This document shows, in pieces, positions 1 through 61,513 of a stretch of DNA of 61,513 bases. The first letter of the stretch is position 1, and every line of letters starts with the position of its first letter. Below the pieces are notes generated by a model. That model ran no database searches, had not been told where the DNA came from, and saw nothing but the letters and a program-made list of their open reading frames with translations. The translations under genes were made by a program, and so were the position numbers. This stretch comes from Acidimicrobiia bacterium (GTDB taxonomy: Bacteria; Actinomycetota; Acidimicrobiia; IMCC26256; JACDBD01): NCBI GenBank assembly GCA_036005605.1, contig DASYQJ010000236.1:1-61513 (forward strand). The letters are read 5' to 3'.

Positions 1-87
1 GGCATCCGGGTATCGGAGGAGGACGAGGACACCGGGCTCGACCTCTCCCAGCACTCGGAGACCGGTTACGCGCTCGAGCGCGTGTGA
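1..87 (+). CDS. amt: ammonium transporter, C-terminal fragment (5' end lies outside the window)
   Basis: Frame 1 reads GIRVSEEDEDTGLDLSQHSETGYALERV*, the acidic C-terminal tail typical of Amt/AmtB. It sits directly upstream of a PII gene, matching the classical amt-glnK-glnD order. Confidence 0.7.
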   Translation, partial: GIRVSEEDEDTGLDLSQHSETGYALERV

Positions 88-459
<372 letters not shown>

Positions 460-460
460 C

Positions 461-2857
461 CCGGTCGTCGCCTCCGAGCTGCGGACGGCGCGTGATCGTC
501 TCATCGGTGATCGCAGCCGCCGCGGGGCGGAGTTCGGGCGCGCGCTCGCGGAGCTGCTCGACGGCGCACTGACGCGATCGCTCGCCTCCGCTGCCGAAGC
601 CGTCGAAGGACGGCTGTCGCTGGCGGCGGTCGGCTCCTACGGCCGAGCCGAGCTGAGCCCGGGCTCGGATGTCGACGTGGTGTTGCTGCACGACGGCCAC
701 ACGAACGTGGCCGAGGTCGTCGACCGCCTCTGGTACCCGCTCTGGGACGCCGGGTTCGTGGTCGGCCATGCGATCAACACCGTGAAGGAGGAGGTCGCGC
801 TGGCCGAGCGTGACCTGCACGCGCTCACCGCGTGGCTGGACGCCCGCCACGTCGCGGGCGATTCCGAGCTGTTCGCCGACGGCGTCGCGCGCATCCGCCG
901 GCTCGCACAGCGGCGCCGCGCCCGGCTCGTCGACGACCTGCGCTCGGCCGCCGAGGTCCGGCGCGAGAAGTTCGGGCTCGTCGCCGAGATGCTCGAACCC
1001 AACCTCAAGGACGGCAGCGGCGGGTTGCGGGACGCCCAGTCGCTGTCGTGGGCGGGATGGACGCTCGGTGAGCCCGGCGGCTGGCAGGCGCTCGTCGAAC
1101 AGGGCTATCTCCGCGACGGCGATCCCGGCCGCCTGGCCGCGGCGATCGGGCGCCTGCTCGACGTTCGCGTCGCGCTGCACCGGGTCACGGGCAGCCGGTC
1201 CGACGTGCTGACGCTCCAGGAGCAGGATGCGATCGCCGTCGAGACCGGCGCCGCGGACGCCGACGCCCTCGTGCGCGACCTGGCGGGCGCGGCGCGCGCG
1301 ATCGCGTGGCTCGTGGCGGACGTCTTCGCCCGGCTCGAGGCGACCGAGCGCGGGCCGGGTGGGCGCGCCTCGCGGCGCGACCGCGACCTCGGCGGAGGCG
1401 TCGTCGTACGCGACGGGCGCGTCGCGTTCTCCGCCGATGCTCTCGTCGACGCGACACTCGTCCTGCGGGCGGCCGCCGCCGCGGCGGAGCTGGGCGCGTC
1501 GTTCGACCGCGCATCGCTCGAGCGTTCGAAGGAGATCGGCGTCGTCGAGTGGGACGCCGAGGCCCGCGATGCCTTCGTGTCCCTCCTGCGCGCCGGGCGC
1601 GGCGCGGTGCCGGTGTTCGAGGCGCTGGACCAGGCCGGCGCGCTGACGCTCCTGCTGCCCGAGTGGGATCGCATTCGGTCGCTCCCGCAGCGCAACGCGT
1701 ATCACCGCTTCACCGTCGACCGGCACCTGCTCGAAGCGGTCGCGGAGTGCGCGGCGCTGCTCGACGACGATGGGTTCGACGGCGAGGTGGCGCGCCGCGC
1801 CCGCGCTGACCTGCTGCTCCTCGCCGCCCTCCTCCACGATCTCGGGAAGGGGATGGAGGGCGACCACTCGGTGGTCGGCGCCGAGGCCGCCGTGGAGCTC
1901 GCTCGTCGCATCGGCGTCGACGAGCCCGGCGTCGCCACGCTCGACTGGCTCGTGCGCCACCACCTGGTGCTCGCCGAGACCGCCACCCGGCGCGACCTGT
2001 CGGAAGAGGCGACGATCACCCGCTTCGGGCGTCTCGTGGGCACCTCCGAGCGGCTCGACCTGCTCTACGCGCTGACCGTCGGCGACTCGCAGGCCACCGG
2101 TCCCGCCGCCTGGGGGCCGACGAAGGCGGCGCTCATCCGCGAGCTGTTCGCGAAGACCGACAGCCTGTTCGAGCTGGGCGTCGTCGGTCCCGGACTGGAC
2201 GCGCACCGTCGCGACACTCTCGAGCGCCATCGCGCGCTGCTGGCCCGACGGGAGCTGGCGATCGACTGGAGCGACCGCGACGACGGCCTGCTCGAATGCG
2301 CCGTCGCCGCCCCGGACCGCACCGGGCTGCTGGCGCAAGTCGCCGGCGTGCTGGCGCTGTTCGGCTTCGACATCCGTGACGCGGCCGGTTACATCGCCGA
2401 CGGCATGGCGCTCGAGGTGTTCGACGGCGCCGACCACTACGGCCGGCTGGCCGAACAGGCGGGTCGCGACGCGGTCATAAACGTGTTGCGCAGCGTGTTG
2501 ACCGGCGAGCTGCCGCTCGCCGAGCAGCTGCGCGCCCGCATCCGTCGCTACCGGATCCCCGACCCGGGCGACGTGGCTGTGGTCGTCGACCAGGATGCAT
2601 CCCCCACGGCGACCGTCGTCGAGGTCCACGCCCCCGATCACGTCGGCCTGCTCGCGCAGGTGGCGTCGACGTTCGCCGACCTCGACGTCGACGTCCGCAC
2701 CGCGAAGGTCTCGACGTTGGGGGAGCGCGTCGTCGACGTCTTCTACGTGCACGACGCCGCCGGCGACAAGATCCTCAAGAAACTCACGCTCGATCAGCTC
2801 AAGGCGACGCTGATCGCGCGGCTGACGAGCGAGTACTGGCTGCCCGAGCCGACCTGA
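461..2857 (+). CDS. glnD: [protein-PII] uridylyl/adenylyl-transferase GlnD (start codon unresolved)
   Basis: It contains a nucleotidyltransferase motif (GSYGRAELSPGSDVDVVLL), an HD domain (HDLGKG) and two C-terminal ACT-like repeats. The stop is at 2855-2857. No ATG, GTG or TTG exists in frame between the glnK stop and the NTase motif (see finding). Confidence 0.85.
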   Translation, partial: PVVASELRTARDRLIGDRSRRGAEFGRALAELLDGALTRSLASAAEAVEGRLSLAAVGSYGRAELSPGSDVDVVLLHDGHTNVAEVVDRLWYPLWDAGFVVGHAINTVKEEVALAERDLHALTAWLDARHVAGDSELFADGVARIRRLAQRRRARLVDDLRSAAEVRREKFGLVAEMLEPNLKDGSGGLRDAQSLSWAGWTLGEPGGWQALVEQGYLRDGDPGRLAAAIGRLLDVRVALHRVTGSRSDVLTLQEQDAIAVETGAADADALVRDLAGAARAIAWLVADVFARLEATERGPGGRASRRDRDLGGGVVVRDGRVAFSADALVDATLVLRAAAAAAELGASFDRASLERSKEIGVVEWDAEARDAFVSLLRAGRGAVPVFEALDQAGALTLLLPEWDRIRSLPQRNAYHRFTVDRHLLEAVAECAALLDDDGFDGEVARRARADLLLLAALLHDLGKGMEGDHSVVGAEAAVELARRIGVDEPGVATLDWLVRHHLVLAETATRRDLSEEATITRFGRLVGTSERLDLLYALTVGDSQATGPAAWGPTKAALIRELFAKTDSLFELGVVGPGLDAHRRDTLERHRALLARRELAIDWSDRDDGLLECAVAAPDRTGLLAQVAGVLALFGFDIRDAAGYIADGMALEVFDGADHYGRLAEQAGRDAVINVLRSVLTGELPLAEQLRARIRRYRIPDPGDVAVVVDQDASPTATVVEVHAPDHVGLLAQVASTFADLDVDVRTAKVSTLGERVVDVFYVHDAAGDKILKKLTLDQLKATLIARLTSEYWLPEPT

Positions 2858-2874
2858 GGCTCGCCCTAGGCTCC

Positions 2875-2938
2875 GCGGCAACGGCGGCTTTGCCGACCGT
2901 TGCCGCAAAGCTGGAGCTTGCGACGGCGACGAAAGGAG
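2875..2938 (+). promoter_or_regulatory. conserved hairpin+SD leader element, copy A
   Basis: P1 hairpin is GCGGCAACGG-CGGC-TTT-GCCG-A-CCGTTGCCGC (2875-2906). P2 is AAGC-TGGA-GCTT (2908-2919). A GCGACGGCGACG box is followed by the SD AAAGGAG (2932-2938). It aligns base for base with 6433-6495 and 32967-33029. Confidence 0.7.
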
Positions 2939-2943
2939 TGGCC

Positions 2944-3624
2944 GTGGCTGAACCGGACCCGATCTCTGCCGCCGACCTCTTGCGTTGGGCAGAGTCGCTG
3001 AGCGGCATCGCGCGCACTGGCCTCGGGTTCACGCAGAGCCTCTACGAGAAGGAGCGCTTTCAGGAGGTGCTGAAGGTCGCGGCCGATATTCGAGCAGCGG
3101 CGCTCGAAGAGGCCGAGAGCGACGCCCTGTTCGAGGAATGGCTGGCGTCGGTGGGCGACGGGGTCGCCGGTTATGTGACACCGAAGGTGGCGGTTGCCGC
3201 CGTGGTCGGCAACGAGGCCGGTGAGATCCTTCTTACGCAGCGGGCCGACTCCGGAGTGTGGCTGTACCCCGTCGGCTGGGCCGATGTCGGGTATTCGCCG
3301 TCGGAGGTCGCGGTGAAGGAGGTCTACGAGGAGACGGGCATCGAGGTCGAGCCCGTGTCGCTCATCGCCGTGTTCGACGGCTTGCGCCTCGGCTTCGCGC
3401 GCGTTCCGCTCTACTCGCTCGTGTTCCATTGCCGGATGCTCGGTGGCGAGCTGCAGGGCCATCCGCTCGAGACACGGCGAGTCGGCTTCTTCGCCCGGGA
3501 TCAGCTGCCCGAGCCGCTCGCCGGGGGCGCCCGGTGGGTCGACACCGCGTTCGCCGCCATCGAGGGCGAGACTCGTCCCGCCGACTTCGATCAGCCCCGC
3601 ACGCCTCCCTGGCGTGGCACCTGA
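2944..3624 (+). CDS. NUDIX hydrolase with an N-terminal Nudix_N-type domain
   Basis: Nudix box GWADVGYSPSEVAVKEVYEETGIEV. I chose the GTG at 2944, which lies 5 nt after the AAAGGAG SD. An in-frame GTG at 2938 is an alternative start. Confidence 0.85.
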   Translation: MAEPDPISAADLLRWAESLSGIARTGLGFTQSLYEKERFQEVLKVAADIRAAALEEAESDALFEEWLASVGDGVAGYVTPKVAVAAVVGNEAGEILLTQRADSGVWLYPVGWADVGYSPSEVAVKEVYEETGIEVEPVSLIAVFDGLRLGFARVPLYSLVFHCRMLGGELQGHPLETRRVGFFARDQLPEPLAGGARWVDTAFAAIEGETRPADFDQPRTPPWRGT

Positions 3625-3626
3625 GC

Positions 3627-3675
3627 GTTTTGGCGCCGCCTACGTACCCACGAGGTATGTGCACGGCGCCAAAAC
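3627..3675. terminator. long palindromic hairpin between convergent genes (NUDIX / pyrE)
   Basis: GTTTTGGCGCCG (3627-3638) pairs with CGGCGCCAAAAC (3664-3675). An inner stem ACGTACC/GGTATGT extends it. There is no separate U-tract, so this is an actinobacterial I-shaped terminator type. Confidence 0.55.
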
Positions 3676-3687
3676 AAGCAAGAAGGG

Positions 3688-4215
3688 TCAGCCAGCGGCG
3701 TCTTCGAGCTCGCGCATCGTGTACAGCGCGCGCAGCTCGACGTCGACCTCGGCCAGGTTCTTCGCGCCGCCCGCCTCACGGTCGATGACGCACACGGCGT
3801 GCTCGACGAGGGCGCCCCGCTCGCGCAGATCACCGCACGACGTCACGACCTGCCCGCCCGACGTCACGACGTCCTCGACCACCGTGAGACGACGTCCGTC
3901 GAGCTCGCCGCCCTCGGCGAGGCGGCAGGTCCCGTAGGTCTTCGCCTCCTTGCGCACGAACATCGCCGGCAACCCGGTCAGCTGCGAGAGCATCGTCGCC
4001 AGCGGCACGCCGCCGAGTTCCAGCCCGGCCAGCGCGTCCGTGGCGGGCGGGAGCAGCGGCACCAGCGCCTCGCCGATCGATCGCAACAGCCACGGATCAG
4101 CCTCGAACAGGTACTTGTCGAAGTACTCGTCGCTGATCGCGCCCGAGCGCAGGCGGAACTCGCCTGTGAGGTGCGTCCGCCGGTAGACGGTCCGAGCCAG
4201 CTCGTCGCGGTTCAT
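3688..4215 (-). CDS. pyrE: orotate phosphoribosyltransferase
   Basis: 175 aa starting MNRDELARTVYRRTHLTGEFRLRSGAISDEYFDKY. The PRPP-binding motif is LTVVEDVVTSGGQ. The upstream part of track ORF 3688-4491 is Arg/Pro/Ser-rich junk. Confidence 0.9.
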   Translation of the reverse strand: MNRDELARTVYRRTHLTGEFRLRSGAISDEYFDKYLFEADPWLLRSIGEALVPLLPPATDALAGLELGGVPLATMLSQLTGLPAMFVRKEAKTYGTCRLAEGGELDGRRLTVVEDVVTSGGQVVTSCGDLRERGALVEHAVCVIDREAGGAKNLAEVDVELRALYTMRELEDAAG

Positions 4216-4240
4216 CGACGCGAGCTTGACACGCCGCGCA

Positions 4241-4747
4241 TCAGACGCGGAGCTCCTCGAGAAGGAGGCCGACGATCGACACGTCGCCGCGCGCCCGCTC
4301 CCACGTCTCGCCGACCCGATCGTGGTCGACGAGTCCGGCGGCGTCGGGCGGCCGGCCGATCGCGGCGGTCGCGGCCTGGGCGAGAGTGGCCGGCTCGACC
4401 TCGTCGCCGTAGGCGGCGAACGCCTCGAGCCCCTCCCACAGCGACTCGACGGCGCGGACCTCTTCGCCCAGCGCGAGCGCGCCCGGGTCACCGCCGGCGC
4501 GCAGCTGCGCGACGACGCGTTCCCACAGGTCGTAGTGCGAGAGCTCGGCGGGCGGCCGGTACGAGGCGACCGGGTGCAACCGCCACTCCAGGGCGGCGCC
4601 GCCCGGCCCGTTGTCGAGGAGCCACGTCTGCGAGCCGTTCACGTAGCTGTCGACCGGCGGCCCGAAGTGCTCGTCGAGCGCGAGGACGAGCTCGGGAGAC
4701 GAACGCCAGACCGCGCTCGCGGTGCGCATCGACGGCGAACCTAACAT
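4241..4747 (-). CDS. hypothetical protein
   Basis: 168-aa ORF with balanced composition, co-directional with and 25 nt upstream of pyrE. I recognise no family. An alternative start is the ATG at 4729. Confidence 0.5.
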   Translation of the reverse strand: MLGSPSMRTASAVWRSSPELVLALDEHFGPPVDSYVNGSQTWLLDNGPGGAALEWRLHPVASYRPPAELSHYDLWERVVAQLRAGGDPGALALGEEVRAVESLWEGLEAFAAYGDEVEPATLAQAATAAIGRPPDAAGLVDHDRVGETWERARGDVSIVGLLLEELRV

Positions 4748-4755
4748 CTGCCCTC

Positions 4756-4956
4756 ATGCGCGGATCTCGACTCCTGACGATCTTCGCCGCCTCCGCCGTC
4801 GCGCTCGCTGCCGTCGCCGGAACAGCGTGCGGCGGAAGCGACGACGACCACAGCTCCCTGAGCAAGTCCTCGTTCGCGAAGCGGGCGAACGCGCTGTGCT
4901 CGAAGGCGCGGAACTCCTTGAAACCAACGACATCGCTAGGCTCGCCGCATGACTGA
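4756..4956 (+). CDS. small putative secreted protein or lipoprotein (66 aa)
   Basis: MRGSRLLTIFAASAVALAAVAGTAC-GGSDDD is a signal-peptide-like N-terminus with a Cys after the hydrophobic core. It overlaps the amidase start by 8 nt. Short and unverified. Confidence 0.35.
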   Translation: MRGSRLLTIFAASAVALAAVAGTACGGSDDDHSSLSKSSFAKRANALCSKARNSLKPTTSLGSPHD

Positions 4957-6382
4957 ATTGTGGGAGCACGATGCGTGGGAGCTCGCCGATCGCGTCCGTG
5001 CCGGTGAGCTGAGCGCCCGGAACATGCTGGAGCTCTCGCTGGCGCGGATCGAGCGTCTCGATCCGAGGCTCAACGCCGTGTGCTTCCTCGACCCGGATCG
5101 GGCGTGGGCCGACGCCGAGCGCGTCGACCAGCGCGTCGCCGCCGGCGACGACCCGGGCCCGTTCGCCGGTATCCCCATGGGTGTCAAGGAGCTCGCCCAG
5201 GTGCAGGGTTGGCCCGACACGAACGCGTCGGTGCCGTACGCCGAAGCCGGCGCCGTCGCCGAGTTCGACTGCGCCGAAGTGGCGCGCCTGCGCGAAGCCG
5301 GCGCCGTGCTCGTCGGGCTCACCACCGCGCCCGAGCACGGCGTGGTCAGCTACACCGCCAGCAGGCTGCACGGCGTGACCCGCAACCCTTGGAACCTGGA
5401 GCGCACACCCGGCGGCTCGTCGGGCGGGTCGGCGGCATCGGTGGCGGCCGGCGTGTTCCCCGCGTGCACCGGCAGCGACGGCGGCGGGTCGATCCGCATC
5501 CCGTCGTCGTACTCGGGCCTGTTCGGCATGAAGACCACGTTCGGGCTGCTCGGTGTGGGGCCAGAGCCGTTCAACTACTCGATGACGTCGGTGCACGGTC
5601 CGATCGTGCGGTCGGTGCGCGACGCCGCCCGCTATCTGGACGCGACGGCCGGCCCCACACCCACCGACCCGACATCGCTCCCGGCACCGCCGGTCCCGTT
5701 CGAGGATCTCGTCGCATCTGGCGAGGCAACCGAACGTCTCCGGGGGAAGCGCGCCGCGTGGACGTCGACCCTCGGCTACGCGGGCACCGATCCCGAAGTC
5801 GAGAAGGTCGCGCACGACGCGGCGATGTCGCTCGTCGCCGAAGCAGGCCTCGAGCTCGTCGACATCCCCGTCGAGATGCCCAAGCCCGGCGTCGCATGGG
5901 GATTGTTGTCGTCGCTGAACACGGCCGCCTTCCATCTCGACTTCGAGAGCCAGCACCTCGACGAGCTCGACGAGGTGCACCGCGCCGGTGTCGAGCTGAT
6001 GATGAACCTCCGACCCGGCGGCTTGTACAAGGCGATCCGCCGTCGCCACGAGCTGATGGTCGCGTCGGCACGCATCTGGTCGGACATCGACGTGCTCCTC
6101 ACGCCGACGACGCCTACGACCGCCTTCCGGGCCGAGGGGACGCTCAGCGGCACCGTCGCGGGCCGCGAGGTGAACCTCATGGGCTTGTCGGCGGCGTTCA
6201 CGGCGCCGTTCAACATGACGGGCCAGCCGGCGGCGAGCATCCCCGTCGGGCTCGTCGACGGTCTACCCGCTGCGCTCCAGGTCGTGGCGGCCCGCCACGG
6301 CGACGACCTGTGCCTCGGTGCCGGCGCTCTCCTCGAGCGCCTGCGGCCGTGGCCGAAGTTCGCGCCGCTCGCGTACGAGTAA
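4949..6382 (+). CDS. amidase (amidase-signature family)
   Basis: 477 aa with the AS-family core GGSSGGSAASVAAG...GSDGGGSIRIPS. Confidence 0.9.
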   Translation: MTELWEHDAWELADRVRAGELSARNMLELSLARIERLDPRLNAVCFLDPDRAWADAERVDQRVAAGDDPGPFAGIPMGVKELAQVQGWPDTNASVPYAEAGAVAEFDCAEVARLREAGAVLVGLTTAPEHGVVSYTASRLHGVTRNPWNLERTPGGSSGGSAASVAAGVFPACTGSDGGGSIRIPSSYSGLFGMKTTFGLLGVGPEPFNYSMTSVHGPIVRSVRDAARYLDATAGPTPTDPTSLPAPPVPFEDLVASGEATERLRGKRAAWTSTLGYAGTDPEVEKVAHDAAMSLVAEAGLELVDIPVEMPKPGVAWGLLSSLNTAAFHLDFESQHLDELDEVHRAGVELMMNLRPGGLYKAIRRRHELMVASARIWSDIDVLLTPTTPTTAFRAEGTLSGTVAGREVNLMGLSAAFTAPFNMTGQPAASIPVGLVDGLPAALQVVAARHGDDLCLGAGALLERLRPWPKFAPLAYE

Positions 6383-6404
6383 GGGCGCTTGCCGGCCCGA
6401 AAGG

Positions 6405-6422
6405 CTTGACCGGGTGGTCAAG
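6405..6422 (+). terminator. 7-bp hairpin just after the amidase stop
   Basis: CTTGACC-gggt-GGTCAAG is a perfect inverted repeat 23 nt after the TAA. It has no U-tract. It could be a terminator or processing hairpin, or an operator. Confidence 0.3.
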
Positions 6423-6432
6423 TAACATCCAC

Positions 6433-6495
6433 GCGGCGACGACGGCTTTGCCGATCGTCGCCGCAGAGCCGGAGCTTGCGACGGCGCCAAGGAGG
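6433..6495 (+). promoter_or_regulatory. conserved hairpin+SD leader element, copy B
   Basis: P1 is GCGGCGACGA-CGGC-TTT-GCCG-A-TCGTCGCCGC (6433-6464). P2 is GAGC-CGGA-GCTT. The box GCGACGGCGCC precedes the SD AAGGAGG (6489-6495). A TTG start follows at 6500. Confidence 0.7.
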
Positions 6496-6499
6496 CAGA

Positions 6500-7741
6500 T
6501 TGACCGACGTCGCGCGTCGGCCGGGTGACCCCGACGGGGCATCCAGGCCGCCGAAGCCGAAGAAGCAGGAGCAGGAGCCGGCGAGCGAGGAGATCGTCGA
6601 GGTCGCCCCCGGCATCCTGCGCATGCAACTGCCGATCTGGATGCCCGGCCTCGGCCACGTGAACACGTACGGCCTCCTCGACGAGCGCGGCCTCGCCGTC
6701 GTCGACCCTGGGCTCCCCGGTCCGCAGTCGTGGAAGGCGCTCAAGACCCGGCTGAAGGCCGCCGGCTTCAAGCTGCGCGACATCCACACCGTCGTCGTCA
6801 CACACTCGCATCCCGACCACTTCGGCGGCGCCGGCCGCGTCGCTCGCGAAGCGCACGCGGAGCTGATCACGCACCGTGCGTTCACGACGTGGTCGCTCGA
6901 CCGCAAGACCCGCAAGCAGCAGGCACGCCTGTCGCGTCGCGAGGCCGAGCAGCTCGAGCGGGACGCCGCCGCCGTCGCCGAGAGCGTCGACGTGTCTCCC
7001 GACGAGCTCCCGACCGTCGCCGAGGTCGGCGACGACGACCGCGACCGCGAAACGGGCGACCCGCTGCTCGACGACCCGACCGTCGAGCGGCAACGCCAGT
7101 CCGTGCCCTGGGGCGGCGAGACGCCATGGGGCGGAAGCAAGCACCCGATGCCGCCGTTCCGCCGCCGGGTGATGATCCGCGCGTTGGGCATGCTGTTCAC
7201 GCCGCCCGACCCGACACGACGCGTCCGTCACGGCGAGCGCGTGCGACTCGCCGGGCGCGAGTGGATCTCGTTGCACACGCCGGGTCACACCCTCGACCAC
7301 CTGTGCCTCTACGACGAGGAGCACGGGATCCTCCTCGCCGGCGACCACGTGCTCCCGTCGATCACGCCCCACGTCTCGGGTGTGGGCAACGGCGCCGACG
7401 CGCTCCGCAGCTACATCGCCACTCTCGACCTCGTCGCCGACCTCCCGGGCGTACGCCTCGGGTTGCCCGCGCACGGGCATCCGTTCGACGACGTGCCCGG
7501 ACGCGTCGAGGCCATCAAACGCCACCACCAGGAGCGCATGGACCTCCTCGGCGCGGCGTCGGCGGCACTCGGCCCCGCCAGCGTGCAGGAGCTCTCACAC
7601 GAGCTGTTCCCGAAGAAGCACTGGGGCGTCATGGCCGAGAGCGAGACGTTCGCCCACCTCGAGCACCTCGTGCTCGAGGGGCGCGCGGAACGCCACCGCG
7701 AGGACGGCCGTCTCATCTACACGGTCGCTCCCGCTTCCTGA
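6500..7741 (+). CDS. MBL-fold metallo-hydrolase
   Basis: HxHxDH motif VVTHSHPDHFGG and later HTPGHTLDH. A charged insertion lies in the middle. I chose the TTG at 6500, which is 4 nt after AAGGAGG and in frame with track ORF 6476-7741. Confidence 0.85.
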   Translation: MTDVARRPGDPDGASRPPKPKKQEQEPASEEIVEVAPGILRMQLPIWMPGLGHVNTYGLLDERGLAVVDPGLPGPQSWKALKTRLKAAGFKLRDIHTVVVTHSHPDHFGGAGRVAREAHAELITHRAFTTWSLDRKTRKQQARLSRREAEQLERDAAAVAESVDVSPDELPTVAEVGDDDRDRETGDPLLDDPTVERQRQSVPWGGETPWGGSKHPMPPFRRRVMIRALGMLFTPPDPTRRVRHGERVRLAGREWISLHTPGHTLDHLCLYDEEHGILLAGDHVLPSITPHVSGVGNGADALRSYIATLDLVADLPGVRLGLPAHGHPFDDVPGRVEAIKRHHQERMDLLGAASAALGPASVQELSHELFPKKHWGVMAESETFAHLEHLVLEGRAERHREDGRLIYTVAPAS

Positions 7742-7760
7742 CCGGCCTAGGGTCGGGGTC

Positions 7761-9101
7761 GTGGCCACCAGAGCCGACGACCCCACTGCGGAGGCGACCG
7801 ATCTCCTACGCGACCTGATCCGCAACCAGTGCGTCAACGACGGCCGCGTCGAGTCGGGGCAGGAAACCAAGAGCGTCGACCTGCTCGGCAACTACCTCGA
7901 GGGCGCCGGCCTCGACCTGGAGCGCTACGAGCCCCAGCCCGGCCGCAGCAGCCTCGTCGCCCGCATCGAGGGGAGCGACCCGAAGGCGCCGTCGCTGCTC
8001 CTGATGGGGCACACCGACGTCGTACCGGTGAACCCGGACGGGTGGAGTCGCGATCCGTTCGGCGCCGAGATCGTCGACGGGTTCATCTGGGGGCGCGGCG
8101 CAGTCGACATGCTCAACGAGACCGCCACGATGGCGCTCGCTTTCCGGCGGCTCGCCGACTCCGGCTTCAAACCGCGTGGCACGCTCACCTACCTCGCCGT
8201 CGCCGACGAGGAGGCGCTGGGCACGTGGGGCGCCAAGTGGCTGGTAGAGAACGAGCGCGACGCCGTGTACGCCGACTACGTGCTGACCGAATCGGGCGGC
8301 TTCCAGATCCCCACCCCCGGCGGCGCCCGCCTCCCCGTGATGGTCGACGAGAAGGGGACGTACTGGTCGAAGCTCACCGTGAAAGGCACGCCTGGGCACG
8401 CGTCGCAACCCTTCCGCACCGACAACGCCGTGGTCACCGCGGCCGAGGTCGTCCGACGCCTGCACGAGTACCGGCCCCCGACGCGGATCCACGACACATG
8501 GCGCGGGTTCGTCGAGGGCATGGAGTACCCGCCCGAGTTCCGCGACGCGCTTCTCAAGGACGACGAGCTGCGCGACTTCGCCGGCACCCTGCCGCTCGGC
8601 CTGTCACGAGTCGTGTACTCGTGCACGCACACGACGTTCGCGCCAACCGTCATCCACGGGGGCACGAAGACGAACGTGATCCCGGACCAGGTCGACATCC
8701 AGGTCGACATCCGCACGCTCCCCGGTGAAACCGAGGAGGACGTCCACCACCATTTGCGGGAGGCGCTCGGCGACCTGTACGTCACCGTCGAGATCGAGGG
8801 GAATGACGATCCGTCGACGGCGTCGCCGATCGACACCCCGTTGTGGGACACGCTCTCGACGGTCAGCGGACGGCTCGTCGAGGGGTCGGCGCTCGTGCCT
8901 TTCGTGATGGTCGGCGGGACCGACAACCGGTTCTTCCGCCGCGCCGGCTCGGTCGGCTACGGCTTCGGCTTGTTCAGCCGGCGCCTCACGTTCGAGGATT
9001 ACGCCACGATGTTCCACGGCAACGACGAGCGCATCGACCAGGAATCGCTCGGCTTGTGCACCGCGCTGTGGGAAGAAGTCGCGAAGGAGCTGCTCGCCTA
9101 G
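7761..9101 (+). CDS. M20/M25/M40 family metallopeptidase
   Basis: LLLMGHTDVVPV...WSRDPFGAEIVDGFIWGRGAVDMLNE is the typical M20 metal-binding and catalytic region. GTG start at 7761, in frame with track ORF 7380-9101. Confidence 0.9.
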   Translation: MATRADDPTAEATDLLRDLIRNQCVNDGRVESGQETKSVDLLGNYLEGAGLDLERYEPQPGRSSLVARIEGSDPKAPSLLLMGHTDVVPVNPDGWSRDPFGAEIVDGFIWGRGAVDMLNETATMALAFRRLADSGFKPRGTLTYLAVADEEALGTWGAKWLVENERDAVYADYVLTESGGFQIPTPGGARLPVMVDEKGTYWSKLTVKGTPGHASQPFRTDNAVVTAAEVVRRLHEYRPPTRIHDTWRGFVEGMEYPPEFRDALLKDDELRDFAGTLPLGLSRVVYSCTHTTFAPTVIHGGTKTNVIPDQVDIQVDIRTLPGETEEDVHHHLREALGDLYVTVEIEGNDDPSTASPIDTPLWDTLSTVSGRLVEGSALVPFVMVGGTDNRFFRRAGSVGYGFGLFSRRLTFEDYATMFHGNDERIDQESLGLCTALWEEVAKELLA

Positions 9102-9950
9102 TCAGTCGTCGCCCCGGTCGCGGAGGAACTGCTCGACTTCGTCGGCGAGCCCCTCGCCCGAGGGGATGTCGGTTTCGGCCTCGGTGTCGTACCGCTCCTC
9201 GAGCTGTCCGACGTAGGAGCGCACGTCGTCGTCCTGCGATACGACCTCGTCGACCCGGGTCTGCCACGCCTGCGAGAGCTCGTCGAGCTCGCCGAGCTCG
9301 AACGTGGTGCCGAGCAACTGGCCCAGCCGGTCGAGGAGCGCACGCGTCGCCAGCGGGTTGGGCGGCGTCGACACGTAGTGCGGGACCGGGGCCCACAACG
9401 ATGCCGACGCGATTCCGGTGGCGCGGGCGGTGTCGTGCAGCACACCGACGATGCCCGTCGGCCCCTCGTAGCGCGAGCGCTGCAGGTGGAGGCTCTTCAT
9501 GAGCTCGGGGTCGGTGGTCGCGCCCGTGACGCGCACCGGTCGGGTGTGCGGGACGTCGGCGAGAAGCGCGCCCAACGTCACGACCATCTCGCATCCGGTC
9601 TCGCCGGCGACGCCGAGCACCTCCCGGCAGAACGACGGCCACCGCAGGTTGGGCTCGATGCCGCGCAGCACGACGAGGTCGCGGGCGTCGACGGGCACGG
9701 CGAAGAACTCGTTCGCCGGCCAGGTCAGGTCACGGGTGACGCCGTCGACGAGCTCCACGGTGGGGCGGGCGGACTGGAAGTCGAAGTGCTGCTCCGGGTC
9801 CATCGACGCCATCTTCGTGGCACCGAACTGACGGGTCAGCCAGCCGGCAGCTTCGGACGCTGCGCTGGCGGCGTCGTTCCATCCCTCGAAGCCGGCTACG
9901 AGGACCGGACGGCGCAACTCCGGGCGTTGTTCCCACGCGACACTTGCCAT
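9102..9950 (-). CDS. PAC2 (proteasome assembly chaperone 2-like) family protein
   Basis: 282 aa starting RPVLVAGFEGWNDAASAASEAA, with a central GPTGIVGVL and an acidic C-terminus. This matches the actinobacterial PAC2 family pattern. Confidence 0.8.
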   Translation of the reverse strand: MASVAWEQRPELRRPVLVAGFEGWNDAASAASEAAGWLTRQFGATKMASMDPEQHFDFQSARPTVELVDGVTRDLTWPANEFFAVPVDARDLVVLRGIEPNLRWPSFCREVLGVAGETGCEMVVTLGALLADVPHTRPVRVTGATTDPELMKSLHLQRSRYEGPTGIVGVLHDTARATGIASASLWAPVPHYVSTPPNPLATRALLDRLGQLLGTTFELGELDELSQAWQTRVDEVVSQDDDVRSYVGQLEERYDTEAETDIPSGEGLADEVEQFLRDRGDD

Positions 9951-9981
9951 CAGGTGAGCTTACGACCGCGGCGACGGCGGC

Positions 9982-10836
9982 CTACCCGCGTGTGCCGCGC
10001 AGCTGGCTGAAGTCGACGGGATAGCCGCCGTTCTCGACGATCGTCTTCGCGATCGGCTGGATCAGGGAGAACAGCTCGCCGGCGCGATCGCCGAGGCGGT
10101 CGATGACCTCCCGCTCGGCGAGGTCCGTGCTGTGCTCGATCTCGGCGCGGAACGTGCGCCCGGCATCGTTCAGCTGGCCGTCGCCGTCGAGCAGGCCGCG
10201 GTCCTGGAGCCGGGCGCGGGCGGCATCGACCTCCTCGGCGTTCCAACCCCGGGTGAACACGTACGCCCCGGGCTCCAGGCCCCAGCTCAGCTCGGTGAGG
10301 ACCGTGATCTCGCACGAGTCGGTGCGTGAGATCCACGCCGCGATGTGGCCGTCGCCCCGGTGCTCGCGCACGAGGTCGGCGGCGTGCCACAACTGCCCCA
10401 TCGGGGTGTCGGGCACAGGCTGCACGGACAGCCCGGAGTAGAGCATGCGGCCCGACGGGTCGACGCCGTCCGTGAGCGAGAAGAGGATCTCGGTCGCCTG
10501 CTTCACCTCGGGGCCGGGCTCACCCAGCAGGCGGTTCAGCTGGTCCGTGGCGCCATCGCGCCGGGCGGCCACCATGGGCTCGGGGTCCGTCTTCGACCAC
10601 CCGCCGGTGATGGCGCGCTCGACGACGGCGGGCTTGAACGCACCGAAGGCGGCGGTGACGACGCTCCAGGGTGCCTTCCCCAAACACGCGCTCCGGCTGC
10701 AGAAGTACCCCTCGAAGTAGTTGAGCCCCAGCGCCTCGTAGCGCTGCTGGGCCTCGGGCGCGAAGTACACGCCCGCGGCGATCGGCTCGACGAGGTTGCG
10801 CAGCCGGCGTGCCGTCTCGTGCAGGTCAGAGCCCAC
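9982..10836 (-). CDS. conserved actinobacterial hypothetical protein (SCO6745-like)
   Basis: 284 aa with LRNLVEPIAAGVYFAPEA...YFEGYFCSRSACLG. It resembles the family I recall as SCO6745 family protein. The assignment is from memory only. Confidence 0.55.
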   Translation of the reverse strand: MGSDLHETARRLRNLVEPIAAGVYFAPEAQQRYEALGLNYFEGYFCSRSACLGKAPWSVVTAAFGAFKPAVVERAITGGWSKTDPEPMVAARRDGATDQLNRLLGEPGPEVKQATEILFSLTDGVDPSGRMLYSGLSVQPVPDTPMGQLWHAADLVREHRGDGHIAAWISRTDSCEITVLTELSWGLEPGAYVFTRGWNAEEVDAARARLQDRGLLDGDGQLNDAGRTFRAEIEHSTDLAEREVIDRLGDRAGELFSLIQPIAKTIVENGGYPVDFSQLRGTRG

Positions 10837-10872
10837 GATCCCCCCTCGGTCTCCGGTCGTTCGCCCGTGTGG

Positions 10873-11601
10873 CTACCGCCGGATGACCCGGTTCCGCAGC
10901 GTACCGATCCCCCCGATCGTGATCTCCACGACGTCGCCGTCCTCGAGCCACCGCTGCGGGTTGCGGGCCATGCCGACGCCGCCCGGTGTGCCCGTGAGGA
11001 TCACGTCGCCCGGCTCCAGCGTGAGCCCGCGCGAGAGGTGGGCGATCAGCTCCGGGACCGAGAACACGAGCTGGTCCGTGTTCGAGGACTGCAGGACCTC
11101 GCCGTTGACGCGCGTCTCGACGTCGAGGTGGTCGAGGTCGAGCTCGTCGGGAGTCACGAGCACCGGACCGAGCGGACAGAACGTGTCGAACGACTTCGAC
11201 CACACCCACTGTCCCGTCGTGAACTGGTGATCGCGGGCGCTGACGTCGTGCGCGCACGTCACGCCCTCGATCACGTCCACCGCCTCATCGGCCGGGACGT
11301 CCCGGGCGCGTCGTCCGATCACGACTGCCAGCTCGCCCTCGTAGTCGGGTTGGGCGACGTGCGGCGGGATCAGGATGTCGGCGCCGTGGCCGACGACCGA
11401 GCCGGTCGACTTCACGAACACCACCGGCTCGGGCGGGATCGGTGCCCCCGTCTCGGCGGCGTGGTCGCGGTAGTTCAGCCCGATCGCCCACACCATGCGC
11501 AGGTGCTCGACGGGCGGGTCGAGATTCAGGTTGTGCGTCAGCGCGGCGGAGTCCGCGGCCTCGACGACCTGCCGTTCGCCCTCGTTCCACACCCATCGCA
11601 C
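10873..11601 (-). CDS. fumarylacetoacetate hydrolase (FAH) family protein
   Basis: VWAIGLNYRDHA...DYEGELAVVIG...GDVILTGTPGGVG are the canonical FAH-fold motifs. Confidence 0.9.
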   Translation of the reverse strand: MRWVWNEGERQVVEAADSAALTHNLNLDPPVEHLRMVWAIGLNYRDHAAETGAPIPPEPVVFVKSTGSVVGHGADILIPPHVAQPDYEGELAVVIGRRARDVPADEAVDVIEGVTCAHDVSARDHQFTTGQWVWSKSFDTFCPLGPVLVTPDELDLDHLDVETRVNGEVLQSSNTDQLVFSVPELIAHLSRGLTLEPGDVILTGTPGGVGMARNPQRWLEDGDVVEITIGGIGTLRNRVIRR

Positions 11602-11658
11602 GGATGGTGATCCTAAATCCCCGCGATGACGCGCTCAGCCGTCTGTCATGCTCGCGTC

Positions 11659-12435
11659 ATGCCCATCTTCGACGGGGACGTCCTGCGCGCTCGCGGGCTC
11701 GTCAAGCAGTACAAGCGCATCCGAGCCGTCGACGGCATCGACCTCACGGTCGGCGCCGGTGAGCGCGTCGCGCTTCTCGGGCCCAACGGCGCCGGCAAGA
11801 CGACGACCCTCCTCATGCTCCTCGGTGTCGTCACGCCGGACACCGGTTGGGTCGAGGTCACCGGGTACCGGCTGCCCCGTCACCGCAGCGCCGCCGCCGC
11901 GCGCGTCGGGTTCGCCGCCGGGTACCTGCCGCTGCCCGAGCGGCTGCGCGTCCGCGAGTTCCTGTGCCTCTTCGGGAAGCTCTACGGGCTCCACGACCCG
12001 ACCCCTCAGGTCGAAGCCGGGCTCGAGCGGTTCGGCATCACCCACCTCGGCGACGCCATGGGCAACGAGCTCTCCTCGGGCCAGCGGACGCTGGTCGGGA
12101 TCGTGAAGGCGGCACTGCACGGCCCGGCGCTGCTGATCCTCGACGAGCCCACGGCGTCGCTCGATCCCGACGTCGCGCTGAAGGTCCGCACGGGGCTGAA
12201 CCGGCTGTGCGCCGAGGACGGCGCCGCCCTCCTCGTGACGAGCCACAACATGGTCGAGGTGGAGCGACTCTGCGACCGGGTGGTGTTCATCTCCCAGGGG
12301 CAGATCGTCGCCGACGGCCGCCCCGGCGACGTCGCGGCCCGCTTCGGCCGGGACGACCTCGAGGGCGTGTTCCTGCACCTGGCCGAAGAGCGCCAGGAGC
12401 GCGTGCCCGAGCAACGGAGAAGGAGGGGAGCGTGA
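11659..12435 (+). CDS. ABC transporter ATP-binding protein
   Basis: Walker A GPNGAGKTTT, signature LSSGQR, Walker B LLILDEPT. I chose the ATG at 11659 (MPIFDG...) within track ORF 11626-12435. Confidence 0.9.
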   Translation: MPIFDGDVLRARGLVKQYKRIRAVDGIDLTVGAGERVALLGPNGAGKTTTLLMLLGVVTPDTGWVEVTGYRLPRHRSAAAARVGFAAGYLPLPERLRVREFLCLFGKLYGLHDPTPQVEAGLERFGITHLGDAMGNELSSGQRTLVGIVKAALHGPALLILDEPTASLDPDVALKVRTGLNRLCAEDGAALLVTSHNMVEVERLCDRVVFISQGQIVADGRPGDVAARFGRDDLEGVFLHLAEERQERVPEQRRRRGA

Positions 12436-13220
12436 GCTGGCTGCGGATCCGGGCGGTGGCGCGCCGGCACGCGTACGTGCTGCAACGGTCGCCGCAACGC
12501 TGGTTCGACGTGGTCGTGTGGCCCGTCGTCGACGCGCTGCTCTTCGGCGCGATCGGCGTCTACTTCGCGGACCAGACGGGCGCGGGCGCCAAGGGCGCCG
12601 GCCTCCTGCTCGCCGGGATCCTGCTCTTCCACGTCGTGTTCCAGGCCGAGATCAGCCTCGCGACCGGCTTCATGGAGGAGACCTGGTCCCGGAACCTGCT
12701 GAACCTGCTCGTGACGCCGCTGCGCGAGGGCGAGTACGCCGCCGGTGTGGTGCTGTTCGGGCTGGCCAAGCTGGCGATCGGCGTCACCGTCGTCGGGCTC
12801 GTCGCGCTCGGGCTGTTCGCGTTCAACATCACCGACGTCGGCCTGGCGTTGGTGCCGATCGTCGCGTTGCTGCTCGTGGTCGGCTGGTCGGTGGGCATGA
12901 TCGTGATCGGCCTGATCCTGCGGGTCGGCCAGGGCGCCGAGATCCTCGCCTGGGGACTTCTCGCGATGCTCATGCCGCTGTCGGGCATCTTCTATCCGGT
13001 CAGTGCGCTCCCCGGGATCCTCCAGCCGATCGGCCGCGTGTTGCCGTTGACCCACATCTTCGCCGCTGCGCGTGCCGTCCTCGACGGTGACGGACTGCCG
13101 TGGGACGAGCTCGGGATCGCCGCCGTCGGCGCGCTCGTGCTCGCGGTCGCGTCGGTGTGGTTCGTCGTGCGGATGCTCGCAGTGTTCCGTGCCCGCGGCT
13201 ACATCAGCCGCTACGTCTGA
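12432..13220 (+). CDS. ABC-2 type transporter permease
   Basis: The GTG at 12432 overlaps the ATPase stop (GTGA). The product is multi-TM and hydrophobic (VSWLRIRAVARRHAYVLQRSPQRWFDVVVWPVVD...). Confidence 0.8.
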   Translation: MSWLRIRAVARRHAYVLQRSPQRWFDVVVWPVVDALLFGAIGVYFADQTGAGAKGAGLLLAGILLFHVVFQAEISLATGFMEETWSRNLLNLLVTPLREGEYAAGVVLFGLAKLAIGVTVVGLVALGLFAFNITDVGLALVPIVALLLVVGWSVGMIVIGLILRVGQGAEILAWGLLAMLMPLSGIFYPVSALPGILQPIGRVLPLTHIFAAARAVLDGDGLPWDELGIAAVGALVLAVASVWFVVRMLAVFRARGYISRYV

Positions 13221-13235
13221 CGCGCGAGGCGGGAG

Positions 13236-13601
13236 TCAGAGGGCAGCGAGTACCAGGCCGACGGCGGCGGCGAACATCCCGGCCACGGTGCTGGTGGCGG
13301 CGTTGAGCGCCGCTTCATAGCGCGACCCTTCCTCGACGAGACGCACGCTCTCGAACGTGAACGTCGAGAAGGTCGTGTACGCGCCGACGAAGCCGGCTCC
13401 GATGACCGCCCTCGGCGCGTCGGTCAGACCGTGATACAGCGCCAGGCCCGTGAGGAAGCCGAGGACCAGTGATCCGCTCACGTTGATCACCCAGGTTCCC
13501 CACGGGAACACGCCTTGGACGCGGTCCTGCACGAACCCGTCGACGAGGTAGCGGCTCGCCGCCCCCAGAGCACCTGCGGTCGCGATGGCGAGGAGCATCA
13601 C
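13236..13601 (-). CDS. crcB: fluoride channel CrcB/FluC
   Basis: 121 aa with GTWVINVSGSLVLGF...GAYTTFSTFTFE, the CrcB signature. Confidence 0.9.
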   Translation of the reverse strand: MMLLAIATAGALGAASRYLVDGFVQDRVQGVFPWGTWVINVSGSLVLGFLTGLALYHGLTDAPRAVIGAGFVGAYTTFSTFTFESVRLVEEGSRYEAALNAATSTVAGMFAAAVGLVLAAL

Positions 13602-13942
13602 GAGTCGGCGGAACGCCCGACGTACTTCACGATCTCCACTTCCTCACGGACGACCAAACCCTCCGTGATCAGGTCGTCGAGTGTCGGGAGGAAGGCGTCG
13701 ATCCGGTCGACGCGGTCGACGATGATGACGACGACGGGCAAGTCCTCGGTCATGCGCAGGATCCGCGCCGTGTGAATGCGACTGGACGCCCCGAATCCCT
13801 CGAAGCCGCGCACGACGGTCGCGCCGGCGAGCCCGGCCCGGTGGGCTCGCTCGACGATCTCCGCATAGAGCGGTTTGTGCCCGTGTTGATCGCTCTCGCC
13901 GACGAAGATCGTCAAGCGCTCGCCCGATCCTTCCAACTTCAT
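13598..13942 (-). CDS. DUF190 (PII-like fold) protein
   Basis: MKLEGSGERLTIFVGESDQHGHKPLYAEIV...RGFEGFG. The ATG at 13942 overlaps the upstream crcB stop (ATGA). DUF190 genes are commonly embedded in crcB operons. Confidence 0.8.
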   Translation of the reverse strand: MKLEGSGERLTIFVGESDQHGHKPLYAEIVERAHRAGLAGATVVRGFEGFGASSRIHTARILRMTEDLPVVVIIVDRVDRIDAFLPTLDDLITEGLVVREEVEIVKYVGRSADS

Positions 13943-14355
13943 CGTGTGCTCCTTCGCCAAGCCAGCCGCAGTCGACCGGCCACGATCCCGAGATACACAG
14001 CTGCGCCACCTGCTGCCAAGCTGGCAAACACGTAGGCGATGCCGAGCGCGATGTGGCCGTTCCTGATCAGCAGATCAGCCTCGACGGAGAAGGTCGAGAA
14101 CGTCGTGTACGCGCCGAGCACCCCGATGGCGGCGAACGGTCGCACGTACCGCGTGGGTGGCCAGCGTTCGAGCACGACCGTCAACAGGAGCCCGAGCAGG
14201 AACGATCCCGACACGTTGATGCAGAAGGTCGCCCATGGGAAAGATCCGGGCGCGGCCGGGAATCGCTCGCTGAGCTCGTATCGGGCCGGGGCACCCAGTG
14301 CACCCCCGAGGGCCACGGCGACAACTGCTCCGAGGCGCCGGTCGGTCGTCGGCAA
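13939..14355 (-). CDS. crcB: fluoride channel CrcB/FluC (second paralog)
   Basis: 138 aa with FCINVSGSFLLG...GAYTTFSTFSVE. It has a TTG start at 14355, preceded by GAAGGUGGAG. Confidence 0.9.
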   Translation of the reverse strand: MPTTDRRLGAVVAVALGGALGAPARYELSERFPAAPGSFPWATFCINVSGSFLLGLLLTVVLERWPPTRYVRPFAAIGVLGAYTTFSTFSVEADLLIRNGHIALGIAYVFASLAAGGAAVYLGIVAGRLRLAWRRSTR

Positions 14356-14375
14356 GGCTCCACCTTCGCTGCGCA

Positions 14376-14430
14376 GGTAGGAGCCATCAGCCGGGAGCGG
14401 CGGTTCAGGCGAGCCCCATCGCCGCCCGGC
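14376..14430 (-). promoter_or_regulatory. fluoride riboswitch (crcB RNA motif)
   Basis: The minus strand reads GGCGAUGGGGCUCGCCUGAACCGCCGCUCCCGGCUGAUGGCUCCUACC. This matches the crcB-motif core as I recall it (GGCGAUGG.G.UCGCC..AAC.GC...GCUAAUGA.UCCUAC). It lies directly 5' of crcB. The 3' segment GGCUCCUACC can also pair with the SD region GGUGGAGCC. Confidence 0.85.
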
Positions 14431-14468
14431 AGCCTATCGACCGCCGGTGTCGTTGCGACTCTCGGGAT

Positions 14469-15521
14469 CTATGCGCGCAGCGCCGCGATCGACGAGCGGT
14501 CGGCTTGCTCGAGCGCCTCGCCGACGAGGTTCTTGACCATCTCGCCCATGTGCTCGAAGCCCTCGCCGAGCGTCTTCCCCATGCGGTACCGGGCCGCGAT
14601 CCCCTCCACGATGATCGCGAGCTTGTAGAACGCGAAAACGACGTAGAAGTCGAGGTTGTCGATTGCCCGCCCGCTCGCCTTGGCGTAGAGATCGACGATC
14701 TCGTCGCGGCTCGCGAAGCCTGCTTGCTCGTCGATCGCTTGACCGGTGGCGATGATCTGCGCTTCGGACTGGCCCCAGTAGAGGAGGAACAACCCGACAT
14801 CGGCGAGCGGGTCGCCCAGCGTCGACATCTCCCAGTCGAGGACCGCCGCAACCCGTCCCGCGTCGTCGGCGGCCAGCATGGTGTTGTCGAGCCGGTAGTC
14901 GCCGTGCACGATCGTGGGCGGTCCCGACTCTGGCAACGCGCGTCGCAGCCGCGCCGCCAGGTCGTCGATCTCGGGCAGGTCCTCGGCCTTGGACCGCTCC
15001 CACTGCTGGCCCCACCGCCGCAGCTGCCGTTCCATGAAACCGTCGGGATGGCCGAAGTCGCCGAGGCCGACCGCGTCGTAGTCGACGCCGTGGATCCGGG
15101 CGAGCACGTCGACGAGCTCGCGGGAGCATGCCGCGGCCTCGTCGGGCGTGAGCGCGGCCAGCTCTTCGCCGGAGCGGAGGATGCGCCCGTGGACGCGCTC
15201 CATCACGTAGAACGGCGCGCCGTTGACGGCGTCGTCCTCGCACAGCGCGTACGTCCGCGGGACGGGGACGTCGGTGTCACCGAGCGCGGTGATGACGCGG
15301 TACTCGCGCACCATGTCGTGCGCGGTCGGCAGCACGTGACCGAGCGGAGGGCGGCGGAGAACCCACTCGTGCTCGCCGTCGGTGATGCCGTACGTGAGGT
15401 TCGAGCGGCCGCCGGCGATCAGCTCTGCAGACAGTGGGCGCCCGTCGGCACCGGCAACATTGTCGGCGAAGAATCCGCGCAGCGATTCGAGATCGACGCC
15501 TTCCGGACTCCCCACGGTCAC
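14469..15521 (-). CDS. phosphotransferase (APH/choline kinase-like) family protein
   Basis: 350 aa with IVHGDYRLDNTML and LDWEMSTLGDPLADV, the Brenner and APH motifs. Confidence 0.85.
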   Translation of the reverse strand: MTVGSPEGVDLESLRGFFADNVAGADGRPLSAELIAGGRSNLTYGITDGEHEWVLRRPPLGHVLPTAHDMVREYRVITALGDTDVPVPRTYALCEDDAVNGAPFYVMERVHGRILRSGEELAALTPDEAAACSRELVDVLARIHGVDYDAVGLGDFGHPDGFMERQLRRWGQQWERSKAEDLPEIDDLAARLRRALPESGPPTIVHGDYRLDNTMLAADDAGRVAAVLDWEMSTLGDPLADVGLFLLYWGQSEAQIIATGQAIDEQAGFASRDEIVDLYAKASGRAIDNLDFYVVFAFYKLAIIVEGIAARYRMGKTLGEGFEHMGEMVKNLVGEALEQADRSSIAALRA

Positions 15522-15554
15522 GCGGGGCAGCCTATGCGTGCGTTCGGAGACGCC

Positions 15555-15905
15555 TCAGGCGACGCGAGGGGCGCGGGGCCGTACGGGGCTGCCGGCGCCC
15601 TTCGGGTAGCGCGCCACCCGACCGACGGGCATGTCGACGCGGAACCCGGCGGCGGCGCGCTCTTCCTCCGACTCACCGCCCCAGAAGCCGTACTCCCGGT
15701 TCTCGCGCGCCCAGTCGCGGCACTGCCGCACGACGGGACACGAGGTGCACACGGAACGGGCCTGGCTCTCGCGCAGGACGCGGGCCTCGGGTCGCTCACC
15801 GGCGGGAGCGAAGAACAGCTCGCTGCGTCCCTGGCAGGACGCGTCCGCGGTCCACGCCAGGGGTCCGCTGAAGATCAAGTTGGAGATGGTCTCCACGGCC
15901 GCCAA
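15555..15905 (-). CDS. WhiB-family transcriptional regulator
   Basis: The four Cys pattern is C-x29-C-x2-C-x5-C (ASCQG...VCTSCPVVRQC), followed by the FWGG turn. Confidence 0.85.
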   Translation of the reverse strand: MAAVETISNLIFSGPLAWTADASCQGRSELFFAPAGERPEARVLRESQARSVCTSCPVVRQCRDWARENREYGFWGGESEEERAAAGFRVDMPVGRVARYPKGAGSPVRPRAPRVA

Positions 15906-16032
15906 GGCCGACCTCCGCTAGTTGGCCTTCGAGTAGGAGGACTCCGGGGAGCCGGTGGGGGGCTACCGACCCCCCGAGTCGTCCTGACACCATCCTGACC
16001 GCTGGCCTCGAATCTGTCCAACAGTTAGGATT

Positions 16033-16059
16033 GATGGCATCCATCGAACATTCTGATGG
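16033..16059. promoter_or_regulatory. putative LysR-type operator (ATC-N9-GAT containing T-N11-A)
   Basis: GATGG-cat-CCATC-gaacattct-GATGG lies about 30 nt upstream of the LysR start, in the whiB/lysR divergent region. Confidence 0.4.
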
Positions 16060-16087
16060 CCGGACCGTGGGCAAAAGGGGCATGGCG

Positions 16088-17014
16088 ATGGAACTTCGGC
16101 ATCTCGACACCTTGCTGGCCATCGCCGAGCAAGGTTCCTTCACCGCCGCCGCGGACGCGCTGTCGACGGTCCAGTCGAACGTGTCGGAGCAGGTCCGCCA
16201 GCTCGAGGAGGAGCTCGGCGCCGACCTGCTGGTTCGAGGCCGGCGGGGGGCGACGCCGACCGAGTGCGGCGAGGTGGTCCTCGAGCGGGCCCGTCGCATC
16301 CGACGCGAGCTCGAGGCCATGCAAGCCGACCTGTCGATGCTGCAGGGGCTGCGCACCGGGCACGCCAGCCTCGGCATCGTCGGAACCGCCAGCCGCTGGA
16401 TGATCCCGGCCCTGGTCGCCGACCTGCGGTCGGAGGCGCCCGGCGTGCAGCTCCGCATCAACGAAGGCGCGTCCGAACGGCTCGCCTCGGAGGTGCTCGC
16501 GGGGGAGCTCGGACAGGCCGTCGTAACCGAGCCGATGACGTCTCCCCGCCTGGACGTCGAGCACCTCCTCGACGAGACGCTGGTCGGCCTGGTGCCCGCC
16601 GACGCGACGGAGTTCGGGCCGGAGCCCGTGTCGCTCGCGCGCCTCGCCGAGCTGCCGATGATCCTGCCTCCGGTGGGGAACCCGCTGCGGCGCGAGGTGG
16701 ACGACGCCGCGACCGAGACCGGGCTGAGCATCGCGGTGCCGGTCGAGGTCGAGGGCATCAGGTTGATCGCCGACATGGTGGCGGCCGGCGGTGGCGCGTC
16801 GGTGCTCCCCGAGACGGCGATTCCGCCCGAGCTCACGCGCGTGCGCCGCGTCGCGCTCCGCGACGTTCCGCCGCGTCGGCTGGGCCTGATCACCGCGCGC
16901 GAGTCGTACCTGTCGTTGGCTGACCGCGCCGTTCGTGACGGCGTGCGCAGGCTCGTCGCCCGGCATCGGGACGAGCAGGCTGCAGCGGCCGCCGCCGCCG
17001 GCGCGGCGAGATAG
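16088..17014 (+). CDS. LysR family transcriptional regulator
   Basis: MELRHLDTLLAIAEQGSFTAAADALSTVQSNVSEQVRQLEEELG is a canonical LysR HTH. An ATG at 16082 is an alternative start. Confidence 0.9.
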   Translation: MELRHLDTLLAIAEQGSFTAAADALSTVQSNVSEQVRQLEEELGADLLVRGRRGATPTECGEVVLERARRIRRELEAMQADLSMLQGLRTGHASLGIVGTASRWMIPALVADLRSEAPGVQLRINEGASERLASEVLAGELGQAVVTEPMTSPRLDVEHLLDETLVGLVPADATEFGPEPVSLARLAELPMILPPVGNPLRREVDDAATETGLSIAVPVEVEGIRLIADMVAAGGGASVLPETAIPPELTRVRRVALRDVPPRRLGLITARESYLSLADRAVRDGVRRLVARHRDEQAAAAAAAGAAR

Positions 17015-17040
17015 CGTCAGTCGGCCGGAGGGAGGGAGCC

Positions 17041-17304
17041 ATGGCCGACGAGCCGCAGCGACCACAGGGGCGGCCACCGACCCGCGAGAACCAGATGCGC
17101 CTGATCGGCGCGTTGGTCATCGCGACGGTGCTGATCATCTTCGCCGTCCAGAACAGAAACGACGTTCGGGTCTCGTTCCTGTTCTTCCACTGGGACGCGC
17201 GGGTGATCTACTTGATCATCGTCTCGGCGCTCCTCGGGATGCTCGTCGCCTACCTCCTCGGACGGCGCCGCCGTCGTGGGCGGAGAGACGAGCGTCGCGA
17301 CTGA
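17041..17304 (+). CDS. LapA/DUF1049-like small membrane protein
   Basis: 87 aa with two TM segments around VSFLFFHWDARVIYLII and an Arg-rich tail. Confidence 0.6.
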   Translation: MADEPQRPQGRPPTRENQMRLIGALVIATVLIIFAVQNRNDVRVSFLFFHWDARVIYLIIVSALLGMLVAYLLGRRRRRGRRDERRD

Positions 17305-17317
17305 CAGCTTCCTGGTC

Positions 17318-17384
17318 GCGCTTGCTTGCGCAAGCGCTCCAGCCAACCATCGTCTTGATCGGGGGCCGGGGAAACCCCGGCCCC
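17318..17384. terminator. two tandem perfect hairpins between convergent genes
   Basis: GCGCTTGC-ttgc-GCAAGCGC spans 17318-17337. GGGGCCGGGG-aaa-CCCCGGCCCC spans 17362-17384. Confidence 0.6.
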
Positions 17385-17421
17385 TGCCCGAGGTGCCCCT
17401 CTCATCGGTCTCGATTGCGAG

Positions 17422-18186
17422 CTAGCGCGGCTCGAGCAGGAGGCGCGTCCCGGCCACCGTCCGCTCACCGAAGGGGCCGTCGCCGACCACGTCCGCTTCG
17501 AGCCGGTCCACGCCCGGCGGGCGGCCCGGTCGATCCTCGAGCTTCACGCGTGCCGCGCCCGGCCATGCCAGCTCGACCCAGCCCTCGCCCCCGGCTACCT
17601 CGTCGCCCTGTAACAGTCCGGCGAAGAACCCGAGGGTCGCCGGCAGCGAGGGCGTGCCGATCACGACGCGGCGCAGGAACCCCGCCCGATCGCCCGGCGG
17701 GGGCGGGTCCGGCCACCAGCGGGGATGGCCGTTGGCGCCGACCCGCTGCGCTCGGTCGATCTGCTCTGCCAGCGTGCCCCAGTCCCCGTGTGCCTCGGCG
17801 AGCTGCACGACCGTCCCGTGTGCCTCCCGCGGATGGAGGAACGCCTCCTTCCAGTTCGGGTCGGAGAGGTCGATGTTGACGGGGCGATAGCCGGCGGTGC
17901 GGACGCGCGCGAGCGTCGCCGCGAGGTCGTCCACCTTGAACGTGAGGTGGTGCGGTCCGTCGCCGTGGCGGGCGACGAAGCGCTCGAGAAAGTCGTTCCG
18001 CTCGACGTCCCACGGCTCGAGCAGCTCGATGTTCATGCCCCCGGTGGCATCGCCCAACCGCAGCTGCATGGGCCGGAACCCGGCGCTGTTGCCGCCGAAC
18101 AAGACGATCCCGCCGAGCTCGCCGACGAGGACGTCGAGGGCGTCTCGCACGTCGCGCGTCGCCAGGGCTACGTGGTCCAGATCCAT
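17422..18186 (-). CDS. VOC (glyoxalase/dioxygenase) family protein
   Basis: MDLDHVALATRDV...GPHHLTFKVDD is a typical VOC beta-alpha-beta module, present twice. Confidence 0.75.
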   Translation of the reverse strand: MDLDHVALATRDVRDALDVLVGELGGIVLFGGNSAGFRPMQLRLGDATGGMNIELLEPWDVERNDFLERFVARHGDGPHHLTFKVDDLAATLARVRTAGYRPVNIDLSDPNWKEAFLHPREAHGTVVQLAEAHGDWGTLAEQIDRAQRVGANGHPRWWPDPPPPGDRAGFLRRVVIGTPSLPATLGFFAGLLQGDEVAGGEGWVELAWPGAARVKLEDRPGRPPGVDRLEADVVGDGPFGERTVAGTRLLLEPR

Positions 18187-18202
18187 GCGAGCGTCCTTGC
18201 TA

Positions 18203-18994
18203 CTACGAGGTGACCGGAACGGGCGGACCCTGGCCGGCGCGGGTCAACGGGCGGGCGAGCGCGTACCCGATGCCGAGCACGGCGAAGCCACCGACGGCGT
18301 CGAGGATGTAGTGATTGCCGGTGAGGACGATCACGGTGACCGTGCCGACCGGGTACAGCACGAACGCGGCCTTGACCCAGCGGCGCCGGACCCGGGGCAC
18401 CATCACGCACGTGCACCAGAGCGCCCACGCGCAATGCACGCTGGGCATCGCCGCGAACTGGTTCGAGATCTTGCTGACCGCGCCCGAGTTGAAGGACCAG
18501 AACGTGGGGTACTTCGCCAGCGTGTCGACGAAGCCGTAGCTCTCGGGCAGCAGGCGCGGCGGCATCAGCGGCCACAGGATGAAGCCGATCAGTGCGAGCC
18601 CGGTCGTGATGGCGAGCGTGTTGCGCCACAGCGGCCAGTCGTCGCTCCACTTGCGGAACAGGTAGATCCCGACGCCCGCCGTCACGACGAAATGCAGCGA
18701 CCCGTAGAAGTAGTTGCAGGCGACGATGAGCGGCTTGAAGTGCAGGGCCCACTCCTGAAGGACCTGCTCGTGGTTGATGCCGAGGACCTCTTGGATGCGG
18801 ATGAGCTCTTTGGCGTGGGTGAACGCCTCGGCCGTGCCACCTTGGTTGGCGTTCCGGATCGCCGAGTACACGAGGTAGAACGCGACGACGGCGAGGATCT
18901 CGAGCCACCAGTAGATGTAGTGGCCGTCGCGGAGCCGGCGTCCGCCCGGCAGCCGAGGAAGCACACGGCCCTCGGGCCGCTCCAGGATGCTCAC
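18203..18994 (-). CDS. PAP2-superfamily membrane protein (PAP2_C / IPC-synthase-like)
   Basis: Multi-TM with AAMPSVHCAWALW...TGNHYILDAVGG, the PAP2 C2/C3 motifs. The GTG at 18994 overlaps the upstream stop (GTGA). The rest of track ORF 18203-19945 is out-of-frame read-through. Confidence 0.75.
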   Translation of the reverse strand: MSILERPEGRVLPRLPGGRRLRDGHYIYWWLEILAVVAFYLVYSAIRNANQGGTAEAFTHAKELIRIQEVLGINHEQVLQEWALHFKPLIVACNYFYGSLHFVVTAGVGIYLFRKWSDDWPLWRNTLAITTGLALIGFILWPLMPPRLLPESYGFVDTLAKYPTFWSFNSGAVSKISNQFAAMPSVHCAWALWCTCVMVPRVRRRWVKAAFVLYPVGTVTVIVLTGNHYILDAVGGFAVLGIGYALARPLTRAGQGPPVPVTS

Positions 18995-19995
18995 GGGTTG
19001 CTTGTGTCGCCGCCCGAACCGGTGGCCGAGCGCACCGCGCGCTGGCCCATGGCGAATGCCGGTGCGCCGAGGAGACTCACGATGAGCAGCATCCCGTACC
19101 AGAAGAGGCCGAGGGCGACTGCACTCGACGTCGACACGCCGAGCGGATGCAGCAACAGCACGAGCAGACCCTCGCGTACACCGAACCCGCTCACGGACAG
19201 CGGGACCGTCTGTCCCATCGCGACGGCCGGAATGAACGCGATCACCGCCGCGGTCGGGATCGAGATGTCGAGCGCCTGCACCGCGCAGTACAGGGAGGCA
19301 ACGACCGAGAGTTGATAGACGACCGCCGCGCCGAGCACGCCGAATGCGTCGCGCGGATGGTGCCGGAGTCGGTCGATGCCGACGTGCACCGCGCCGATGA
19401 ACCGCATCCAGTTCTCGCGTTCGGCGAAGCGGCCGGCGATCTTCGGGTGTCCGGCGACCACGAGAATCAGGGCGAGGAGTACCAGTGTGCCGAACGCGAT
19501 CGCGAGGGCGATCCACGCGTGATTGTTGTCGAGCAGCGACGGACGGAGCAGGAAGCCGATGAACACGAGCAGCGGCAGCGCGATGAACCCCGACAATCGT
19601 TCCAGGACGACCGAGGCGAATGCCACGCTGCCCGACCCGGTCGTGGTCGCGCCCCTGCTCACGCGCACCACGTCGCCGCCGATCGTCGACGGGAGCACGT
19701 TCCCGACGAACTGCCCCGCGAAGTAGTGCTTCGTCAGCGTCCGCAACGGGACCCGGACGTCGAACACGTCGAGGACGCGCTGCCAGCGCCAGGCCGAGAG
19801 GACGATGCCGAGCCCCGTGATGATCAGGCCGGCGACGAGGAAGGCGAGCGTCGAGAAGTGGCGCCGCTCGGGGAGCAGGTCCTCGGGGTGGATCTTCGTG
19901 ACCAGCACCGCGAGCAGCACCGCGCTGACGATGACACGCAGCCATCGGCCCAGGGACTGGCGGCGCGACGTTGCCGCGCTGTCGGTCACGGCCAT
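18991..19995 (-). CDS. lysylphosphatidylglycerol-synthase-TM-like (UPF0104, flippase-like) membrane protein
   Basis: 334 aa, 7-8 TM, with the motif FVGNVLPSTIGGDVVRV typical of the LPG_synthase_TM family. Confidence 0.75.
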   Translation of the reverse strand: MAVTDSAATSRRQSLGRWLRVIVSAVLLAVLVTKIHPEDLLPERRHFSTLAFLVAGLIITGLGIVLSAWRWQRVLDVFDVRVPLRTLTKHYFAGQFVGNVLPSTIGGDVVRVSRGATTTGSGSVAFASVVLERLSGFIALPLLVFIGFLLRPSLLDNNHAWIALAIAFGTLVLLALILVVAGHPKIAGRFAERENWMRFIGAVHVGIDRLRHHPRDAFGVLGAAVVYQLSVVASLYCAVQALDISIPTAAVIAFIPAVAMGQTVPLSVSGFGVREGLLVLLLHPLGVSTSSAVALGLFWYGMLLIVSLLGAPAFAMGQRAVRSATGSGGDTSNP

Positions 19996-20076
19996 CGGCG
20001 TAGCCTACAAGCGCCTCCTGGCCTGCCCTGACGACGCCGGCGGACGATGGAGGCGAGGTTCGGGAGGGGAATCGGC

Positions 20077-20904
20077 ATGCGGATGACCATGGACGACGGC
20101 GTGGCTCTCGAGGTCACCGACACCGGGAGCGGGCCGGGGCTGCTGCTCGTCCACGGGTTCGGCGGCGCCAAGGAGGACTTCGCCGACCACGTCGACGCGT
20201 TGGCGGCGTGGCACCGGGTGGTGACCTTGGACCACCGCGGCCACGGCGCGAGCGGCAAGCCGGACGATGCGGCCGCGTACTCGCTCGACCGGATGGCCGC
20301 CGACGTGGTCGCCGTCGCCGACGGGCTCGGCATCGACGCCTTTCGGCTGCTCGGGCACTCGATGGGCGGCATGGTGTCGCGGCGGGTCGTGCTGGCGGAA
20401 CCGGAGCGGATCGACGCGCTCGTCCTCATGGACACGTCACCGGGGCCGATCCCTCGGCTCGACCCGGAGCTGGCCGAGCTCGCCGCCGGGATCATGCTCG
20501 AGCAGGGCAAGGACGTCCTCAAGCCGATGCTCGACGAGGCGGGAACGCTCGAGTCGCCTGCGCATCTGCGCCTCCTCGCCGAACGGCCCGAGATGCTGGA
20601 GTACGAGGCACGGAACTGGCAGGCGCTGTCACCGGTGATGTGGGCGACGATGCTCCTGGAGCTCGTGCACCAACCCGACCAGCTCGAGTTGCTCGCCGGT
20701 GTGCATTGCCCGACGCTGGTCATCGTGGGCGATCAGGACGAGCCGTTCGTCGACGCGTCGCGCGCCATGGCTGCCGTTATTCCCGGCGCCGAGCTGGTCG
20801 TCGTGCGCGACGCCGGTCACTCGCCGCAGTTCGAGAACCCGGGCCCGTGGTTCGAGGCGCTGGACGGCTTCCTGCTCGGGGTCGAGCGCGCGCCGGCCGC
20901 GTGA
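20077..20904 (+). CDS. alpha/beta hydrolase
   Basis: HGFGG oxyanion region, nucleophile elbow GHSMGG, C-terminal DAGHSPQFE. The ATG at 20077 lies 9 nt after GGGAGG. Confidence 0.85.
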   Translation: MRMTMDDGVALEVTDTGSGPGLLLVHGFGGAKEDFADHVDALAAWHRVVTLDHRGHGASGKPDDAAAYSLDRMAADVVAVADGLGIDAFRLLGHSMGGMVSRRVVLAEPERIDALVLMDTSPGPIPRLDPELAELAAGIMLEQGKDVLKPMLDEAGTLESPAHLRLLAERPEMLEYEARNWQALSPVMWATMLLELVHQPDQLELLAGVHCPTLVIVGDQDEPFVDASRAMAAVIPGAELVVVRDAGHSPQFENPGPWFEALDGFLLGVERAPAA

Positions 20905-22538
20905 CGGAGCAGCTCGAGGCCGACGGCGGTCGGTTGGCGGCCGAGACGCTTCGCCGCCACGACGTCGACACGCTCTTCACGCTGTCGGGCGGGCATCTCT
21001 TCCCCCTCTACGACGGATGCGTCAAGACCGCCATCCGGCTGGTCGACACACGCCACGAGCAGACGGCGACGTTCGCGGCCGAGGGTTGGGCGAAGGTGAC
21101 CCGCAGCCCGGGGGCCGCTGCGCTGACCGCGGGGCCGGGCGTCACGAACGGCGTGAGCGCCATCACGTCGGCGTCGCTCAACGGGACGCCGATGCTCGTG
21201 CTCGGCGGACGCGCACCGCAGGCGCGGTGGGGCGCCGGGTCGCTGCAGGAGCTCGACCACGTGCCGATCGTCTCGTCGATCACGAAGACGGCACGCACCG
21301 CAACCGCGCCTGAACAGATCCCGGAGCTCGTCGACGCCGCGCTACGCGCCGCGTGCACGCCGCATCGTGGCCCGGCGTTCGTCGACATCCCGCTCGACGC
21401 CTGGGGCGGCGCCTCGGCGACGCTGGCTGATCCTCCCCGGCCCGACGAGCTGGCCGGCGCCGCGCCCGACGGCGACGCGATCGCGGCGGTCGCCAAGCTC
21501 GTCGACGAAGCCGACCGACCCGTCCTCATGGTCGGGGCGGACGTCTTCTGGGCCCGAGGAGAGGATGCTCTCCGCGCCTTCGCGGAGGCCGCGCGCCTGC
21601 CTGTCTTCGCCAACGGCCTGGGACGCGGGCTGCTGCCGGCCGACCACGAGCTCGCCTTCTCGCGGGTACGGGGAGCCGCCTTCGCGGAGGCCGACCTGGT
21701 CGTGGTGGCGGGCGCGCCCCTGGACTTCCGTCTCGGGTTCGGGCGGTTCGGCGACGCCCGCGTCGTGCACCTGGCCGACTCCGCCGCCGGCGTGGCACGA
21801 AGCGTGGACCTCGCGGCCGGCGCAGCGGGGGACCTCGCCCGCATGCTCGCGGGACTCGCCGACGCGACGCGCGTGTCGCCGTCGAGCCGCGACCGGGACG
21901 GATGGGTGACGCGGCTACGTGAAGAGGAGGACGCGCGCCGAGCCCGCGAGGTGGACGACCTGGACGCCGACGCGTCGCCGATCAGGCCGACGCGCGTGTA
22001 CGGCGAGCTCCGCCGCCGCCTCGACCGCGACGCGATCGTCATCGGCGACGGCGGCGACTTCGTGTCGTACGCAGGCAAGTACGTCGACACGTACCGGCCC
22101 GGCGGGTTCATCGACCCCGGGCCGTACGGCTGTCTCGGCACGGGGTGCGGGTACGCGCTCGCCGCCGCGCTCGCGCATCCGGGGCGGCAGGTCGTCGTGA
22201 TGTGGGGCGACGGCGCGCTCGGGTTCTCGCTCGGCGACCTCGACACCCTCGTGCGCTTCGGCGCCGACGTCGTCGGCATCGTCGGCAACAACGGGATCTG
22301 GGGGCTCGAGAAGCACCCGATGCAGCTCATCTACGGCTACGACGTGGTCGCCGAGCTGCGTCCCGGGACGCGCTACGACGAGGTGATGACCTCGCTCGGC
22401 GGTCACGGCGAGCTCGTCGCCGAACCCGGTGCGATCGGTCCCGCCCTCGACCGGGCGTTCGCCACCCCTGGCCCCTCGCTCGTGAACGTCCTCACCGACC
22501 CCGACGACGCCTACCCGCGCTCGAGCAATCTGGCTTAG
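20901..22538 (+). CDS. thiamine-diphosphate-dependent enzyme (acetolactate synthase large subunit-like)
   Basis: The N-terminal TPP-PYR domain has HEQTATFAAEGWAK and GPGVTNG. The C-terminal TPP-binding motif is GDGGDF...GNNG. The GTG at 20901 overlaps the upstream stop. Confidence 0.85.
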   Translation: MTEQLEADGGRLAAETLRRHDVDTLFTLSGGHLFPLYDGCVKTAIRLVDTRHEQTATFAAEGWAKVTRSPGAAALTAGPGVTNGVSAITSASLNGTPMLVLGGRAPQARWGAGSLQELDHVPIVSSITKTARTATAPEQIPELVDAALRAACTPHRGPAFVDIPLDAWGGASATLADPPRPDELAGAAPDGDAIAAVAKLVDEADRPVLMVGADVFWARGEDALRAFAEAARLPVFANGLGRGLLPADHELAFSRVRGAAFAEADLVVVAGAPLDFRLGFGRFGDARVVHLADSAAGVARSVDLAAGAAGDLARMLAGLADATRVSPSSRDRDGWVTRLREEEDARRAREVDDLDADASPIRPTRVYGELRRRLDRDAIVIGDGGDFVSYAGKYVDTYRPGGFIDPGPYGCLGTGCGYALAAALAHPGRQVVVMWGDGALGFSLGDLDTLVRFGADVVGIVGNNGIWGLEKHPMQLIYGYDVVAELRPGTRYDEVMTSLGGHGELVAEPGAIGPALDRAFATPGPSLVNVLTDPDDAYPRSSNLA

Positions 22539-23062
22539 GCCGACCTGCTCGTCACCGGTGTGTCCACGAACCCGAACTGCCCGCCGCACGGCCGCCATTT
22601 GCCGCCGATCTCCTGCAGGCGGATCCGCACGATGCCCGAGTCGCCGCCGCCGACGCCCGGGCTGAGGTCGGCCTCGACCGTCGCCCGATTGCCGTCGATG
22701 TGGACCTCGAACGGGCTGACCTCGTAGTCGTCGACCCCGAAGACGACGATCCGGTCGACGGTGTCCGCGAGTGATCGGGGTGACCCGTCCACTCTCTCCG
22801 TCGCGCAGAGTTGGCCGAACGCGGCCTGGTAGTCGCGGCGCGATATGTCGCGCAGGTAGTCGTTGGCGGCGTCGATCGGTGGCTTGATCTTCTGGATCCA
22901 GATCGTCCCGCTCGCGATTGCGAGGCCGACGATCACGATGACGGCGCCGACGAGCAGGTAGATCCAGACGCGGCGACGGTGCGGCCTCGGGGGTCGGGGG
23001 GCCCACGAGGGGGGCGGGGGTGGCGCGGTCCACGGCGCCGACGGCGGGGGTTGCCCGGCCAC
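22535..23062 (-). CDS. membrane-anchored hypothetical protein (Pro-rich N-terminus, 1 TM, NTF2-like ectodomain; Rv0361-like)
   Basis: VAGQPPPSAPWTAPPPPPSWAPRPPRPHRRRVWIYLLVGAVIVIVGLAIA... GTG at 23062 is preceded by GGGAG. The remaining upstream part of track ORF 22535-24439 runs antisense to tldD. Confidence 0.5.
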   Translation of the reverse strand: MAGQPPPSAPWTAPPPPPSWAPRPPRPHRRRVWIYLLVGAVIVIVGLAIASGTIWIQKIKPPIDAANDYLRDISRRDYQAAFGQLCATERVDGSPRSLADTVDRIVVFGVDDYEVSPFEVHIDGNRATVEADLSPGVGGGDSGIVRIRLQEIGGKWRPCGGQFGFVDTPVTSRSA

Positions 23063-23067
23063 CGGCG

Positions 23068-23451
23068 TCAGCTCCCTGTGGCCTTCTCGAGGAAGCGGGC
23101 CCGCTCGACGACGACCCGGGTGATCTTTCCCGCCGCCACGAGACCACGCGCGTCGGTCACGGACACTCGAAACGTGAGCCGCCGCCCCTGCACGGCCTCC
23201 AGCATCGCCTCCGCCTTGACGTGGCTCCCGACCGCGGTCGGAGCGAGGTGGTCGAGCTGCACGCGGTAGCCGACGGTCGTGCTGCCCTCCTCGAGGCGGT
23301 CGCCGACGGCGAGGACGGTGGCCGACTCCGCCAGGCCGACGACGCGCCCGGTCGCCAGGACGGGCACGCTTCCGCTCTGGAACGCGGGAGCGGTGTCGTC
23401 GTTCGTGACGACCATCTCGACGACTCCCACAAGTCCTGGCTGCAGAGGCAC
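23068..23451 (-). CDS. hotdog-fold thioesterase family protein
   Basis: 127 aa with ATGRVVGLAE...VGYRV...HLAPT...GRRLTFRV. This is the pattern of the small FlK/YbgC-like hotdog thioesterases. Confidence 0.7.
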   Translation of the reverse strand: MPLQPGLVGVVEMVVTNDDTAPAFQSGSVPVLATGRVVGLAESATVLAVGDRLEEGSTTVGYRVQLDHLAPTAVGSHVKAEAMLEAVQGRRLTFRVSVTDARGLVAAGKITRVVVERARFLEKATGS

Positions 23452-23504
23452 CGGCGTAGGGTAGCTGTGGCGACTGAGCCAATGAACACCGATAGGGAGC
23501 CGCG

Positions 23505-24896
23505 ATGATCGACGAACATGTTCTCGATCGCACGCTGCATGTCGCGTTGCGCGCGGGTGGTGACTTCGCCGAGGTCTTCGCCGAGGATCGCCGCGCGTCG
23601 TCGGCGCGCCTGGACGACGGCAAGGTCGAAGAGCTCACGTCCGGTCGGGACCGGGGTGCCGGCATCAGGGTGGTGCGGGGCGAGACGACCGGGTTCGCGC
23701 ACACCGCCGACCTGTCGGAGGCGGGCCTGGAAGAGGCAGCGGGCGCGGCGGCGGCCGCCGCGCGCGGCGGGGAGGGCACGACCAACGTCGTCGGCCTCGA
23801 GCGCCGGGACGTCACGCCGCCCCACGAGGTGCGCGTGCAGCCGGAGTCGGTGGAGAAGGCGCGGAAGGTGCAGACGCTCGCGCGGGCCGACGACGCCGCC
23901 CGCGCCGAGGGCGACGCCATCCGGCAGGTCAGCGTGTCGTATGCGGATTCGCGCCGCCGCATCCTCGTGGCCAACTCCGACGGGCTGCTGGCCGAGGACG
24001 ACCAGGTGCGGACGCGCTTCTTCGTGCAGACGGTCGCCGTCGCCGACACGGGCATGCAGACGGGGATGGAGGCGCCGGGCCTGACCGTCGGTTTCGAGCT
24101 CTTCGACGACATCGACCCGGAGGAAGTGGCGCGTACCTCCGCCCGGCGGGCGCTCACGATGCTGCGGGCGAGGCCGGCGCCGACCGGCAAGTTGCCCGTG
24201 GTATTGAAGAAGGGCGCCGGCGGCGTCCTGTTCCACGAGGCTTGCGGCCACGGCCTCGAAGCCGACCTTGTCGCGAAGGACGCGTCGGTGTTCCGCGGCC
24301 GCGCCGGCGAGCAGGTCGCGTCGCCCCTTGTCACCTTGGTCGACGACGGGACGCTGGCGCGCGAGTGGGGCGCGTACGCCATTGACGACGAGGGCGCGCC
24401 GGCGCGCCACAACGTGCTCATCGAGGGCGGTGTCCTCACCGACTACATGTGGGACCTGATCCGCGCGCGGAAGGAAGGACGAGAGCAGAGCGGGAACGGA
24501 CGGCGAGAGACGTACCAGCACCTCCCGATGGTGCGCATGACGAACACGTACCTCCTCGAGGGGGAGGACGATCCCGACGAGATCGTGCGCCAGACGCCGT
24601 ATGGCATCTACTGCGCCCAGCTCGGGGGTGGGCAGGTGAACACGGCAACGGGCGACTTCGTGTTCGGGATGACCGAGGCCTACCTCATCGAGAACGGCGA
24701 GATCACCGAGCCGGTACGCGCCGCCAACCTCATCGGCAACGGCCCCGAGACGCTCCGCCACGTCGACGCGCTCGGCAACGACTTCGGAACCTGGCCCGGG
24801 ACGTGCGGCAAGTTCGGGCAGGGCGTGCCCGTCTCCGCCGGACAGCCGACGCTCCGCGTCTCGGAACTGACCATCGGCGGCACCGCCGGTGAGTGA
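23505..24896 (+). CDS. tldD: TldD family metalloprotease
   Basis: 463 aa with HEACGHGLEAD (HExxxH-type) and a C-terminal GGQV..ATGDF motif. Confidence 0.9.
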   Translation: MIDEHVLDRTLHVALRAGGDFAEVFAEDRRASSARLDDGKVEELTSGRDRGAGIRVVRGETTGFAHTADLSEAGLEEAAGAAAAAARGGEGTTNVVGLERRDVTPPHEVRVQPESVEKARKVQTLARADDAARAEGDAIRQVSVSYADSRRRILVANSDGLLAEDDQVRTRFFVQTVAVADTGMQTGMEAPGLTVGFELFDDIDPEEVARTSARRALTMLRARPAPTGKLPVVLKKGAGGVLFHEACGHGLEADLVAKDASVFRGRAGEQVASPLVTLVDDGTLAREWGAYAIDDEGAPARHNVLIEGGVLTDYMWDLIRARKEGREQSGNGRRETYQHLPMVRMTNTYLLEGEDDPDEIVRQTPYGIYCAQLGGGQVNTATGDFVFGMTEAYLIENGEITEPVRAANLIGNGPETLRHVDALGNDFGTWPGTCGKFGQGVPVSAGQPTLRVSELTIGGTAGE

Positions 24897-26256
24897 CGGA
24901 TCGTCGGGAGAATTGCTCGACCTCGCGCGGCGGATCGCAGGCGCGGCTCGCAACGGCGAGGAGGTCGAGGCGTACGTCGTGCGCTCACGCGAGACCGAAG
25001 TGCGTGTCTTCGACGGCGACGTGGAGTCGCTGTCGATGGCGGGCGTGGAGGGCGTCGGCGTGCGAGTGATCAGTGACCACCGGCAGGGCTTCGCCTGGGC
25101 CGGATCCCTCGAGACCGACGTCGTCGACGAGACGCTGGACGAGGCCCGCGACAACGCCGGGTTCGGCGAGCCCGACGAGTGGAACGGCCTGCCGTCGCCG
25201 TCCGACTTCGAATCGGTTGCTCCCGCCGAGCTCGACGTGTGGCGCGAGTCGCTCCTCGCCGTGCCCCCGGACGACAAGGTGACACTCGCCCTCGACCTCG
25301 AGCGCGCGACCCGCTCCGCCGATTCCCGCGTGCGGGGCGTCGAGTACGCGGGGTACGGCGACACCGCCGTCGAGGCGGCCGTGGCGAGCTCGTTGGGAGT
25401 GGCCGCGACGAGTCGGCGCACGATGTGCTCATGCTCGTCGCTCGCGATCGCGGGCGACTCGGACGACACGCAGACCGGCTACGGCTTCTCCGCCGGTCGC
25501 GCGTTCGACGACCTGGACGCCGCCGATGCGGCGAGCACTTCGGCGGAGCGCGCCGTGCGGTTGCTCGGGGCGACGAAGCCGCGGACGCAGCGGCTGCCCG
25601 TCGTGCTCGATCCGCTCGTGACGCGCTCCTTGCTCGCCATTCTCGGGTCGGCGCTGGGCGGCGAATCGGTGCTGAAGAACCGTTCGATGTTCGTGGGGCG
25701 CGACGGCGAGCAGGTGGCCGCGCCTGCGGTCACACTGCGCGACGACCCGACGCTTTCCGCCGCGCTCGGCGCCGCCAGCCACGACGCCGAGGGCGTCCCG
25801 ACCCGGCGGGTCGACCTCATCGCCGGCGGCGTGCTGCTCGGCTACCTGCACAACGCCTATACCGGCCGGCGGTCGGGCGCGGCCACGACCGGGTCGGCGG
25901 TGCGAGGCGGTTTCAAGTCGACGCCCGGCGTCGGCGCCCGCGCCCTCCACCTCGAGCCCGGGGCGCTCGGGCCCGACGAGATCCTCGCCGCCGTGCCGGG
26001 GGCGCTGTACGTCCAGTCGGTGAGCGGGCTGCACTCGGGCACCAACCCCGTGAGCGGCGACTTCTCGGTCGGCGCCGAGGGGCTCATGGTCCGCGACGGC
26101 CAGCTCGCCGAGCCGGTGCGCGAGGTGACGATCGCCTCGACCCTGCAGCGGATCCTGCTCGACGTGGGGGAGATCGGGTCCGACCTCACCTGGCTGCCGG
26201 GCGGCGGCGCCGGCATGACATTGCTGGTGACCGAAATGACCATGAGCGGCGAATAG
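24889..26256 (+). CDS. pmbA: PmbA/TldE family protein
   Basis: 455 aa, paralogous to TldD without the HExxxH motif. It overlaps the tldD stop by 8 nt and ends ...GLHSGTNPVSGDFSVGAEG.... Confidence 0.85.
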   Translation: MSDGSSGELLDLARRIAGAARNGEEVEAYVVRSRETEVRVFDGDVESLSMAGVEGVGVRVISDHRQGFAWAGSLETDVVDETLDEARDNAGFGEPDEWNGLPSPSDFESVAPAELDVWRESLLAVPPDDKVTLALDLERATRSADSRVRGVEYAGYGDTAVEAAVASSLGVAATSRRTMCSCSSLAIAGDSDDTQTGYGFSAGRAFDDLDAADAASTSAERAVRLLGATKPRTQRLPVVLDPLVTRSLLAILGSALGGESVLKNRSMFVGRDGEQVAAPAVTLRDDPTLSAALGAASHDAEGVPTRRVDLIAGGVLLGYLHNAYTGRRSGAATTGSAVRGGFKSTPGVGARALHLEPGALGPDEILAAVPGALYVQSVSGLHSGTNPVSGDFSVGAEGLMVRDGQLAEPVREVTIASTLQRILLDVGEIGSDLTWLPGGGAGMTLLVTEMTMSGE

Positions 26257-26264
26257 TCCGACGC

Positions 26265-26993
26265 TCAGGCGGAGCGCGTCCCCCGCCGGTCGAGGATGGC
26301 GTCGAGCTCGCTGATTGGGGCCAGCGGTTCGTCGCCGAAGTGGACGGCTTCGATGCCGACGTCGCGGGCGGCGTCGACGTTGTCGCGGTTGTCGTCGACG
26401 AAGACGCTCGCCGTCGGCGACACGCCGAGACGCTCACACGTCAACAAATAGATGCGCGGGTCGGGCTTGCGCATGCCGACCTCACTCGAGTCCACGACGA
26501 CCTCGAACAACTCGTCGACGGGGAACGTGGCCCGCCAGGCCGAACCGAACTCCTTGACGTTGTTCGTGAGCAATCCAACCTTGAGCCCGTCGCTCCGAAG
26601 GCGCCGGATCCGGTGCACCACCGGCCAGTGGATACCGAGCGGCATGTCGCGCGTGAAGCGCTGGTAAGCGTCGAGGTCGATCTCGCGGCCGAGCACTGTC
26701 GGCGCCCGCTCGATGACGCCGGCCATGTACTCGTCGATGGCGATGTCGCCGACCTCGAGACGGTGCCAGTCGTGCGTCACGGCCGAGGCCGCCTCGGAGG
26801 CGGCGCCGTCGATCGGGTCGCCGCCGGCCGGGTTCCCCTCCGCGCCGATGTACGCGGTCTCGCCGAAGATCAGCTCGAGGATGGAGCCGGCCGGGTAGCC
26901 CATGTCGGTCTCGAAGCGGCCGATGCCGCGGAACAGCGGACTCGAGATCACACCCCCGTAGTCCCAGATGACCGCTTCGACCGGGGCGTCCAC
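26265..26993 (-). CDS. HAD-superfamily hydrolase (subfamily IA-like)
   Basis: Motif I reads VIWDYGGV (DxG). The later motifs are GLLTNN, KPDPRIY and FVDDNRDNV. Confidence 0.8.
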   Translation of the reverse strand: MDAPVEAVIWDYGGVISSPLFRGIGRFETDMGYPAGSILELIFGETAYIGAEGNPAGGDPIDGAASEAASAVTHDWHRLEVGDIAIDEYMAGVIERAPTVLGREIDLDAYQRFTRDMPLGIHWPVVHRIRRLRSDGLKVGLLTNNVKEFGSAWRATFPVDELFEVVVDSSEVGMRKPDPRIYLLTCERLGVSPTASVFVDDNRDNVDAARDVGIEAVHFGDEPLAPISELDAILDRRGTRSA

Positions 26994-27013
26994 TCGTGCA
27001 GGTTACCGACGCT

Positions 27014-27847
27014 TTACCGCAGGCCGGTGGCGAAGACGAGGATGACGGCGGCGCCGGCGGCGATCCGGTAGATGACGAACGGCGTGAACGTGTGCGTCTG
27101 CAGGAACTTGAGCAGCAATGCGATCACGATGAACGCGCTGATCGCGGCCGCGAGCATTCCCCACAGGAACGGCGCCACGTAGTTGTCGGGGATGCCACCA
27201 TCCCGTACGACCTCGACACCCTTGAAGAGCCCGGCGCCGGCGATGATCGGCAGGCTCATCAGGAACGACAGGCGCGTGGCCGCCGTGCGGTCGAACTGGA
27301 GCCAGCGGCCCATCGAGATCGTGATGCCGGAGCGGGAGACACCGGGCTGCAGCGCCACCGCCTGCGCGCCGCCCATCAACAGCGCGTCGCGCAGCCGGAA
27401 CTCGTCCTGGTGGCGCCGGTTCGGGAGCCGGTCGGCGAGGTACAGCACGACGGCGAACACGATGAACATCACGCCGATCAGAACGGGCTGGCCGAGGTGG
27501 TCTTCGATGACGCTTTCCAACGCGGCGCCGAGGATCGCGCCCGGCACGGCCGACAGCAGCAGCAGCCACGCCATGCGCTCGTCGACGGAGCGGATCGAGC
27601 GTCGCCACAGCGACCGCCACCCGGCGGCGATGTAGCGGGCGAGGTCGTTGCGGAAGTACCACGCCGCGCCCACGAACGTGCCGACGTGCAACGCGACGTC
27701 GAACGTCTTGTTGAGGCTCGGGTGGTCGGTCAACTCGGTCCACCTGAACAGCTCGGGCACGAGGAGGAGGTGACCGCTCGACGAGATCGGCAGGAACTCG
27801 GAGAAGCCCTGCACGAGGCCCAGCACGATGGCGTGGAGGATCGGCAC
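27014..27847 (-). CDS. uppP: undecaprenyl-diphosphate phosphatase
   Basis: MPILHAIVLGLVQGFSEFLPISSSGHL... and ...PGVSRSGITI are the BacA/UppP signatures. Confidence 0.95.
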   Translation of the reverse strand: MPILHAIVLGLVQGFSEFLPISSSGHLLLVPELFRWTELTDHPSLNKTFDVALHVGTFVGAAWYFRNDLARYIAAGWRSLWRRSIRSVDERMAWLLLLSAVPGAILGAALESVIEDHLGQPVLIGVMFIVFAVVLYLADRLPNRRHQDEFRLRDALLMGGAQAVALQPGVSRSGITISMGRWLQFDRTAATRLSFLMSLPIIAGAGLFKGVEVVRDGGIPDNYVAPFLWGMLAAAISAFIVIALLLKFLQTHTFTPFVIYRIAAGAAVILVFATGLR

Positions 27848-27883
27848 GGCGCGGGAGCCTATGTGTCGGCGGTCAGTGGTCGG

Positions 27884-28555
27884 TCAGCGGGCGGCATCCT
27901 CGGGCGGGACCAGTGCCAGGGTGACGACGCCAGCTGCGGCCGCGAACGCGAGCCTGGGCGCGTCCTCTTCGGTCACGAGCAGCGTCACGCCGAGACCCCC
28001 GGCGCCGCGATCGCCGGCACGCGTCTCGACTGCGGCGGGGGTCTCGTCGGTGCCGAGCACGAGCACTCCTCGCGCCGCGACAACGGTGGGCGCGCCGCCG
28101 GCGGCGGCATCGCTCGATTCGAACGTCACGAGGACGTCGACCGAGCTCCCGACCGGTGGCCGCAGGGCGTCGCGCGCGACGATCCGCAACGCGCGCATGC
28201 CCGGTGGGATCGCGCCGTCGAGGCCGGTGCGTCCGCGCGCCGCGACGTTGCCCTTGACCACGAACGCACCGCGCACGACGGGGACAGCGACCACGCGCCC
28301 GTCGGCGGCGCCGGGCGACAGGGCACCCGAGGGCAGCTGCGAACGGTGCACGGAGCGTGCGCGGACGTCGCCCCGGTCGATCGTCGATCCGAGGGGAAGG
28401 TCACGAGTGGCGACGGCGACCGGTCGCGTCGACCCGAGCGAGTGGGCGCGCCGGTGCAGCGCGGCGAGGTCGGTCGCGACGAGAGCCGCCGTCACGACGG
28501 CAACGAGGACCGCGCCGACCCACAGGAGCACGGCACGCGGTGAACGGCGAGACAT
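27884..28555 (-). CDS. SAF-domain / CpaB-like protein
   Basis: 223 aa with an N-terminal TM segment, then VAVATRDLPLGSTIDRGDV (SAF), followed by a beta-rich C-terminus. Confidence 0.65.
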   Translation of the reverse strand: MSRRSPRAVLLWVGAVLVAVVTAALVATDLAALHRRAHSLGSTRPVAVATRDLPLGSTIDRGDVRARSVHRSQLPSGALSPGAADGRVVAVPVVRGAFVVKGNVAARGRTGLDGAIPPGMRALRIVARDALRPPVGSSVDVLVTFESSDAAAGGAPTVVAARGVLVLGTDETPAAVETRAGDRGAGGLGVTLLVTEEDAPRLAFAAAAGVVTLALVPPEDAAR

Positions 28556-28645
28556 GGCGGAACCCCTTCTCGAGCTGAAGCGCGCGGCGCGCGCGGGGAA
28601 GGGGAGGTGAACCGGGGGAGAGGCGGGGAGCCGTGCGGAGCGACG

Positions 28646-29023
28646 TTACGTCGAGGAGGTGTCGCGCTTCGAGCCTGAGCCGCCGCTCTTGGACGGCTTG
28701 GTGTCCGTGGACGACTTCGAGTCCTTCGTGTCCTTCGACTTGTCGCCCTTCGAGCCCTTGGAGGCGGAGTCGGAGCTCGAGCCGTTGCCGCCGGCGGCGC
28801 CGTCCTTGGCCGGTTCCTTCTCGCGGGACCCGGACTTGCGGCCCCCGGCCCGGCTGTCGGTCCGGTAGAAGCCCGAGCCCTTGAGGACGATCCCCGCCGG
28901 TGCCATCACCTTGGTGACCGACCCGCCACAGCCCGGATGCTTCTTCAGTGCGTCGTCGTGGATGGATTGCCAGAGCTCGAACTGCTCACCGCACTTCGCG
29001 CACCGGTACTGGTAGGTCGGCAT
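28646..29023 (-). CDS. FmdB-family zinc-ribbon protein
   Basis: MPTYQYRCAKCGEQFELWQSIHDDALKKHPGCGG, followed by a Ser/Lys/Asp-rich tail. ATG at 29023. The rest of track ORF 28646-29662 runs antisense to plsY. Confidence 0.8.
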   Translation of the reverse strand: MPTYQYRCAKCGEQFELWQSIHDDALKKHPGCGGSVTKVMAPAGIVLKGSGFYRTDSRAGGRKSGSREKEPAKDGAAGGNGSSSDSASKGSKGDKSKDTKDSKSSTDTKPSKSGGSGSKRDTSST

Positions 29024-29095
29024 CGCCGTCCTCGGCTCCCGTGCCCCGGCGACAGCCGTTGGCACTCTCCGTATTCGACTGCTAATCCTACCGGA

Positions 29096-29704
29096 GTGCC
29101 GGGCGTTTTGCTCCTCCTCCCTCTCGCCTACCTGCTCGGTTCGTTCCCCACGGCCGCGCTCGTTGCCCGAGCCACCGGCCACGACGTCCTGACCGAGGGG
29201 TCCCGCAATCCGGGCGCCTCCAACGTCTACCGGCTCGCGGGCTGGAAGGCGGGGCTGATCGTCTTCCTGGGCGACTTCGCCAAGGGCGCGGTCCCCTCCG
29301 CGGTGGGGCTCGTCATCGACGGCCACCGCGGCGCTTTCCTGCTCGGCTTCGCCGCCGTGGTCGGCCACGTGCTGCCGATCATGTTTCGCTTCCGCGGCGG
29401 GCGGGGTGTGGCGACCGCGGGCGGGGTCCTGGCCGTCATCTACCCGCTGATCGCGCTCGGGCTCGCACTCCTGTGGTTCGTGATCGCGCGCGGATTCAAG
29501 AAGGCGTCGGTGGCGTCGATCGTCATCACGGTCGCGTTCCCCGTGCTCGTCGCCGTGACGGGCAACTCGTGGGGCGACATCCTCATCACGACCGGGCTCG
29601 CAATCGTGATCCTCGCCCGGCACGTGCCGAACCTGCGCCGCCTGCTGCGGGGCGAAGAGCACGGGCTGGGCCGGGAACCGCCGGGCGGTAGCGTCTCCGA
29701 GTGA
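29096..29704 (+). CDS. plsY: glycerol-3-phosphate acyltransferase PlsY
   Basis: LLLLPLAYLLGSFPTAALVAR...GSRNPGASNV...GGRGVATAGG are the PlsY motifs. GTG at 29096; a TTG at 29108 is an alternative start. Confidence 0.9.
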   Translation: MPGVLLLLPLAYLLGSFPTAALVARATGHDVLTEGSRNPGASNVYRLAGWKAGLIVFLGDFAKGAVPSAVGLVIDGHRGAFLLGFAAVVGHVLPIMFRFRGGRGVATAGGVLAVIYPLIALGLALLWFVIARGFKKASVASIVITVAFPVLVAVTGNSWGDILITTGLAIVILARHVPNLRRLLRGEEHGLGREPPGGSVSE

Positions 29705-30585
29705 TGAGCACGGTTCGCAAGGCCGTGATCCCCGCCGCCGGGTTGGGCACGCGCTTCTTGCCGGCGAGCAAGAGCATCCCCAAGGAGATGCTGCCCATCG
29801 TCGACCGCCCGACGATCGAGTACGTCGTCGAAGAGGCGGTCCGCGCCGGCATCCGCGACATCCTCGTGGTGAACGGCCGCGGCAAGGGACCGATCGAGGA
29901 CCACTTCGATCGCGAGCCCGAGCTGGAAGCGGCGCTCGAGCAGAAAGGCAAGCACGATCTGCTGAAGCAGGTGCAGGCGCTGGCGGATCTCGCCGACCTC
30001 CACTTCGTCCGCCAGCACGAGCCGCTTGGCCTCGGCCACGCGGTGTCGGTGGCTCGCCAGCACGTCGGAAACGAATCGTTCGCCGTGCTGCTCGGCGACG
30101 ACGTGATGGTCGACGACGCCGCCCTGCTGCGAAGCATGATCGAGATCCACGACCGGGAGCAGGCGTCGGTGCTCGCGCTGCTGGAGGTCGAGCCCGATGA
30201 AATCGCGGCGTACGGGTCCGCCGAGGTGGAACAGATCGACGGGGACGTCTTCCGGCTGCGATCGGTGGTCGAGAAGCCGAAACCGGAAGACGCGCCGTCC
30301 AACCTCGCCGTGATCGGCCGCTACGTGCTCCGCCCCGGCATCTTCGACGCCCTCGATCGAATCGAGCCGGGGGCCGGTGGCGAGCTCCAGCTCACGGACG
30401 CGATCGGCGTGCTGCTCCGCGAGGAGACGGTCGTCGGGCGCCGCTTCACGCACGGCCGCTACGACGCCGGCATGAAGGTCGACTTCCTGCGGGCCAACCT
30501 CGAGCTCGCCCTCGACCGGCCCGACCTCGCGGCGGACGTCGAGGCGATGATCGTCGAGGTCGTGCGCCGGCGCGGCCTCGCCTGA
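29704..30585 (+). CDS. galU: UTP--glucose-1-phosphate uridylyltransferase
   Basis: VRKAVIPAAGLGTRFLPASKSIPKEMLPIVDRP is the canonical GalU N-terminus. The ATG overlaps the plsY stop (TGATG). Confidence 0.95.
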   Translation: MSTVRKAVIPAAGLGTRFLPASKSIPKEMLPIVDRPTIEYVVEEAVRAGIRDILVVNGRGKGPIEDHFDREPELEAALEQKGKHDLLKQVQALADLADLHFVRQHEPLGLGHAVSVARQHVGNESFAVLLGDDVMVDDAALLRSMIEIHDREQASVLALLEVEPDEIAAYGSAEVEQIDGDVFRLRSVVEKPKPEDAPSNLAVIGRYVLRPGIFDALDRIEPGAGGELQLTDAIGVLLREETVVGRRFTHGRYDAGMKVDFLRANLELALDRPDLAADVEAMIVEVVRRRGLA

Positions 30586-30592
30586 GCGTTCC

Positions 30593-31810
30593 GTGATCCC
30601 GCTCGCGGACGTCCAGCGCGAGATCCTCGGCGCGGTGGCGCCGCTCGTGTCGGTCACGGTTCCTGTGCGCGACGCGCTCCGTCTCGTCACGACGCGCGAC
30701 GTGATCGCCGGCGAGGCGGTGCCACCGTTCGCCAACACCGCCATGGACGGCTACGCGGTGCGCTCCGCCGACACCGCCGGCGCCGGCCCCGATGCGCCCG
30801 TCCGTCTCACAGTGGCGGGTGAGCTGCCGGCGGGGCGCGCCCCGACGCAGCCCGTACGGGAGGGCGAGGCCATCCGGATCATGACCGGCGCCCCGATGCC
30901 CGACGGCGCCGACTCCGTCGTGATGGTCGAGTACACCGAACGCGAAGGCGACGCGGTCCGCGTACTGCACGCGGCGCGCCCCGGCGATCACGTGCGCGGC
31001 GCCGGCGGGGACCTCGCACCAGGCGATCTCGTCTTCTCGGCCGGCACCGTGCTCGGGCCGGCGCACCTCGGTGTCCTGACCAGCTCGAGCTTCGAAGACG
31101 TCGAGGTCGTGCCGCGGGCGCGCGTCGGCGTCCTCTCCACCGGCGACGAGCTCGTCGAGCGCGGACCCCTGCATCCGGGGCAGATCCGCGACTCGAACCG
31201 CCCGATGCTGCTCGCCCAGGTCGCCGACGCCGGCGCCGACGCCGCCGACCTCGGGCTCGCACCGGACGACGAGAGCATCATCACGCGCACGCTGGAGGAC
31301 GCTCTCGCGAGCTGCGACGCCGTCCTCACGAGCGGGGGAGTGTCGGTCGGCGACTTCGACTATGTGAAGGCGGCGCTCGGACGACTGGGCCGGATGCAGT
31401 CGTGGCAGGTCGCGATCAAGCCGGCGAAGCCGCTCGCGTTCGGCGTGATCGACGGGACCCCTGTGTTCGGGCTGCCGGGCAACCCGGTGTCGTCGCTGGT
31501 GAGCTTCGAGCTCTTCGCCCGGCCCGCCCTGCTCCTGATGATGGGGCACGCGGCGCGCTTCCGGCCCGAGGTGACGGCGACGGCCGAGCGCGCCATGCCT
31601 CGCAAGCCCGACGGGAAGCTGCACCTCGACCGGGTGCGTGTGCGCGCCGAGGGCGACTCGTACTTCGCCTCCCGCACCGGCGATCAGGCCAGCAACGTGC
31701 TGTCGGCCACCGCCGCGGCCAATGGCCTCGCCCTCCTCCCCGACGGCGACGGCGTCCCCGAGGGCGGCGAGGTCCGGGTCATGCGCCTCGACTGGCCCGC
31801 CGACCACTGA
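30593..31810 (+). CDS. moeA: molybdopterin molybdotransferase MoeA (gephyrin-like, Glp)
   Basis: 405 aa with PPFANTAMDGYAV, SGGVSVGDFDY and GLPGNPVS. Confidence 0.9.
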   Translation: MIPLADVQREILGAVAPLVSVTVPVRDALRLVTTRDVIAGEAVPPFANTAMDGYAVRSADTAGAGPDAPVRLTVAGELPAGRAPTQPVREGEAIRIMTGAPMPDGADSVVMVEYTEREGDAVRVLHAARPGDHVRGAGGDLAPGDLVFSAGTVLGPAHLGVLTSSSFEDVEVVPRARVGVLSTGDELVERGPLHPGQIRDSNRPMLLAQVADAGADAADLGLAPDDESIITRTLEDALASCDAVLTSGGVSVGDFDYVKAALGRLGRMQSWQVAIKPAKPLAFGVIDGTPVFGLPGNPVSSLVSFELFARPALLLMMGHAARFRPEVTATAERAMPRKPDGKLHLDRVRVRAEGDSYFASRTGDQASNVLSATAAANGLALLPDGDGVPEGGEVRVMRLDWPADH

Positions 31811-31899
31811 TGGACAAGCAGACGGCGGAGCGAAGCGAGCTCAGTTGCTCACGGCCTTCGCTGAGCGGGCTCCCTGCACGCACCGGCGCCGCGGCGCCC

Positions 31900-31905
31900 T
31901 AGCCT
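31900..31905 (+). promoter_or_regulatory. -10 hexamer TAGCCT positioned for a leaderless moaA transcript
   Basis: The TANNNT hexamer ends 6 nt before the moaA ATG (31912), and no SD lies in between. Confidence 0.4.
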
Positions 31906-31911
31906 GGGTGT

Positions 31912-32949
31912 ATGCCCGCTGCGCCCGTCCCGCTCATCGACCCGTTCGATCGGCGGGTCAAGGACCTGCGCATCTCGATCACGGACCGGTGCAACTTCCG
32001 CTGCACGTACTGCATGCCGGCCGAGGGCATGAAGTGGCTTCCTCGCGAGGAGCTCCTCACCTACGAGGAGCAGGCCCGGATCGCCCGCGTGTGCGTCGAG
32101 CGGTTCGGGTTCGAGGCGATCCGCATCACCGGGGGTGAGCCGACCCTGCGGGCTCACCTCCCTCGCCTGATCACCATGCTCGCCCCCCTGGACGTCGACC
32201 TCGCGCTCACGAGCAACGGCGTGAAGCTGCCCGAGATGGCGCATGACCTCGCCGCCGCCGGGCTCCGGCGGATCAACGTCTCGCTCGACTCGCTCCGCCC
32301 CGACACGTTCACCGCGCTCACGCGCCGCGACGACCTCGAGCGCGTCCTCGCCGGCGTCGACGCCGCGCTCGACGCCGGTCTCGATCCGGTGAAGGTGAAC
32401 TGCGTCGTGATGAGAGGCGTGAACGACGACGAGATCGTCGACCTCGCCGCGTACGGACGCGCCAAGGGCGTCGGCCTTCGGTTCATCGAGTTCATGCCCC
32501 TCGACGCCGAGGGCACATGGTCGATGGACCAGGTCGTCCCCGCCCGGGAGATCCTCGATCGCGTCGATGCCGCATTCCCGCTCGAGGCCGAGGTCGCCCC
32601 CGGCGACACCGAGCCCGCCACCCGCTACCGCTACCGGGACGGCGCCGGCGACGTCGGGGTGATCCCGAGCGTCACCGAGCCGTTCTGCGACCACTGCGAC
32701 CGCGTTCGGGTGACCGCCGAGGGCAAGTTCCGGACGTGCCTGTTCGCGCTGGAGGAATTCGACCTGCGGGCGATCCTCCGGGACGGGGACGACGTCCACA
32801 ACGCCGACGACGTCCACGACGACGTTCAGATCGACGACAGACTCGCGTCCGAGATCGAGCGTGCGGTCGGGACGAAATGGGCCGGGCACCGCATCGGACA
32901 GGTCAATTTCGTGCGCCCCGCCCGGTCCATGAGCCAGATCGGCGGGTAG
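31912..32949 (+). CDS. moaA: GTP 3',8-cyclase MoaA
   Basis: The radical-SAM motif is CNFRCTYCMP. The C-terminal cluster is CDHCDRVRVTAEGKFRTCLF. Confidence 0.95.
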   Translation: MPAAPVPLIDPFDRRVKDLRISITDRCNFRCTYCMPAEGMKWLPREELLTYEEQARIARVCVERFGFEAIRITGGEPTLRAHLPRLITMLAPLDVDLALTSNGVKLPEMAHDLAAAGLRRINVSLDSLRPDTFTALTRRDDLERVLAGVDAALDAGLDPVKVNCVVMRGVNDDEIVDLAAYGRAKGVGLRFIEFMPLDAEGTWSMDQVVPAREILDRVDAAFPLEAEVAPGDTEPATRYRYRDGAGDVGVIPSVTEPFCDHCDRVRVTAEGKFRTCLFALEEFDLRAILRDGDDVHNADDVHDDVQIDDRLASEIERAVGTKWAGHRIGQVNFVRPARSMSQIGG

Positions 32950-32966
32950 CCCGTACACTCGCGCTC

Positions 32967-33029
32967 GCGGCGACGGCGGCTTTGCTGACCGTCGCCGCAG
33001 AGCCGAGCTTGCGAGGGCGACCAAAGGAG
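32967..33029 (+). promoter_or_regulatory. conserved hairpin+SD leader element, copy C
   Basis: P1 is GCGGCGACGG-CGGC-TTT-GCTG-A-CCGTCGCCGC (32967-32998). P2 is GAGC-CGA-GCTT. The box GCGAGGGCGACC precedes the SD AAAGGAG (33023-33029). The moaC TTG is at 33034. Confidence 0.7.
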
Positions 33030-33033
33030 TGCT

Positions 33034-33540
33034 TTGTCGGCGTCCGAGTTCACGCACCTCGACCCGCTCGGGCGGGCGCGCATGGTGGACGTCTCCTCCA
33101 AGGAGGCGACGCACCGCCGGGCCGTCGCCCGCTGTCGGGTGTACATGGAGCCCGAGACGACCTCGAAGATCGCCGCCGGGGCGATCAGCAAGGGCGACGT
33201 GTTCGCCGTCGCCCGCGTCGCCGGCATCCAGGCCGCCAAGCAGACACCGAACCTGTTGCCGTTGTGCCATCCGCTCCTCGTGGGGTCAGTGTTCGTGAAC
33301 TTCCGGATCGAGGACAGCCACGTCGAGGTCGAGGCGCAGGTCGACACCGTCGACCGCACGGGTGTCGAGATGGAAGCCTTGACCGCGTGCGCGATCGCCG
33401 CGCTCACCATCTACGACATGTGCAAATCCATCGACCGCTCGATGACCATCGGCGAGCTCACGCTGTGGGAGAAGACCGGCGGCCGCTCTGGGATGTACCG
33501 CCGCCCGCTGCCCCTCGACGACGACGAATTGGGCATCTGA
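33034..33540 (+). CDS. moaC: cyclic pyranopterin monophosphate synthase MoaC
   Basis: HLDPLGRARMVDVSSK...IQAAKQTPNLLPLCHPL...GVEMEALTA are the MoaC signatures. Confidence 0.95.
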   Translation: MSASEFTHLDPLGRARMVDVSSKEATHRRAVARCRVYMEPETTSKIAAGAISKGDVFAVARVAGIQAAKQTPNLLPLCHPLLVGSVFVNFRIEDSHVEVEAQVDTVDRTGVEMEALTACAIAALTIYDMCKSIDRSMTIGELTLWEKTGGRSGMYRRPLPLDDDELGI

Positions 33541-33587
33541 CCCGGCTGCCCCGCCGTCCGCCCCATCTCTGTCCGAAACGCGGCGGG

Positions 33588-33618
33588 TTGACCGGAAGGG
33601 GCCGGTTTTCGTTAGGCT
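33588..33618 (+). promoter_or_regulatory. putative sigma-A type promoter (TTGACC-N19-TAGGCT)
   Basis: The -35 TTGACC is at 33588-33593 and the -10 TAGGCT at 33613-33618. It lies about 95 nt upstream of the TTG start at 33715. Confidence 0.4.
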
Positions 33619-33714
33619 CCGGCCGGGCACCAGGCGACTGCACGAGTGAGGGTCCACCCTTGGCCCGACATGCGTTGTTAGCGTCGAGAACACGCAGAAA
33701 GTGGCGGAGAACCC

Positions 33715-34323
33715 TTGGCCATTCCGGTCCTCTTGATCCTTGCGGTGCTCTGGGCGGCCGTGCTCGTGCCGCCGGTGCTGCGATCCCGGTCGGAGAGCCG
33801 TCGGGGCGGGGTCGGTGACCTCCACTCCCGCCTCGGGGCTCTCAACCACCGACGCTCGCCGGCCGGCTCCATGGGAGCCCGAGGTGGCCGGGCCCCGCTG
33901 CGGTCGGTCCCGCCGGTCCAGGCCGCCCGTTCCGACGCAACCAGGCGCACCGCCCGTCGTCCCCGACCCGTGCCGGGCGGCACCTCCGCCCTACCCTCCC
34001 GGACGATGACTCCGGCCCAGAAGCGCCGGCGCAACGTGCTGGTGATCCTCATCGGCGGCGCCATCGTCAGCCTCGGGCTCGCGGTGCTGCTCAACCCGAT
34101 GCTGTGGATCGTCCAGGGGGTCGCCGATGTCCTCCTCGCCGTCTACCTCTACTTGCTCGTGCTCCGGCGGCGCGGCTCACTGGCGTCCCACGGGGACGCC
34201 GACTTCTGGGGATCGGGGCCTGCGTCGCCGCCCCGACCGGTGGCGCATCCCCGCGTTCCGGCGCGTCCCGAGCTCGCGCCGCTCCCGGGAGCTGCGAAGC
34301 CGCGCCGTTCCGCCGCGGGTTAA
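33715..34323 (+). CDS. membrane protein, candidate divisome protein GlpR/SepX
   Basis: 202 aa with an N-terminal TM (MAIPVLLILAVLWAAVLVPPVLRSR), an Arg/Pro-rich linker and a second TM pair. It lies downstream of galU-moeA in the conserved SAF-FmdB-galU-glp neighbourhood. Family assignment is inferred from position and topology. Confidence 0.45.
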   Translation: MAIPVLLILAVLWAAVLVPPVLRSRSESRRGGVGDLHSRLGALNHRRSPAGSMGARGGRAPLRSVPPVQAARSDATRRTARRPRPVPGGTSALPSRTMTPAQKRRRNVLVILIGGAIVSLGLAVLLNPMLWIVQGVADVLLAVYLYLLVLRRRGSLASHGDADFWGSGPASPPRPVAHPRVPARPELAPLPGAAKPRRSAAG

Positions 34324-34344
34324 CGGCCCGAGCGGCGGCGACAG

Positions 34345-34992
34345 TTGACGACCGACCGGTCCGGCGAGCTTGCAGCTGCCGGTGACGGCGCCCGCGAAGT
34401 CCTCGAGGAGAAGCACCGCGCGCGCGAGATCACGTACAACGCGTCCCGGCGCGCGATCCGTGCCTGCGCGTCTGCGATCAGGGCCGTCCACCGGCGCGAG
34501 TTCCTCGCGGCACGCGAGCTGATCGCTGAAGCCGCCGCATTTCTCGCCGAGGCGGACGCGGCGATCGACGGCCACCACGACGTGCGCTACGGCGGCAGCC
34601 TCCACGATGCCAAGAAGGAGTTCGCCGAGGCGAACCTCACGCTCGCCTTCGTGTCCGGTCAGCCCATCCCGGGCGCCGAGGAGCTGCGCGTCGAGACACC
34701 CGCCTACCTGAACGGCATGGCGGAAGCGGCGAGCGAGCTGCGGCGGCAGGTGCTCGACTGCCTGCGGCGCGGCGAGCTCGACGAGGCGGAGAACCTGCTG
34801 GCCGTGATGGACGACGTGTACACCGTCCTGATCACGATCGACTATCCCGAGGCGCTCACCGGCGGGCTGCGCCGCGCCAGCGATGCCCTCCGCGGCGTGC
34901 TCGAGCGCACCCGCGGCGACGTGACGAACGCGCTGGTCATGGCGCGGATGCAGACTGCGATCGGCGGGGATCAGCCGAAGCGGGACGAGTAA
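34345..34992 (+). CDS. translin-family protein (COG2178-like)
   Basis: 215 aa, all-helical, with a C-terminal ITIDYPEALTGGLRRASDALRGVLERTRGDV that resembles the translin motif. TTG start. Confidence 0.55.
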   Translation: MTTDRSGELAAAGDGAREVLEEKHRAREITYNASRRAIRACASAIRAVHRREFLAARELIAEAAAFLAEADAAIDGHHDVRYGGSLHDAKKEFAEANLTLAFVSGQPIPGAEELRVETPAYLNGMAEAASELRRQVLDCLRRGELDEAENLLAVMDDVYTVLITIDYPEALTGGLRRASDALRGVLERTRGDVTNALVMARMQTAIGGDQPKRDE

Positions 34993-35006
34993 CCTGGCTC
35001 GTTCCC

Positions 35007-35080
35007 GGGGGTGTAGCTCAGTCCGGTAGAGCGCTACGTTCGCAACGTAGAAGTCGTGGGTTCAAGTCCCATCACCTCCA
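35007..35080 (+). tRNA. tRNA-Ala (anticodon CGC)
   Basis: The cloverleaf folds by hand. The acceptor is GGGGGUG/CACCUCC with the G3:U70 Ala identity pair. The D arm is GCUC/GAGC. The anticodon stem CUACG/CGUAG carries loop UUCGCAA. The T arm is GUGGG-UUCAAGU-CCCAU. The discriminator is A, and CCA is not encoded. Confidence 0.95.
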
Positions 35081-35106
35081 CATCGCTTCGGCACGGCAGC
35101 CGGAGT

Positions 35107-35391
35107 TCATGGCTCTTCCCCTTCGACAAAGACGCGCCATTCGGCTGTCGTGGCCTCGTCCGGTTCCTCGTATTCGGCGATTGGTGTGAACGCCTCTCCT
35201 TGGTCGTAGCGCCGCTTCGTGGCGACGAGGCACCTGCCGCCCTCCACGAAGCGGAAGACGCCGACATCCTCGCCGTCCAGTTCAGGCATGGAAGCGACGC
35301 CGACGAACTGCACCGTCTCGCCCGAGTCCATATGCCGGTAGAACGCCCCGGTCTCGAAGCTGTCAAGGTCTCGCCAGTTGAGGGATGGCAT
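35107..35391 (-). CDS. hypothetical protein (94 aa)
   Basis: MPSLNWRDLDSFETGAFYRHMDSGETVQFVGVA... The ATG at 35391 lies 6 nt after GAGGAGGA. The gene sits in a locally lower-GC stretch after the tRNA. The longer track ORF (to 35541) lacks an SD. Confidence 0.45.
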   Translation of the reverse strand: MPSLNWRDLDSFETGAFYRHMDSGETVQFVGVASMPELDGEDVGVFRFVEGGRCLVATKRRYDQGEAFTPIAEYEEPDEATTAEWRVFVEGEEP

Positions 35392-35798
35392 CGGCGGTCC
35401 TCCTCGTCGTCGCCAGCCGTGATGTGCGATCTCGACGTTCCCCGTTGATCGCACCCAGCAGGACTCAAGTATCTCTCGCCGGATCCACGCCGCCGAATAC
35501 GTGGGTGTACCCGTGCACAGGTAGTTCCGTTCGGTGCTCACGTCTGCTCCTCGAAACGCGGCGTTCGGTGTTCGCGTTCTGCAGTGAACGGCACTTGGAT
35601 TGAGGAAACTCCGCGAGCTTCCCGATGCATATGTGCACCTTTCCTCCGTCTAGGCGTCTTGTGGGCAGGCGCATGATGATTGGACAGCTCTTCTGTCGGC
35701 TGAGCGCGTCCGCCCTCACCCCCCCTCACCGAGTGGAGACGACCGCGATGACGAGCGCACACGCCCAAGGACCGACCGGCATTGAATAGTTGATCGCA

Positions 35799-36761
35799 AT
35801 GGCTCAGAGGTCGCCTTCCTTCGACGGCGCGACGGGCTGGCTGAACTCGAAGCCGCTGAGCTTGGCCGGCCTGCGCGGAAACGTCGTGCTCGCCCAGTTC
35901 TGGACGTACACGTGCATCAACTGGCTGCGCACGCTTCCTTATGTCCGCGCGTGGGCCGAGAAATACGACGGTCAAGGATTGGTCGTCATCGGCGTGCACA
36001 CACCCGAGTTCCCGGTCGAGCACAACCTCGAGAACGTTCGCCGAGCCGCGACGGACCTGATGGTGGGCTACCCGATCGCGATCGACAGCGACTACGCGAT
36101 CTGGGAGGCGTTCGGCAACCAATACTGGCCGGCCCTCTATCTCGTCGACGCGCAGGGGCACGTCCGACACCAGCAATTCGGTGAGGGCGGCTACGAAGAG
36201 TCGGAACGGGTGCTGCAACGCTCACTCGCCGAAGCCGGCGCGCACGGCGTCGATGACGCCCTCGTCGAGGTCGATGCTCAGGGTGTCGAAGCCGCCGCCG
36301 ACTGGGACACCTTGCAGTCTCCGGAGAGCTATCTCGGCTACGGACGCGCCCAGAGCTTTGCGTCTCCTGGTCGTCCAGCGTTGGACGAGCGGCACGTCTA
36401 CACCGCGCCGGAGCGGTTGCGGCGCAACCACTGGGCCCTTTCAGGTGATTGGACGATTGAGGAACAGGCGGTGGTCTTGAACGAGCCCAACGGACGGATC
36501 GCGGACCTCTTCCATGCCCGCGACCTACATCTCGTCATGGGACCGGCCACGCGAGGAGCGCGCGTCCAATTTCGCGTCCGGCTCGATGGACAGCCGCCGG
36601 GCGCTGCTCACGGACTCGACGTCGACGATCAAGGCAACGGCACCGTGAGCGAACCGAGGTTGCATCAGCTGATCCGACAACCGGCGCCCATCGCCGATCG
36701 GCTCTTCGAGATCGAGTTTCTCGATCCGGGCGTGGAGGCGTTCGTGTTCACGTTCGGCTGA
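35799..36761 (+). CDS. thioredoxin-fold (redoxin, DipZ C-terminal-like) protein with a C-x-x-W motif
   Basis: VVLAQFWTYTCINWLRTLPYV...VIGVHTPEF...YWPALYLVD is followed by a beta-rich C-terminal domain. The expected CxxC reads CINW. Confidence 0.75.
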   Translation: MAQRSPSFDGATGWLNSKPLSLAGLRGNVVLAQFWTYTCINWLRTLPYVRAWAEKYDGQGLVVIGVHTPEFPVEHNLENVRRAATDLMVGYPIAIDSDYAIWEAFGNQYWPALYLVDAQGHVRHQQFGEGGYEESERVLQRSLAEAGAHGVDDALVEVDAQGVEAAADWDTLQSPESYLGYGRAQSFASPGRPALDERHVYTAPERLRRNHWALSGDWTIEEQAVVLNEPNGRIADLFHARDLHLVMGPATRGARVQFRVRLDGQPPGAAHGLDVDDQGNGTVSEPRLHQLIRQPAPIADRLFEIEFLDPGVEAFVFTFG

Positions 36762-36854
36762 CACCCGCGGCGTTCCCGTTCCAGGTGTCAGTGAACGGAG
36801 GTCGAGAGGAATGCCGCACCACTCGGCCAGTTCCTGGCGCGCTATCTCTCGCGC

Positions 36855-38075
36855 TCAGTCCGTGTGTGCGGGTGGCTGCGACACCGTGACCGGTGCCGCT
36901 TCGCGGACGGCCCGCAGGTGCGCCCGGCCTTCGGCGGCGGCTTTCGGATCGAACGGCGGGAGCGAGAACCCGCTGTACATCACGCGCCGCTCACGCTCCG
37001 TCGGTGGCTGGGCCATGTGCAGCGTGCAGCTCAGGTGCACGGTGACGTCTCCTGTGCGCGTGGGCAGGTCGACCACGGGCAGATCGCAGCCGGGCTGATC
37101 GAGCGCCGACCACATCAGCGCCCGATGCGACCCGGCGCGCACGCGCAACTGGCCGGACACATCGTCGGCCCCGGTCACCGAGATCCCGACCGTGAGACTG
37201 CAGCACTCGTACGAATGACGACCGAGACTGCAATCCTTGTGCCAGGGCACGTCGGAGATGCCCTCGACGATGCCGATCGGCTTGAAGAGCGCCTCGATGC
37301 GATTGTTGCTCCGGGCGCCGAAGACGTGCCCGTCACCGGGAATCTCGGCCAGTCCGAGGAACCTCGGGTCACCGATCAGTGCCTTCGTCGACGGCGAGAG
37401 CTCGTCGAAGCCCTGCATCCGGACGAGCTTCCGCTCCCCGTCGGCGGTCCTCGCCCACCATGAGCGACCGTCGTCGGGTGCGTACGTCGGCGCGGCGCGG
37501 TCCATGTCCTCCGAGACCGCGCTCATCTCCTCCTCCGTGAACAGGCCCTCGATGTGGAGATACCCCGCCTCCCCGAGGAAGTCGCGCATGTCGTCGCGAT
37601 CGTCGTCGGCACCGAACGTGCGGTGCAGGTCCAGCGGGGCGCCGTCCCGCTCGCGGAACGTCACTGCGCCCGGCTCGTAGATCGGCCGGCCGTCGAGTGC
37701 CGCCCGCAGCACGAGCCACCAATCGAGCGCGTCACCGAGCCGGCCCGCCCGTTGATCGAGCCGGCCGCTCGACCACATGCCCATGAACGTCTGCTGGTCG
37801 TGCACGAGACCTTCGACCTGGGCGGGCTCGAGGCGGACCCGGGCTGCGTCGAGCCGGCTTCCGGCGTCGACATACACGCGCTCGCCGCGCACGCACAGCG
37901 TCCACGCATCACCGTCGACCTCGATCGTCATCGGGCGCAAGTCGAGCCACCCGATGCCGGGCGCCACCGCGTCGCAATTCGCGTCGAGCGCCGCAGGAAG
38001 GTCGACGTCGAAGAACGGCGCCGGTTCGACGGTCTCGTGGTGACCGTCGACGCGGGTGCGCAGATCGACCGACAT
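36855..38075 (-). CDS. phytanoyl-CoA dioxygenase (PhyH) family protein with an extra N-terminal domain
   Basis: 406 aa with VPWHKDCS (HxD) and a later TVHLSCTLH. ATG at 38075. The upstream half of track ORF 36855-39008 is out-of-frame read-through of the LLM gene. Confidence 0.7.
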   Translation of the reverse strand: MSVDLRTRVDGHHETVEPAPFFDVDLPAALDANCDAVAPGIGWLDLRPMTIEVDGDAWTLCVRGERVYVDAGSRLDAARVRLEPAQVEGLVHDQQTFMGMWSSGRLDQRAGRLGDALDWWLVLRAALDGRPIYEPGAVTFRERDGAPLDLHRTFGADDDRDDMRDFLGEAGYLHIEGLFTEEEMSAVSEDMDRAAPTYAPDDGRSWWARTADGERKLVRMQGFDELSPSTKALIGDPRFLGLAEIPGDGHVFGARSNNRIEALFKPIGIVEGISDVPWHKDCSLGRHSYECCSLTVGISVTGADDVSGQLRVRAGSHRALMWSALDQPGCDLPVVDLPTRTGDVTVHLSCTLHMAQPPTERERRVMYSGFSLPPFDPKAAAEGRAHLRAVREAAPVTVSQPPAHTD

Positions 38076-38128
38076 CCCGCGAACCCTAGGGCCTGGGGCG
38101 TGTCTGCGGGAGGCTCGAACGCGGCTGA

Positions 38129-39001
38129 TCAAGCGCCCAGTGGCGCGAGGGCGTCCGACGCTTTGGCCAGCGCGGCGAGGTGGTCCTCCACCGAGCCGAG
38201 ACCGGCGCCCATCGTGTTCACGGCGAGGTGCGTGGCGTCCGCGTCGCGCCACCGGCCTGCCTGCCGGACGAGCTTGTCGACGTCGCCCTCGCCCCAGCTG
38301 ATCCGGCCCTCCATGCCCAGGGCGTCGGGATCGCGGCCCGCGTCGACGGCCGCGCCGCGCACGATCGCCCGCGCCTCGTCGAGCTTGAGGCCGGGCGGCA
38401 CCTGCGGGAACCACCCGTCGGCGAGCCGGCCGACGCGTCGCAGCGCGCGCTCGGCCACCGCCCCGAACCAGACCGGGATCGGGCGTTGCACGGGGAGGGG
38501 CGCGAGCCCCGCGCCGGTGACGCGCTCGTGGACGCCCTCGTGCGTGACGGTGCGTTCGGTCCACAGGCGCCGCAACAACACCACCTGCTCTTCGAGCCGC
38601 TCGCCTCTGTTCGAGAAGTCCTTCCCGAGCGCCTCGTATTCGACCGCGTTCCATCCGATGCCGACGCCCAACCGGAAGTGACCATTGGTGAGCAGATCGA
38701 CCTCGGCTGCCTGCTTGGCGGCAAGGACCGTCTGGCGCTGCGGGAGGATGATGATGCCGGTCACGAGCTCGAGCGATGTGACGGCGGCGAGGTATCCGAA
38801 GAGCACGAACGGCTCGTGGAACGTGGTCGAGACGTCGTAGGGGCCGCGCCAGCCGCGATGGACGTCCGGATCGGCGCCGACCACGTGGTCGTATGCGAGC
38901 ACGTGGGTGAAGCCGAGCTCCTGCACCGCTTCGCCGTAGGCGCGCACCGCACCAACGTCGCCGCCGAGCTCGGTCTGTGGGAAGACAACCCCGATTCGCA
39001 C
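38129..39001 (-). CDS. LLM-class F420-dependent oxidoreductase
   Basis: MRIGVVFPQTELGGD...FHEPFVLFGYLAA...GRFRLGVGIGW is the pattern of the TIGR03619-type luciferase-like monooxygenases. Confidence 0.85.
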   Translation of the reverse strand: MRIGVVFPQTELGGDVGAVRAYGEAVQELGFTHVLAYDHVVGADPDVHRGWRGPYDVSTTFHEPFVLFGYLAAVTSLELVTGIIILPQRQTVLAAKQAAEVDLLTNGHFRLGVGIGWNAVEYEALGKDFSNRGERLEEQVVLLRRLWTERTVTHEGVHERVTGAGLAPLPVQRPIPVWFGAVAERALRRVGRLADGWFPQVPPGLKLDEARAIVRGAAVDAGRDPDALGMEGRISWGEGDVDKLVRQAGRWRDADATHLAVNTMGAGLGSVEDHLAALAKASDALAPLGA

Positions 39002-39035
39002 GTGTCACCCCCGTCGTCGAGAGGAATCGCCGGCG

Positions 39036-39476
39036 TCAGCCGGAACTCACGCGTTCCCAAACGAGCTCGGCCGTGCGTTCCATTCCCTGAAACGTCATCG
39101 GCTTGGTGCTCAGCGTGAGCAGGTCTCCGTCGAGCTTCGCGAATCTCACCTGGGCGTCGCCGATCCAGTTGGGAAACGAACAGACCTCGATGTGATGGAT
39201 CACGGTGTCTTCGTCCGTCAGCACTTCGAACGGACCCGCGTACGAGAGATACGTGGTGATGGCCGCCGATCGCTCGTCGGCGGTCCCGCCGAACACGTCG
39301 GGATCGTGATACGGCGCGCGGTGCGCGGCCATGATCTCGACGGACATGTAGCCGTCGGGGCGATAGAAGATGTAGCCGACCGGGTCCTCGCCGAGAGGGT
39401 CGACCACCGAGCCGTCGCTCGCCTTGTTCTTCCATGACCGCAAGCGCCACGTACCGATCAGGTCTTCGGACTTCAA
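39036..39476 (-). CDS. lipocalin-like domain protein
   Basis: LIGTWRLRSW...GYIFYRPDGYMSV...TYLSYAGPFEV. The TTG at 39476 lies 6 nt after GAGAGGAGG. Confidence 0.55.
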   Translation of the reverse strand: MKSEDLIGTWRLRSWKNKASDGSVVDPLGEDPVGYIFYRPDGYMSVEIMAAHRAPYHDPDVFGGTADERSAAITTYLSYAGPFEVLTDEDTVIHHIEVCSFPNWIGDAQVRFAKLDGDLLTLSTKPMTFQGMERTAELVWERVSSG

Positions 39477-39526
39477 CGCCGGCCTCCTCTCGTGATGGGG
39501 CGCGTTCGGCTCATGAATAGCGCGGT

Positions 39527-40480
39527 TCAGGCCGAGATCGCGCGGCCGAGGAACTCGGTGAGGTGCGGGAACCAGCGCTCGAGGACGCTCGGCATGCCGA
39601 TGCACCCGTGCGGCCCTTCCGGGTACACGACGAGCTCGGTGTAGTTCCCCGCCAGCTCCCAGCGCGCGGCCAAGAACAGCGTGTCGTCGACGAGATGATC
39701 GTCGGCGCCGACCGTGAACAGTGCCGGCGGCAGGCCATGCAGGTCGGCGTAGAGCGGTGACACGTCGGGATCACGTCGATCCTCGGCCGACATGTTCGGC
39801 GTGAACAGGTCGGCGAAGTACCGGATTTGCTCGACGGTGAGGAGGTCGGGATGCTCGGAGACACCGCGCTGGCTCGGCGTGCGGCTGAGGTCGTAGATGC
39901 CGAAGACGAGGTTGGCGGCGCCGAACCGATCCGCGGCGTCATGGCGGTCGCGCAGGCGCAGCAGCGTGCACGCTGCCAGGTGCGCGCCCGCGGACTCGCC
40001 GCCGATGAGCAAACGGGCCGAGCCGAACTCGCGCTCGGCGTGCTCGAGGAGCCACAGGGCAGTCGCTTCACAGTCGTCCGGGCCGGCGGGGTAGGGGTGC
40101 TCTGGAGCGAGGCGGTAGTCGACGCTCACGAACGCGAGATTGAGCTCCTTGCTCAGTATCTCGTGGAGGAGATCGGTCATCTCCGGTGATCCGGTGACGA
40201 ACCCGCCGCCGTGGATGTGCAGGAAGACGGCGTCGACCTGATCGGGCACGAAGGTGCGAAGCCGGAGCGGGCCAGCGGGCCCGGAGATCTCCCGGTCGAC
40301 CGCCATCTCGGAGCGCAACACGCGCTCGTCGGCTACGGCCCGTTGCTTCGCGATCCGCTCAGGCACGGGAAGGCTCGGGTCGTCGACCTCCGACGTGAAG
40401 GAGGCGATGAACGCGTCGGCCTCTTCACGAAGCTGCGGCCGCATCGCTTCGAGCTCGTCGCTCCAGAGCGCCATGCGCAC
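39527..40480 (-). CDS. alpha/beta hydrolase (hormone-sensitive-lipase-like esterase)
   Basis: HGGG oxyanion motif (FLHIHGGGFVTGS) and nucleophile elbow GESAGAHLA. Confidence 0.85.
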   Translation of the reverse strand: MRMALWSDELEAMRPQLREEADAFIASFTSEVDDPSLPVPERIAKQRAVADERVLRSEMAVDREISGPAGPLRLRTFVPDQVDAVFLHIHGGGFVTGSPEMTDLLHEILSKELNLAFVSVDYRLAPEHPYPAGPDDCEATALWLLEHAEREFGSARLLIGGESAGAHLAACTLLRLRDRHDAADRFGAANLVFGIYDLSRTPSQRGVSEHPDLLTVEQIRYFADLFTPNMSAEDRRDPDVSPLYADLHGLPPALFTVGADDHLVDDTLFLAARWELAGNYTELVVYPEGPHGCIGMPSVLERWFPHLTEFLGRAISA

Positions 40481-40486
40481 GAGACG

Positions 40487-41320
40487 CTAGCCGCCGCCGC
40501 GCAGCGCCTTCTCCGGATGGTCGCCCAAGCTGTCCAGCTTGGCGATGAGCTTGTCGAACGTCTGGTCGAAGGAGTGCTGTTTCCGTGCCCGCTTCAGCGG
40601 ATTCGCGTACGAGATGATCTGCGCGCCGGCGAACTCGTGCCACGCGCCGATCTCCTTCAGCTTGTCGCTGACGGCGCGCACGAGCCGGTGCGCTTCGACG
40701 ACGCGACCGGCCCGTGCCTCTCGGACCGGGAGCGACTCCGCGAGCGGCACGTCCATGAACCCGTCGCATTTTCGGAGGATGGGCTCGAACTGGCTGCCGG
40801 CCAGCCGGCCCGACTCGGCGTACGCGAGCCCGAGCGTGACGTAGTGCGGCTGTTGGACCGCGTCGGCGACCTCGGGGTCGTCCTCGGGCATGTCGGGATC
40901 GGCGTCGACCAGCTCGCGGTAGATGGAGAGCGCGACCGCCGACCGCTCCCGGATGTTCGGCTCTTTCTCGACGTTCAGCGTGAGCATCCGACGGGCGATG
41001 TCTCGCGGCGCGATCACGGCGGGGATCCGGCGCAGGCCCAGCTCCTTCGCGGCGAGGAACCGGTGCTGGCCGTCGATGATCAGGTACCCGCCACCGCCGT
41101 CGCGTTCGACGACCACCACCGGAGCGAGAAAGCCGACGCGATCGACGGAGTCCATGACCCGCTTGACGTGCGCGTCGCTCGCCTTGCGCTGGTGCGAGAT
41201 GACCTCGAGCTTCGCGATCGGTAGAACGTCGAAATGGAGGCCGCGCCGCTTGGCGGGGTCCCTGAATGCCAGTCCGCCCTCCGCTTCCGGAGGGGTGGAT
41301 CGTGCCGAACGCTCGGCCAT
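40487..41320 (-). CDS. ParB/Srx-fold N-terminal domain protein (DGQHR-type)
   Basis: 277 aa with LPIAKLEVISHQRKAS...YLIIDGQHRFLAAKELG. ATG at 41320. Confidence 0.7.
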   Translation of the reverse strand: MAERSARSTPPEAEGGLAFRDPAKRRGLHFDVLPIAKLEVISHQRKASDAHVKRVMDSVDRVGFLAPVVVVERDGGGGYLIIDGQHRFLAAKELGLRRIPAVIAPRDIARRMLTLNVEKEPNIRERSAVALSIYRELVDADPDMPEDDPEVADAVQQPHYVTLGLAYAESGRLAGSQFEPILRKCDGFMDVPLAESLPVREARAGRVVEAHRLVRAVSDKLKEIGAWHEFAGAQIISYANPLKRARKQHSFDQTFDKLIAKLDSLGDHPEKALRGGG

Positions 41321-41349
41321 CTCGACCGGATCGTACCGGCGCTGGGCGC

Positions 41350-41535
41350 CTAGCCCCCTTCCGTCGAGCGAGGCCGAGCGCGCTCGCTCGGTCCCGCGGG
41401 CGCGGTCCAGTAGGCGGCGAGCAGGGTGACCGCGAAGCCGACCCACCCGGCGACGATCGCAGGCGTGTTGTTGAAGACGATGCCGAGCCCGCCGGCGAGC
41501 GAGAACGCAACCAGGAGCGTGCCAGCGATGACCAC
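41350..41535 (-). CDS. possible small two-TM membrane protein (61 aa)
   Basis: Hydrophobic: VIAGTLLVAFSLAGGLGIVF...IVAGWVGFAVTLLAAYW. GTG start with poor SD spacing. Short and unverified. Confidence 0.3.
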   Translation of the reverse strand: MVIAGTLLVAFSLAGGLGIVFNNTPAIVAGWVGFAVTLLAAYWTAPAGPSERARPRSTEGG

Positions 41536-41620
41536 GCCTCGACGTCTATCGCCCAGCTCCGTGCGAGGTGTGAGCGAGACGTGAAGATCTTCTGAGCGGC
41601 GCCTCGCGCCGCGCGCGCCG

Positions 41621-42130
41621 TTATCTGCGCAAGACGATCCCGTGGACGAACGCGGCTTGACCCGCGTGCTGGTCGTTGTCGTTGATCACGCTCACCAGCC
41701 GGACGCCGAGCGTCACGGGCGGGTCCCACGACTCGTCCACGATCCGGTCCAGATCGGCGTCGGTGATGCCCTCCACGAACCGAATGGTCTGGGCGTGAAC
41801 GGCGTCGTAGTAGCCGACGAGCATGTCGCCGGATTCCACCGTGACCGCGGCGACGTCCGCGGAGCTGTGCGCGTATCCCGTCGCGCGCGGGTCGAAGGGC
41901 AACCCGAACCGCTCGAACCAGCCGGCGGACGTCCACACCTGCTCGATGTCCGCGGCAGCCGCGATGTGGTCGTCCTGAATGCGTGTCAGATGCCACACCA
42001 ACCACGCGATCGAGTTCGTGTCCGCGTCGAGTCGCACCGTCAGTTGCTCGGGGGTCATCCCGCGCACGGCTTCGTGGACGGTGGAGCGGATTCTCCCGAA
42101 GGCATCCTCGAGGAGCTCGCTGCTCGTCAT
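41621..42130 (-). CDS. DinB-family (DinB_2 / mycothiol-transferase-like) protein
   Basis: SIAWLVWHLTRIQDDH...NDNDQHAGQAAF is the His triad of the DinB fold. I chose the ATG at 42130. Confidence 0.8.
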   Translation of the reverse strand: MTSSELLEDAFGRIRSTVHEAVRGMTPEQLTVRLDADTNSIAWLVWHLTRIQDDHIAAAADIEQVWTSAGWFERFGLPFDPRATGYAHSSADVAAVTVESGDMLVGYYDAVHAQTIRFVEGITDADLDRIVDESWDPPVTLGVRLVSVINDNDQHAGQAAFVHGIVLRR

Positions 42131-42165
42131 GGGCTCAGTCCAGCAGATGAGACCGGGCCCAGGTC

Positions 42166-43368
42166 TCAATCGGGGAGGAGGGGCACCGACGGATGGTGGT
42201 GCCGGCCGAGCAGAACCGCCCGGGTGACGGCGGTCGACCCGAATCGGTCGCGTACCTCGTCCACGGCCGCGTCGAGACCGTCGGCGCCGCCGCGGCGGCG
42301 GTCGAACGGCAAGGCGAGCTGCACGGCCGCGTCGTCGTGCAGGTTGCCGATCGAGATCCCGACGAGCGTGAGCCCCTGCCGCTCGATCATCGGCGTCGCG
42401 GTCGCCATGAGCTCCCGCACCGCGTCGAGGATCTGCCGGGTCTGTGCGGTCGCCTGGGCCAGCGTGTGCGACCGGGTCGCGCGCGAGAAGTCATCGAACC
42501 GCAACCGCAACATGACGGTCCGGCCGACGCGCCCGGCGGCGCGCATCCGCTGCGTGACGCGGTCGACGAGCGCGACGACCGCGGCGTCGACGTCCTCGGA
42601 CGACTTCGGTGCGCGCCCGAGCGCGTGCTGCGACCCGATCGAGTGACGGCGGCGCCCGATCTGTACCGGGCGCGGGTCGCGGTTGTGGGCGAGCGCGTGG
42701 AGGTGCCGGCCCGCCGCTTTGCCCAATATGGCGACGAGCGCGCCCTCTCCGAGCTCGGACACCTCGCCGACGCTGGCGATCCCACGGCTGTGGAGCTTCT
42801 CGGCGGTCACCGGCCCTACCCCCCAGAGCCGTTCGACGGGCAGCGGGTGCAGGAACGCCAGCTCCCGGTCGGGAGGCACGACGAGCAGCCCGTCGGGCTT
42901 GCCCACGGCGCTCGCCACTTTGGCCAGGAACTTGGTCCTCGCCACGCCCACCGTGATCGGCAAGCCGACCCGCTCGCGGACGTCGCGCCGGAGCTGCACG
43001 GCGATCTCCGTCGCCGGGCCGCACAGCCGTCGGAGTCCGCCCACGTCGAGGAACGCCTCGTCGATCGACAGGCCCTCGACCAGCGGGGTCGTGTGGTTGA
43101 ACACCTCGAACACGGCCTCGCTCGCCTCCGAGTACGCGGACATGCGGGGCTCGACCACGACCGCTTGCGGGCACAGCGCCCGGGCCTGCGCGCCGCCCAT
43201 GGCCGTGCGGACCCCGAACGCCTTGGCCTCGTAGCTCGCTGCGAGCACGACCCCGCCCCCGACGATCACCGGGCGGCCGAGCAACCGAGGATCGTCCCGC
43301 TGCTCGACGGAGGCATAGAAGGCGTCGAGGTCGGCATGCAGGATGGTCGCCCCTCCGGACACGAACAC
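42166..43368 (-). CDS. dinB: DNA polymerase IV
   Basis: ILHADLDAFYASVEQRDDP...SIDEAFLDV...GVARTKFLAKVAS...LWGVGPVTAEKL. GTG at 43368 (or 43362). The upstream part of track ORF 42166-44010 runs antisense to the PhyH gene. Confidence 0.95.
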   Translation of the reverse strand: MFVSGGATILHADLDAFYASVEQRDDPRLLGRPVIVGGGVVLAASYEAKAFGVRTAMGGAQARALCPQAVVVEPRMSAYSEASEAVFEVFNHTTPLVEGLSIDEAFLDVGGLRRLCGPATEIAVQLRRDVRERVGLPITVGVARTKFLAKVASAVGKPDGLLVVPPDRELAFLHPLPVERLWGVGPVTAEKLHSRGIASVGEVSELGEGALVAILGKAAGRHLHALAHNRDPRPVQIGRRRHSIGSQHALGRAPKSSEDVDAAVVALVDRVTQRMRAAGRVGRTVMLRLRFDDFSRATRSHTLAQATAQTRQILDAVRELMATATPMIERQGLTLVGISIGNLHDDAAVQLALPFDRRRGGADGLDAAVDEVRDRFGSTAVTRAVLLGRHHHPSVPLLPD

Positions 43369-43447
43369 ATGTTCGCACCTGGCGACGGTGGGCGTCGAGA
43401 CCCTGCCGGGGGCTCGGGCCGGACCGGCAGCTTTCAGGACCCGACGA

Positions 43448-44233
43448 TCAGGCGTCCGCCACCGCGAGATGTGTGCAGTGATCCGATGCCGGGTCGTCCA
43501 TGGCGACCTCGACGCCGTCGAAGTCGGCCAGCGTGCTGATCCGGAACCGTCCGTCCTTCTTCGAAGCCAGACGCATCGCCTCCGCGCGCGCGGAGTAGTA
43601 GTCCTCGCGCGAGTAGTGCTCGCCGGCCGGTGCATAGCTGGCGACGAGCACGCGCCGGCGACTTTCGCCGCGGTTGGCGTCGCTGTAGTGCGGTGCGAGG
43701 CCGTCGAGCAGGACCGCGTCGCCGGCAGCCAGCTCGGCGGGCTCCCAGCGCAGGGAACCGACGACGTCGTCTCGCACGACGCCGCGGTCGTCGGTCGGGA
43801 GCGGCTCGTCGACGCCCTCCGCCAGCCAGAGGCATCCGGATTCAGTCGTGCACTCATCGATGGCGACGAGGATCGACAGCACTCGCGCCACGCCCGGATA
43901 CGCGAGACGGTCCTGATGGGGCCGGAACCCCGCTCCGCCCGGATGCTTGTAGTTGATCTTGTCCTTGAAGGCGGACGCGGGCTCGCCGAGCGCGCCGGCC
44001 GCGATCTCACGGAGCGGGCCTTCGACGAGGGTGGCGAGGCCGGGGTGGCACCCCGAGACGTTCTCGGTGCGGCACACGGCCACCCGGTCGGCGATCTGCT
44101 CGGCGTACTGGCCCCAGACGTGGGAGCCGACCGGCCACGATTCGATGGTGTCCGCCCAGCTCGCCACCGCGTTCGTCTCGGTGTCGGTCAGCACCCCGGT
44201 TCGAAGCGGTGAAGAGCGCGGCACGACGTGCAC
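43448..44233 (-). CDS. phytanoyl-CoA dioxygenase (PhyH) family protein
   Basis: 261 aa with FRPHQD (HxD), a later GLAPHYSDANRGE, and RRVLVASY. Confidence 0.75.
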   Translation of the reverse strand: MHVVPRSSPLRTGVLTDTETNAVASWADTIESWPVGSHVWGQYAEQIADRVAVCRTENVSGCHPGLATLVEGPLREIAAGALGEPASAFKDKINYKHPGGAGFRPHQDRLAYPGVARVLSILVAIDECTTESGCLWLAEGVDEPLPTDDRGVVRDDVVGSLRWEPAELAAGDAVLLDGLAPHYSDANRGESRRRVLVASYAPAGEHYSREDYYSARAEAMRLASKKDGRFRISTLADFDGVEVAMDDPASDHCTHLAVADA

Positions 44234-44338
44234 GCTACGTGGTCGGCGGTAGCCGTCGATGAAAAAACCCGATCAAAGATTCCAAATGCACATGAACCGA
44301 GGGCTTCACGCGAACCGGGTGATTTGCCGCGCCGCTGC

Positions 44339-44538
44339 TTGACGGTTTGTACGCTGAGATACAGTCAGCGGGTCAGCTTCGGTCGCGGCGGATGCGACAC
44401 GAACAAGACATCGCGGTACGACCGCCCTCGTGCCGTTCCGGTCCGAATCGATTCGCACAACGCCACTGACCTTTGAACATACGATCCCGACACCGACGCT
44501 GACATCGGTGCGGGAACAGCAAGGAGCGACGCAACAAA
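44339..44538 (+). promoter_or_regulatory. putative cspA promoter and long (about 170 nt) 5' UTR
   Basis: TTGACG (44339-44344) and TACAGT (44360-44365) have a short 15-nt spacer. An AT-richer untranslated region follows, ending in the SD AAGGAG (44521-44526). Confidence 0.4.
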
Positions 44539-44742
44539 ATGGCAACGACCGGCACGGTCAAGTGGTTCAACGCAGAGAAGGGCTACGGCTTCATCGCCAT
44601 CGAGGGGCGGGACGACGTCTTCGTGCACTTCTCGGCCATCCAGGGTGACGGGTACCGAACGCTCGACGAGGGACAGCGCGTCGAGTTCGACATCGCGCCC
44701 GGCAAGAAGGGCGAGGAAGCGCAGAACGTCCGTACTGTCTGA
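44539..44742 (+). CDS. cspA: cold-shock protein (CspA family)
   Basis: [34 protein letters not shown] contains the RNP1 and RNP2 motifs. Confidence 0.97.
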
Positions 44743-44746
44743 GCGC

Positions 44747-47700
44747 TTACGCCTCTGCGCGCTGCTCAGCAAGGCCGACGACGTCGGCCAACACACCACC
44801 CTGCCCGATCCGTTCGGCGATGGATCGCGCCCGCTCGAGCAGCGCCTGTGCGCGCTCGCCGTCCCCCGCGGCGCCGCGGGACAAGAGCATCCGGGCGTAA
44901 TCGGCTGACGTCCGCGCTACGTGCGGGGGAGCGCCGATGCGTTCGCTCGTCGCGAGCGCGTCGGAGAAGTGCAGCTCGGCGCGGGAGTAGTCGCCTCTGA
45001 GCGACGCGAGGACGCCGAGCGCCCGGCTCACGGGTCCCATCTCCGAGAGATTGAGACTCACGACGCACAGTGTCTGCGCATAAGGAACGAGCCGCTCGTA
45101 GATCGGTGCCGCACACTCGGGGGCGTCGACGATGCGGCACACCTCGGTCAGCGCGACCAGCGCCGGCACCCAGATCGCGCCGAAATCGAGCACATCGAGA
45201 TCGGCGGTGTACGCGCGGAGCCGTGCGCGCGCTTCGTCGTGCAACCCGGCCAAGACCTCGGTCAACGCCACCGCTGCCGGCCACGCCGTCAGGTCGGGAA
45301 ACTGCTCGAGCAGCTGCTGCGCGGGTTCCACGAGATGCGCGACCTCGCCGCGCTGCCACCCGAGGATCAGCGCCTGCGTGCCCCAGACGACGAACGCGTC
45401 GGGATGGTCGGCGGCGATGCCGATCTCGAGGGCTTCGTCCGAGAGGCGTTGCGCGTCATCGAAGCGCCCCTCCAGAAGGGCGAGCGCCGATTGGAGCCAG
45501 ATCACGAAGTAGCGCTGCATCGGCTGGCCCAGGTCTTCGACGATCTCCGACGCGGCGCGCGCCGACCGTCGCGCGTCGTCGACACGCGAGAGCTCGAGCA
45601 GGTCGCAGGCGCGGTGGACGTGGCCGATATATGCGAGCTCGGGGTTGCCGGCGCGCTCGCTGACGCCGACGAGCTCGGTCGAGACGGTGAGCCGCGCATC
45701 GAGATGCCCGGGATCGTGCAGTGCCGTATGCGCATTGGCGAGAGCGAACGCAAGTGCGTCGTCATCGCCGACCCGCCGCGCCATGGAGATGGCTTCTCCG
45801 CTGACCGCGAGGCCGCGCAGCTGCTGGGGCGTGAAGTAGAGCTCGAGTGACAGGGCAGCCAGCACGCGAGAGCGGAGCTCGCTGTCGTCGACAGGAAGCA
45901 GTTCGAGCGCGTCTTCGAGCAACGCGATCACAGGATCGTGCCAGCCGGGGCTTGCCATGACGTGGCCTCGGAAGCTCCCCACCGCAGCCCGTGCGAGCCG
46001 CTCGGCGTCACAGAGCGCGCGGGCGAGATTGCCCGCCTCCGCGAACGCAGTCTGCGAGCCGGGGACGTCGCCGGCGCGCCGGCGCGCCTCCGCCAGCCCG
46101 AGGAGGAGATCGCAGCGGACTCGGTCCTGCTCGGCGAGGAGATCGAGGCCCCGCTCGAACTGCTTGGCCGCGTCCTCGTGCGCGAGGCGGGAGAGCGCCT
46201 GATCGCCGGCGAGGCCCGCGTACTCGACCGCCTTGGGCACTTCGGTCCCGGCCGCCGCGTAATGGAACGCCAGCGCGCCGAAGTGGTCCTCGAGGTCTTC
46301 GGCGTACCGGGACTCGATCGCCTCGGCCACTCGTCGGTGGAGGCGCGCCCGGCGGGTGGCGCCGAGCGAGTCGTAGAGGGCTTCCCGCGTGAGCGCGTGC
46401 ACGAACGAGTAGCGACCGATCGTGGCGGTGACCTCTTCGACGAGCCGCGCCGTGCACGCGTGCTCGAGCGCGTCGAGCACCGTGTCCTCGTCATCGCCGG
46501 CAACGTCGACGAGCAGGTCGAGCTCGAACTCGCGTCCGATGAGGGCGCCGATCGTCAGGAGACGCTCGGTGCCCTCGGGAAGACGAGCGATCCTTCGTCC
46601 GATGACCTGCTTGACCCCTTCCGGGACGCCGAGCGCCTCGAGCGTGAACGCGCCCGCGGTTGCGCCCGTCTCACCGACGTGGGAGCAGATCTCCTGCACG
46701 AAGAACGGATTGCCCGCCGTCTCGCGCCGGACGCTGTGCACGAACCCAGGGCGTGGCTCGAGGTCGCTCGTCGAGTCGATGAGCTCCCCGACCTCCCCCT
46801 CGCTCAAGCCCCCGAGGGTGATCTCCTCGGAGACGCCGTCGTGGCGGAGGTCGGCGATGATCGCCCGTAGCGGATGATCGCCGACCACCTCGCTCGTGCG
46901 ATACGTGCCGAGCGCGACGAGCGGCGTCGCATCGGTGTGCCGGGCGAGGTGGCTGAGCAACGCCAGCGTGGGGCGATCGGCCCAGTGGAGGTCGTCGAGC
47001 ACGAGGAGCACCGGCGCGCGCTTGGCGATGCCGCCGAGCAGCGCGTCGACCGCCTCGAACATGAGATAGCGCTCGGTGTCGGGCTCGGCCCGGACCGGCT
47101 CGGGCAGATCGGGGAACCGCAGGCCGATGTCGGGGACCAGTCGCGCCAGGACCGTTCCGCTCCTGACGAGATCGGCGCGCACCTCGGCCGGATCCCCGTG
47201 ACGCAGATACTGCTCGACGGCCTCGACGAACGGTTGGTACGGGACGACGTTCTCCTCGTAACAGCGTCCGAACAGCACCGTCGCGCCCTTGTCGTAGACG
47301 TCGCGTGCGAACTCGGCGGTGAGCCGGCTCTTGCCGATGCCCGGGTCGCCGCCGACCAGAACGAGACGGCGTTGCGAGGTGTCGACGGCGTGCGTCCAAG
47401 GCGCTCGGAGCGCCTCGAGCTCGTCGGCGCGGCCGACGAACCGGGTGACACCGGGCGGGAGGGCGATAGGGAACGGGAGGCGCGTCCGCGCTTCGGCTTC
47501 GGGTCCGGCGAGCGTGATCGGATCACCTGTGTCGGGAAGAAAGGGAGCGCACATCTGGTGCACGTGTTCGGCGCGCCCGAAGCCGCGCAGCTGCACGCGG
47601 CCGAGGTCGCGTAGGGAGACGCCGACCGGCAGCCGATCGGCGACGAGCTCGGCGGTGGCCTGCGAGACCAGCACCTGACCGCCCTGCCCGAGTGCCCGGA

Positions 47701-48844
47701 GGCGGGCGGCGCGGCTCAGCGCGGCGCCGAAGTAGTCGCCGTGCTCGATCTGTGCCTCACCGGTGTGGAGGCCGGTGCGGAGGCGCAACTCGATGCCTTC
47801 CGGCCACGGCTCGGTCGTGACCGCCTGCTGGAAAGCGAGCGCACCTTCGACCGCGTCGGTGGCACGAGCGAAGGCCGTCAGCGTGCTGTCTCCCTCACCC
47901 TGCGACCGCGGCATGCGCCCGCCGTGCGCCTCGGCGATCTCGGCTGCGAGCTCGTAGTGGCGCACGATCACGGCCGCCATGACGTCCGGGTGTGCTTCCC
48001 AGAGGTCGGTCGAGCCCTCGATGTCGGTGAGCGCGAAGGTCACGACGCCGGCCGGGAGCACGCTGTCGCGCGCCGCCACGATGCGCCCGAGGAGGTCGTT
48101 CGCCGTGGGCGGGCGCCGGACCGGGTCAGGATCGAGCGCACGCCGCAGCACTCGGTCCAGCCGCTTCGCGAGCTCCGGCGAGACGCCTTCCCAGTCGATC
48201 TCCGGACCGGGCGCGGGGGGCCGACCGGTGAGCGCGTACACGATCGTCGCCGCCAGCCCGAACACGTCGGACGCCGGGCTCGGCTCCACGCCGTCTCCCT
48301 GCTCGGGGGCGCGATACGCGTTGGGGCCGTCGGTGACGCGCGATCCGAGAGCGGCGATGCCAAACACGAGCCGGGCGTGACCGTCGGGCGTGATGATGAC
48401 GTTCTCGGGTCGAACGTCGCCGTGGATCAATCGCGGCCGGTGCTGATGGAGGTGATCGATGGCGTCGGCGACCGCGGGCAGCTCACCGAGAACGGTGGCC
48501 ACGGCGAGGCCGGGATCACCGCGTTCGCGAACGATTCGCTCCACGTGCGTTCCGTCGACCCAGTCCATGACGAGCACGTGGCGGTCGTCGAGGAAGAAGT
48601 CGTCGCGTACGACGGGGAGCGCAGGATGCGGTCTGAGCTCCAAGAGCGTGCGCCCCTCGGCCCGCAACTGCTCGCGCGCCTCGTCGGGAGCGAGCCGGCG
48701 GACCTTCAGCGCCACGAGGCGGTCGTGCTCGCGGTCGATCGCCTGCACCACCTCGCTGTCGCCGCCCTGCCCGAGCACCTCGAGCAGCTCGTAACGGTCG
48801 GCGACAAGGTCTCCCACGCAGGAATTGTACGGGCAGGCTTTCAT
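44747..48844 (-). CDS. multidomain signalling protein: Ser/Thr-kinase-like, class III nucleotidyl-cyclase-like, AAA_16/STAND ATPase and TPR-like repeats
   Basis: 1365 aa. The kinase fold covers aa ~17-255 (LGQGGDSEV, VALKV, HGDVRPEN, YRAPE). The cyclase fold covers aa ~265-400 (FALTDIEGST, GEGDSTLTAF, LRTGLHTGEA). The P-loop is GDPGIGKS (aa 499-506). A long helical-repeat C-terminus follows. Confidence 0.85.
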   Translation of the reverse strand: MKACPYNSCVGDLVADRYELLEVLGQGGDSEVVQAIDREHDRLVALKVRRLAPDEAREQLRAEGRTLLELRPHPALPVVRDDFFLDDRHVLVMDWVDGTHVERIVRERGDPGLAVATVLGELPAVADAIDHLHQHRPRLIHGDVRPENVIITPDGHARLVFGIAALGSRVTDGPNAYRAPEQGDGVEPSPASDVFGLAATIVYALTGRPPAPGPEIDWEGVSPELAKRLDRVLRRALDPDPVRRPPTANDLLGRIVAARDSVLPAGVVTFALTDIEGSTDLWEAHPDVMAAVIVRHYELAAEIAEAHGGRMPRSQGEGDSTLTAFARATDAVEGALAFQQAVTTEPWPEGIELRLRTGLHTGEAQIEHGDYFGAALSRAARLRALGQGGQVLVSQATAELVADRLPVGVSLRDLGRVQLRGFGRAEHVHQMCAPFLPDTGDPITLAGPEAEARTRLPFPIALPPGVTRFVGRADELEALRAPWTHAVDTSQRRLVLVGGDPGIGKSRLTAEFARDVYDKGATVLFGRCYEENVVPYQPFVEAVEQYLRHGDPAEVRADLVRSGTVLARLVPDIGLRFPDLPEPVRAEPDTERYLMFEAVDALLGGIAKRAPVLLVLDDLHWADRPTLALLSHLARHTDATPLVALGTYRTSEVVGDHPLRAIIADLRHDGVSEEITLGGLSEGEVGELIDSTSDLEPRPGFVHSVRRETAGNPFFVQEICSHVGETGATAGAFTLEALGVPEGVKQVIGRRIARLPEGTERLLTIGALIGREFELDLLVDVAGDDEDTVLDALEHACTARLVEEVTATIGRYSFVHALTREALYDSLGATRRARLHRRVAEAIESRYAEDLEDHFGALAFHYAAAGTEVPKAVEYAGLAGDQALSRLAHEDAAKQFERGLDLLAEQDRVRCDLLLGLAEARRRAGDVPGSQTAFAEAGNLARALCDAERLARAAVGSFRGHVMASPGWHDPVIALLEDALELLPVDDSELRSRVLAALSLELYFTPQQLRGLAVSGEAISMARRVGDDDALAFALANAHTALHDPGHLDARLTVSTELVGVSERAGNPELAYIGHVHRACDLLELSRVDDARRSARAASEIVEDLGQPMQRYFVIWLQSALALLEGRFDDAQRLSDEALEIGIAADHPDAFVVWGTQALILGWQRGEVAHLVEPAQQLLEQFPDLTAWPAAVALTEVLAGLHDEARARLRAYTADLDVLDFGAIWVPALVALTEVCRIVDAPECAAPIYERLVPYAQTLCVVSLNLSEMGPVSRALGVLASLRGDYSRAELHFSDALATSERIGAPPHVARTSADYARMLLSRGAAGDGERAQALLERARSIAERIGQGGVLADVVGLAEQRAEA

Positions 48845-48945
48845 CGTCGATGTTCGGCGTTCGGGCTCAGGGCCGCTGTGACCGCGGCGAAAAAGCGGAC
48901 AATTCCGGACCTCACGGTCGCCTGGTTGGTCGGCGCCGCCCGCCC

Positions 48946-48976
48946 TTGACCCTGACGTCGCGTGAGGTTGTAGGTA
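48946..48976 (+). promoter_or_regulatory. MerR-type promoter with a 19-bp spacer (TTGACC-N19-TAGGTA)
   Basis: The -35 is at 48946-48951 and the -10 at 48971-48976. The spacer carries the imperfect palindrome CTGACG-tcg-CGTGAG. The -10 ends 7 nt before the GTG start, so the mRNA is likely leaderless. Confidence 0.45.
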
Positions 48977-48983
48977 TGGAGTC

Positions 48984-49820
48984 GTGTTCGGGATCGGAGC
49001 GTTCGCCCGTGTGGCCCAGGTGTCCGTGCGGACGCTGCACCACTATGACGACATCGGCCTCTTGCCGCCGGCGCAGGTCGACCCGCAGACCGGGTATCGC
49101 TGGTACCGCGCCGACCAGCTCCAGCGGCTGAATCGGATCCTCGCCCTGCGCGATCTCGGGCTCCCCCTGACCGAGGTTCGCAAGGTCGTCGACGACGAGG
49201 TCTCGGTCGACGAGCTCCGGGGCATGTTGCGGCTCCGTCAGGCCGAGGCCCGCGACCACATGACGGCGGAAGCCGAACGCCTGTCGCGCGTCGAGGCCCG
49301 GCTGCGTCAGATCGAGACCGAAGGACGCGTCGGCGACTACGACGTCGTGGTGAAGCCTGTCGAAGCGCAGCACGTCGCGCTCGTGGACACGACCGCGACG
49401 TCGTTCGGCAACGCGACCCTCGGCCCGATCTTCGGGCGGCTGTTCGGTGAGCTCTACGGCGAGTTGGACCGGGTGGGCGTCGCGCCCGCCGGCCCGGTGA
49501 TCGCCCTCTACGAGGAGAGCGAGGTCGCCGCCGCGCCGATCAAGGTGATGGCGGGCGTCCCGATCGAGGAGACGGACGATGTCACCTCCGACCGGATCGA
49601 GGTCGCGGACGTCCCGGCGATTCCCCGGGCCGCGACCACGATCCACCGCGGGTCCATGGCGCACGTCGAGGAGGCGTACCAGGCCCTGCTCCGCTGGGCG
49701 GAGGAGACGGGCGAGCAGATCGACGGCTTCAGCCGCGAGATCTATCTCGAGTGCGTGGGTGACCCGGAGACCTGGGTCACCGAGCTGCAGTTCGCGTTGC
49801 ACCAACGCACCGACCGCTGA
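48984..49820 (+). CDS. MerR-family transcriptional regulator with a GyrI-like effector domain
   Basis: FGIGAFARVAQVSVRTLHHYDDIGLL...YRWY is the MerR HTH. A coiled coil follows, then a C-terminal GyrI-like domain (BmrR architecture). Confidence 0.9.
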   Translation: MFGIGAFARVAQVSVRTLHHYDDIGLLPPAQVDPQTGYRWYRADQLQRLNRILALRDLGLPLTEVRKVVDDEVSVDELRGMLRLRQAEARDHMTAEAERLSRVEARLRQIETEGRVGDYDVVVKPVEAQHVALVDTTATSFGNATLGPIFGRLFGELYGELDRVGVAPAGPVIALYEESEVAAAPIKVMAGVPIEETDDVTSDRIEVADVPAIPRAATTIHRGSMAHVEEAYQALLRWAEETGEQIDGFSREIYLECVGDPETWVTELQFALHQRTDR

Positions 49821-49837
49821 GCGCCAAGGAGGACGCG

Positions 49838-50719
49838 ATGGCCGAGCTCGACGACCAGATGCTCGCTTACTACGCCGCGCCGGGCCCGATGACGGACCTG
49901 GCCGGCCTCCCGGCGGACGTCTTCGACGGACTGCCGACCGACCCGGTGGGATTGTGTCGAACGGTACCTTGGCTCGTCGTGCACGAGATGTGGGCGAACG
50001 CGTACGGGTTCGACGTGCCCGAGAATCGGCTGAATGACCTGCAGGCACGGACGGCGGTCGAGATGACCGATGTGATTCGGCGGCTCGACGCCGGACCGCT
50101 GTCCGTCGCGCGGCCCGCCGAACGGCGGATGGTGGGCAACTGCCGGCACTTCAGCACGCTCAGCGCGGCGTTGCTCCGGCACGCCGGCATCCCGGCGCGG
50201 GCTCGCTGCGGCTTCGCCACGTACTTCGAGCCCGGCAAGTACGTCGACCACTGGGTCACCGAGTACTGGCACGCCGGCGAGCGACGGTGGGTCAGGATCG
50301 ATGCCCAGCTCGACGAGGTGCAGCGGGCGGCGATCAGCGCCGAGTTCGACACCGAAGACCTGCCGCCCGGGCCGTTCCTGCCCGCCAGCGAGGCGTGGCA
50401 GCTGTGCCGGACCGGTCGCGCCGACCCCGACACCTTCGGGATCTTCGAGTTCTGGGGGCTCTGGTTCGTGCAGGCCAACGTCGTGCGCGAGCTCGCCGCG
50501 CTCAACAAGATGGAGCTCCTGCCGTGGGACGTCTGGGGACCCATGACGGTGCAAGAGGAACCGGACGCCGCGGCCAAGTCGCTCACCGACACGGTGGCCG
50601 ACGTCATCGGCGGCGACGACACGGGCGCCGTCCGGCGCGTGTACGAGGAAAACGAGGGTCTTCGAGTCCCGGACAAGGTGTTCGACGCACGGTTCCAAGT
50701 GGTGCACTCCCTGGCCTAG
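49838..50719 (+). CDS. transglutaminase-like domain protein
   Basis: The Cys-His-Asp core candidates are GNCRHFS, DHWVTEYW and WVRIDAQ. Confidence 0.7.
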   Translation: MAELDDQMLAYYAAPGPMTDLAGLPADVFDGLPTDPVGLCRTVPWLVVHEMWANAYGFDVPENRLNDLQARTAVEMTDVIRRLDAGPLSVARPAERRMVGNCRHFSTLSAALLRHAGIPARARCGFATYFEPGKYVDHWVTEYWHAGERRWVRIDAQLDEVQRAAISAEFDTEDLPPGPFLPASEAWQLCRTGRADPDTFGIFEFWGLWFVQANVVRELAALNKMELLPWDVWGPMTVQEEPDAAAKSLTDTVADVIGGDDTGAVRRVYEENEGLRVPDKVFDARFQVVHSLA

Positions 50720-50737
50720 CCGCGAACATCCGTTTCC

Positions 50738-51229
50738 GTGGCGACATGGAACGACGTGACAACGGCGGCGCCCGAGCTCGCGCTCGCCGTGCAACGGAGC
50801 TTCGACGCGCACATCCACAAGGCGCTGGCCACCCTGCGCGCCGACGGCTCGCCCCGGATCAGCGGTCAGGAAGCGTCGTTCCGCGACGGTGAGCTCTGGC
50901 TCGGCATGATGCCCGACTCGCGCAAGGCGAAAGACCTCCAGCGCGACCCGCGCATGGCGCTGCACAGCGCCATGGTCGACCCCGAGATGCCGGACGGCGA
51001 CGCCAAGCTCTCCGGCCGGGCCGAGGAGGTCACCGACCAGGAAACCTTCGACTGGTTCATTGGTGAGGAACGGGCGGAGAAAGGCCAGGAGCCGCCCCAG
51101 CCCTTCCATCTCTTCCGCATCGACATCGACGAGATCGTCCTCACCACACTCGGCGGCGATCCACCCGACCACCTCGTCATCGAGACGTGGCGCGAACTAC
51201 GAGGCACCACCCGCGTCGAGCGCTACTGA
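50738..51229 (+). CDS. pyridoxamine 5'-phosphate oxidase (PPOX) family protein
   Basis: 163 aa with ALATLRADGSPRISG...LWLGMMPDSRKAKDLQRDPRMALH, a split-barrel FMN/F420-binding family pattern. Confidence 0.65.
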   Translation: MATWNDVTTAAPELALAVQRSFDAHIHKALATLRADGSPRISGQEASFRDGELWLGMMPDSRKAKDLQRDPRMALHSAMVDPEMPDGDAKLSGRAEEVTDQETFDWFIGEERAEKGQEPPQPFHLFRIDIDEIVLTTLGGDPPDHLVIETWRELRGTTRVERY

Positions 51230-51294
51230 GTCTCCCGGCGACCCGTCCCTAATCCGCGACACGGTCGGCGCGACCGCCGATAGCGTCGCCCGAC

Positions 51295-52227
51295 GTGTCT
51301 CCAGCCCCGCTGATCGAGGGACGTCGCCTGACGAAGCGCTTCGGTGAGTTCGTCGCGGTCGACGCCGTCGACTTCCGCGTCGAGCAGGGGGAGGCGTTCG
51401 GCTTCCTGGGGCCCAACGGGGCGGGCAAGACGTCAACGATGCGGATGATCGGCTGCATCTCGCCGGTCTCTGGCGGCGAGCTCCGCGTGCTCGATATGGA
51501 CCCGGCGACCGACGGGACCAGCATCCGAGCCCGCCTCGGCGTCGTCCCGCAGGAGGACACGCTCGATCTCGAGCTCACGGTGCGCGACAACGTGCTGATC
51601 TACGGCCGCTACTTCGACCTGCCGCGGAACGTCGTCCGCGAGCGGGCCGACGAGCTGCTCGAGTTCGTGCAACTGACCGATCGTCGGAACGACCGCGTCG
51701 ACCTGTTGTCGGGCGGGATGCGGCGGCGCCTGACCGTTGCCCGCGCGCTCGTGAACCGGCCGGAGCTGATGCTGCTCGACGAGCCGACGACGGGGCTCGA
51801 CCCCCAGGCCCGGCACCTCGTGTGGGAGCGGCTCTACCGGCTGAAGCGGCAGGGTGTGACGCTCGTGCTGACCACGCACTACATGGACGAAGCCGAGCAA
51901 CTGTGCGACCGCCTCGTGATCATGGACGACGGCCGGATCGTCGCGGCCGGGTCGCCGCGCGAGCTCATCGACCGGCACTCGACGCGTGAGGTCGTCGAGC
52001 TCCGCTTCCGCACCGACGAGGAGCGCGAGAAGGCCCTGCCGCACGTGGCGGCGATCGGCGAACGCTACGAGGCACTAGCCGACCGCATCCTCGTCTACAC
52101 GTCCAACGGGGAGGCCGACGCCGACCGCCTGACCAACGACGGCGTCCAGCCCGACTCCGTGCTGGTCCGGCGCAGCTCCCTCGAGGACGTCTTCCTGACG
52201 CTGACCGGCCGCACGCTGGAGGAGTGA
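51295..52227 (+). CDS. ABC transporter ATP-binding protein (DrrA/NodI-like)
   Basis: Walker A GPNGAGKTST, signature LSGGMRRRL, Walker B LMLLDEPT. Confidence 0.9.
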   Translation: MSPAPLIEGRRLTKRFGEFVAVDAVDFRVEQGEAFGFLGPNGAGKTSTMRMIGCISPVSGGELRVLDMDPATDGTSIRARLGVVPQEDTLDLELTVRDNVLIYGRYFDLPRNVVRERADELLEFVQLTDRRNDRVDLLSGGMRRRLTVARALVNRPELMLLDEPTTGLDPQARHLVWERLYRLKRQGVTLVLTTHYMDEAEQLCDRLVIMDDGRIVAAGSPRELIDRHSTREVVELRFRTDEEREKALPHVAAIGERYEALADRILVYTSNGEADADRLTNDGVQPDSVLVRRSSLEDVFLTLTGRTLEE

Positions 52228-53000
52228 TGGCCACGCCGCTGACGGTCCGGGTCGTCGAGCACCAGGCGCAGATCTTCCGCCGGTTCTGGCGCGGGTCGGC
52301 GACGTTCTACGTCCTCAACCCGTTGCTGTTCCTGGCCGCGATCGGGTTCGGGCTGGGCGGGCTCGTCCAGGAGAGCACGGGCAACGTCGGTGGCGTCCCG
52401 TACGACGCGTTCGTGGCGCCCGGGCTTCTCGCCGCCAGCGCCATGCTCGGAGCGACCGCGGAGTCGATGTGGCCCGTCATGGCGGGCACGAAGTGGGTGC
52501 GGACGTTCCACGCCATGGTCGCGACGCCCGTGCGGCCGGCTGACGTCTATGCGGGAGTCGTGGTCTGGACGACGGTCCGGTCGGCGGTCGGCGCGTCGAT
52601 CTTCCTGATCGTCGCCGCGATCCTCGGCGCCGTGCTCTCGCCGTGGGGAATCTTCGCAATCCCTGCTGCCGCGCTCTGCGCTACCGCCTTCGCCGCGCCG
52701 CTGACCGCGTTCTCGGCGACGCAGGAGACCGACGCCCGGTTCCCGGTGATCCTCCGGATCGGCGTCATGCCGCTGTTCCTCTTCTCCGGCACGTTCTTCC
52801 CCGTCTCACAGCTGCCCGACGTGCTCCGCCCGCTGTGCTGGCTGTCACCGCTGTGGCACGGCGTGGAGCTGTGCCGGGGCGCGATGACGGGATCGATCGA
52901 CTTCTTCCCCGCGGTCGCGCATGTCGCGGTGCTCGTCTCGTGCGTCATCGCCGGGTGGTACTGGGGGACGCGCTCGTTCACGAAGAAGCTGACGCAATGA
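52224..53000 (+). CDS. ABC-2 type transporter permease
   Basis: 258 aa, 6 TM. It overlaps the ATPase stop by 4 nt. Confidence 0.8.
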   Translation: MMATPLTVRVVEHQAQIFRRFWRGSATFYVLNPLLFLAAIGFGLGGLVQESTGNVGGVPYDAFVAPGLLAASAMLGATAESMWPVMAGTKWVRTFHAMVATPVRPADVYAGVVVWTTVRSAVGASIFLIVAAILGAVLSPWGIFAIPAAALCATAFAAPLTAFSATQETDARFPVILRIGVMPLFLFSGTFFPVSQLPDVLRPLCWLSPLWHGVELCRGAMTGSIDFFPAVAHVAVLVSCVIAGWYWGTRSFTKKLTQ

Positions 53001-53758
53001 GCTCCCTCTTCGTCCACGTCATCGAGCGCGACATGCTGGCGTACCGGCGCCAGTGGGTGATCTTCCTCACCGGATTCGCCGAGCCCCTGCTGTACCTGCT
53101 CTCGATCGGTGTCGGTGTCGGCGCGCTCGTGGGAAGCGTGCACGTGGGCGGCCAGACGGTCGACTACGACAAGTTCGTCGCCCCCGGCCTGTTGGCGGTG
53201 GCGGCGATGAACGGCTCGGTGTTCGACACGACGTTCAACTTCTTCTTCAAGTTCAAGTACGCGCGCAGCTTCGACGCCATGCTCGCCACGCCGTTGCGGG
53301 CGACCGACGTCGCGCTCGGCGAGCTCTCCTGGGCGCTCCTCCGCGGCTCCATCTACGCCGCCGCCTTCCTCGTCACGATGGCGCTGCTCGGGCTGGTCGC
53401 GTCGCCGTGGGGGATCCTCTGCCTCCCGGCCGCCATGCTCATCGGCTTCGCATTCGCCGGCGCCGGCATGGCCGCGACGACGTTCATGCGCTCCTTCGTC
53501 GACTTCGACTACGTGAACCTCGCGCTGATCCCGCTGTTCTTGTTCTCCGCCACGTTCTTCCCGCTCTCCCGGTACCCGACCGGCCTCCAGTGGGTCATCC
53601 AGGTCACACCGCTGTACCAGGGCGTGGTCCTCGTGCGCTCGCTCGCGTTCGGAGACCTGAGCTGGACCCTCCTCCTCCACGCCGCGTACCTCGTGGTGAT
53701 GGGCCTGGTCGGCGTCCGCGTCGCCGGCCGCCGTCTGGGCCACCTCCTCCAACCCTGA
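52997..53758 (+). CDS. ABC-2 type transporter permease (second paralog)
   Basis: The ATG at 52997 overlaps the previous stop (ATGA). MSSLFVHVIERDMLAYRRQWVIFLTGFAEPLLYLL... Confidence 0.8.
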   Translation: MSSLFVHVIERDMLAYRRQWVIFLTGFAEPLLYLLSIGVGVGALVGSVHVGGQTVDYDKFVAPGLLAVAAMNGSVFDTTFNFFFKFKYARSFDAMLATPLRATDVALGELSWALLRGSIYAAAFLVTMALLGLVASPWGILCLPAAMLIGFAFAGAGMAATTFMRSFVDFDYVNLALIPLFLFSATFFPLSRYPTGLQWVIQVTPLYQGVVLVRSLAFGDLSWTLLLHAAYLVVMGLVGVRVAGRRLGHLLQP

Positions 53759-53808
53759 CCGTCAGCCCTGATCCCGGGTCCTGGGCAAAGCGCCCAGAGG
53801 CCTCCGAT

Positions 53809-53817
53809 TGGTACAAT
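53809..53817 (+). promoter_or_regulatory. extended -10 promoter element TGgTACAAT
   Basis: TACAAT is at 53812-53817 with TG at 53809-53810. It lies about 60 nt upstream of the acyltransferase start. Confidence 0.45.
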
Positions 53818-53877
53818 TCCCCTCCGAAACGTCCCGCCGACTCGGTCCGGCGGGTTCCCGGGGGGTAGCGACTGGCA

Positions 53878-55860
53878 GTGGCGCCGGCGAGCGCTTCGAC
53901 GCGACATGTCCGCCTCGCCTACATGCCCGCACTCGATGGTGTCCGGGCCATGGCCGTTGTCGCCGTGCTGCTGTACCACGCCGACGTCTCGTGGGCCGGG
54001 GGCGGCTACCTCGGGGTCGACGCCTTCTTCGTCCTCAGCGGCTTCCTGATCACGAGCTTGCTGCTGGCCGAATGGCGCGACGAGGGGCGGATCGCGTTGC
54101 CTCCGTTCTGGGCCCGCCGGGCGCGGCGGCTCCTCCCCGCGCTGTTCCTCGTCCTCGCCGCCGTCGCGGCCTACGGCGCGGTGATCGCGGCGCCGGTCGA
54201 GCTCGAGCATCTACGCCACGACGGCCTCGCGGCGCTCGGCTACGTCGCCAACTGGGGGCAGATCTTCTCGCACCAGTCGTACTTCGAGTCGTTCGCAGCG
54301 CCGTCACCCCTGCGTCACACGTGGTCGCTCGCGATCGAGGAGCAGTTCTATCTCGTGTGGCCGCTGCTCGTCGCGGGCGTGCTGCGGTGGCGGCGCGGCT
54401 CGATCCGGTCGCTCACCGCCGTGACCGGCGTGCTGCTGGCGGCGTCAGCGGCGTGGATGATCGTGCTGTACAAGCCGGGTGTCGACCCGACGCGCGTCTA
54501 TTACGGGACGGATACGCGCGCGCAGTCATTGCTGATGGGCGCGCTGTTCGCGCTGTTGTTGACGCGGCTGCGCCGGCCGCTGGGTCCGAACGCGACCCGC
54601 GCGCTCCACGGTGGCGCGTTGGTGGCGGCGCTCTGGCTCGGGTGGATCTGGGTACACACGTCCGAGAACGCCGGTTGGCTCTACCGCGGCGGCTTCACGC
54701 TGTGCGCGCTGCTCGTCGCGATCGTGATCGCGAGCGTGACGCGTCCGATGCCTGGAGTCTTGGGCGCGCTCCTGTCCGTCCGGCCGTTGCGTTGGGTCGG
54801 CGAGGTCTCGTACGGCCTGTACCTCTGGCACTGGCCGCTCTACGTCCTCATCAGTGAGGAACGGACCGGGCTCGGCGGGGTGTCGCTGCTGGCGGCGCGG
54901 CTCGGGGCCTCCTTCGCGACGGCGGCCGTGTCGTTCTATGTCGTCGAGCGTCCGATCCGGCGGGGCGCCCTGCGGCGCTGGCCGGCGCGTGTCACTGCCC
55001 CGGCGACGGCAGGGTTGCTCGCCATGGCGTTGGTGTTCACGACCGGCAATGCGGTGGCGCCGCTGTCCGAGTTCGCCGCCGCCGACCTCGGACCGCCACC
55101 GACCGCGCCGGCCACGCCGCCGGGACAGACGGGGCCCGTGCGCGTGATGGTCGTCGGCGACTCGGTCGCCAACAGCATGGCGCCGGGCTTCGAGCGTGCC
55201 GCGGCGGCGAACGGGCTCTCGGTCTGGAACGCGTCCGTCGACGGCTGCGGCATCACGCAGGACGTCGGTGAGCGGAACGTCTGGGGGTGGGTGGCGGCGA
55301 ACCCCGAGTGCTCACCGGGATGGCGCCAGCGGTGGCCACTCCAGGTCGGTCAGTTCAACCCCGACGTCGTGGTCGTGCTGCTCGGCACCGACGACACCTT
55401 CGACCGCCGGATCGACGGGCGGGAGATCATGTTCGACTCGCCCGAGGGCGACGAGCTCACGCGCAACGAGCTGCAGGAGGCGGTCGCGATCCTGTCTCGA
55501 AGCGGGGCCCGGGTGGTGTTCCTCACTACGCCGTACAACGTGCTCGGTTGGCCGCGCCGGGTGCGCGTCGACCGGTCGACGTACAACCCCGCGTGGGTGG
55601 ATCGCTGGAACAGCAGTCTGCGCGCCGTCGCCACCCGCAATCCCTCGACGACGACGATCGTCGACCTCAACCGCTTCTTGGGCCCCGAAGGCAAGTGGGC
55701 GGACACCGTGGACGGCGTGAAAGTCCACACCTACGACAAGATGCACCTGTCACCCGAGGGCGCCGACCTCGTGGCGGGCTGGCTCGCGCCGCATGTCGTC
55801 CGCCTCGCCCGGGCGCCGGTTCCGACTGCGAACGCGTCGGTCGGTCTCCCCGCCGGCTGA
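53878..55860 (+). CDS. acyltransferase-3 family membrane protein fused to an SGNH hydrolase domain (OafA-like)
   Basis: LDGVRAMAVVAVLLYHA...FFVLSGFLIT marks the AT3 domain, with about 10 TM segments. The C-terminal VMVVGDSVANS is SGNH block I. An ATG at 53923 is an alternative start. Confidence 0.85.
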   Translation: MAPASASTRHVRLAYMPALDGVRAMAVVAVLLYHADVSWAGGGYLGVDAFFVLSGFLITSLLLAEWRDEGRIALPPFWARRARRLLPALFLVLAAVAAYGAVIAAPVELEHLRHDGLAALGYVANWGQIFSHQSYFESFAAPSPLRHTWSLAIEEQFYLVWPLLVAGVLRWRRGSIRSLTAVTGVLLAASAAWMIVLYKPGVDPTRVYYGTDTRAQSLLMGALFALLLTRLRRPLGPNATRALHGGALVAALWLGWIWVHTSENAGWLYRGGFTLCALLVAIVIASVTRPMPGVLGALLSVRPLRWVGEVSYGLYLWHWPLYVLISEERTGLGGVSLLAARLGASFATAAVSFYVVERPIRRGALRRWPARVTAPATAGLLAMALVFTTGNAVAPLSEFAAADLGPPPTAPATPPGQTGPVRVMVVGDSVANSMAPGFERAAAANGLSVWNASVDGCGITQDVGERNVWGWVAANPECSPGWRQRWPLQVGQFNPDVVVVLLGTDDTFDRRIDGREIMFDSPEGDELTRNELQEAVAILSRSGARVVFLTTPYNVLGWPRRVRVDRSTYNPAWVDRWNSSLRAVATRNPSTTTIVDLNRFLGPEGKWADTVDGVKVHTYDKMHLSPEGADLVAGWLAPHVVRLARAPVPTANASVGLPAG

Positions 55861-55864
55861 GCGC

Positions 55865-56326
55865 TCAGAGTCGCTTCCGCAGGAAGCTCCGGTACCGGAT
55901 GTTCTCGCTCCGCACGCGGTCGTTGAACGCCCGGATGAGGGAGTTCTGCTCGGTTCGCATCTCCGCGTGGGTGATCTCGCTGCGGCAGAACCGGTCGTAG
56001 ACCTGCATCAGGGCGGCGTCGAGCCTCTGCGAGGCGCGCTGCAGCTTCTTCTCCGTGCTCAGACGCCGGACGGGCGGGGGCGCCTGGACGCGGCGGTCCG
56101 GCCTGTCCGCGCCGTCGTCTTCTTCGTCGATCCCCCAGCGCGGTCGCGGTCCGCTGGGCACGACCTCTTCTGCCCGCACGTACTGGTCGGCAGCCTTGTT
56201 CACGGTCACGCGCGCCAGCTCCACGCGCTTCATGAGGCGCTCCTGGCACTCTGGGCGCGTGCAGTAGTCGTAGCCCAGCTCCACCCGCCGCGGGTCGACT
56301 TCGTCACCGCAGTTCCTGCACTTCAC
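55865..56326 (-). CDS. hypothetical zinc-ribbon protein
   Basis: VKCRNCGDEVDPRRVELGYDYCTRPEC is a CxxC...CxxxxC arrangement. The GTG at 56326 lies 7 nt after GAGGAG. Confidence 0.5.
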   Translation of the reverse strand: MKCRNCGDEVDPRRVELGYDYCTRPECQERLMKRVELARVTVNKAADQYVRAEEVVPSGPRPRWGIDEEDDGADRPDRRVQAPPPVRRLSTEKKLQRASQRLDAALMQVYDRFCRSEITHAEMRTEQNSLIRAFNDRVRSENIRYRSFLRKRL

Positions 56327-56417
56327 GCCCGAGCTCCTCAGGTTCGTCCGTGGACCCACGTCGCGGGGCCAACCCACGGTCAACGCCGTGCCGTGCTCGC
56401 CCTATTCCGACCGCCGG

Positions 56418-57671
56418 TCACGCGTGGGTCGGTGACGCCAACACTTGTCTCGGTACCTCGCGATGGCGCCGGATGCCGGCGATCGCCGCGACGGTCACCG
56501 CCAGTGTGGCAACCCCGCCGACCCAGAGCCCGGCGCGGGGCCCGAGCTGTTGCGATACCCAGCCGATGATGGGGCCGCCGATCGGCGTGCTGCCCAGGAA
56601 CGCCACCGTGAACAGTGCCGCTACCCGTCCCCGCATTTCGGGCGCGCACTCGGTCTGGAGGACGCCGTTGGACATGGCGGTGAACGCGATGCCCGCCGCA
56701 CCGACCGGAACGAGAACGAGGAGCTCGATCCCGAGGGTCGGCGCGAACGCCGCCACGACGAGCGCGGCGCCGAAGGCGAGCGCGGCGCCGAGGACGAACC
56801 GGCGGGTCGCCTGCGCTTCGTGCGCGCTGACCAGCGCGCCGATGACCGAGCCGATGCTCATGAACGCGTACAGCACGCCGAGCGTCTCCGCGCCGCCGCT
56901 GAAGGTCTCCTTGGCGAGCAACGGCAGCACGACCTGGAAGTTGAACGCCAGCGTGCCGATCACCGCGGTGAGCACGAGGACCAGCCGGAGCGCCGGTGTC
57001 GACCACGCATACCGAAGGCCCTCGCGGAGCTGCCCCTTCCGCTTCGGGACGGGCTCCACGGCAAAGAACTCCTTCTCCCGCATCGCCATGAACGCGAGGA
57101 CGGCCGCCGAATACGACACACCGTTGGCGAAGAAGCACCACGACACACCGAGACCGGCGATGACGAGGCCGGCGATCGCAGGGCCGATCACCCGGGCGGC
57201 CATGAACATCGCGCTGCTCAGGCTCACCGCGTTGCTCACGTGCTCGGTCCCCACCATCTCGACCACGAACGCGCGGCGGGCGGGATTGTCGACGGCGTTC
57301 ACGGCGCCGAGCCCGAGCGCGAGGACGAAGATCATCCAGAGCTGGACGACGCCGAGCGCGGTGACGGCTCCGAGGAGCAGGGCCAGGACGCCCGCGGCGG
57401 CCTGCGTTCCGACGAGCAGCCGACGCTTGTCGACTCGGTCGGCGACGAGGCCGCCCCACGCGCCGACGAGCAGGACGGGTGTGAACTGCAACGCCACGGT
57501 CACACCGAGCGCCACGCCGCTGCCCGTGATCTGGAGCACGAGCCAGGCCTGCGCGATCGATTGCATCCACGTGCCGGTCGTCGAGATCAGCTGCCCGGCG
57601 AAGTACAAGCGGTAGTTGCGGACGCTCATCGACCGGAACGTGAGGCGCGTGGCGCGCCAGAGGCGGGTCAC
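56418..57671 (-). CDS. MFS transporter (EntS / DUF894-like)
   Basis: 417 aa, 12 TM, with an N-terminal NYRLYFAGQLISTTGTWMQSIAQAWLVL. Confidence 0.85.
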   Translation of the reverse strand: MTRLWRATRLTFRSMSVRNYRLYFAGQLISTTGTWMQSIAQAWLVLQITGSGVALGVTVALQFTPVLLVGAWGGLVADRVDKRRLLVGTQAAAGVLALLLGAVTALGVVQLWMIFVLALGLGAVNAVDNPARRAFVVEMVGTEHVSNAVSLSSAMFMAARVIGPAIAGLVIAGLGVSWCFFANGVSYSAAVLAFMAMREKEFFAVEPVPKRKGQLREGLRYAWSTPALRLVLVLTAVIGTLAFNFQVVLPLLAKETFSGGAETLGVLYAFMSIGSVIGALVSAHEAQATRRFVLGAALAFGAALVVAAFAPTLGIELLVLVPVGAAGIAFTAMSNGVLQTECAPEMRGRVAALFTVAFLGSTPIGGPIIGWVSQQLGPRAGLWVGGVATLAVTVAAIAGIRRHREVPRQVLASPTHA

Positions 57672-58120
57672 GACTGCTCCTTTTCCAGGACGCGCTCGAG
57701 GATGTCCGCCGCCCGCTCGAGCGTGTCGCGCTCGTCGGCGGTGAGCGCCGCGAGTTGCTGCTCGAGGTACGCGGTCTTGCGCGAGCGGCTCTGCGCGAGC
57801 AGGCGCCGCCCCTGCGAGGTGATCTCGACGCGCGCGACGCGCCGGTCGCGCGGGTCGGTACGCCGGTGGACGAGGCGCTGCTCCTCGAGTCGTCCGACGG
57901 CGGCGGTGATCGTCGGGGGCCGTACCCGCTCGATGGCGGCGAGAGCGCCGAGGGTCAGCGGGCCATCGCGCTCGATCGTCGCCAGCGCCGCCAGTTGGGT
58001 GGGCGATGCCGCCGCCCCGGTCTGCTGTCGCAGACGGCGGGCCAGCCGCGTCACGACCATGCGCAAGCGGCTCGGCAGCGCCGGGGCGACGGGCTCGGTG
58101 GTGGGGGGCGATCGCGTCAT
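57668..58120 (-). CDS. MarR-family transcriptional regulator
   Basis: LTLGALAAIERVRPPTITAAVGRLEEQRLVHRRTDPRDRRV is a winged HTH. It overlaps the MFS start by 4 nt. I chose the ATG at 58120. Confidence 0.9.
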   Translation of the reverse strand: MTRSPPTTEPVAPALPSRLRMVVTRLARRLRQQTGAAASPTQLAALATIERDGPLTLGALAAIERVRPPTITAAVGRLEEQRLVHRRTDPRDRRVARVEITSQGRRLLAQSRSRKTAYLEQQLAALTADERDTLERAADILERVLEKEQS

Positions 58121-58130
58121 CAATTCAACC

Positions 58131-58168
58131 AACTAGTTAGTCTAGCGAAGTATTCCACACGGGTGGAA
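58131..58168. promoter_or_regulatory. candidate MarR operators in the divergent region
   Basis: A perfect palindrome AACTAGTT (58131-58138) lies 10 nt upstream of the marR ATG. An inverted repeat TTCCAC-acgg-GTGGAA spans 58153-58168. Confidence 0.4.
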
Positions 58169-58282
58169 CGAAAACCGAGTCGGCGGGGTATGACTTGACG
58201 GAACGTGACGTCCGTCGCAAACTGCATTTCGACTTACTTGCACGCTCAGTGAATCTTTTCGGTCTGGACTGGGGGCGTCTCC

Positions 58283-59560
58283 ATGACCACGAACGAGGCC
58301 ACTGTCGGCCGGTACCTGCGCTGGTTCCTCGCCGCACTCTCGGTGGGGGCGGGGTTCATCCACTTCGCCGTCAGCGGCGGCCATTACGACGTGTCGTGGA
58401 TGCACGGCACGTTCTTCGCCGTCGTGGCATGGCTGCAGATCGCGTGGGCCGTGGGCGTCATCCTGCGGCCGACCCGGCGGTTGCTCACCGCCGGCGTGGT
58501 GCTCAACGCCGGGATCGTCGGCGTGTGGGCGGTCTCCCGCATCTGGGGCGTTCCGATCGGTCCCGACGCTTGGACGCCCGAGGCAGTGAGCCTCGCCGAC
58601 CTGCTCTCGAGCGGCTTCGAGGCTGGCATCGTGGTCCTGTCACTCGCGGTGCTGGTGCGGCCGGCCCTCGCGCAGCGCTCGATCCGTCCCTCGTTCGCCA
58701 TCGGCGGTCTCGGTGTCACGGGGCTCGCGGTGGCGGTGGTCTCGACGATCGCGCTGACGCCGTCGTTCGCTTCGGATCACCACGGCCACGGCGCCGAGGA
58801 AGCCGCCGGGCACAGCCACGGCGCGGCCGCGACCGGCGGCCACTCGCACGGGGCGATCGTGAGCAACGCGCCCCGCGGCGACACGCCGTGCGAGCAGTCC
58901 GGTCCGCCCGCCTCCGCCGGTCAGATCGCGAGCGCCGGCGGCCACGGGCATCGCGGGCCCGTGCAGTGGCAGAACATCTCCGACCGCGCGACCCGTGACC
59001 AGCTCGGGCAGCAGCTCGACATCGCCCACCAGGTCACGCTGCAGGACCCGACAGTCGCCGACGCCGAGGGCGCCGGGTACCGCATGGTGACGGGATACGT
59101 GCCGTGCATTGGCGCCCACTACATCAAGGTGAGCAACATGCTCGGCGGCTTCGACCCCGCAAAGCCGTCGATGCTGCTGTACGACGGCACCAACCCCGAC
59201 TCGAAGATCGTGGGACTGAGCTACTCGATCCTCGGCGACCCCAACACCCCGCCCGAAGGCTTCGCCGGCCCGAACGACCCGTGGCACAAGCACGACAAGA
59301 ACGGCGGCCTGTGCATGAAGGGCGGCGTCGTCGTCGGTGCCGAGAGCACGTCCGACGCCGAGTGCGCGGCGCGCGGCGGCAAGAAGCAGGCCCTCCACAA
59401 TCTCTGGATGATGCATGCGTGGACCGCCGACGCCTGGCAGAGCTCGTGGGGTCTCTTCAGCGCCGAGAACCCCGACCTCGGCGGGAAGATCGGCGACATC
59501 AACGGCACGCCCGACGCGGCGTCGAAGAAGCAGCTCGCCAACACGGAGGTTCGGGAGTAG
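58283..59560 (+). CDS. hypothetical membrane protein with a His-rich linker and a Cys-containing ectodomain
   Basis: 425 aa with about 5 N-terminal TM segments. The linker is DHHGHGAEEAAGHSHGAAATGGHSHG, followed by a soluble domain with 4 Cys. Confidence 0.6.
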   Translation: MTTNEATVGRYLRWFLAALSVGAGFIHFAVSGGHYDVSWMHGTFFAVVAWLQIAWAVGVILRPTRRLLTAGVVLNAGIVGVWAVSRIWGVPIGPDAWTPEAVSLADLLSSGFEAGIVVLSLAVLVRPALAQRSIRPSFAIGGLGVTGLAVAVVSTIALTPSFASDHHGHGAEEAAGHSHGAAATGGHSHGAIVSNAPRGDTPCEQSGPPASAGQIASAGGHGHRGPVQWQNISDRATRDQLGQQLDIAHQVTLQDPTVADAEGAGYRMVTGYVPCIGAHYIKVSNMLGGFDPAKPSMLLYDGTNPDSKIVGLSYSILGDPNTPPEGFAGPNDPWHKHDKNGGLCMKGGVVVGAESTSDAECAARGGKKQALHNLWMMHAWTADAWQSSWGLFSAENPDLGGKIGDINGTPDAASKKQLANTEVRE

Positions 59561-59587
59561 CTGACCTCCGTCGAGGAAGAACGTCAA

Positions 59588-59616
59588 CCGAGGCCCGCGC
59601 AGCGCGCGGGCCTCGG
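59588..59616. terminator. perfect 13-bp hairpin between convergent genes
   Basis: CCGAGGCCCGCGC-agc-GCGCGGGCCTCGG. Confidence 0.6.
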
Positions 59617-59632
59617 CGCGTAATCCGAGGAG

Positions 59633-60340
59633 TCAGAAGAGCGGCGACCAGGCGGTGGTGCGGAGGAGCTTGCTCTCCCAGTCGTCGCGCACGTCGAGGG
59701 CGTCGTGCATCCACGTGCCGGGCGCGCGGTACTCGGGCGGGACCTCGGTCGTCACGAGCGGCGTGACGCCCTTGAGCTGCGTGACCTTCTGCCAGAGCAC
59801 GACCTCGCGCCAGCGTCCGGCGCCCCATGCGGGACGGAACACGGCCTGGAGCTCCAGGAGCGATCGCCCCGTGCGCCCGCTCTCGGCGAGGCTCGGCGCG
59901 TAGTTCGTGCGCGCCGCCTCGAGGTACGCGTCGAGCCCGCCCTCGTAGGGCCAGGCGGTGTCCTCCATGAACAGCGTGAGCGGGTGATGACCGCTCGTCG
60001 GCACCGCCGCCAGATCGAGCTCCTCGAGCGGCGACCACGGCACCGGGACGAGCATCTTGGCGGCGACTTCGTGGCGGAGCTGGTCGACGTCGCGCGCCCA
60101 CGGCTGCAGGTCGCCGTCGTGCAACCGGAGCATCAGCCGCTCCCACGCGGCACCGTCGCGGATCGCGGTGATCGTCACGACGTTGTAGGCCCGGCCGGTG
60201 CCGTGCGCGTGGTGGAGGAAGTACAGGAGCCGGGCGTCGTCACCCTTGGCCAGCGAGGGCATCCAGCCCTCCCGGTACACGGCCTCGAACTCCTCCTCGC
60301 GCCGGCCCGCGACCTGGTGCACCTCGTGCAGGAACAGCAT
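59633..60340 (-). CDS. hypothetical protein (tandem NIPSNAP-like / dimeric alpha-beta-barrel halves)
   Basis: 235 aa with good coding composition. It is the last gene of the operon with the UGSC gene. The family call is tentative. Confidence 0.5.
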   Translation of the reverse strand: MLFLHEVHQVAGRREEEFEAVYREGWMPSLAKGDDARLLYFLHHAHGTGRAYNVVTITAIRDGAAWERLMLRLHDGDLQPWARDVDQLRHEVAAKMLVPVPWSPLEELDLAAVPTSGHHPLTLFMEDTAWPYEGGLDAYLEAARTNYAPSLAESGRTGRSLLELQAVFRPAWGAGRWREVVLWQKVTQLKGVTPLVTTEVPPEYRAPGTWMHDALDVRDDWESKLLRTTAWSPLF

Positions 60341-60364
60341 GGATCCTTCGCCCCCCGACGTCGG

Positions 60365-60886
60365 CTACTCGGCGAGGAGCCTACGCAGGATCTCGTCGAG
60401 CGCGCCGTCCGCCAGCGCGCGCAACTCGTCGTCGGTACGGTCCTGGATGGGGTGTGCGACGAACACCCGAGCTGGATCGGCACCGAGCGCACCGGCCTGC
60501 GCGGAGGCGGCGTCGACGAACTCGCTCGACGCGATCATCACGCCGGGCACTCCGCCGCTCTCGAGATTGACGATGTCGTGCACACTGCACGACGTGCACG
60601 AGCCTCAATCGGCGAGCGCCTCGATCACCACGTCGCACTTCGTGCCGATCTCGTGGCGCAGGTCGATCGGCGCCGGCTTCGAGAACGTCGGCTTCGTGAA
60701 GCGCCGGACCTGAAGGCCGCGCTCGGCGAGCTGCTCCTCGAGCCGGTCGAGGAACACGTCGCCGCGGGGCTTGGAGATGTCGAGGAGGCCGACGGTCCGG
60801 CCGTCGAGGGACGCCGGCCGCGGTGACCACTCGCGGGTTGGTGCTGTCCGCTCACCGGTCGGGTCGAGCAGGACAAGTTCGCTCAC
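60365..60886 (-). CDS. probable selenoprotein with a U-G-S-C motif (in-frame TGA at 60605-60607 read as Sec)
   Basis: Track ORFs 60605-61138 and 60365-60583 share one frame and are separated by a single TGA. The junction reads EALAD-U-GSCTSCSVHD. The GTG at 60886 lies after GGGAGG and overlaps the upstream stop. A SECIS-like hairpin sits 11 nt after the TGA. Confidence 0.7.
60575..60593 (-). promoter_or_regulatory. SECIS-like hairpin
   Basis: The minus strand reads GUCGUGCA-GUG-UGCACGAC (8 bp, G/U loop). It begins 11 nt after the UGA. Confidence 0.6.
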
Positions 60887-61513
60887 GGCCTCACCTCCCG
60901 CGTGACGGGCTGGCTGCCGCCGGGCCCGTTGATCCAGCCGCCAATGATGGCCGAGAACAACCCGGCGCCGCCGCCGGCGTGCACGAGCAGGAGGCCGTCG
61001 TCGCGGAACTTCGGCACGGCGGCGCCGGCGAGCCCTTCGGGCAAGCCCTCGGCGATGCCGCCCGCGCCGCGGATCACGTCGTCGCCGTCCAGCTGGAGGA
61101 GTGCGAGGAGCTCGTCGCGCAGGCGGGCCTTCGACCACCCGCCCTCACGGAACACGCGCCCGTGCTCGGGCGACACCACGACGACGACGTCGAAGCCGAG
61201 CGCCATCTTCGGGTGCGGCACCGCCCGGAGGCAGGCGGCGAGCGAGCGCGCCAGTGACTCCGGAGCGCGGCTGAGCTGGTCGACCATCCCGCGCACGCCG
61301 TCACCTGCGAACAGCGTCACCGCCGACGCGTCCGGCGCGAGGCCGTATTCGACGTGCAGCGGCTCCCACGGTGAGCCCGCCTCGTCCTCCGCGAAGCAGA
61401 ACGTGTACTTGCCGGGGTTGCCGAGCGTGGCGCGGTCGACGCCGCCGGGGCGGCCGCCGCCGACGTTGCGCACGACGAGCTGCAGGGCGCGGCCGATCGT
61501 GGCGTTGGCCCGG
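60883..61513 (-). CDS. hypothetical protein, C-terminal part (5' end lies outside the window)
   Basis: The open frame runs to the window edge (...IGRALQLVVRNVGGGRPGGVDRATLGNPGKYTFCFAEDE...LLLVHAGGGAGLFSAIIGGW...). Its stop overlaps the UGSC gene start (GTGA). Confidence 0.5.
   Translation of the reverse strand, partial: RANATIGRALQLVVRNVGGGRPGGVDRATLGNPGKYTFCFAEDEAGSPWEPLHVEYGLAPDASAVTLFAGDGVRGMVDQLSRAPESLARSLAACLRAVPHPKMALGFDVVVVVSPEHGRVFREGGWSKARLRDELLALLQLDGDDVIRGAGGIAEGLPEGLAGAAVPKFRDDGLLLVHAGGGAGLFSAIIGGWINGPGGSQPVTREVRP

Follow-up and report, generated by a model that had tools for sequence, protein, structure and literature searches.

A dispersed hairpin and Shine-Dalgarno repeat of soil Acidimicrobiia, probably a portable 5' leader of leaderless genes

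How bacterial genes gain and lose 5' leaders, and why some lineages abound in leaderless mRNAs, is an open question. It is raised here by a block of about 70 nt that stands before three genes in the window, by which we mean the whole stretch of 61,513 nt analysed (contig DASYQJ010000236.1 of the Acidimicrobiia assembly GCA_036005605.1). The original prediction took the block for a riboswitch or protein-binding leader able to adopt mutually exclusive folds, with a dispersed REP/MITE-like repeat as the fallback. We asked what the block is, how it came to stand where it does and what it would do for the genes behind it.

Three copies in the window and the family around them

The window contains three plus-strand copies, A, B and C (2875-2943, 6433-6499 and 32967-33033), which align nearly base for base and have unrelated flanks. 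They lie within the gene pairs GlnD>NUDIX (A), amidase>MBL-fold hydrolase (B) and MoaA>MoaC (C), and the associated features are listed in Table 1. A search with the 32-nt consensus of the first hairpin, P1, allowing up to three mismatches, returned exactly three matches in the window, where none were expected from 100 shuffles. With a covariance model run with filters off, the three copies scored 73 to 86 bits and the next match 24 bits, so that consensus scan, shuffles and covariance scores agree that the predicted copies are real. Each was also correctly said to end in a Shine-Dalgarno sequence, which is of the AAGGAG type and lies 4 to 5 nt before the start codon (GTG 2944, TTG 6500 and TTG 33034), a gap that reaches about 8 nt in copies elsewhere. 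The nearest genome record by DNA identity is the MAG MFD02159.bin.2.15 (contig CAVVDV010000002.1), with about 91% nucleotide identity over shared stretches.

Table 1. Features of the three copies and of the genes that they precede (window coordinates)
Feature	Position	Strand	Description
-10-like hexamer TAGGCT, NUDIX gene promoter	2867..2872	+	2 nt 5' of copy A; from sequence
Copy A, hairpin P1	2875..2906	+	10+4 bp, UUU loop, bulged A; predicted transcript 5' end; folding, family covariation
Copy A, hairpin P2'	2910..2927	+	GCUG-GA-G-CUUG-C-GA-CGGC; one U.G pair, tandem G.A, CUUG tetraloop
Copy A, 3' tail ACGAAAGGAGTGGCC	2929..2943	+	contains Shine-Dalgarno AAAGGAG 2932-2938; missing from empty orthologous sites
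NUDIX hydrolase gene served by copy A	2944..3624	+	GTG start 2944; Pfam NUDIX and Nudix_N
-10-like hexamer TAACAT	6423..6428	+	4 nt 5' of copy B; from sequence
Copy B	6433..6499	+	P1 6433-6464, P2' 6468-6485, tail Shine-Dalgarno AAGGAGG 6489-6495
MBL-fold hydrolase gene served by copy B	6500..7741	+	start TTG 6500 here, GTG in element-free relatives
-10-like hexamer TACACT	32954..32959	+	7 nt 5' of copy C, 4 nt past the moaA stop; from the motif alone
Copy C	32967..33033	+	P1 32967-32998, P2' 33002-33018, tail Shine-Dalgarno AAAGGAG 33023-33029
moaC gene served by copy C	33034..33540	+	TTG start 33034; Pfam MoaC

Beyond the window, one exact-pattern scan gave at least 111 matching stretches, spread over about 18 species-level MAGs of Acidimicrobiia/Actinomycetota, and the 865 kb of DNA that we retrieved as 8-kb flanks contained 155 copies, 139 of which score 52 to 91 bits with the covariance model. 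The copies, at 150 or more loci, are about 90% identical to each other, split into subfamilies with linked diagnostic changes and are mostly single, although tandem or partial ones exist. The element is thus a dispersed repeat of about 70 nt belonging to a clade of soil Acidimicrobiia. Rfam yielded no relevant match at the gathering threshold, the whole window giving just a tRNA and a fluoride riboswitch, both elsewhere; at E-values up to 10, positions 2780-3040 gave sub-threshold matches alone (13 to 21 bits against cut-offs of 38 to 79), in keeping with the original failure to assign the loci to a familiar class. Searches of the literature, by concept and by literal sequence, turned up no description of the repeat, the one analogy to emerge being that with the mycobacterial MIRUs; the family is therefore undescribed.

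Viral contigs gave no pointer to a phage vector. A 19-mer from the second hairpin gave eight matches on viral contigs that we judged to be chance; with nhmmer five of the eight contigs were matched, over little beyond the region of that 19-mer and with no homology to P1, and the contigs have GC contents of 38 to 68%.

Two covarying hairpins

From 5' to 3' the element is made of the 14-bp hairpin P1, the second hairpin P2', an ACA spacer and the Shine-Dalgarno sequence. P1 in its predicted shape (10+4 bp, UUU loop and bulged A) is the minimum-free-energy fold of all three window copies, and the compensatory differences that had been listed between them are correct. Stem covariation holds in the larger alignment for both hairpins. 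P1 has double changes in nine of its 14 pairs, values that 0 of 500 shuffles reach. P2', with the consensus GCCG-GA-G-CUUG-C-GA-CGGC (copy C carries a GCC...GGGC variant that is one nucleotide short), has double changes in three of five pairs, with 99.7% of cells paired, and RNAalifold chose this helix independently; its apparent invariance is inflated, since part of this hairpin is fixed in the pattern by which copies were collected. On the gene-sense strand G.U and U.G combinations number 56, against 10 of A.C and C.A. Variants of P1 that are private to single loci are common to the orthologous copies there, as at L027 and L030. We read the stem covariation together with the strand asymmetry as selection at the RNA level.

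The second hairpin of the original prediction fared less well than the first: a hairpin does exist, but the RAGC/GCUU helix drawn for it overlaps P2' and is less well supported, and the GCGACGG box, noted there for its conserved sequence, is actually the 3' strand of P2'. A CsrA-type arrangement with GGA in a loop was dropped, as the GGA belongs to the stem of P2' and to its tandem G.A pairs.

Stems that covary, unpaired residues that are conserved and a Shine-Dalgarno sequence within the element are what one would expect of a riboswitch or attenuator that senses a ligand and has mutually exclusive folds beside the Shine-Dalgarno, and as no known class matches, a novel one is conceivable. The element, however, consists of two simple hairpins with no multi-helix junction, its copies are about 90% identical and grouped in subfamilies, the downstream genes are unrelated, and the insertions are recent and polymorphic, as set out below. 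The alternative helix, in which the 3' arm of P1 was to pair with the box, does not covary either: it shows no double changes, one of its pairs is broken in 38 of 113 copies, and it is energetically outcompeted by P1, which dominates the folding ensemble (about 0.17 unpaired); the Shine-Dalgarno region shows no consistent sequestration. We consequently gave up the riboswitch, which we deem highly improbable, in favour of a reading nearer to the fallback.

Placement before start codons and comparison of occupied and empty sites

Gene calls were made with a GC3-based heuristic of our own. With a strict filter, 113 of 147 copies have the start of a co-directional open reading frame within 80 nt, and several others visibly have one. 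About 80% of the copies are in sense orientation with the start codon 12 to 13 nt past the second hairpin; this distance varies from 11 to 16 nt around that peak and not in steps of three, and a Shine-Dalgarno sequence is present in 92 copies. Where both neighbours are co-directional, 46 copies are sense and 10 antisense. About 10% of all copies are antisense to both neighbours and about 6% occupy 3' UTR-like positions; together with the in-gene copy mentioned below, these indicate that targeting is not absolute and that the bias could reflect selection after random insertion. The downstream genes share no common pathway, as had been noted for the three in the window: in our tabulation 100 downstream proteins represented 129 Pfam families, none of them present in more than four proteins, and the downstream proteins fell into 95 clusters out of 118, with frr, def, metK, groES and nuoA among the genes. 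One copy, at L076, is inserted in frame in an SRAP gene whose reading frame stays open, the sole in-gene case seen; the consensus, as we read it, is free of stop codons in every sense frame.

A TANNNT motif lies 1 to 10 nt 5' of 62 of 145 copies (about 43%) compared with 0.4% of random windows, an enrichment of about 100-fold. The hexamer mostly ends 3 to 5 nt ahead of P1, a spacing that would place the transcription start at G1-G3. That the TAG of TAGNNT merely represents upstream stop codons was ruled out, as the motif is equally frequent (31 of 63) after divergent genes. Such genes precede 63 copies; the median distance to their start is about 47 nt, hardly more than a promoter needs. Another 60 copies follow a co-directional gene, with its stop codon mostly within 20 nt. 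The latter, along with a few copies that have a stop codon on one side and a terminator-like hairpin on the other (L010, L029 and L045), could suggest that the repeat serves the upstream gene as an intrinsic terminator or as a stabiliser of its 3' end, in the manner of enterobacterial REP/BIME. The copies behind divergent genes, however, have no upstream transcript to end, P1 is followed in the window copies by AAAG or AGAG instead of a U tract, and spacing and orientation are locked to the downstream start codon, so that we hold this function to be extremely improbable.

Presence or absence of a copy differs between relatives with 94 to 98% identical proteins, and the empty sites have a characteristic layout. 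At the site of copy A, 42 of 47 element-free NUDIX orthologues, aligned from residue 1, have TANNNT 6 to 9 nt before ATG/GTG, and the closest of these relatives (94 to 98% amino acid identity) have TAGGCT followed by 7 to 8 nt and ATG/GTG. At the site of copy B, which is likewise empty in the closest relatives, the element-free loci L117, L118 and L131 have TAACAT, TAGCAT or TAGAGT, then 6 to 7 nt and GTG. Copies A and B of the window therefore sit between a resident -10 box and the start codon. Five further occupied/empty pairs have the same leaderless layout, and in five more the insertion is beside the upstream stop codon. The retrieved DNA held no orthologous moaA/moaC locus, and the comparisons accordingly cover sites other than that of copy C. 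The 7-nt promoter gap of the NUDIX gene received insertions in the window and in the lineage of L131, L132 and L134, and possibly at L119, a recurrence that hints at true targeting. The NUDIX locus of L119 holds an internally deleted remnant in which the Shine-Dalgarno is retained. We call the element mobile on account of these presence/absence patterns, for which repeated precise loss would be a less parsimonious account.

TTG is used as start codon at 17 of 113 occupied sites, and at the NUDIX locus TTG starts are confined to sequences that bear the element or its remnant, which fits, and already hints at, a relaxed constraint on the start codon once a Shine-Dalgarno sequence is present.

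Among about 15 occupied/empty pairs there is no consistent target-site duplication, and in these comparisons no fixed offset of the insertion from the -10 box. Neither end, GCGGCG... or ...ACAAGGAG, is an inverted copy of the other, so that terminal inverted repeats are absent; the palindrome P1 is internal and lies at the 5' end. The left end has no conserved target motif or tetranucleotide, the 5' flank being conserved only at C(-1) (73%). Local tandem duplications were seen at a few copies (L034, L058, L077 and L098).

These features bear on whether the element is simply selfish DNA, a REP or IS200/IS605-derived repeat whose hairpins serve as top-strand DNA in single-strand transposition, with a Shine-Dalgarno that just makes the insertion tolerable and no function as RNA. 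A hairpin near each end, both on one strand, strand-specific insertion with neither terminal inverted repeats nor target-site duplications, and the existence of subfamilies and tandem or partial copies all suit such an origin, and G.T wobbles would be tolerated in single-stranded DNA hairpins too. Against it, the compensatory changes private to fixed orthologous copies (L027/L030) argue that selection acts locus by locus and is not limited to master copies, and the tetranucleotide target is missing at the left end. We give this reading little credence. The dispersed repeat of the original fallback is nearer the truth than the riboswitch, but the repeat is not a plain REP/MITE, given its sense bias, its spacing to start codons and its lack of inverted repeats and duplications.

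It is somewhat less doubtful, though still unlikely in our judgement, that P2' and/or P1 binds a global RNA-binding protein or sRNA, that the repeat chiefly serves to bring many genes under this one post-transcriptional regulator and that mobility merely recruits genes to it. A near-invariant sequence in a stem that nevertheless covaries is typical of a recognition element, the pairing of P1 is kept locus by locus, and all insertion data are compatible. The downstream genes, on the other hand, lack a common theme, the presence of the element at the same gene varies between very close relatives, which would be odd for an important regulon, and the invariance of P2' is in part the ascertainment effect described above.

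A probable portable leader and its relation to known systems

According to our analysis, the element is probably a non-autonomous, evolutionarily mobile, portable 5' leader of about 70 nt that converts leaderless genes. On this reading it inserts in sense just 5' of a start codon, most commonly into the 6 to 8 nt that separate the -10 box of a leaderless gene from its ATG/GTG, and it lands also where two co-directional genes are divided by a short spacer. Transcripts driven by the resident -10 box would then begin at the foot of P1 or within 1 to 3 nt of it, giving an mRNA with P1 at its 5' end, a position predicted from the spacing of the -10 motif, followed by the near-invariant P2', the unpaired ACA and an AAGGAG Shine-Dalgarno sequence 4 to 8 nt before the start codon. 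The gene would in this way pass from leaderless to Shine-Dalgarno-led initiation, which would explain why the insertion is tolerated; it may even be advantageous. P1 most likely serves to shield this mRNA against 5'-end-dependent decay.

In a tentative extension, which we consider rather unlikely, the element would be a bacterial, DNA-encoded counterpart of the spliced leader, a mobile, structured cassette directed specifically at leaderless promoters where they are melted, in the -10/+1 region (for instance through single-stranded DNA transposition that acts on the non-template strand). It would switch genes to Shine-Dalgarno-led translation and enrol them in a common post-transcriptional circuit through its invariant tandem-G.A/CUUG hairpin.

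A gene that is leaderless in one organism stands behind a standard inserted leader in a close relative, so that the effects of the switch on translation, mRNA stability and start-codon choice are directly testable. In practice the family is a warning that a covarying, Shine-Dalgarno-linked look-alike of a riboswitch can be a mobile repeat. In the annotation of soil Acidimicrobiia, which are poorly known, its covariance model would flag where genes start and where transcripts probably begin. With its 70 nt, the compact cassette of hairpins and Shine-Dalgarno might also be of use as an expression part in high-GC actinobacteria.

Among known systems, REP/BIME and IS200/IS605-derived palindromes are likewise small, multi-copy extragenic elements with imperfect hairpins, no terminal inverted repeats or target-site duplications and a strand-dependent function, whereas the present repeat has no GTAG-type foot, forms no inverted pairs or clusters, is locked to start codons and carries a Shine-Dalgarno sequence. 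Correia (NEMIS) elements of Neisseria and ERIC/BOX-type repeats are dispersed repeats that also end up in 5' UTRs and two-gene transcripts, with effects on mRNA processing, stability or expression. Unlike the family described here, they have terminal inverted repeats (Correia also a TA duplication), occur in both orientations and supply no ribosome-binding site to leaderless genes. The stem-loops of E. coli ompA, B. subtilis aprE and the ermC type shield mRNA from 5'-end-dependent RNase E/J, and the likeness to them is one of mechanism and not ancestry: a hairpin at or near the mRNA 5' end is followed by a strong Shine-Dalgarno sequence. They are single-gene leaders, however, whereas ours is a mobile multi-copy family whose position at the 5' end is predicted. 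The in-frame insertion in the SRAP gene recalls the Rickettsia palindromic elements (RPEs), though insertion within a gene is here the exception, seen once, and not the rule.

The mycobacterial MIRUs appear to be the closest in concept. They often lie in tandem arrays; the present repeat, by comparison, has two covarying hairpins, occurs mostly in single copies and belongs to the class Acidimicrobiia. In the summary given in PMC12548453, MIRUs (Supply et al. 1997) are actinobacterial repeats of 40 to 100 bp, apparently mobile and sense-oriented at start codons or in intergenic spacers, with an internal short open reading frame whose translation is coupled to that of the gene through a -4 overlap. 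Measured against that description, both families occupy start-codon and co-directional spacer sites in sense orientation and carry a device that preserves downstream expression, which here is a Shine-Dalgarno sequence at 4 to 8 nt, with no overlapping stop codon and no reading-frame lock.

Family membership and downstream genes

According to our analysis, the repeat is best supported as a non-autonomous mobile element acting as a portable leader. The three blocks initially recognized in this high-GC, actinobacterial window (2875-2938, 6433-6495, and 32967-33029) indeed align nearly base for base, with non-aligning flanks, and a repeat search assigned them to a single family, D5. The 32-nt consensus of the 5' hairpin, P1, matches exactly three sites in the window with up to three mismatches (0 expected), and a covariance model run with filters off scores the copies at 73 to 86 bits, against 24 bits for the next-best match. 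Rfam contains no family for the element, whether matches are held to the gathering threshold or admitted up to an E-value of 10, in keeping with the original remark that it could not be matched to any known class.

Features in the window and in comparison DNA stretches (L numbers: genome loci, metagenome loci, and viral contigs)
Feature	Location	Strand	Description
Copy A	window 2875-2943	+	GlnD>NUDIX; start GTG 2944, 4-5 nt past GGAG
Copy B	window 6433-6499	+	amidase>MBL-fold hydrolase; start TTG 6500, 4-5 nt past GGAG
Copy C	window 32967-33033	+	MoaA>MoaC; start TTG 33034, 4-5 nt past GGAG
Inverted repeat	window 6405-6422	+	perfect 7-bp, CTTGACC-GGGT-GGTCAAG
Fluoride riboswitch (crcB motif)	window 14371-14432	-	Rfam RF01734, 52.7 bits (gathering 34), full model covered
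tRNA gene	window 35007-35080	+	Rfam tRNA, 70.6 bits
NUDIX promoter remnant	L119:130-166		internally deleted, GTGGCGGCGGCGACAGAGGAGGATCG
SRAP copy	L076:251-320		empty site L022:5199-5260
3' UTR copy	L010:4201-4300
3' UTR copy	L029:4433-4530
3' UTR copy	L045:3130-3232	-
Tandem/partly duplicated/permuted	L034:3946-4080
Tandem/partly duplicated/permuted	L058:6700-6800		1.3 copies, starting with CTTGCGACGGCG part
Tandem/partly duplicated/permuted	L049:7148-7235	-
Tandem/partly duplicated/permuted	L087:3211-3300
3' half only (P2' + tail)	L032:468-495		unrelated hairpin replaces P1
3' half only (P2' + tail)	L035:1088-1122
3' half only (P2' + tail)	L046:2161-2190
3' half only (P2' + tail)	L052:4352-4385
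3' half only (P2' + tail)	L106:1346-1385
3' half only (P2' + tail)	L110:2248-2281		unrelated hairpin replaces P1
Viral P2' 19-mer	L192:8661-8720	-	exact; contig low-GC (38%)

Scanning one genome per species with the pattern CGCANAGCN{1,3}GAGCTTGCGANGGCG, which fixes part of the second hairpin, P2', returned at least 111 matching stretches; all the matches listed come from about 18 Acidimicrobiia/Actinomycetota MAGs, predominantly soil-derived, in which the element is present many times over. In 865 kb of comparison DNA, which includes 8-kb flanks around the genome matches, nhmmer found 155 copies and the covariance model 139 (52 to 91 bits). The exact pattern misses about one-quarter of the copies, and a third subfamily, CGCAGGAGCCGGAGCCTGCGACGGCGACC, emerges from those outside it, in addition to two subfamilies visible earlier as linked variants (A...ACA and G...CCA). 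A rough extrapolation from three copies in 61.5 kb suggests dozens to perhaps a hundred copies per genome. Tandem, partial, and 3'-half-only copies are also present; the tandem and permuted ones hint at slippage or recombination between internal direct repeats, and P1 replacement in at least two 3'-half-only copies suggests a modular architecture of "any hairpin + conserved P2' + Shine-Dalgarno." The viral P2' 19-mer adjoins a T-loop-like sequence, GGTTCGATTC; it may belong to a tRNA-like gene and is probably a coincidence.

That the genes downstream of the three copies share no obvious pathway proved to be a family-wide property, with 129 Pfam families among 100 downstream proteins (frr, def, metK, groES, and nuoA included) and 95 clusters among 118. 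This diversity, taken together with the copy-to-copy identity of about 90%, the subfamily structure, and the presence or absence of the element among close relatives, excludes a pathway-specific riboswitch.

P1 and P2' hairpins

In each of the three window copies, P1 adopts the anticipated 10+4-bp hairpin, capped by a UUU loop and containing a bulged A, and its covariation is borne out by double changes in 9 of 14 pairs, with values that none of 500 shuffles reached; in slid controls, pairing collapses to 21 to 56%. Double-change cells, which are not independent events, numbered 60 in the first alignment and 79/87 in the larger one. Non-canonical pairs on the gene-sense strand comprise 56 G.U/U.G versus 10 A.C/C.A, and therefore P1 matters on this strand, whether in the RNA or in single-stranded DNA of the top strand. 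Many of its variants occur at one locus only and are common to the orthologous copies there in different species (e.g., L027 and L030), an indication of selection acting locus by locus.

The conserved linker and box are better explained as the hairpin P2' (GCCG-GA-G-CUUG-C-GA-CGGC), in which four G-C/C-G pairs are followed by a 2x2 internal loop with the potential to form tandem sheared G.A pairs, then by one further G-C pair, and finally by a CUUG tetraloop. P2' is selected unprompted by RNAalifold, 99.7% of cells are paired, and it is the minimum-free-energy fold of consensus and variants at about -6 kcal/mol, except for an A:U variant without the inner pair (-5.8) and the U.G variant of copy A (only -4.1 kcal/mol). 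Double changes occur in three of its five pairs (G:C to C:G in six copies, C:G to G:C once, and G:C to A:U once, plus two U.G variants); since these represent few independent events, covariation support is moderate. Two other proposed pairings fared worse: the RAGC/GCUU helix overlaps P2' and shows just one double change, at subfamily level, and the switch, in which the 3' arm of P1 would pair with the box, shows none and is often broken. No consistent structure was predicted downstream of P2'; the Shine-Dalgarno region is unpaired with a mean probability of about 0.6, versus 0.17 for P1.

Genomic position and insertion sites

With heuristic gene calls under a strict GC3-based filter, 113 of 147 full copies lie within 80 nt of the start of a co-directional ORF, and several of the remainder visibly carry a Shine-Dalgarno and start codon as well. 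The distance from core end to start codon peaks sharply at 12 to 13 nt, and a Shine-Dalgarno is present in 92 copies. The neighbor on the upstream side is a divergently transcribed gene for 63 copies (median distance to that gene's start, about 47 nt) and a co-directional gene for 60 (stop codon mostly within 20 nt). Eight copies lie between convergent genes; where both neighbors share one direction, 46 copies run in the sense and 10 in the antisense orientation. The 3' UTR copies in the table, sense to the upstream gene, are flanked by its stop codon and by a GC-rich, terminator-like hairpin rather than placed before a start codon.

By heuristic promoter assignment, 62 of 145 copies are preceded at 1 to 10 nt by TANNNT, the actinobacterial -10 form (against 0.4% of random windows), most commonly at 4 to 5 nt and with G enriched directly 5' of it; the flanks of these 145 copies show no -35 signal. 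The hexamers are equally frequent after divergent and co-directional genes, and their interpretation as mere upstream stop codons was rejected. Since the usual spacing from -10 box to +1 is 6 to 8 nt, the predicted transcription start falls on the first bases of P1.

For copy A, we compared 80 metagenome loci with NUDIX orthologues (80 to 98% amino acid identity). The closest relatives (94 to 98%) lack the element and read TGA...cccTAGGCT + 7-8 nt + ATG/GTG, whereas the window reads TAGGCT-cc-[element]-GTG. TANNNT precedes the start by 6 to 9 nt in 42 of the 47 element-free orthologues aligned from residue 1, which is the layout of leaderless genes. In a distinct lineage (L131/L132/L134; 89%), this junction is likewise occupied, by an element whose 5' spacer, P1 sequence, and tail differ. 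The remnant in L119 (94%) reads TAGGCTccGTGGCGGCGGCGACAGAGGAGGATCG-TTG, a short Shine-Dalgarno leader with a TTG start in which only the Shine-Dalgarno is retained, and appears to derive from recombination between direct repeats resembling GCGACGGCG, one in the 5' arm of P1 and the other in the 3' strand of P2'.

At copy B, L117, L118, and L131 align on either side without the element, reading CTTGACCnnnnGGTCAAG-TAACAT/TAGCAT/TAGAGT + 6-7 nt + GTG. The inverted repeat there, which directly adjoins TAACAT, the -10 box of the MBL-fold hydrolase gene, is kept in all three, with variation confined to its 4-nt spacer, and looks like a transcription-factor operator.

The leaderless-to-leadered pattern recurs in five more pairs (L086/L062, L092/L028, L022/L076, L096/L041, and L085/L022), and five insertions lie beside the stop of an upstream co-directional gene, in the spacer before the next (L057, L037, L038, and two in L058). 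Other pairs among genome loci include one antisense insertion and two upstream of a pre-existing Shine-Dalgarno. A single in-frame copy interrupts an SRAP (SOS-response-associated peptidase) gene without closing its reading frame, with about 20 residues gained and about 9 replaced (...AAWRD|RGEGGFADPRRTAGACDGDNQKRAVPDAE|WLRSC...). The start codon frequently differs between occupied and empty sites: TTG is found at the NUDIX locus only alongside the element or its remnant, and in 17 of 113 occupied sites overall. Leaderless initiation requires AUG/GUG, and the differences fit a release from this requirement. Neither terminal inverted repeats nor any consistent target-site duplication or conserved target motif came to light in the occupied/empty comparisons.

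Proposed mechanism and relation to known elements

We propose that the element enters leaderless genes in the gap separating the -10 box from the start codon, or else short intergenic spacers, and that sense-oriented copies would be retained because they supply a strong Shine-Dalgarno of their own. The site bias could reflect targeting, for example of the melted promoter region, or selection after random insertion; the repeated hits in the same 7-nt NUDIX promoter gap tilt the balance slightly towards targeting. In the RNA, the stable P1 would be placed at the transcript 5' terminus; in Escherichia coli and Bacillus subtilis, 5'-terminal hairpins protect from 5'-end-dependent decay. The element would also add the small invariant P2', which may bind a partner molecule, either protein or RNA, or be required for mobilization.

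The REP/MITE-like alternative raised initially comes closer, as to a dispersed repeat, but the family has neither the terminal inverted repeats or target-site duplications of MITEs nor the GTAG foot or inverted pairs of REP/BIME elements. It resembles Correia and ERIC elements solely in landing in UTRs, and RPEs solely in one in-frame copy. Our literature searches by concept and by sequence found no earlier description of it, and we place it among the small, dispersed repeats of bacteria with insertions at gene starts. In concept it comes nearest to the mycobacterial MIRU, described in a recent review citing Supply et al. 1997 as an apparently mobile repeat inserting at start codons, whose internal ORF is coupled to the gene by a -4 overlap and preserves expression (PMC12548453). 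Judged by that description, niche and logic are common to both, whereas the present family, in a different host class, uses a Shine-Dalgarno and hairpins with no frame lock.

Follow-up and report, generated by a model that had tools for sequence, protein, structure and literature searches.

A dispersed hairpin repeat in the moaA-moaC spacer of an uncultured soil Acidimicrobiia bacterium, probably an insertion between the promoter and start codon of an ancestrally leaderless gene

The stretch of DNA analysed here (61,513 nt, referred to as the window) is from an Acidimicrobiia bacterium and carries the genes moaA and moaC in tandem, separated by a spacer of 84 nt that runs from the moaA stop codon TAG (32947-32949) to the TTG start codon of moaC. 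The 70 bases before moaC at 32967-33036 consist of a structured core, which belongs to a family with a 58-nt unit, and a Shine-Dalgarno (SD) tail. A preliminary description of this DNA had placed a repeated element in the 84-nt spacer ahead of moaC at TTG 33034 and had taken it as the moaC leader (5' UTR and SD), and both the coordinates and the leader assignment were confirmed. The 3' end of moaA (32790-32852) contains an 18-nt direct repeat, apparently in frame (CGACGTCCACAACGCCGA and CGACGTCCACGACGACGT), that looks like a recent internal duplication, while a tRNA gene (35007-35080, forward strand, Rfam, 70.6 bits) is located just 3' of the Moco gene cluster. Feature coordinates are collected in Table 1.

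Table 1. Positions of genes, repeat copies, empty sites and remnants in the window and in related loci (L numbers)
Feature	Position	Strand	Basis or context
moaA (GTP 3',8-cyclase), upstream gene	31912-32949	+	Pfam Radical_SAM 3.5e-35, Mob_synth_C 2.6e-32
TACACT, -10-like hexamer of TANNNT type	32954-32959	+	7 nt 5' of the P1 base
Copy C, repeat core	32965-33021	+	Covariance-model match, 73.1 bits
Copy C, P1 hairpin (32 nt)	32967-32998	+	Folding; covariation in the family
Copy C, apex-linker complementarity	32978-32985 with 32997-33004		Alignment columns 14-22 with 35-43
Copy C, P2 small hairpin	33002-33018	+	GCC 33002-33004 pairs with GGC 33016-33018
Copy C, SD tail AAAGGAG	33023-33029	+	Sequence reading; 4 nt 5' of the moaC start
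moaC, start TTG 33034	33034-33540	+	Pfam MoaC (PF01967) 1.4e-54
Copy A, core	2873-2930	+	3' of glnD stop at 2857; 5' of NUDIX hydrolase GTG 2944
Copy A, flanks	TAGGCT 2867-2872 upstream; SD 2931-2938	+	Sequence
Copy B, core	6431-6488	+	3' of amidase stop 6382; 5' of MBL-fold hydrolase TTG 6500
Copy B, flanks	TAACAT 6423-6428 upstream; SD AGGAGG 6490-6495	+	Sequence
Empty site, leaderless type TAGGGT-N7-GTG	7748-7763	+	Close relative L067 has a copy at 683-741
Empty site, CATGCT-N6-ATG	11647-11661	+	L067:4666-4723 has a copy (85 bits)
Core-loss remnants leaving an SD leader	L116:~3960-4000, L119:~410-452, L091:~600-640, L100:~1440-1470		
Convergent-stop copies, examples	L039:4011-4080, L068:3674-3798, L081, L082, L111		

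The P1 hairpin of the copy in the spacer, termed copy C, was folded with a 5' arm at 32967-32980, a UUU loop at 32981-32983 and a 3' arm at 32984-32998 that includes a bulged A (32988), with a single G-U pair between G32979 and U32986. The P2 loop at 33005-33014 is the invariant GAGCUUGCGA, and G33015 is unpaired because its partner base has been deleted. The box of copy C differs from that of the other copies (GCC-GAGCTTGCGAGGGC compared with GCCGGAGCTTGCGACGGC) by one base fewer and a C-to-G change. Both differences had been noted in the preliminary description, which assigned the deletion to the P2 loop; a base is indeed missing, but it is the partner in the P2 5' arm and not a loop base, the orthologous copy in a related locus (L114) having kept GCCC...GGGC. 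The C-to-G change was present as described and is one half of a covarying P2 pair (44-55) that switches between G-C and C-G (GCCG/CGGC and GCCC/GGGC) in 10 sequences of the 126-copy alignment. The TACACT hexamer upstream of P1 is host-derived and lies outside the repeat, as the same hexamer (TACACT or TAGACT) precedes moaC in relatives without the element. A sigma-70 consensus scan of the spacer, which does not cover actinobacterial promoters with only a -10 element, found no match, and there were no terminator-like sites in the region 32800-33100, where P1 is followed by AGAGCC and no U tract.

Exactly three copies of the element, all on the forward strand, were located in the window by a 28-nt P1 pattern with at most 3 mismatches (3 matches compared with 0.00 expected from 100 shuffles). 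The covariance model scored copies A, B and C at 82.6, 84.5 and 73.1 bits and found no further copies in the window, so that the earlier recognition of three copies of one element stands on both searches. No empty allele was seen at the site of copy A in the soil-metagenome DNA runs compared with the window. The locus L067 is 94-97% identical to the window, yet carries within 8 kb two copies that the window is without. Frameshifts in otherwise conserved genes of MFD-series MAGs were observed in L067 (765-2091) and L076 (4640-5165) and are probably assembly indel errors, which makes the start-codon calls beside the element in these two loci uncertain. Elsewhere in the window, on the reverse strand, a fluoride riboswitch (RF01734, 52.7 bits, 14371-14432) was identified 5' of two small tandem ORFs (13598-13960 and 13236-13601) that are putative crcB genes by size and position.

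A search of one genome per bacterial species with an exact two-block pattern taken from the invariant loops matched more than 111 genomic stretches. Among the matches listed, every one fell in one of 19 MAGs that carry the label Acidimicrobiia or Actinomycetota, and several of these MAGs had 9-11 stretches each. The core occurs more than 126 times in the 19 MAGs; 126 copies, 117 of them distinct, were extracted and aligned, and a covariance model built from this alignment gave 136 matches in 719 kb of carrier loci. The repeat unit of approximately 58 nt contains a 14-bp P1 and a 4-bp P2 with an invariant 10-nt loop, and in leader-class copies the core is followed by a purine-rich SD tail. In four soil metagenomes containing the organism of the window, assembler depth over 2873-2930 was approximately 340-2290 versus roughly 10-30 over most flanks, a core depth roughly 50-200 times that of the flanks. 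Dozens of contigs with differing flanks join exactly at 2873/2874 and 2930, which identifies the 58-nt core as the shared unit. The family is repeated on the order of a hundred-fold in these soil communities. The viral contigs and plasmids searched contained no copies. Copies C and B had no Rfam family match at the gathering threshold or at E<=10, only noise that was mainly miRNA-type hairpins, and a literature search for a described equivalent returned analogues (MIRU, REPIN) and not this family. The family is an undescribed, dispersed small non-coding repeat of an uncultured soil Acidimicrobiia clade.

Across the 117 distinct copies, ten of the fourteen P1 pairs had changed on both sides, and for P1 and P2 together 77 cells were compensated and 93.6% of cells were paired. 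None of 500 shuffles reached any of the observed measures, and slid controls were 12-55% paired. Wobble pairs of the G-U or U-G type (66) exceeded A-C or C-A mismatches (17) across the P1 and P2 pairs, indicating that the constraint acts on the strand in the sense of the downstream gene, as RNA or as single-stranded DNA, and not on a double-stranded protein site. The linker between the hairpins has three length or sequence variants (A-AA, A-GA and AGGA), and a leader peptide was rejected since these indels break any frame and leave no reading frame conserved across copies. These linker indels, together with the compensatory changes and the G-U wobbles, agree with the preliminary view that conservation acts on nucleic-acid structure and not on a peptide. 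All six frames of the element consensus, read by eye, are free of stop codons. The loops GGCUUUGCC and GAGCUUGCGA were nearly invariant while the P1 stem drifted with compensation, an invariance partly imposed by the search pattern, which fixed 21 positions.

Two further pairings were considered. An alternative pairing of the box with the P1 3' arm had been proposed in the preliminary description, and plain complementarity does exist, but the helix between the P1 3' arm and the GCGACGG box had 0 compensatory changes and its 88.4% of paired cells equalled the shuffled mean. A complementarity of 8 nt links GGCUUUGC at the P1 apex with GCARAGCC, which spans the linker and P2 arm. It can pair in 98% of copies, one side being fixed by the search pattern and the sole variable pair being U-A or U-G, and could represent an alternative helix or else an inverted repeat that is now vestigial.

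Of the 126 copies, 75 (60%) precede an SD and the start codon of a long ORF with high GC3, and in 57 of these 75 leader-type copies the distance from core to start codon was 12-16 nt. A TANNNT hexamer starting 6-16 nt 5' of the P1 base was present at 49 of the leader-type copies (65%) versus 6 of the 51 others, where the background rate is 0.0004 per position. This enrichment persisted at copies without an upstream co-directional gene (18 of 32) and after hexamers whose TA formed part of the upstream stop codon were dropped. The mycobacterial -10 motif is TANNNT centred 7-12 bp 5' of the transcription start site (TSS), and no -35 motif is conserved (PMC3898074); from this spacing, the predicted 5' end of the transcripts is at P1 or a few nt into P1. 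About half of the leader-type copies, like copy C, are located in a short spacer after a co-directional gene. The element is found preferentially between a -10 hexamer and a start codon, pointing the same way as the gene that follows.

Genes located 3' of the copies were unrelated to one another and included ffh, trmD, clpC, gltX, scpA, prs, def, dapB, proC, aroH (chorismate mutase), a FabZ-like gene and others. The N-termini of 75 downstream proteins were listed, and the twenty proteins scanned had twenty unrelated functions and did not form a functionally coherent set. Sixteen copies (13%) end close to a convergent gene instead, with the stop codon of that gene only 5-6 nt beyond the core (tail GAC-NR-TCA). 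A few direct tandem copies were found (L068 and L039) and copies were otherwise single. In L021 (~4830-4870) and L047 (~150-225), which are orthologous positions in two MAGs, a copy adjoins a tRNA gene on the opposite strand. A gene between an inverted pair of copies in L076 was considered as a transposase and rejected as its ORF translation looks by eye like a redoxin.

The moaC locus was compared among 80 metagenome loci encoding MoaC proteins with 77-99% identity. In 72 of the 80 the element was absent and the start codon, ATG in 38 and GTG in 34, was positioned 6-8 nt after a -10-like hexamer, which was TACACT in 39 loci, TAGACT in 32 and TACGCT in one. The closest relatives, L112 (99%) and L113 (98%), were both empty and read TAG-CCCG-TACACT-CGCGGTC-GTG. 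Judged from these sequences, moaC without the element is arranged as a leaderless gene with its own promoter, and the separation of moaC from moaA by that promoter is ancestral rather than created by the element. The element was found at moaC only in the window, in L114 (96%) and in L121 (89%, with the lower stem broken), and a badly decayed copy was present in L115. At the same site L116 and L119 carry a remnant, 'GCGGCGAC-CGAAGGAG', that leaves a short SD leader and is attributed to deletion between the internal direct repeat GGCGAC, and remnants of this deletion type were also found at other genes (L091 and L100). A minority P2 variant and the tail CAAAGGAG are common to all copies at the moaC site, pointing to a single ancestral insertion.

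The empty allele was also found in metatranscriptome contigs of two soil studies. These pass cleanly from 32967 to 33035, skipping 67 nt without overlap at the junction, which places the insert within the old start codon (G^TG) and makes TTG the new start. The contigs with the empty allele run through the -10 box. Neighbour-joining trees, built without support values for moaC and for the 3' end of moaA, place the empty L112 and L113 among filled alleles, between the window and L114, implying either clean excision or allele exchange by recombination. Since 72 of 80 relatives lack the element, the two closest included, copy C is interpreted as having inserted at a leaderless moaC, which thereby acquired a leader with a hairpin and an SD.

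A blast of the flanks of every copy against all loci identified about 15 orthologous pairs in which both sites were filled and at least 9 pairs of a filled and an empty site. In five pairs the empty allele was leaderless in type, its start codon following the hexamer by 6-8 nt. Four of these had a canonical TANNNT (scpA, aroH, a gene of L023/L088, and window 7748-7763 compared with L067), and the fifth, at window 11647 compared with L067, had the non-canonical hexamer CATGCT. Insertions were also found inside an existing 5' UTR (L013 and L051 relative to L025) and just after a stop codon (L073 relative to L022). The copy at L088:250-307 is in frame within a coding sequence assigned by eye to the SRAP/YedK-like family and is read through, while L023 is empty near 5217.

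Mobility of the element was deduced only from presence and absence, because no transposase was found in the loci searched and the at least 9 filled and empty comparisons showed neither terminal inverted repeats nor a duplicated or fixed target. The element ends are direct and not inverted repeats (GGCGACGG ... GACGGCGAC), the overlap at the moaC junction is 0, and left flanks differ between copies (CTC, CGG, GCT, ACC, GCC, TGC and GAC). The seamless insertion without duplication is consistent with, and not specific to, the hairpin elements derived from IS200/IS605 (PATE). A tblastn search with two Y1 transposase queries gave a best E of 0.6 in the 1.2 Mb of loci covered. Orthologous copies in different species were 93.9% identical in the core, or approximately 90% without the positions fixed by the pattern, a high identity to which ascertainment contributes. 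Identity around the core was lower, at 76% over the 60 nt on its 5' side, 74% over the 20-nt tail and 83% over the coding sequence that follows. Changes in the stems of orthologous copies were mostly compensated. These patterns suggest selective constraint on resident copies, whose role may go beyond supplying an SD, while the moaC site itself shows decay.

Taken together, copy C is probably a copy of the dispersed repeat that was inserted between the promoter and the start codon of an ancestrally leaderless moaC, where it now supplies the ribosome binding site, and is not a Moco switch. Transcription of moaC would now start at or within a few nt of the P1 base, giving the mRNA a 5'-terminal stem-loop, and translation would proceed through the SD of the element from the new TTG in place of leaderless initiation. 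The element would thereby alter the initiation of moaC expression and probably the stability of its mRNA as well, and would sense no Moco, GTP or pathway signal. It may later decay, or lose its core by deletion between the GGCGAC repeats to leave a plain SD leader.

The reading of the element as a metabolite- or nucleotide-sensing, riboswitch-like leader that controls moaC apart from moaA, as first proposed for this spacer, is largely refuted and retains hardly any probability. Its location directly 5' of the SD and start codon, hairpins supported by covariation, and window copies ahead of NUDIX hydrolase, MBL hydrolase and MoaC genes would fit such a role, but the element precedes dozens of unrelated housekeeping genes, also abuts the 3' ends of convergent genes (13% of copies) and in one case lies inside a coding sequence. 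A perfect stem of 14 bp in which few unpaired bases are conserved does not resemble an aptamer, the alternative pairing shows no compensation beyond the shuffled control and no Rfam family matched. The comparison of relatives' spacers that the preliminary description had called for bears on the same point: the element was missing from 72 of 80 moaC loci, which are of the leaderless type with their own -10 box, and from both closest relatives, yet the family occurs at more than 100 other loci before unrelated genes, and a dedicated control device for moaC is not supported. The same description had held that this is not the Moco riboswitch, in line with the lack of an RF01055 match at the gathering threshold in the window and at E<=10 around copies C and B. 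Very improbable, too, is that the repeat serves as a double-stranded operator bound by a dimeric transcription factor, or as an intrinsic terminator or attenuator in the moaA-moaC spacer. A long inverted repeat right after a -10 box is suggestive of either, but a stem sequence that is free to vary while pairing is kept, with G-U fourfold over A-C, is not expected of double-stranded DNA recognition, a U tract and terminator-like site are lacking, and copies are also found beside gene 3' ends and inside a coding sequence.

The high repetition of the family, its presence that varies between relatives and its hairpins kept by sense-strand compensation were observed directly, and two other explanations address how the repeat moves and why it is kept. 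One possibility, realistic though in our view unlikely, is an element akin to REP/REPIN or derived from IS200/IS605 that an HUH (Y1) transposase moves as single-stranded DNA, with hairpins that are DNA recognition structures and not functional RNA. Seamless empty alleles without target duplication agree with it, the strand-specific wobble bias fits single-stranded DNA as well as RNA, and high copy number with vertical inheritance across species is as described for REPINs (PMC3116915, PMC3337134). Against it, a GTAG-type 5' motif is absent, copies are singletons or rare direct tandems and not inverted doublets, REPs do not usually show so strong a link to the orientation of the gene 3' of them, and the Y1 queries returned nothing better than E = 0.6, a weak argument as the search covered 1.2 Mb of loci and not whole genomes. 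A host-domesticated global leader, in which one RNA-binding protein or small RNA binds the loops GGCUUUGCC and GAGCUUGCGA and the carriers including moaC form one post-transcriptional regulon, is improbable. It would account for nearly invariant loops on a stem that drifts with compensation, for orthologous copies better conserved than their flanks and for an 8-nt apex-linker complementarity pairable in 98% of copies, but the pattern itself fixed 21 positions and so contributed to the loop invariance, presence flips between close relatives at many loci including essential genes, and copies at moaC decay or are deleted.

A joint reading of these observations is offered as a speculation to which we attach a low probability. 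A mobile 5'-UTR cassette would target the melted region of promoters (-10 to +1), possibly by single-strand transposition into the open-complex bubble, and would convert leaderless to SD-led genes genome-wide. The host would retain resident copies as a shared leader to which one factor binds, and internal deletions would leave ordinary SD leaders. If this cassette reading is true, the element would supply SD leaders to a clade in which leaderless genes are abundant.

For the moaC locus, the preferred reading of an inserted dispersed repeat removes a false lead, as the spacer element says nothing on Moco regulation. New to the field is a repeat family with a covariation-supported structure, sited between the -10 box and the start of leaderless genes and bringing its own ribosome binding site. 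Related genomes present a natural series of three states at the same gene (leaderless, hairpin with SD, and plain SD), which suggests a route for switching the mode of initiation and makes the costs and benefits of leaderless and SD-led initiation directly testable. The element also breaks short-read assemblies and will mislead motif-based riboswitch searches.

Among known systems, the 5' stabilising stem-loops of the ompA type are gene-specific and evolved in place. The predicted moaC transcript would resemble these in that its 5' end coincides with the base of a stable hairpin and an accessible SD comes next, whereas the present family is a mobile cassette for which stabilisation is putative. 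Rickettsia palindromic elements are hairpin repeats able to sit in frame inside coding sequences, as the copy at L088:250-307 does, but in-frame insertion is exceptional in this family (one clear case) and the leader position is the rule. Correia elements (CREE/NEMIS) of Neisseria are small repeats in 5' regions that enter mRNAs and alter the expression and processing of neighbouring genes, and they have terminal inverted repeats and a TA target duplication and can create promoters. The present family, in contrast, has neither inverted repeats nor TA duplication and uses the host -10 box rather than creating a promoter. The terminal inverted repeats and target-site duplication that define MITEs were not found in the family, and unlike PATE elements derived from IS200/IS605 there is no fixed 4-5 nt target directly 5' of the element.

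REP and REPIN sequences are short, hairpin-forming, high-copy repeats outside genes that are vertically inherited and persist across species (PMC3116915, PMC3337134). The family is similarly a high-copy, short palindromic repeat found mostly outside genes. It differs from REP/REPIN-RAYT systems in having no inverted doublets (no close inverted pairs were seen) and no GTAG motif, and no RAYT was found in the 1.2 Mb searched with two Y1 queries; its copies are upstream of genes in a fixed orientation whereas REPs are mainly at 3' ends. By analogy of position and behaviour, the closest counterpart appears to be the mycobacterial MIRU. These are small actinobacterial repeats, mobile in appearance, that insert at start codons in gene orientation with gene expression preserved (PMC12548453). 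MIRU use an internal ORF with a -4 overlap and form VNTR arrays, whereas the present family is without a conserved frame, has hairpins and an SD at normal spacing, is mostly single-copy per site, and typically occupies the slot between the -10 box and the start of leaderless genes. Like MIRU, its copies are located at start codons and oriented with the gene, with 60% ending 5' of a start codon, mostly by 12-16 nt, and the moaC junction falling inside the old GTG.
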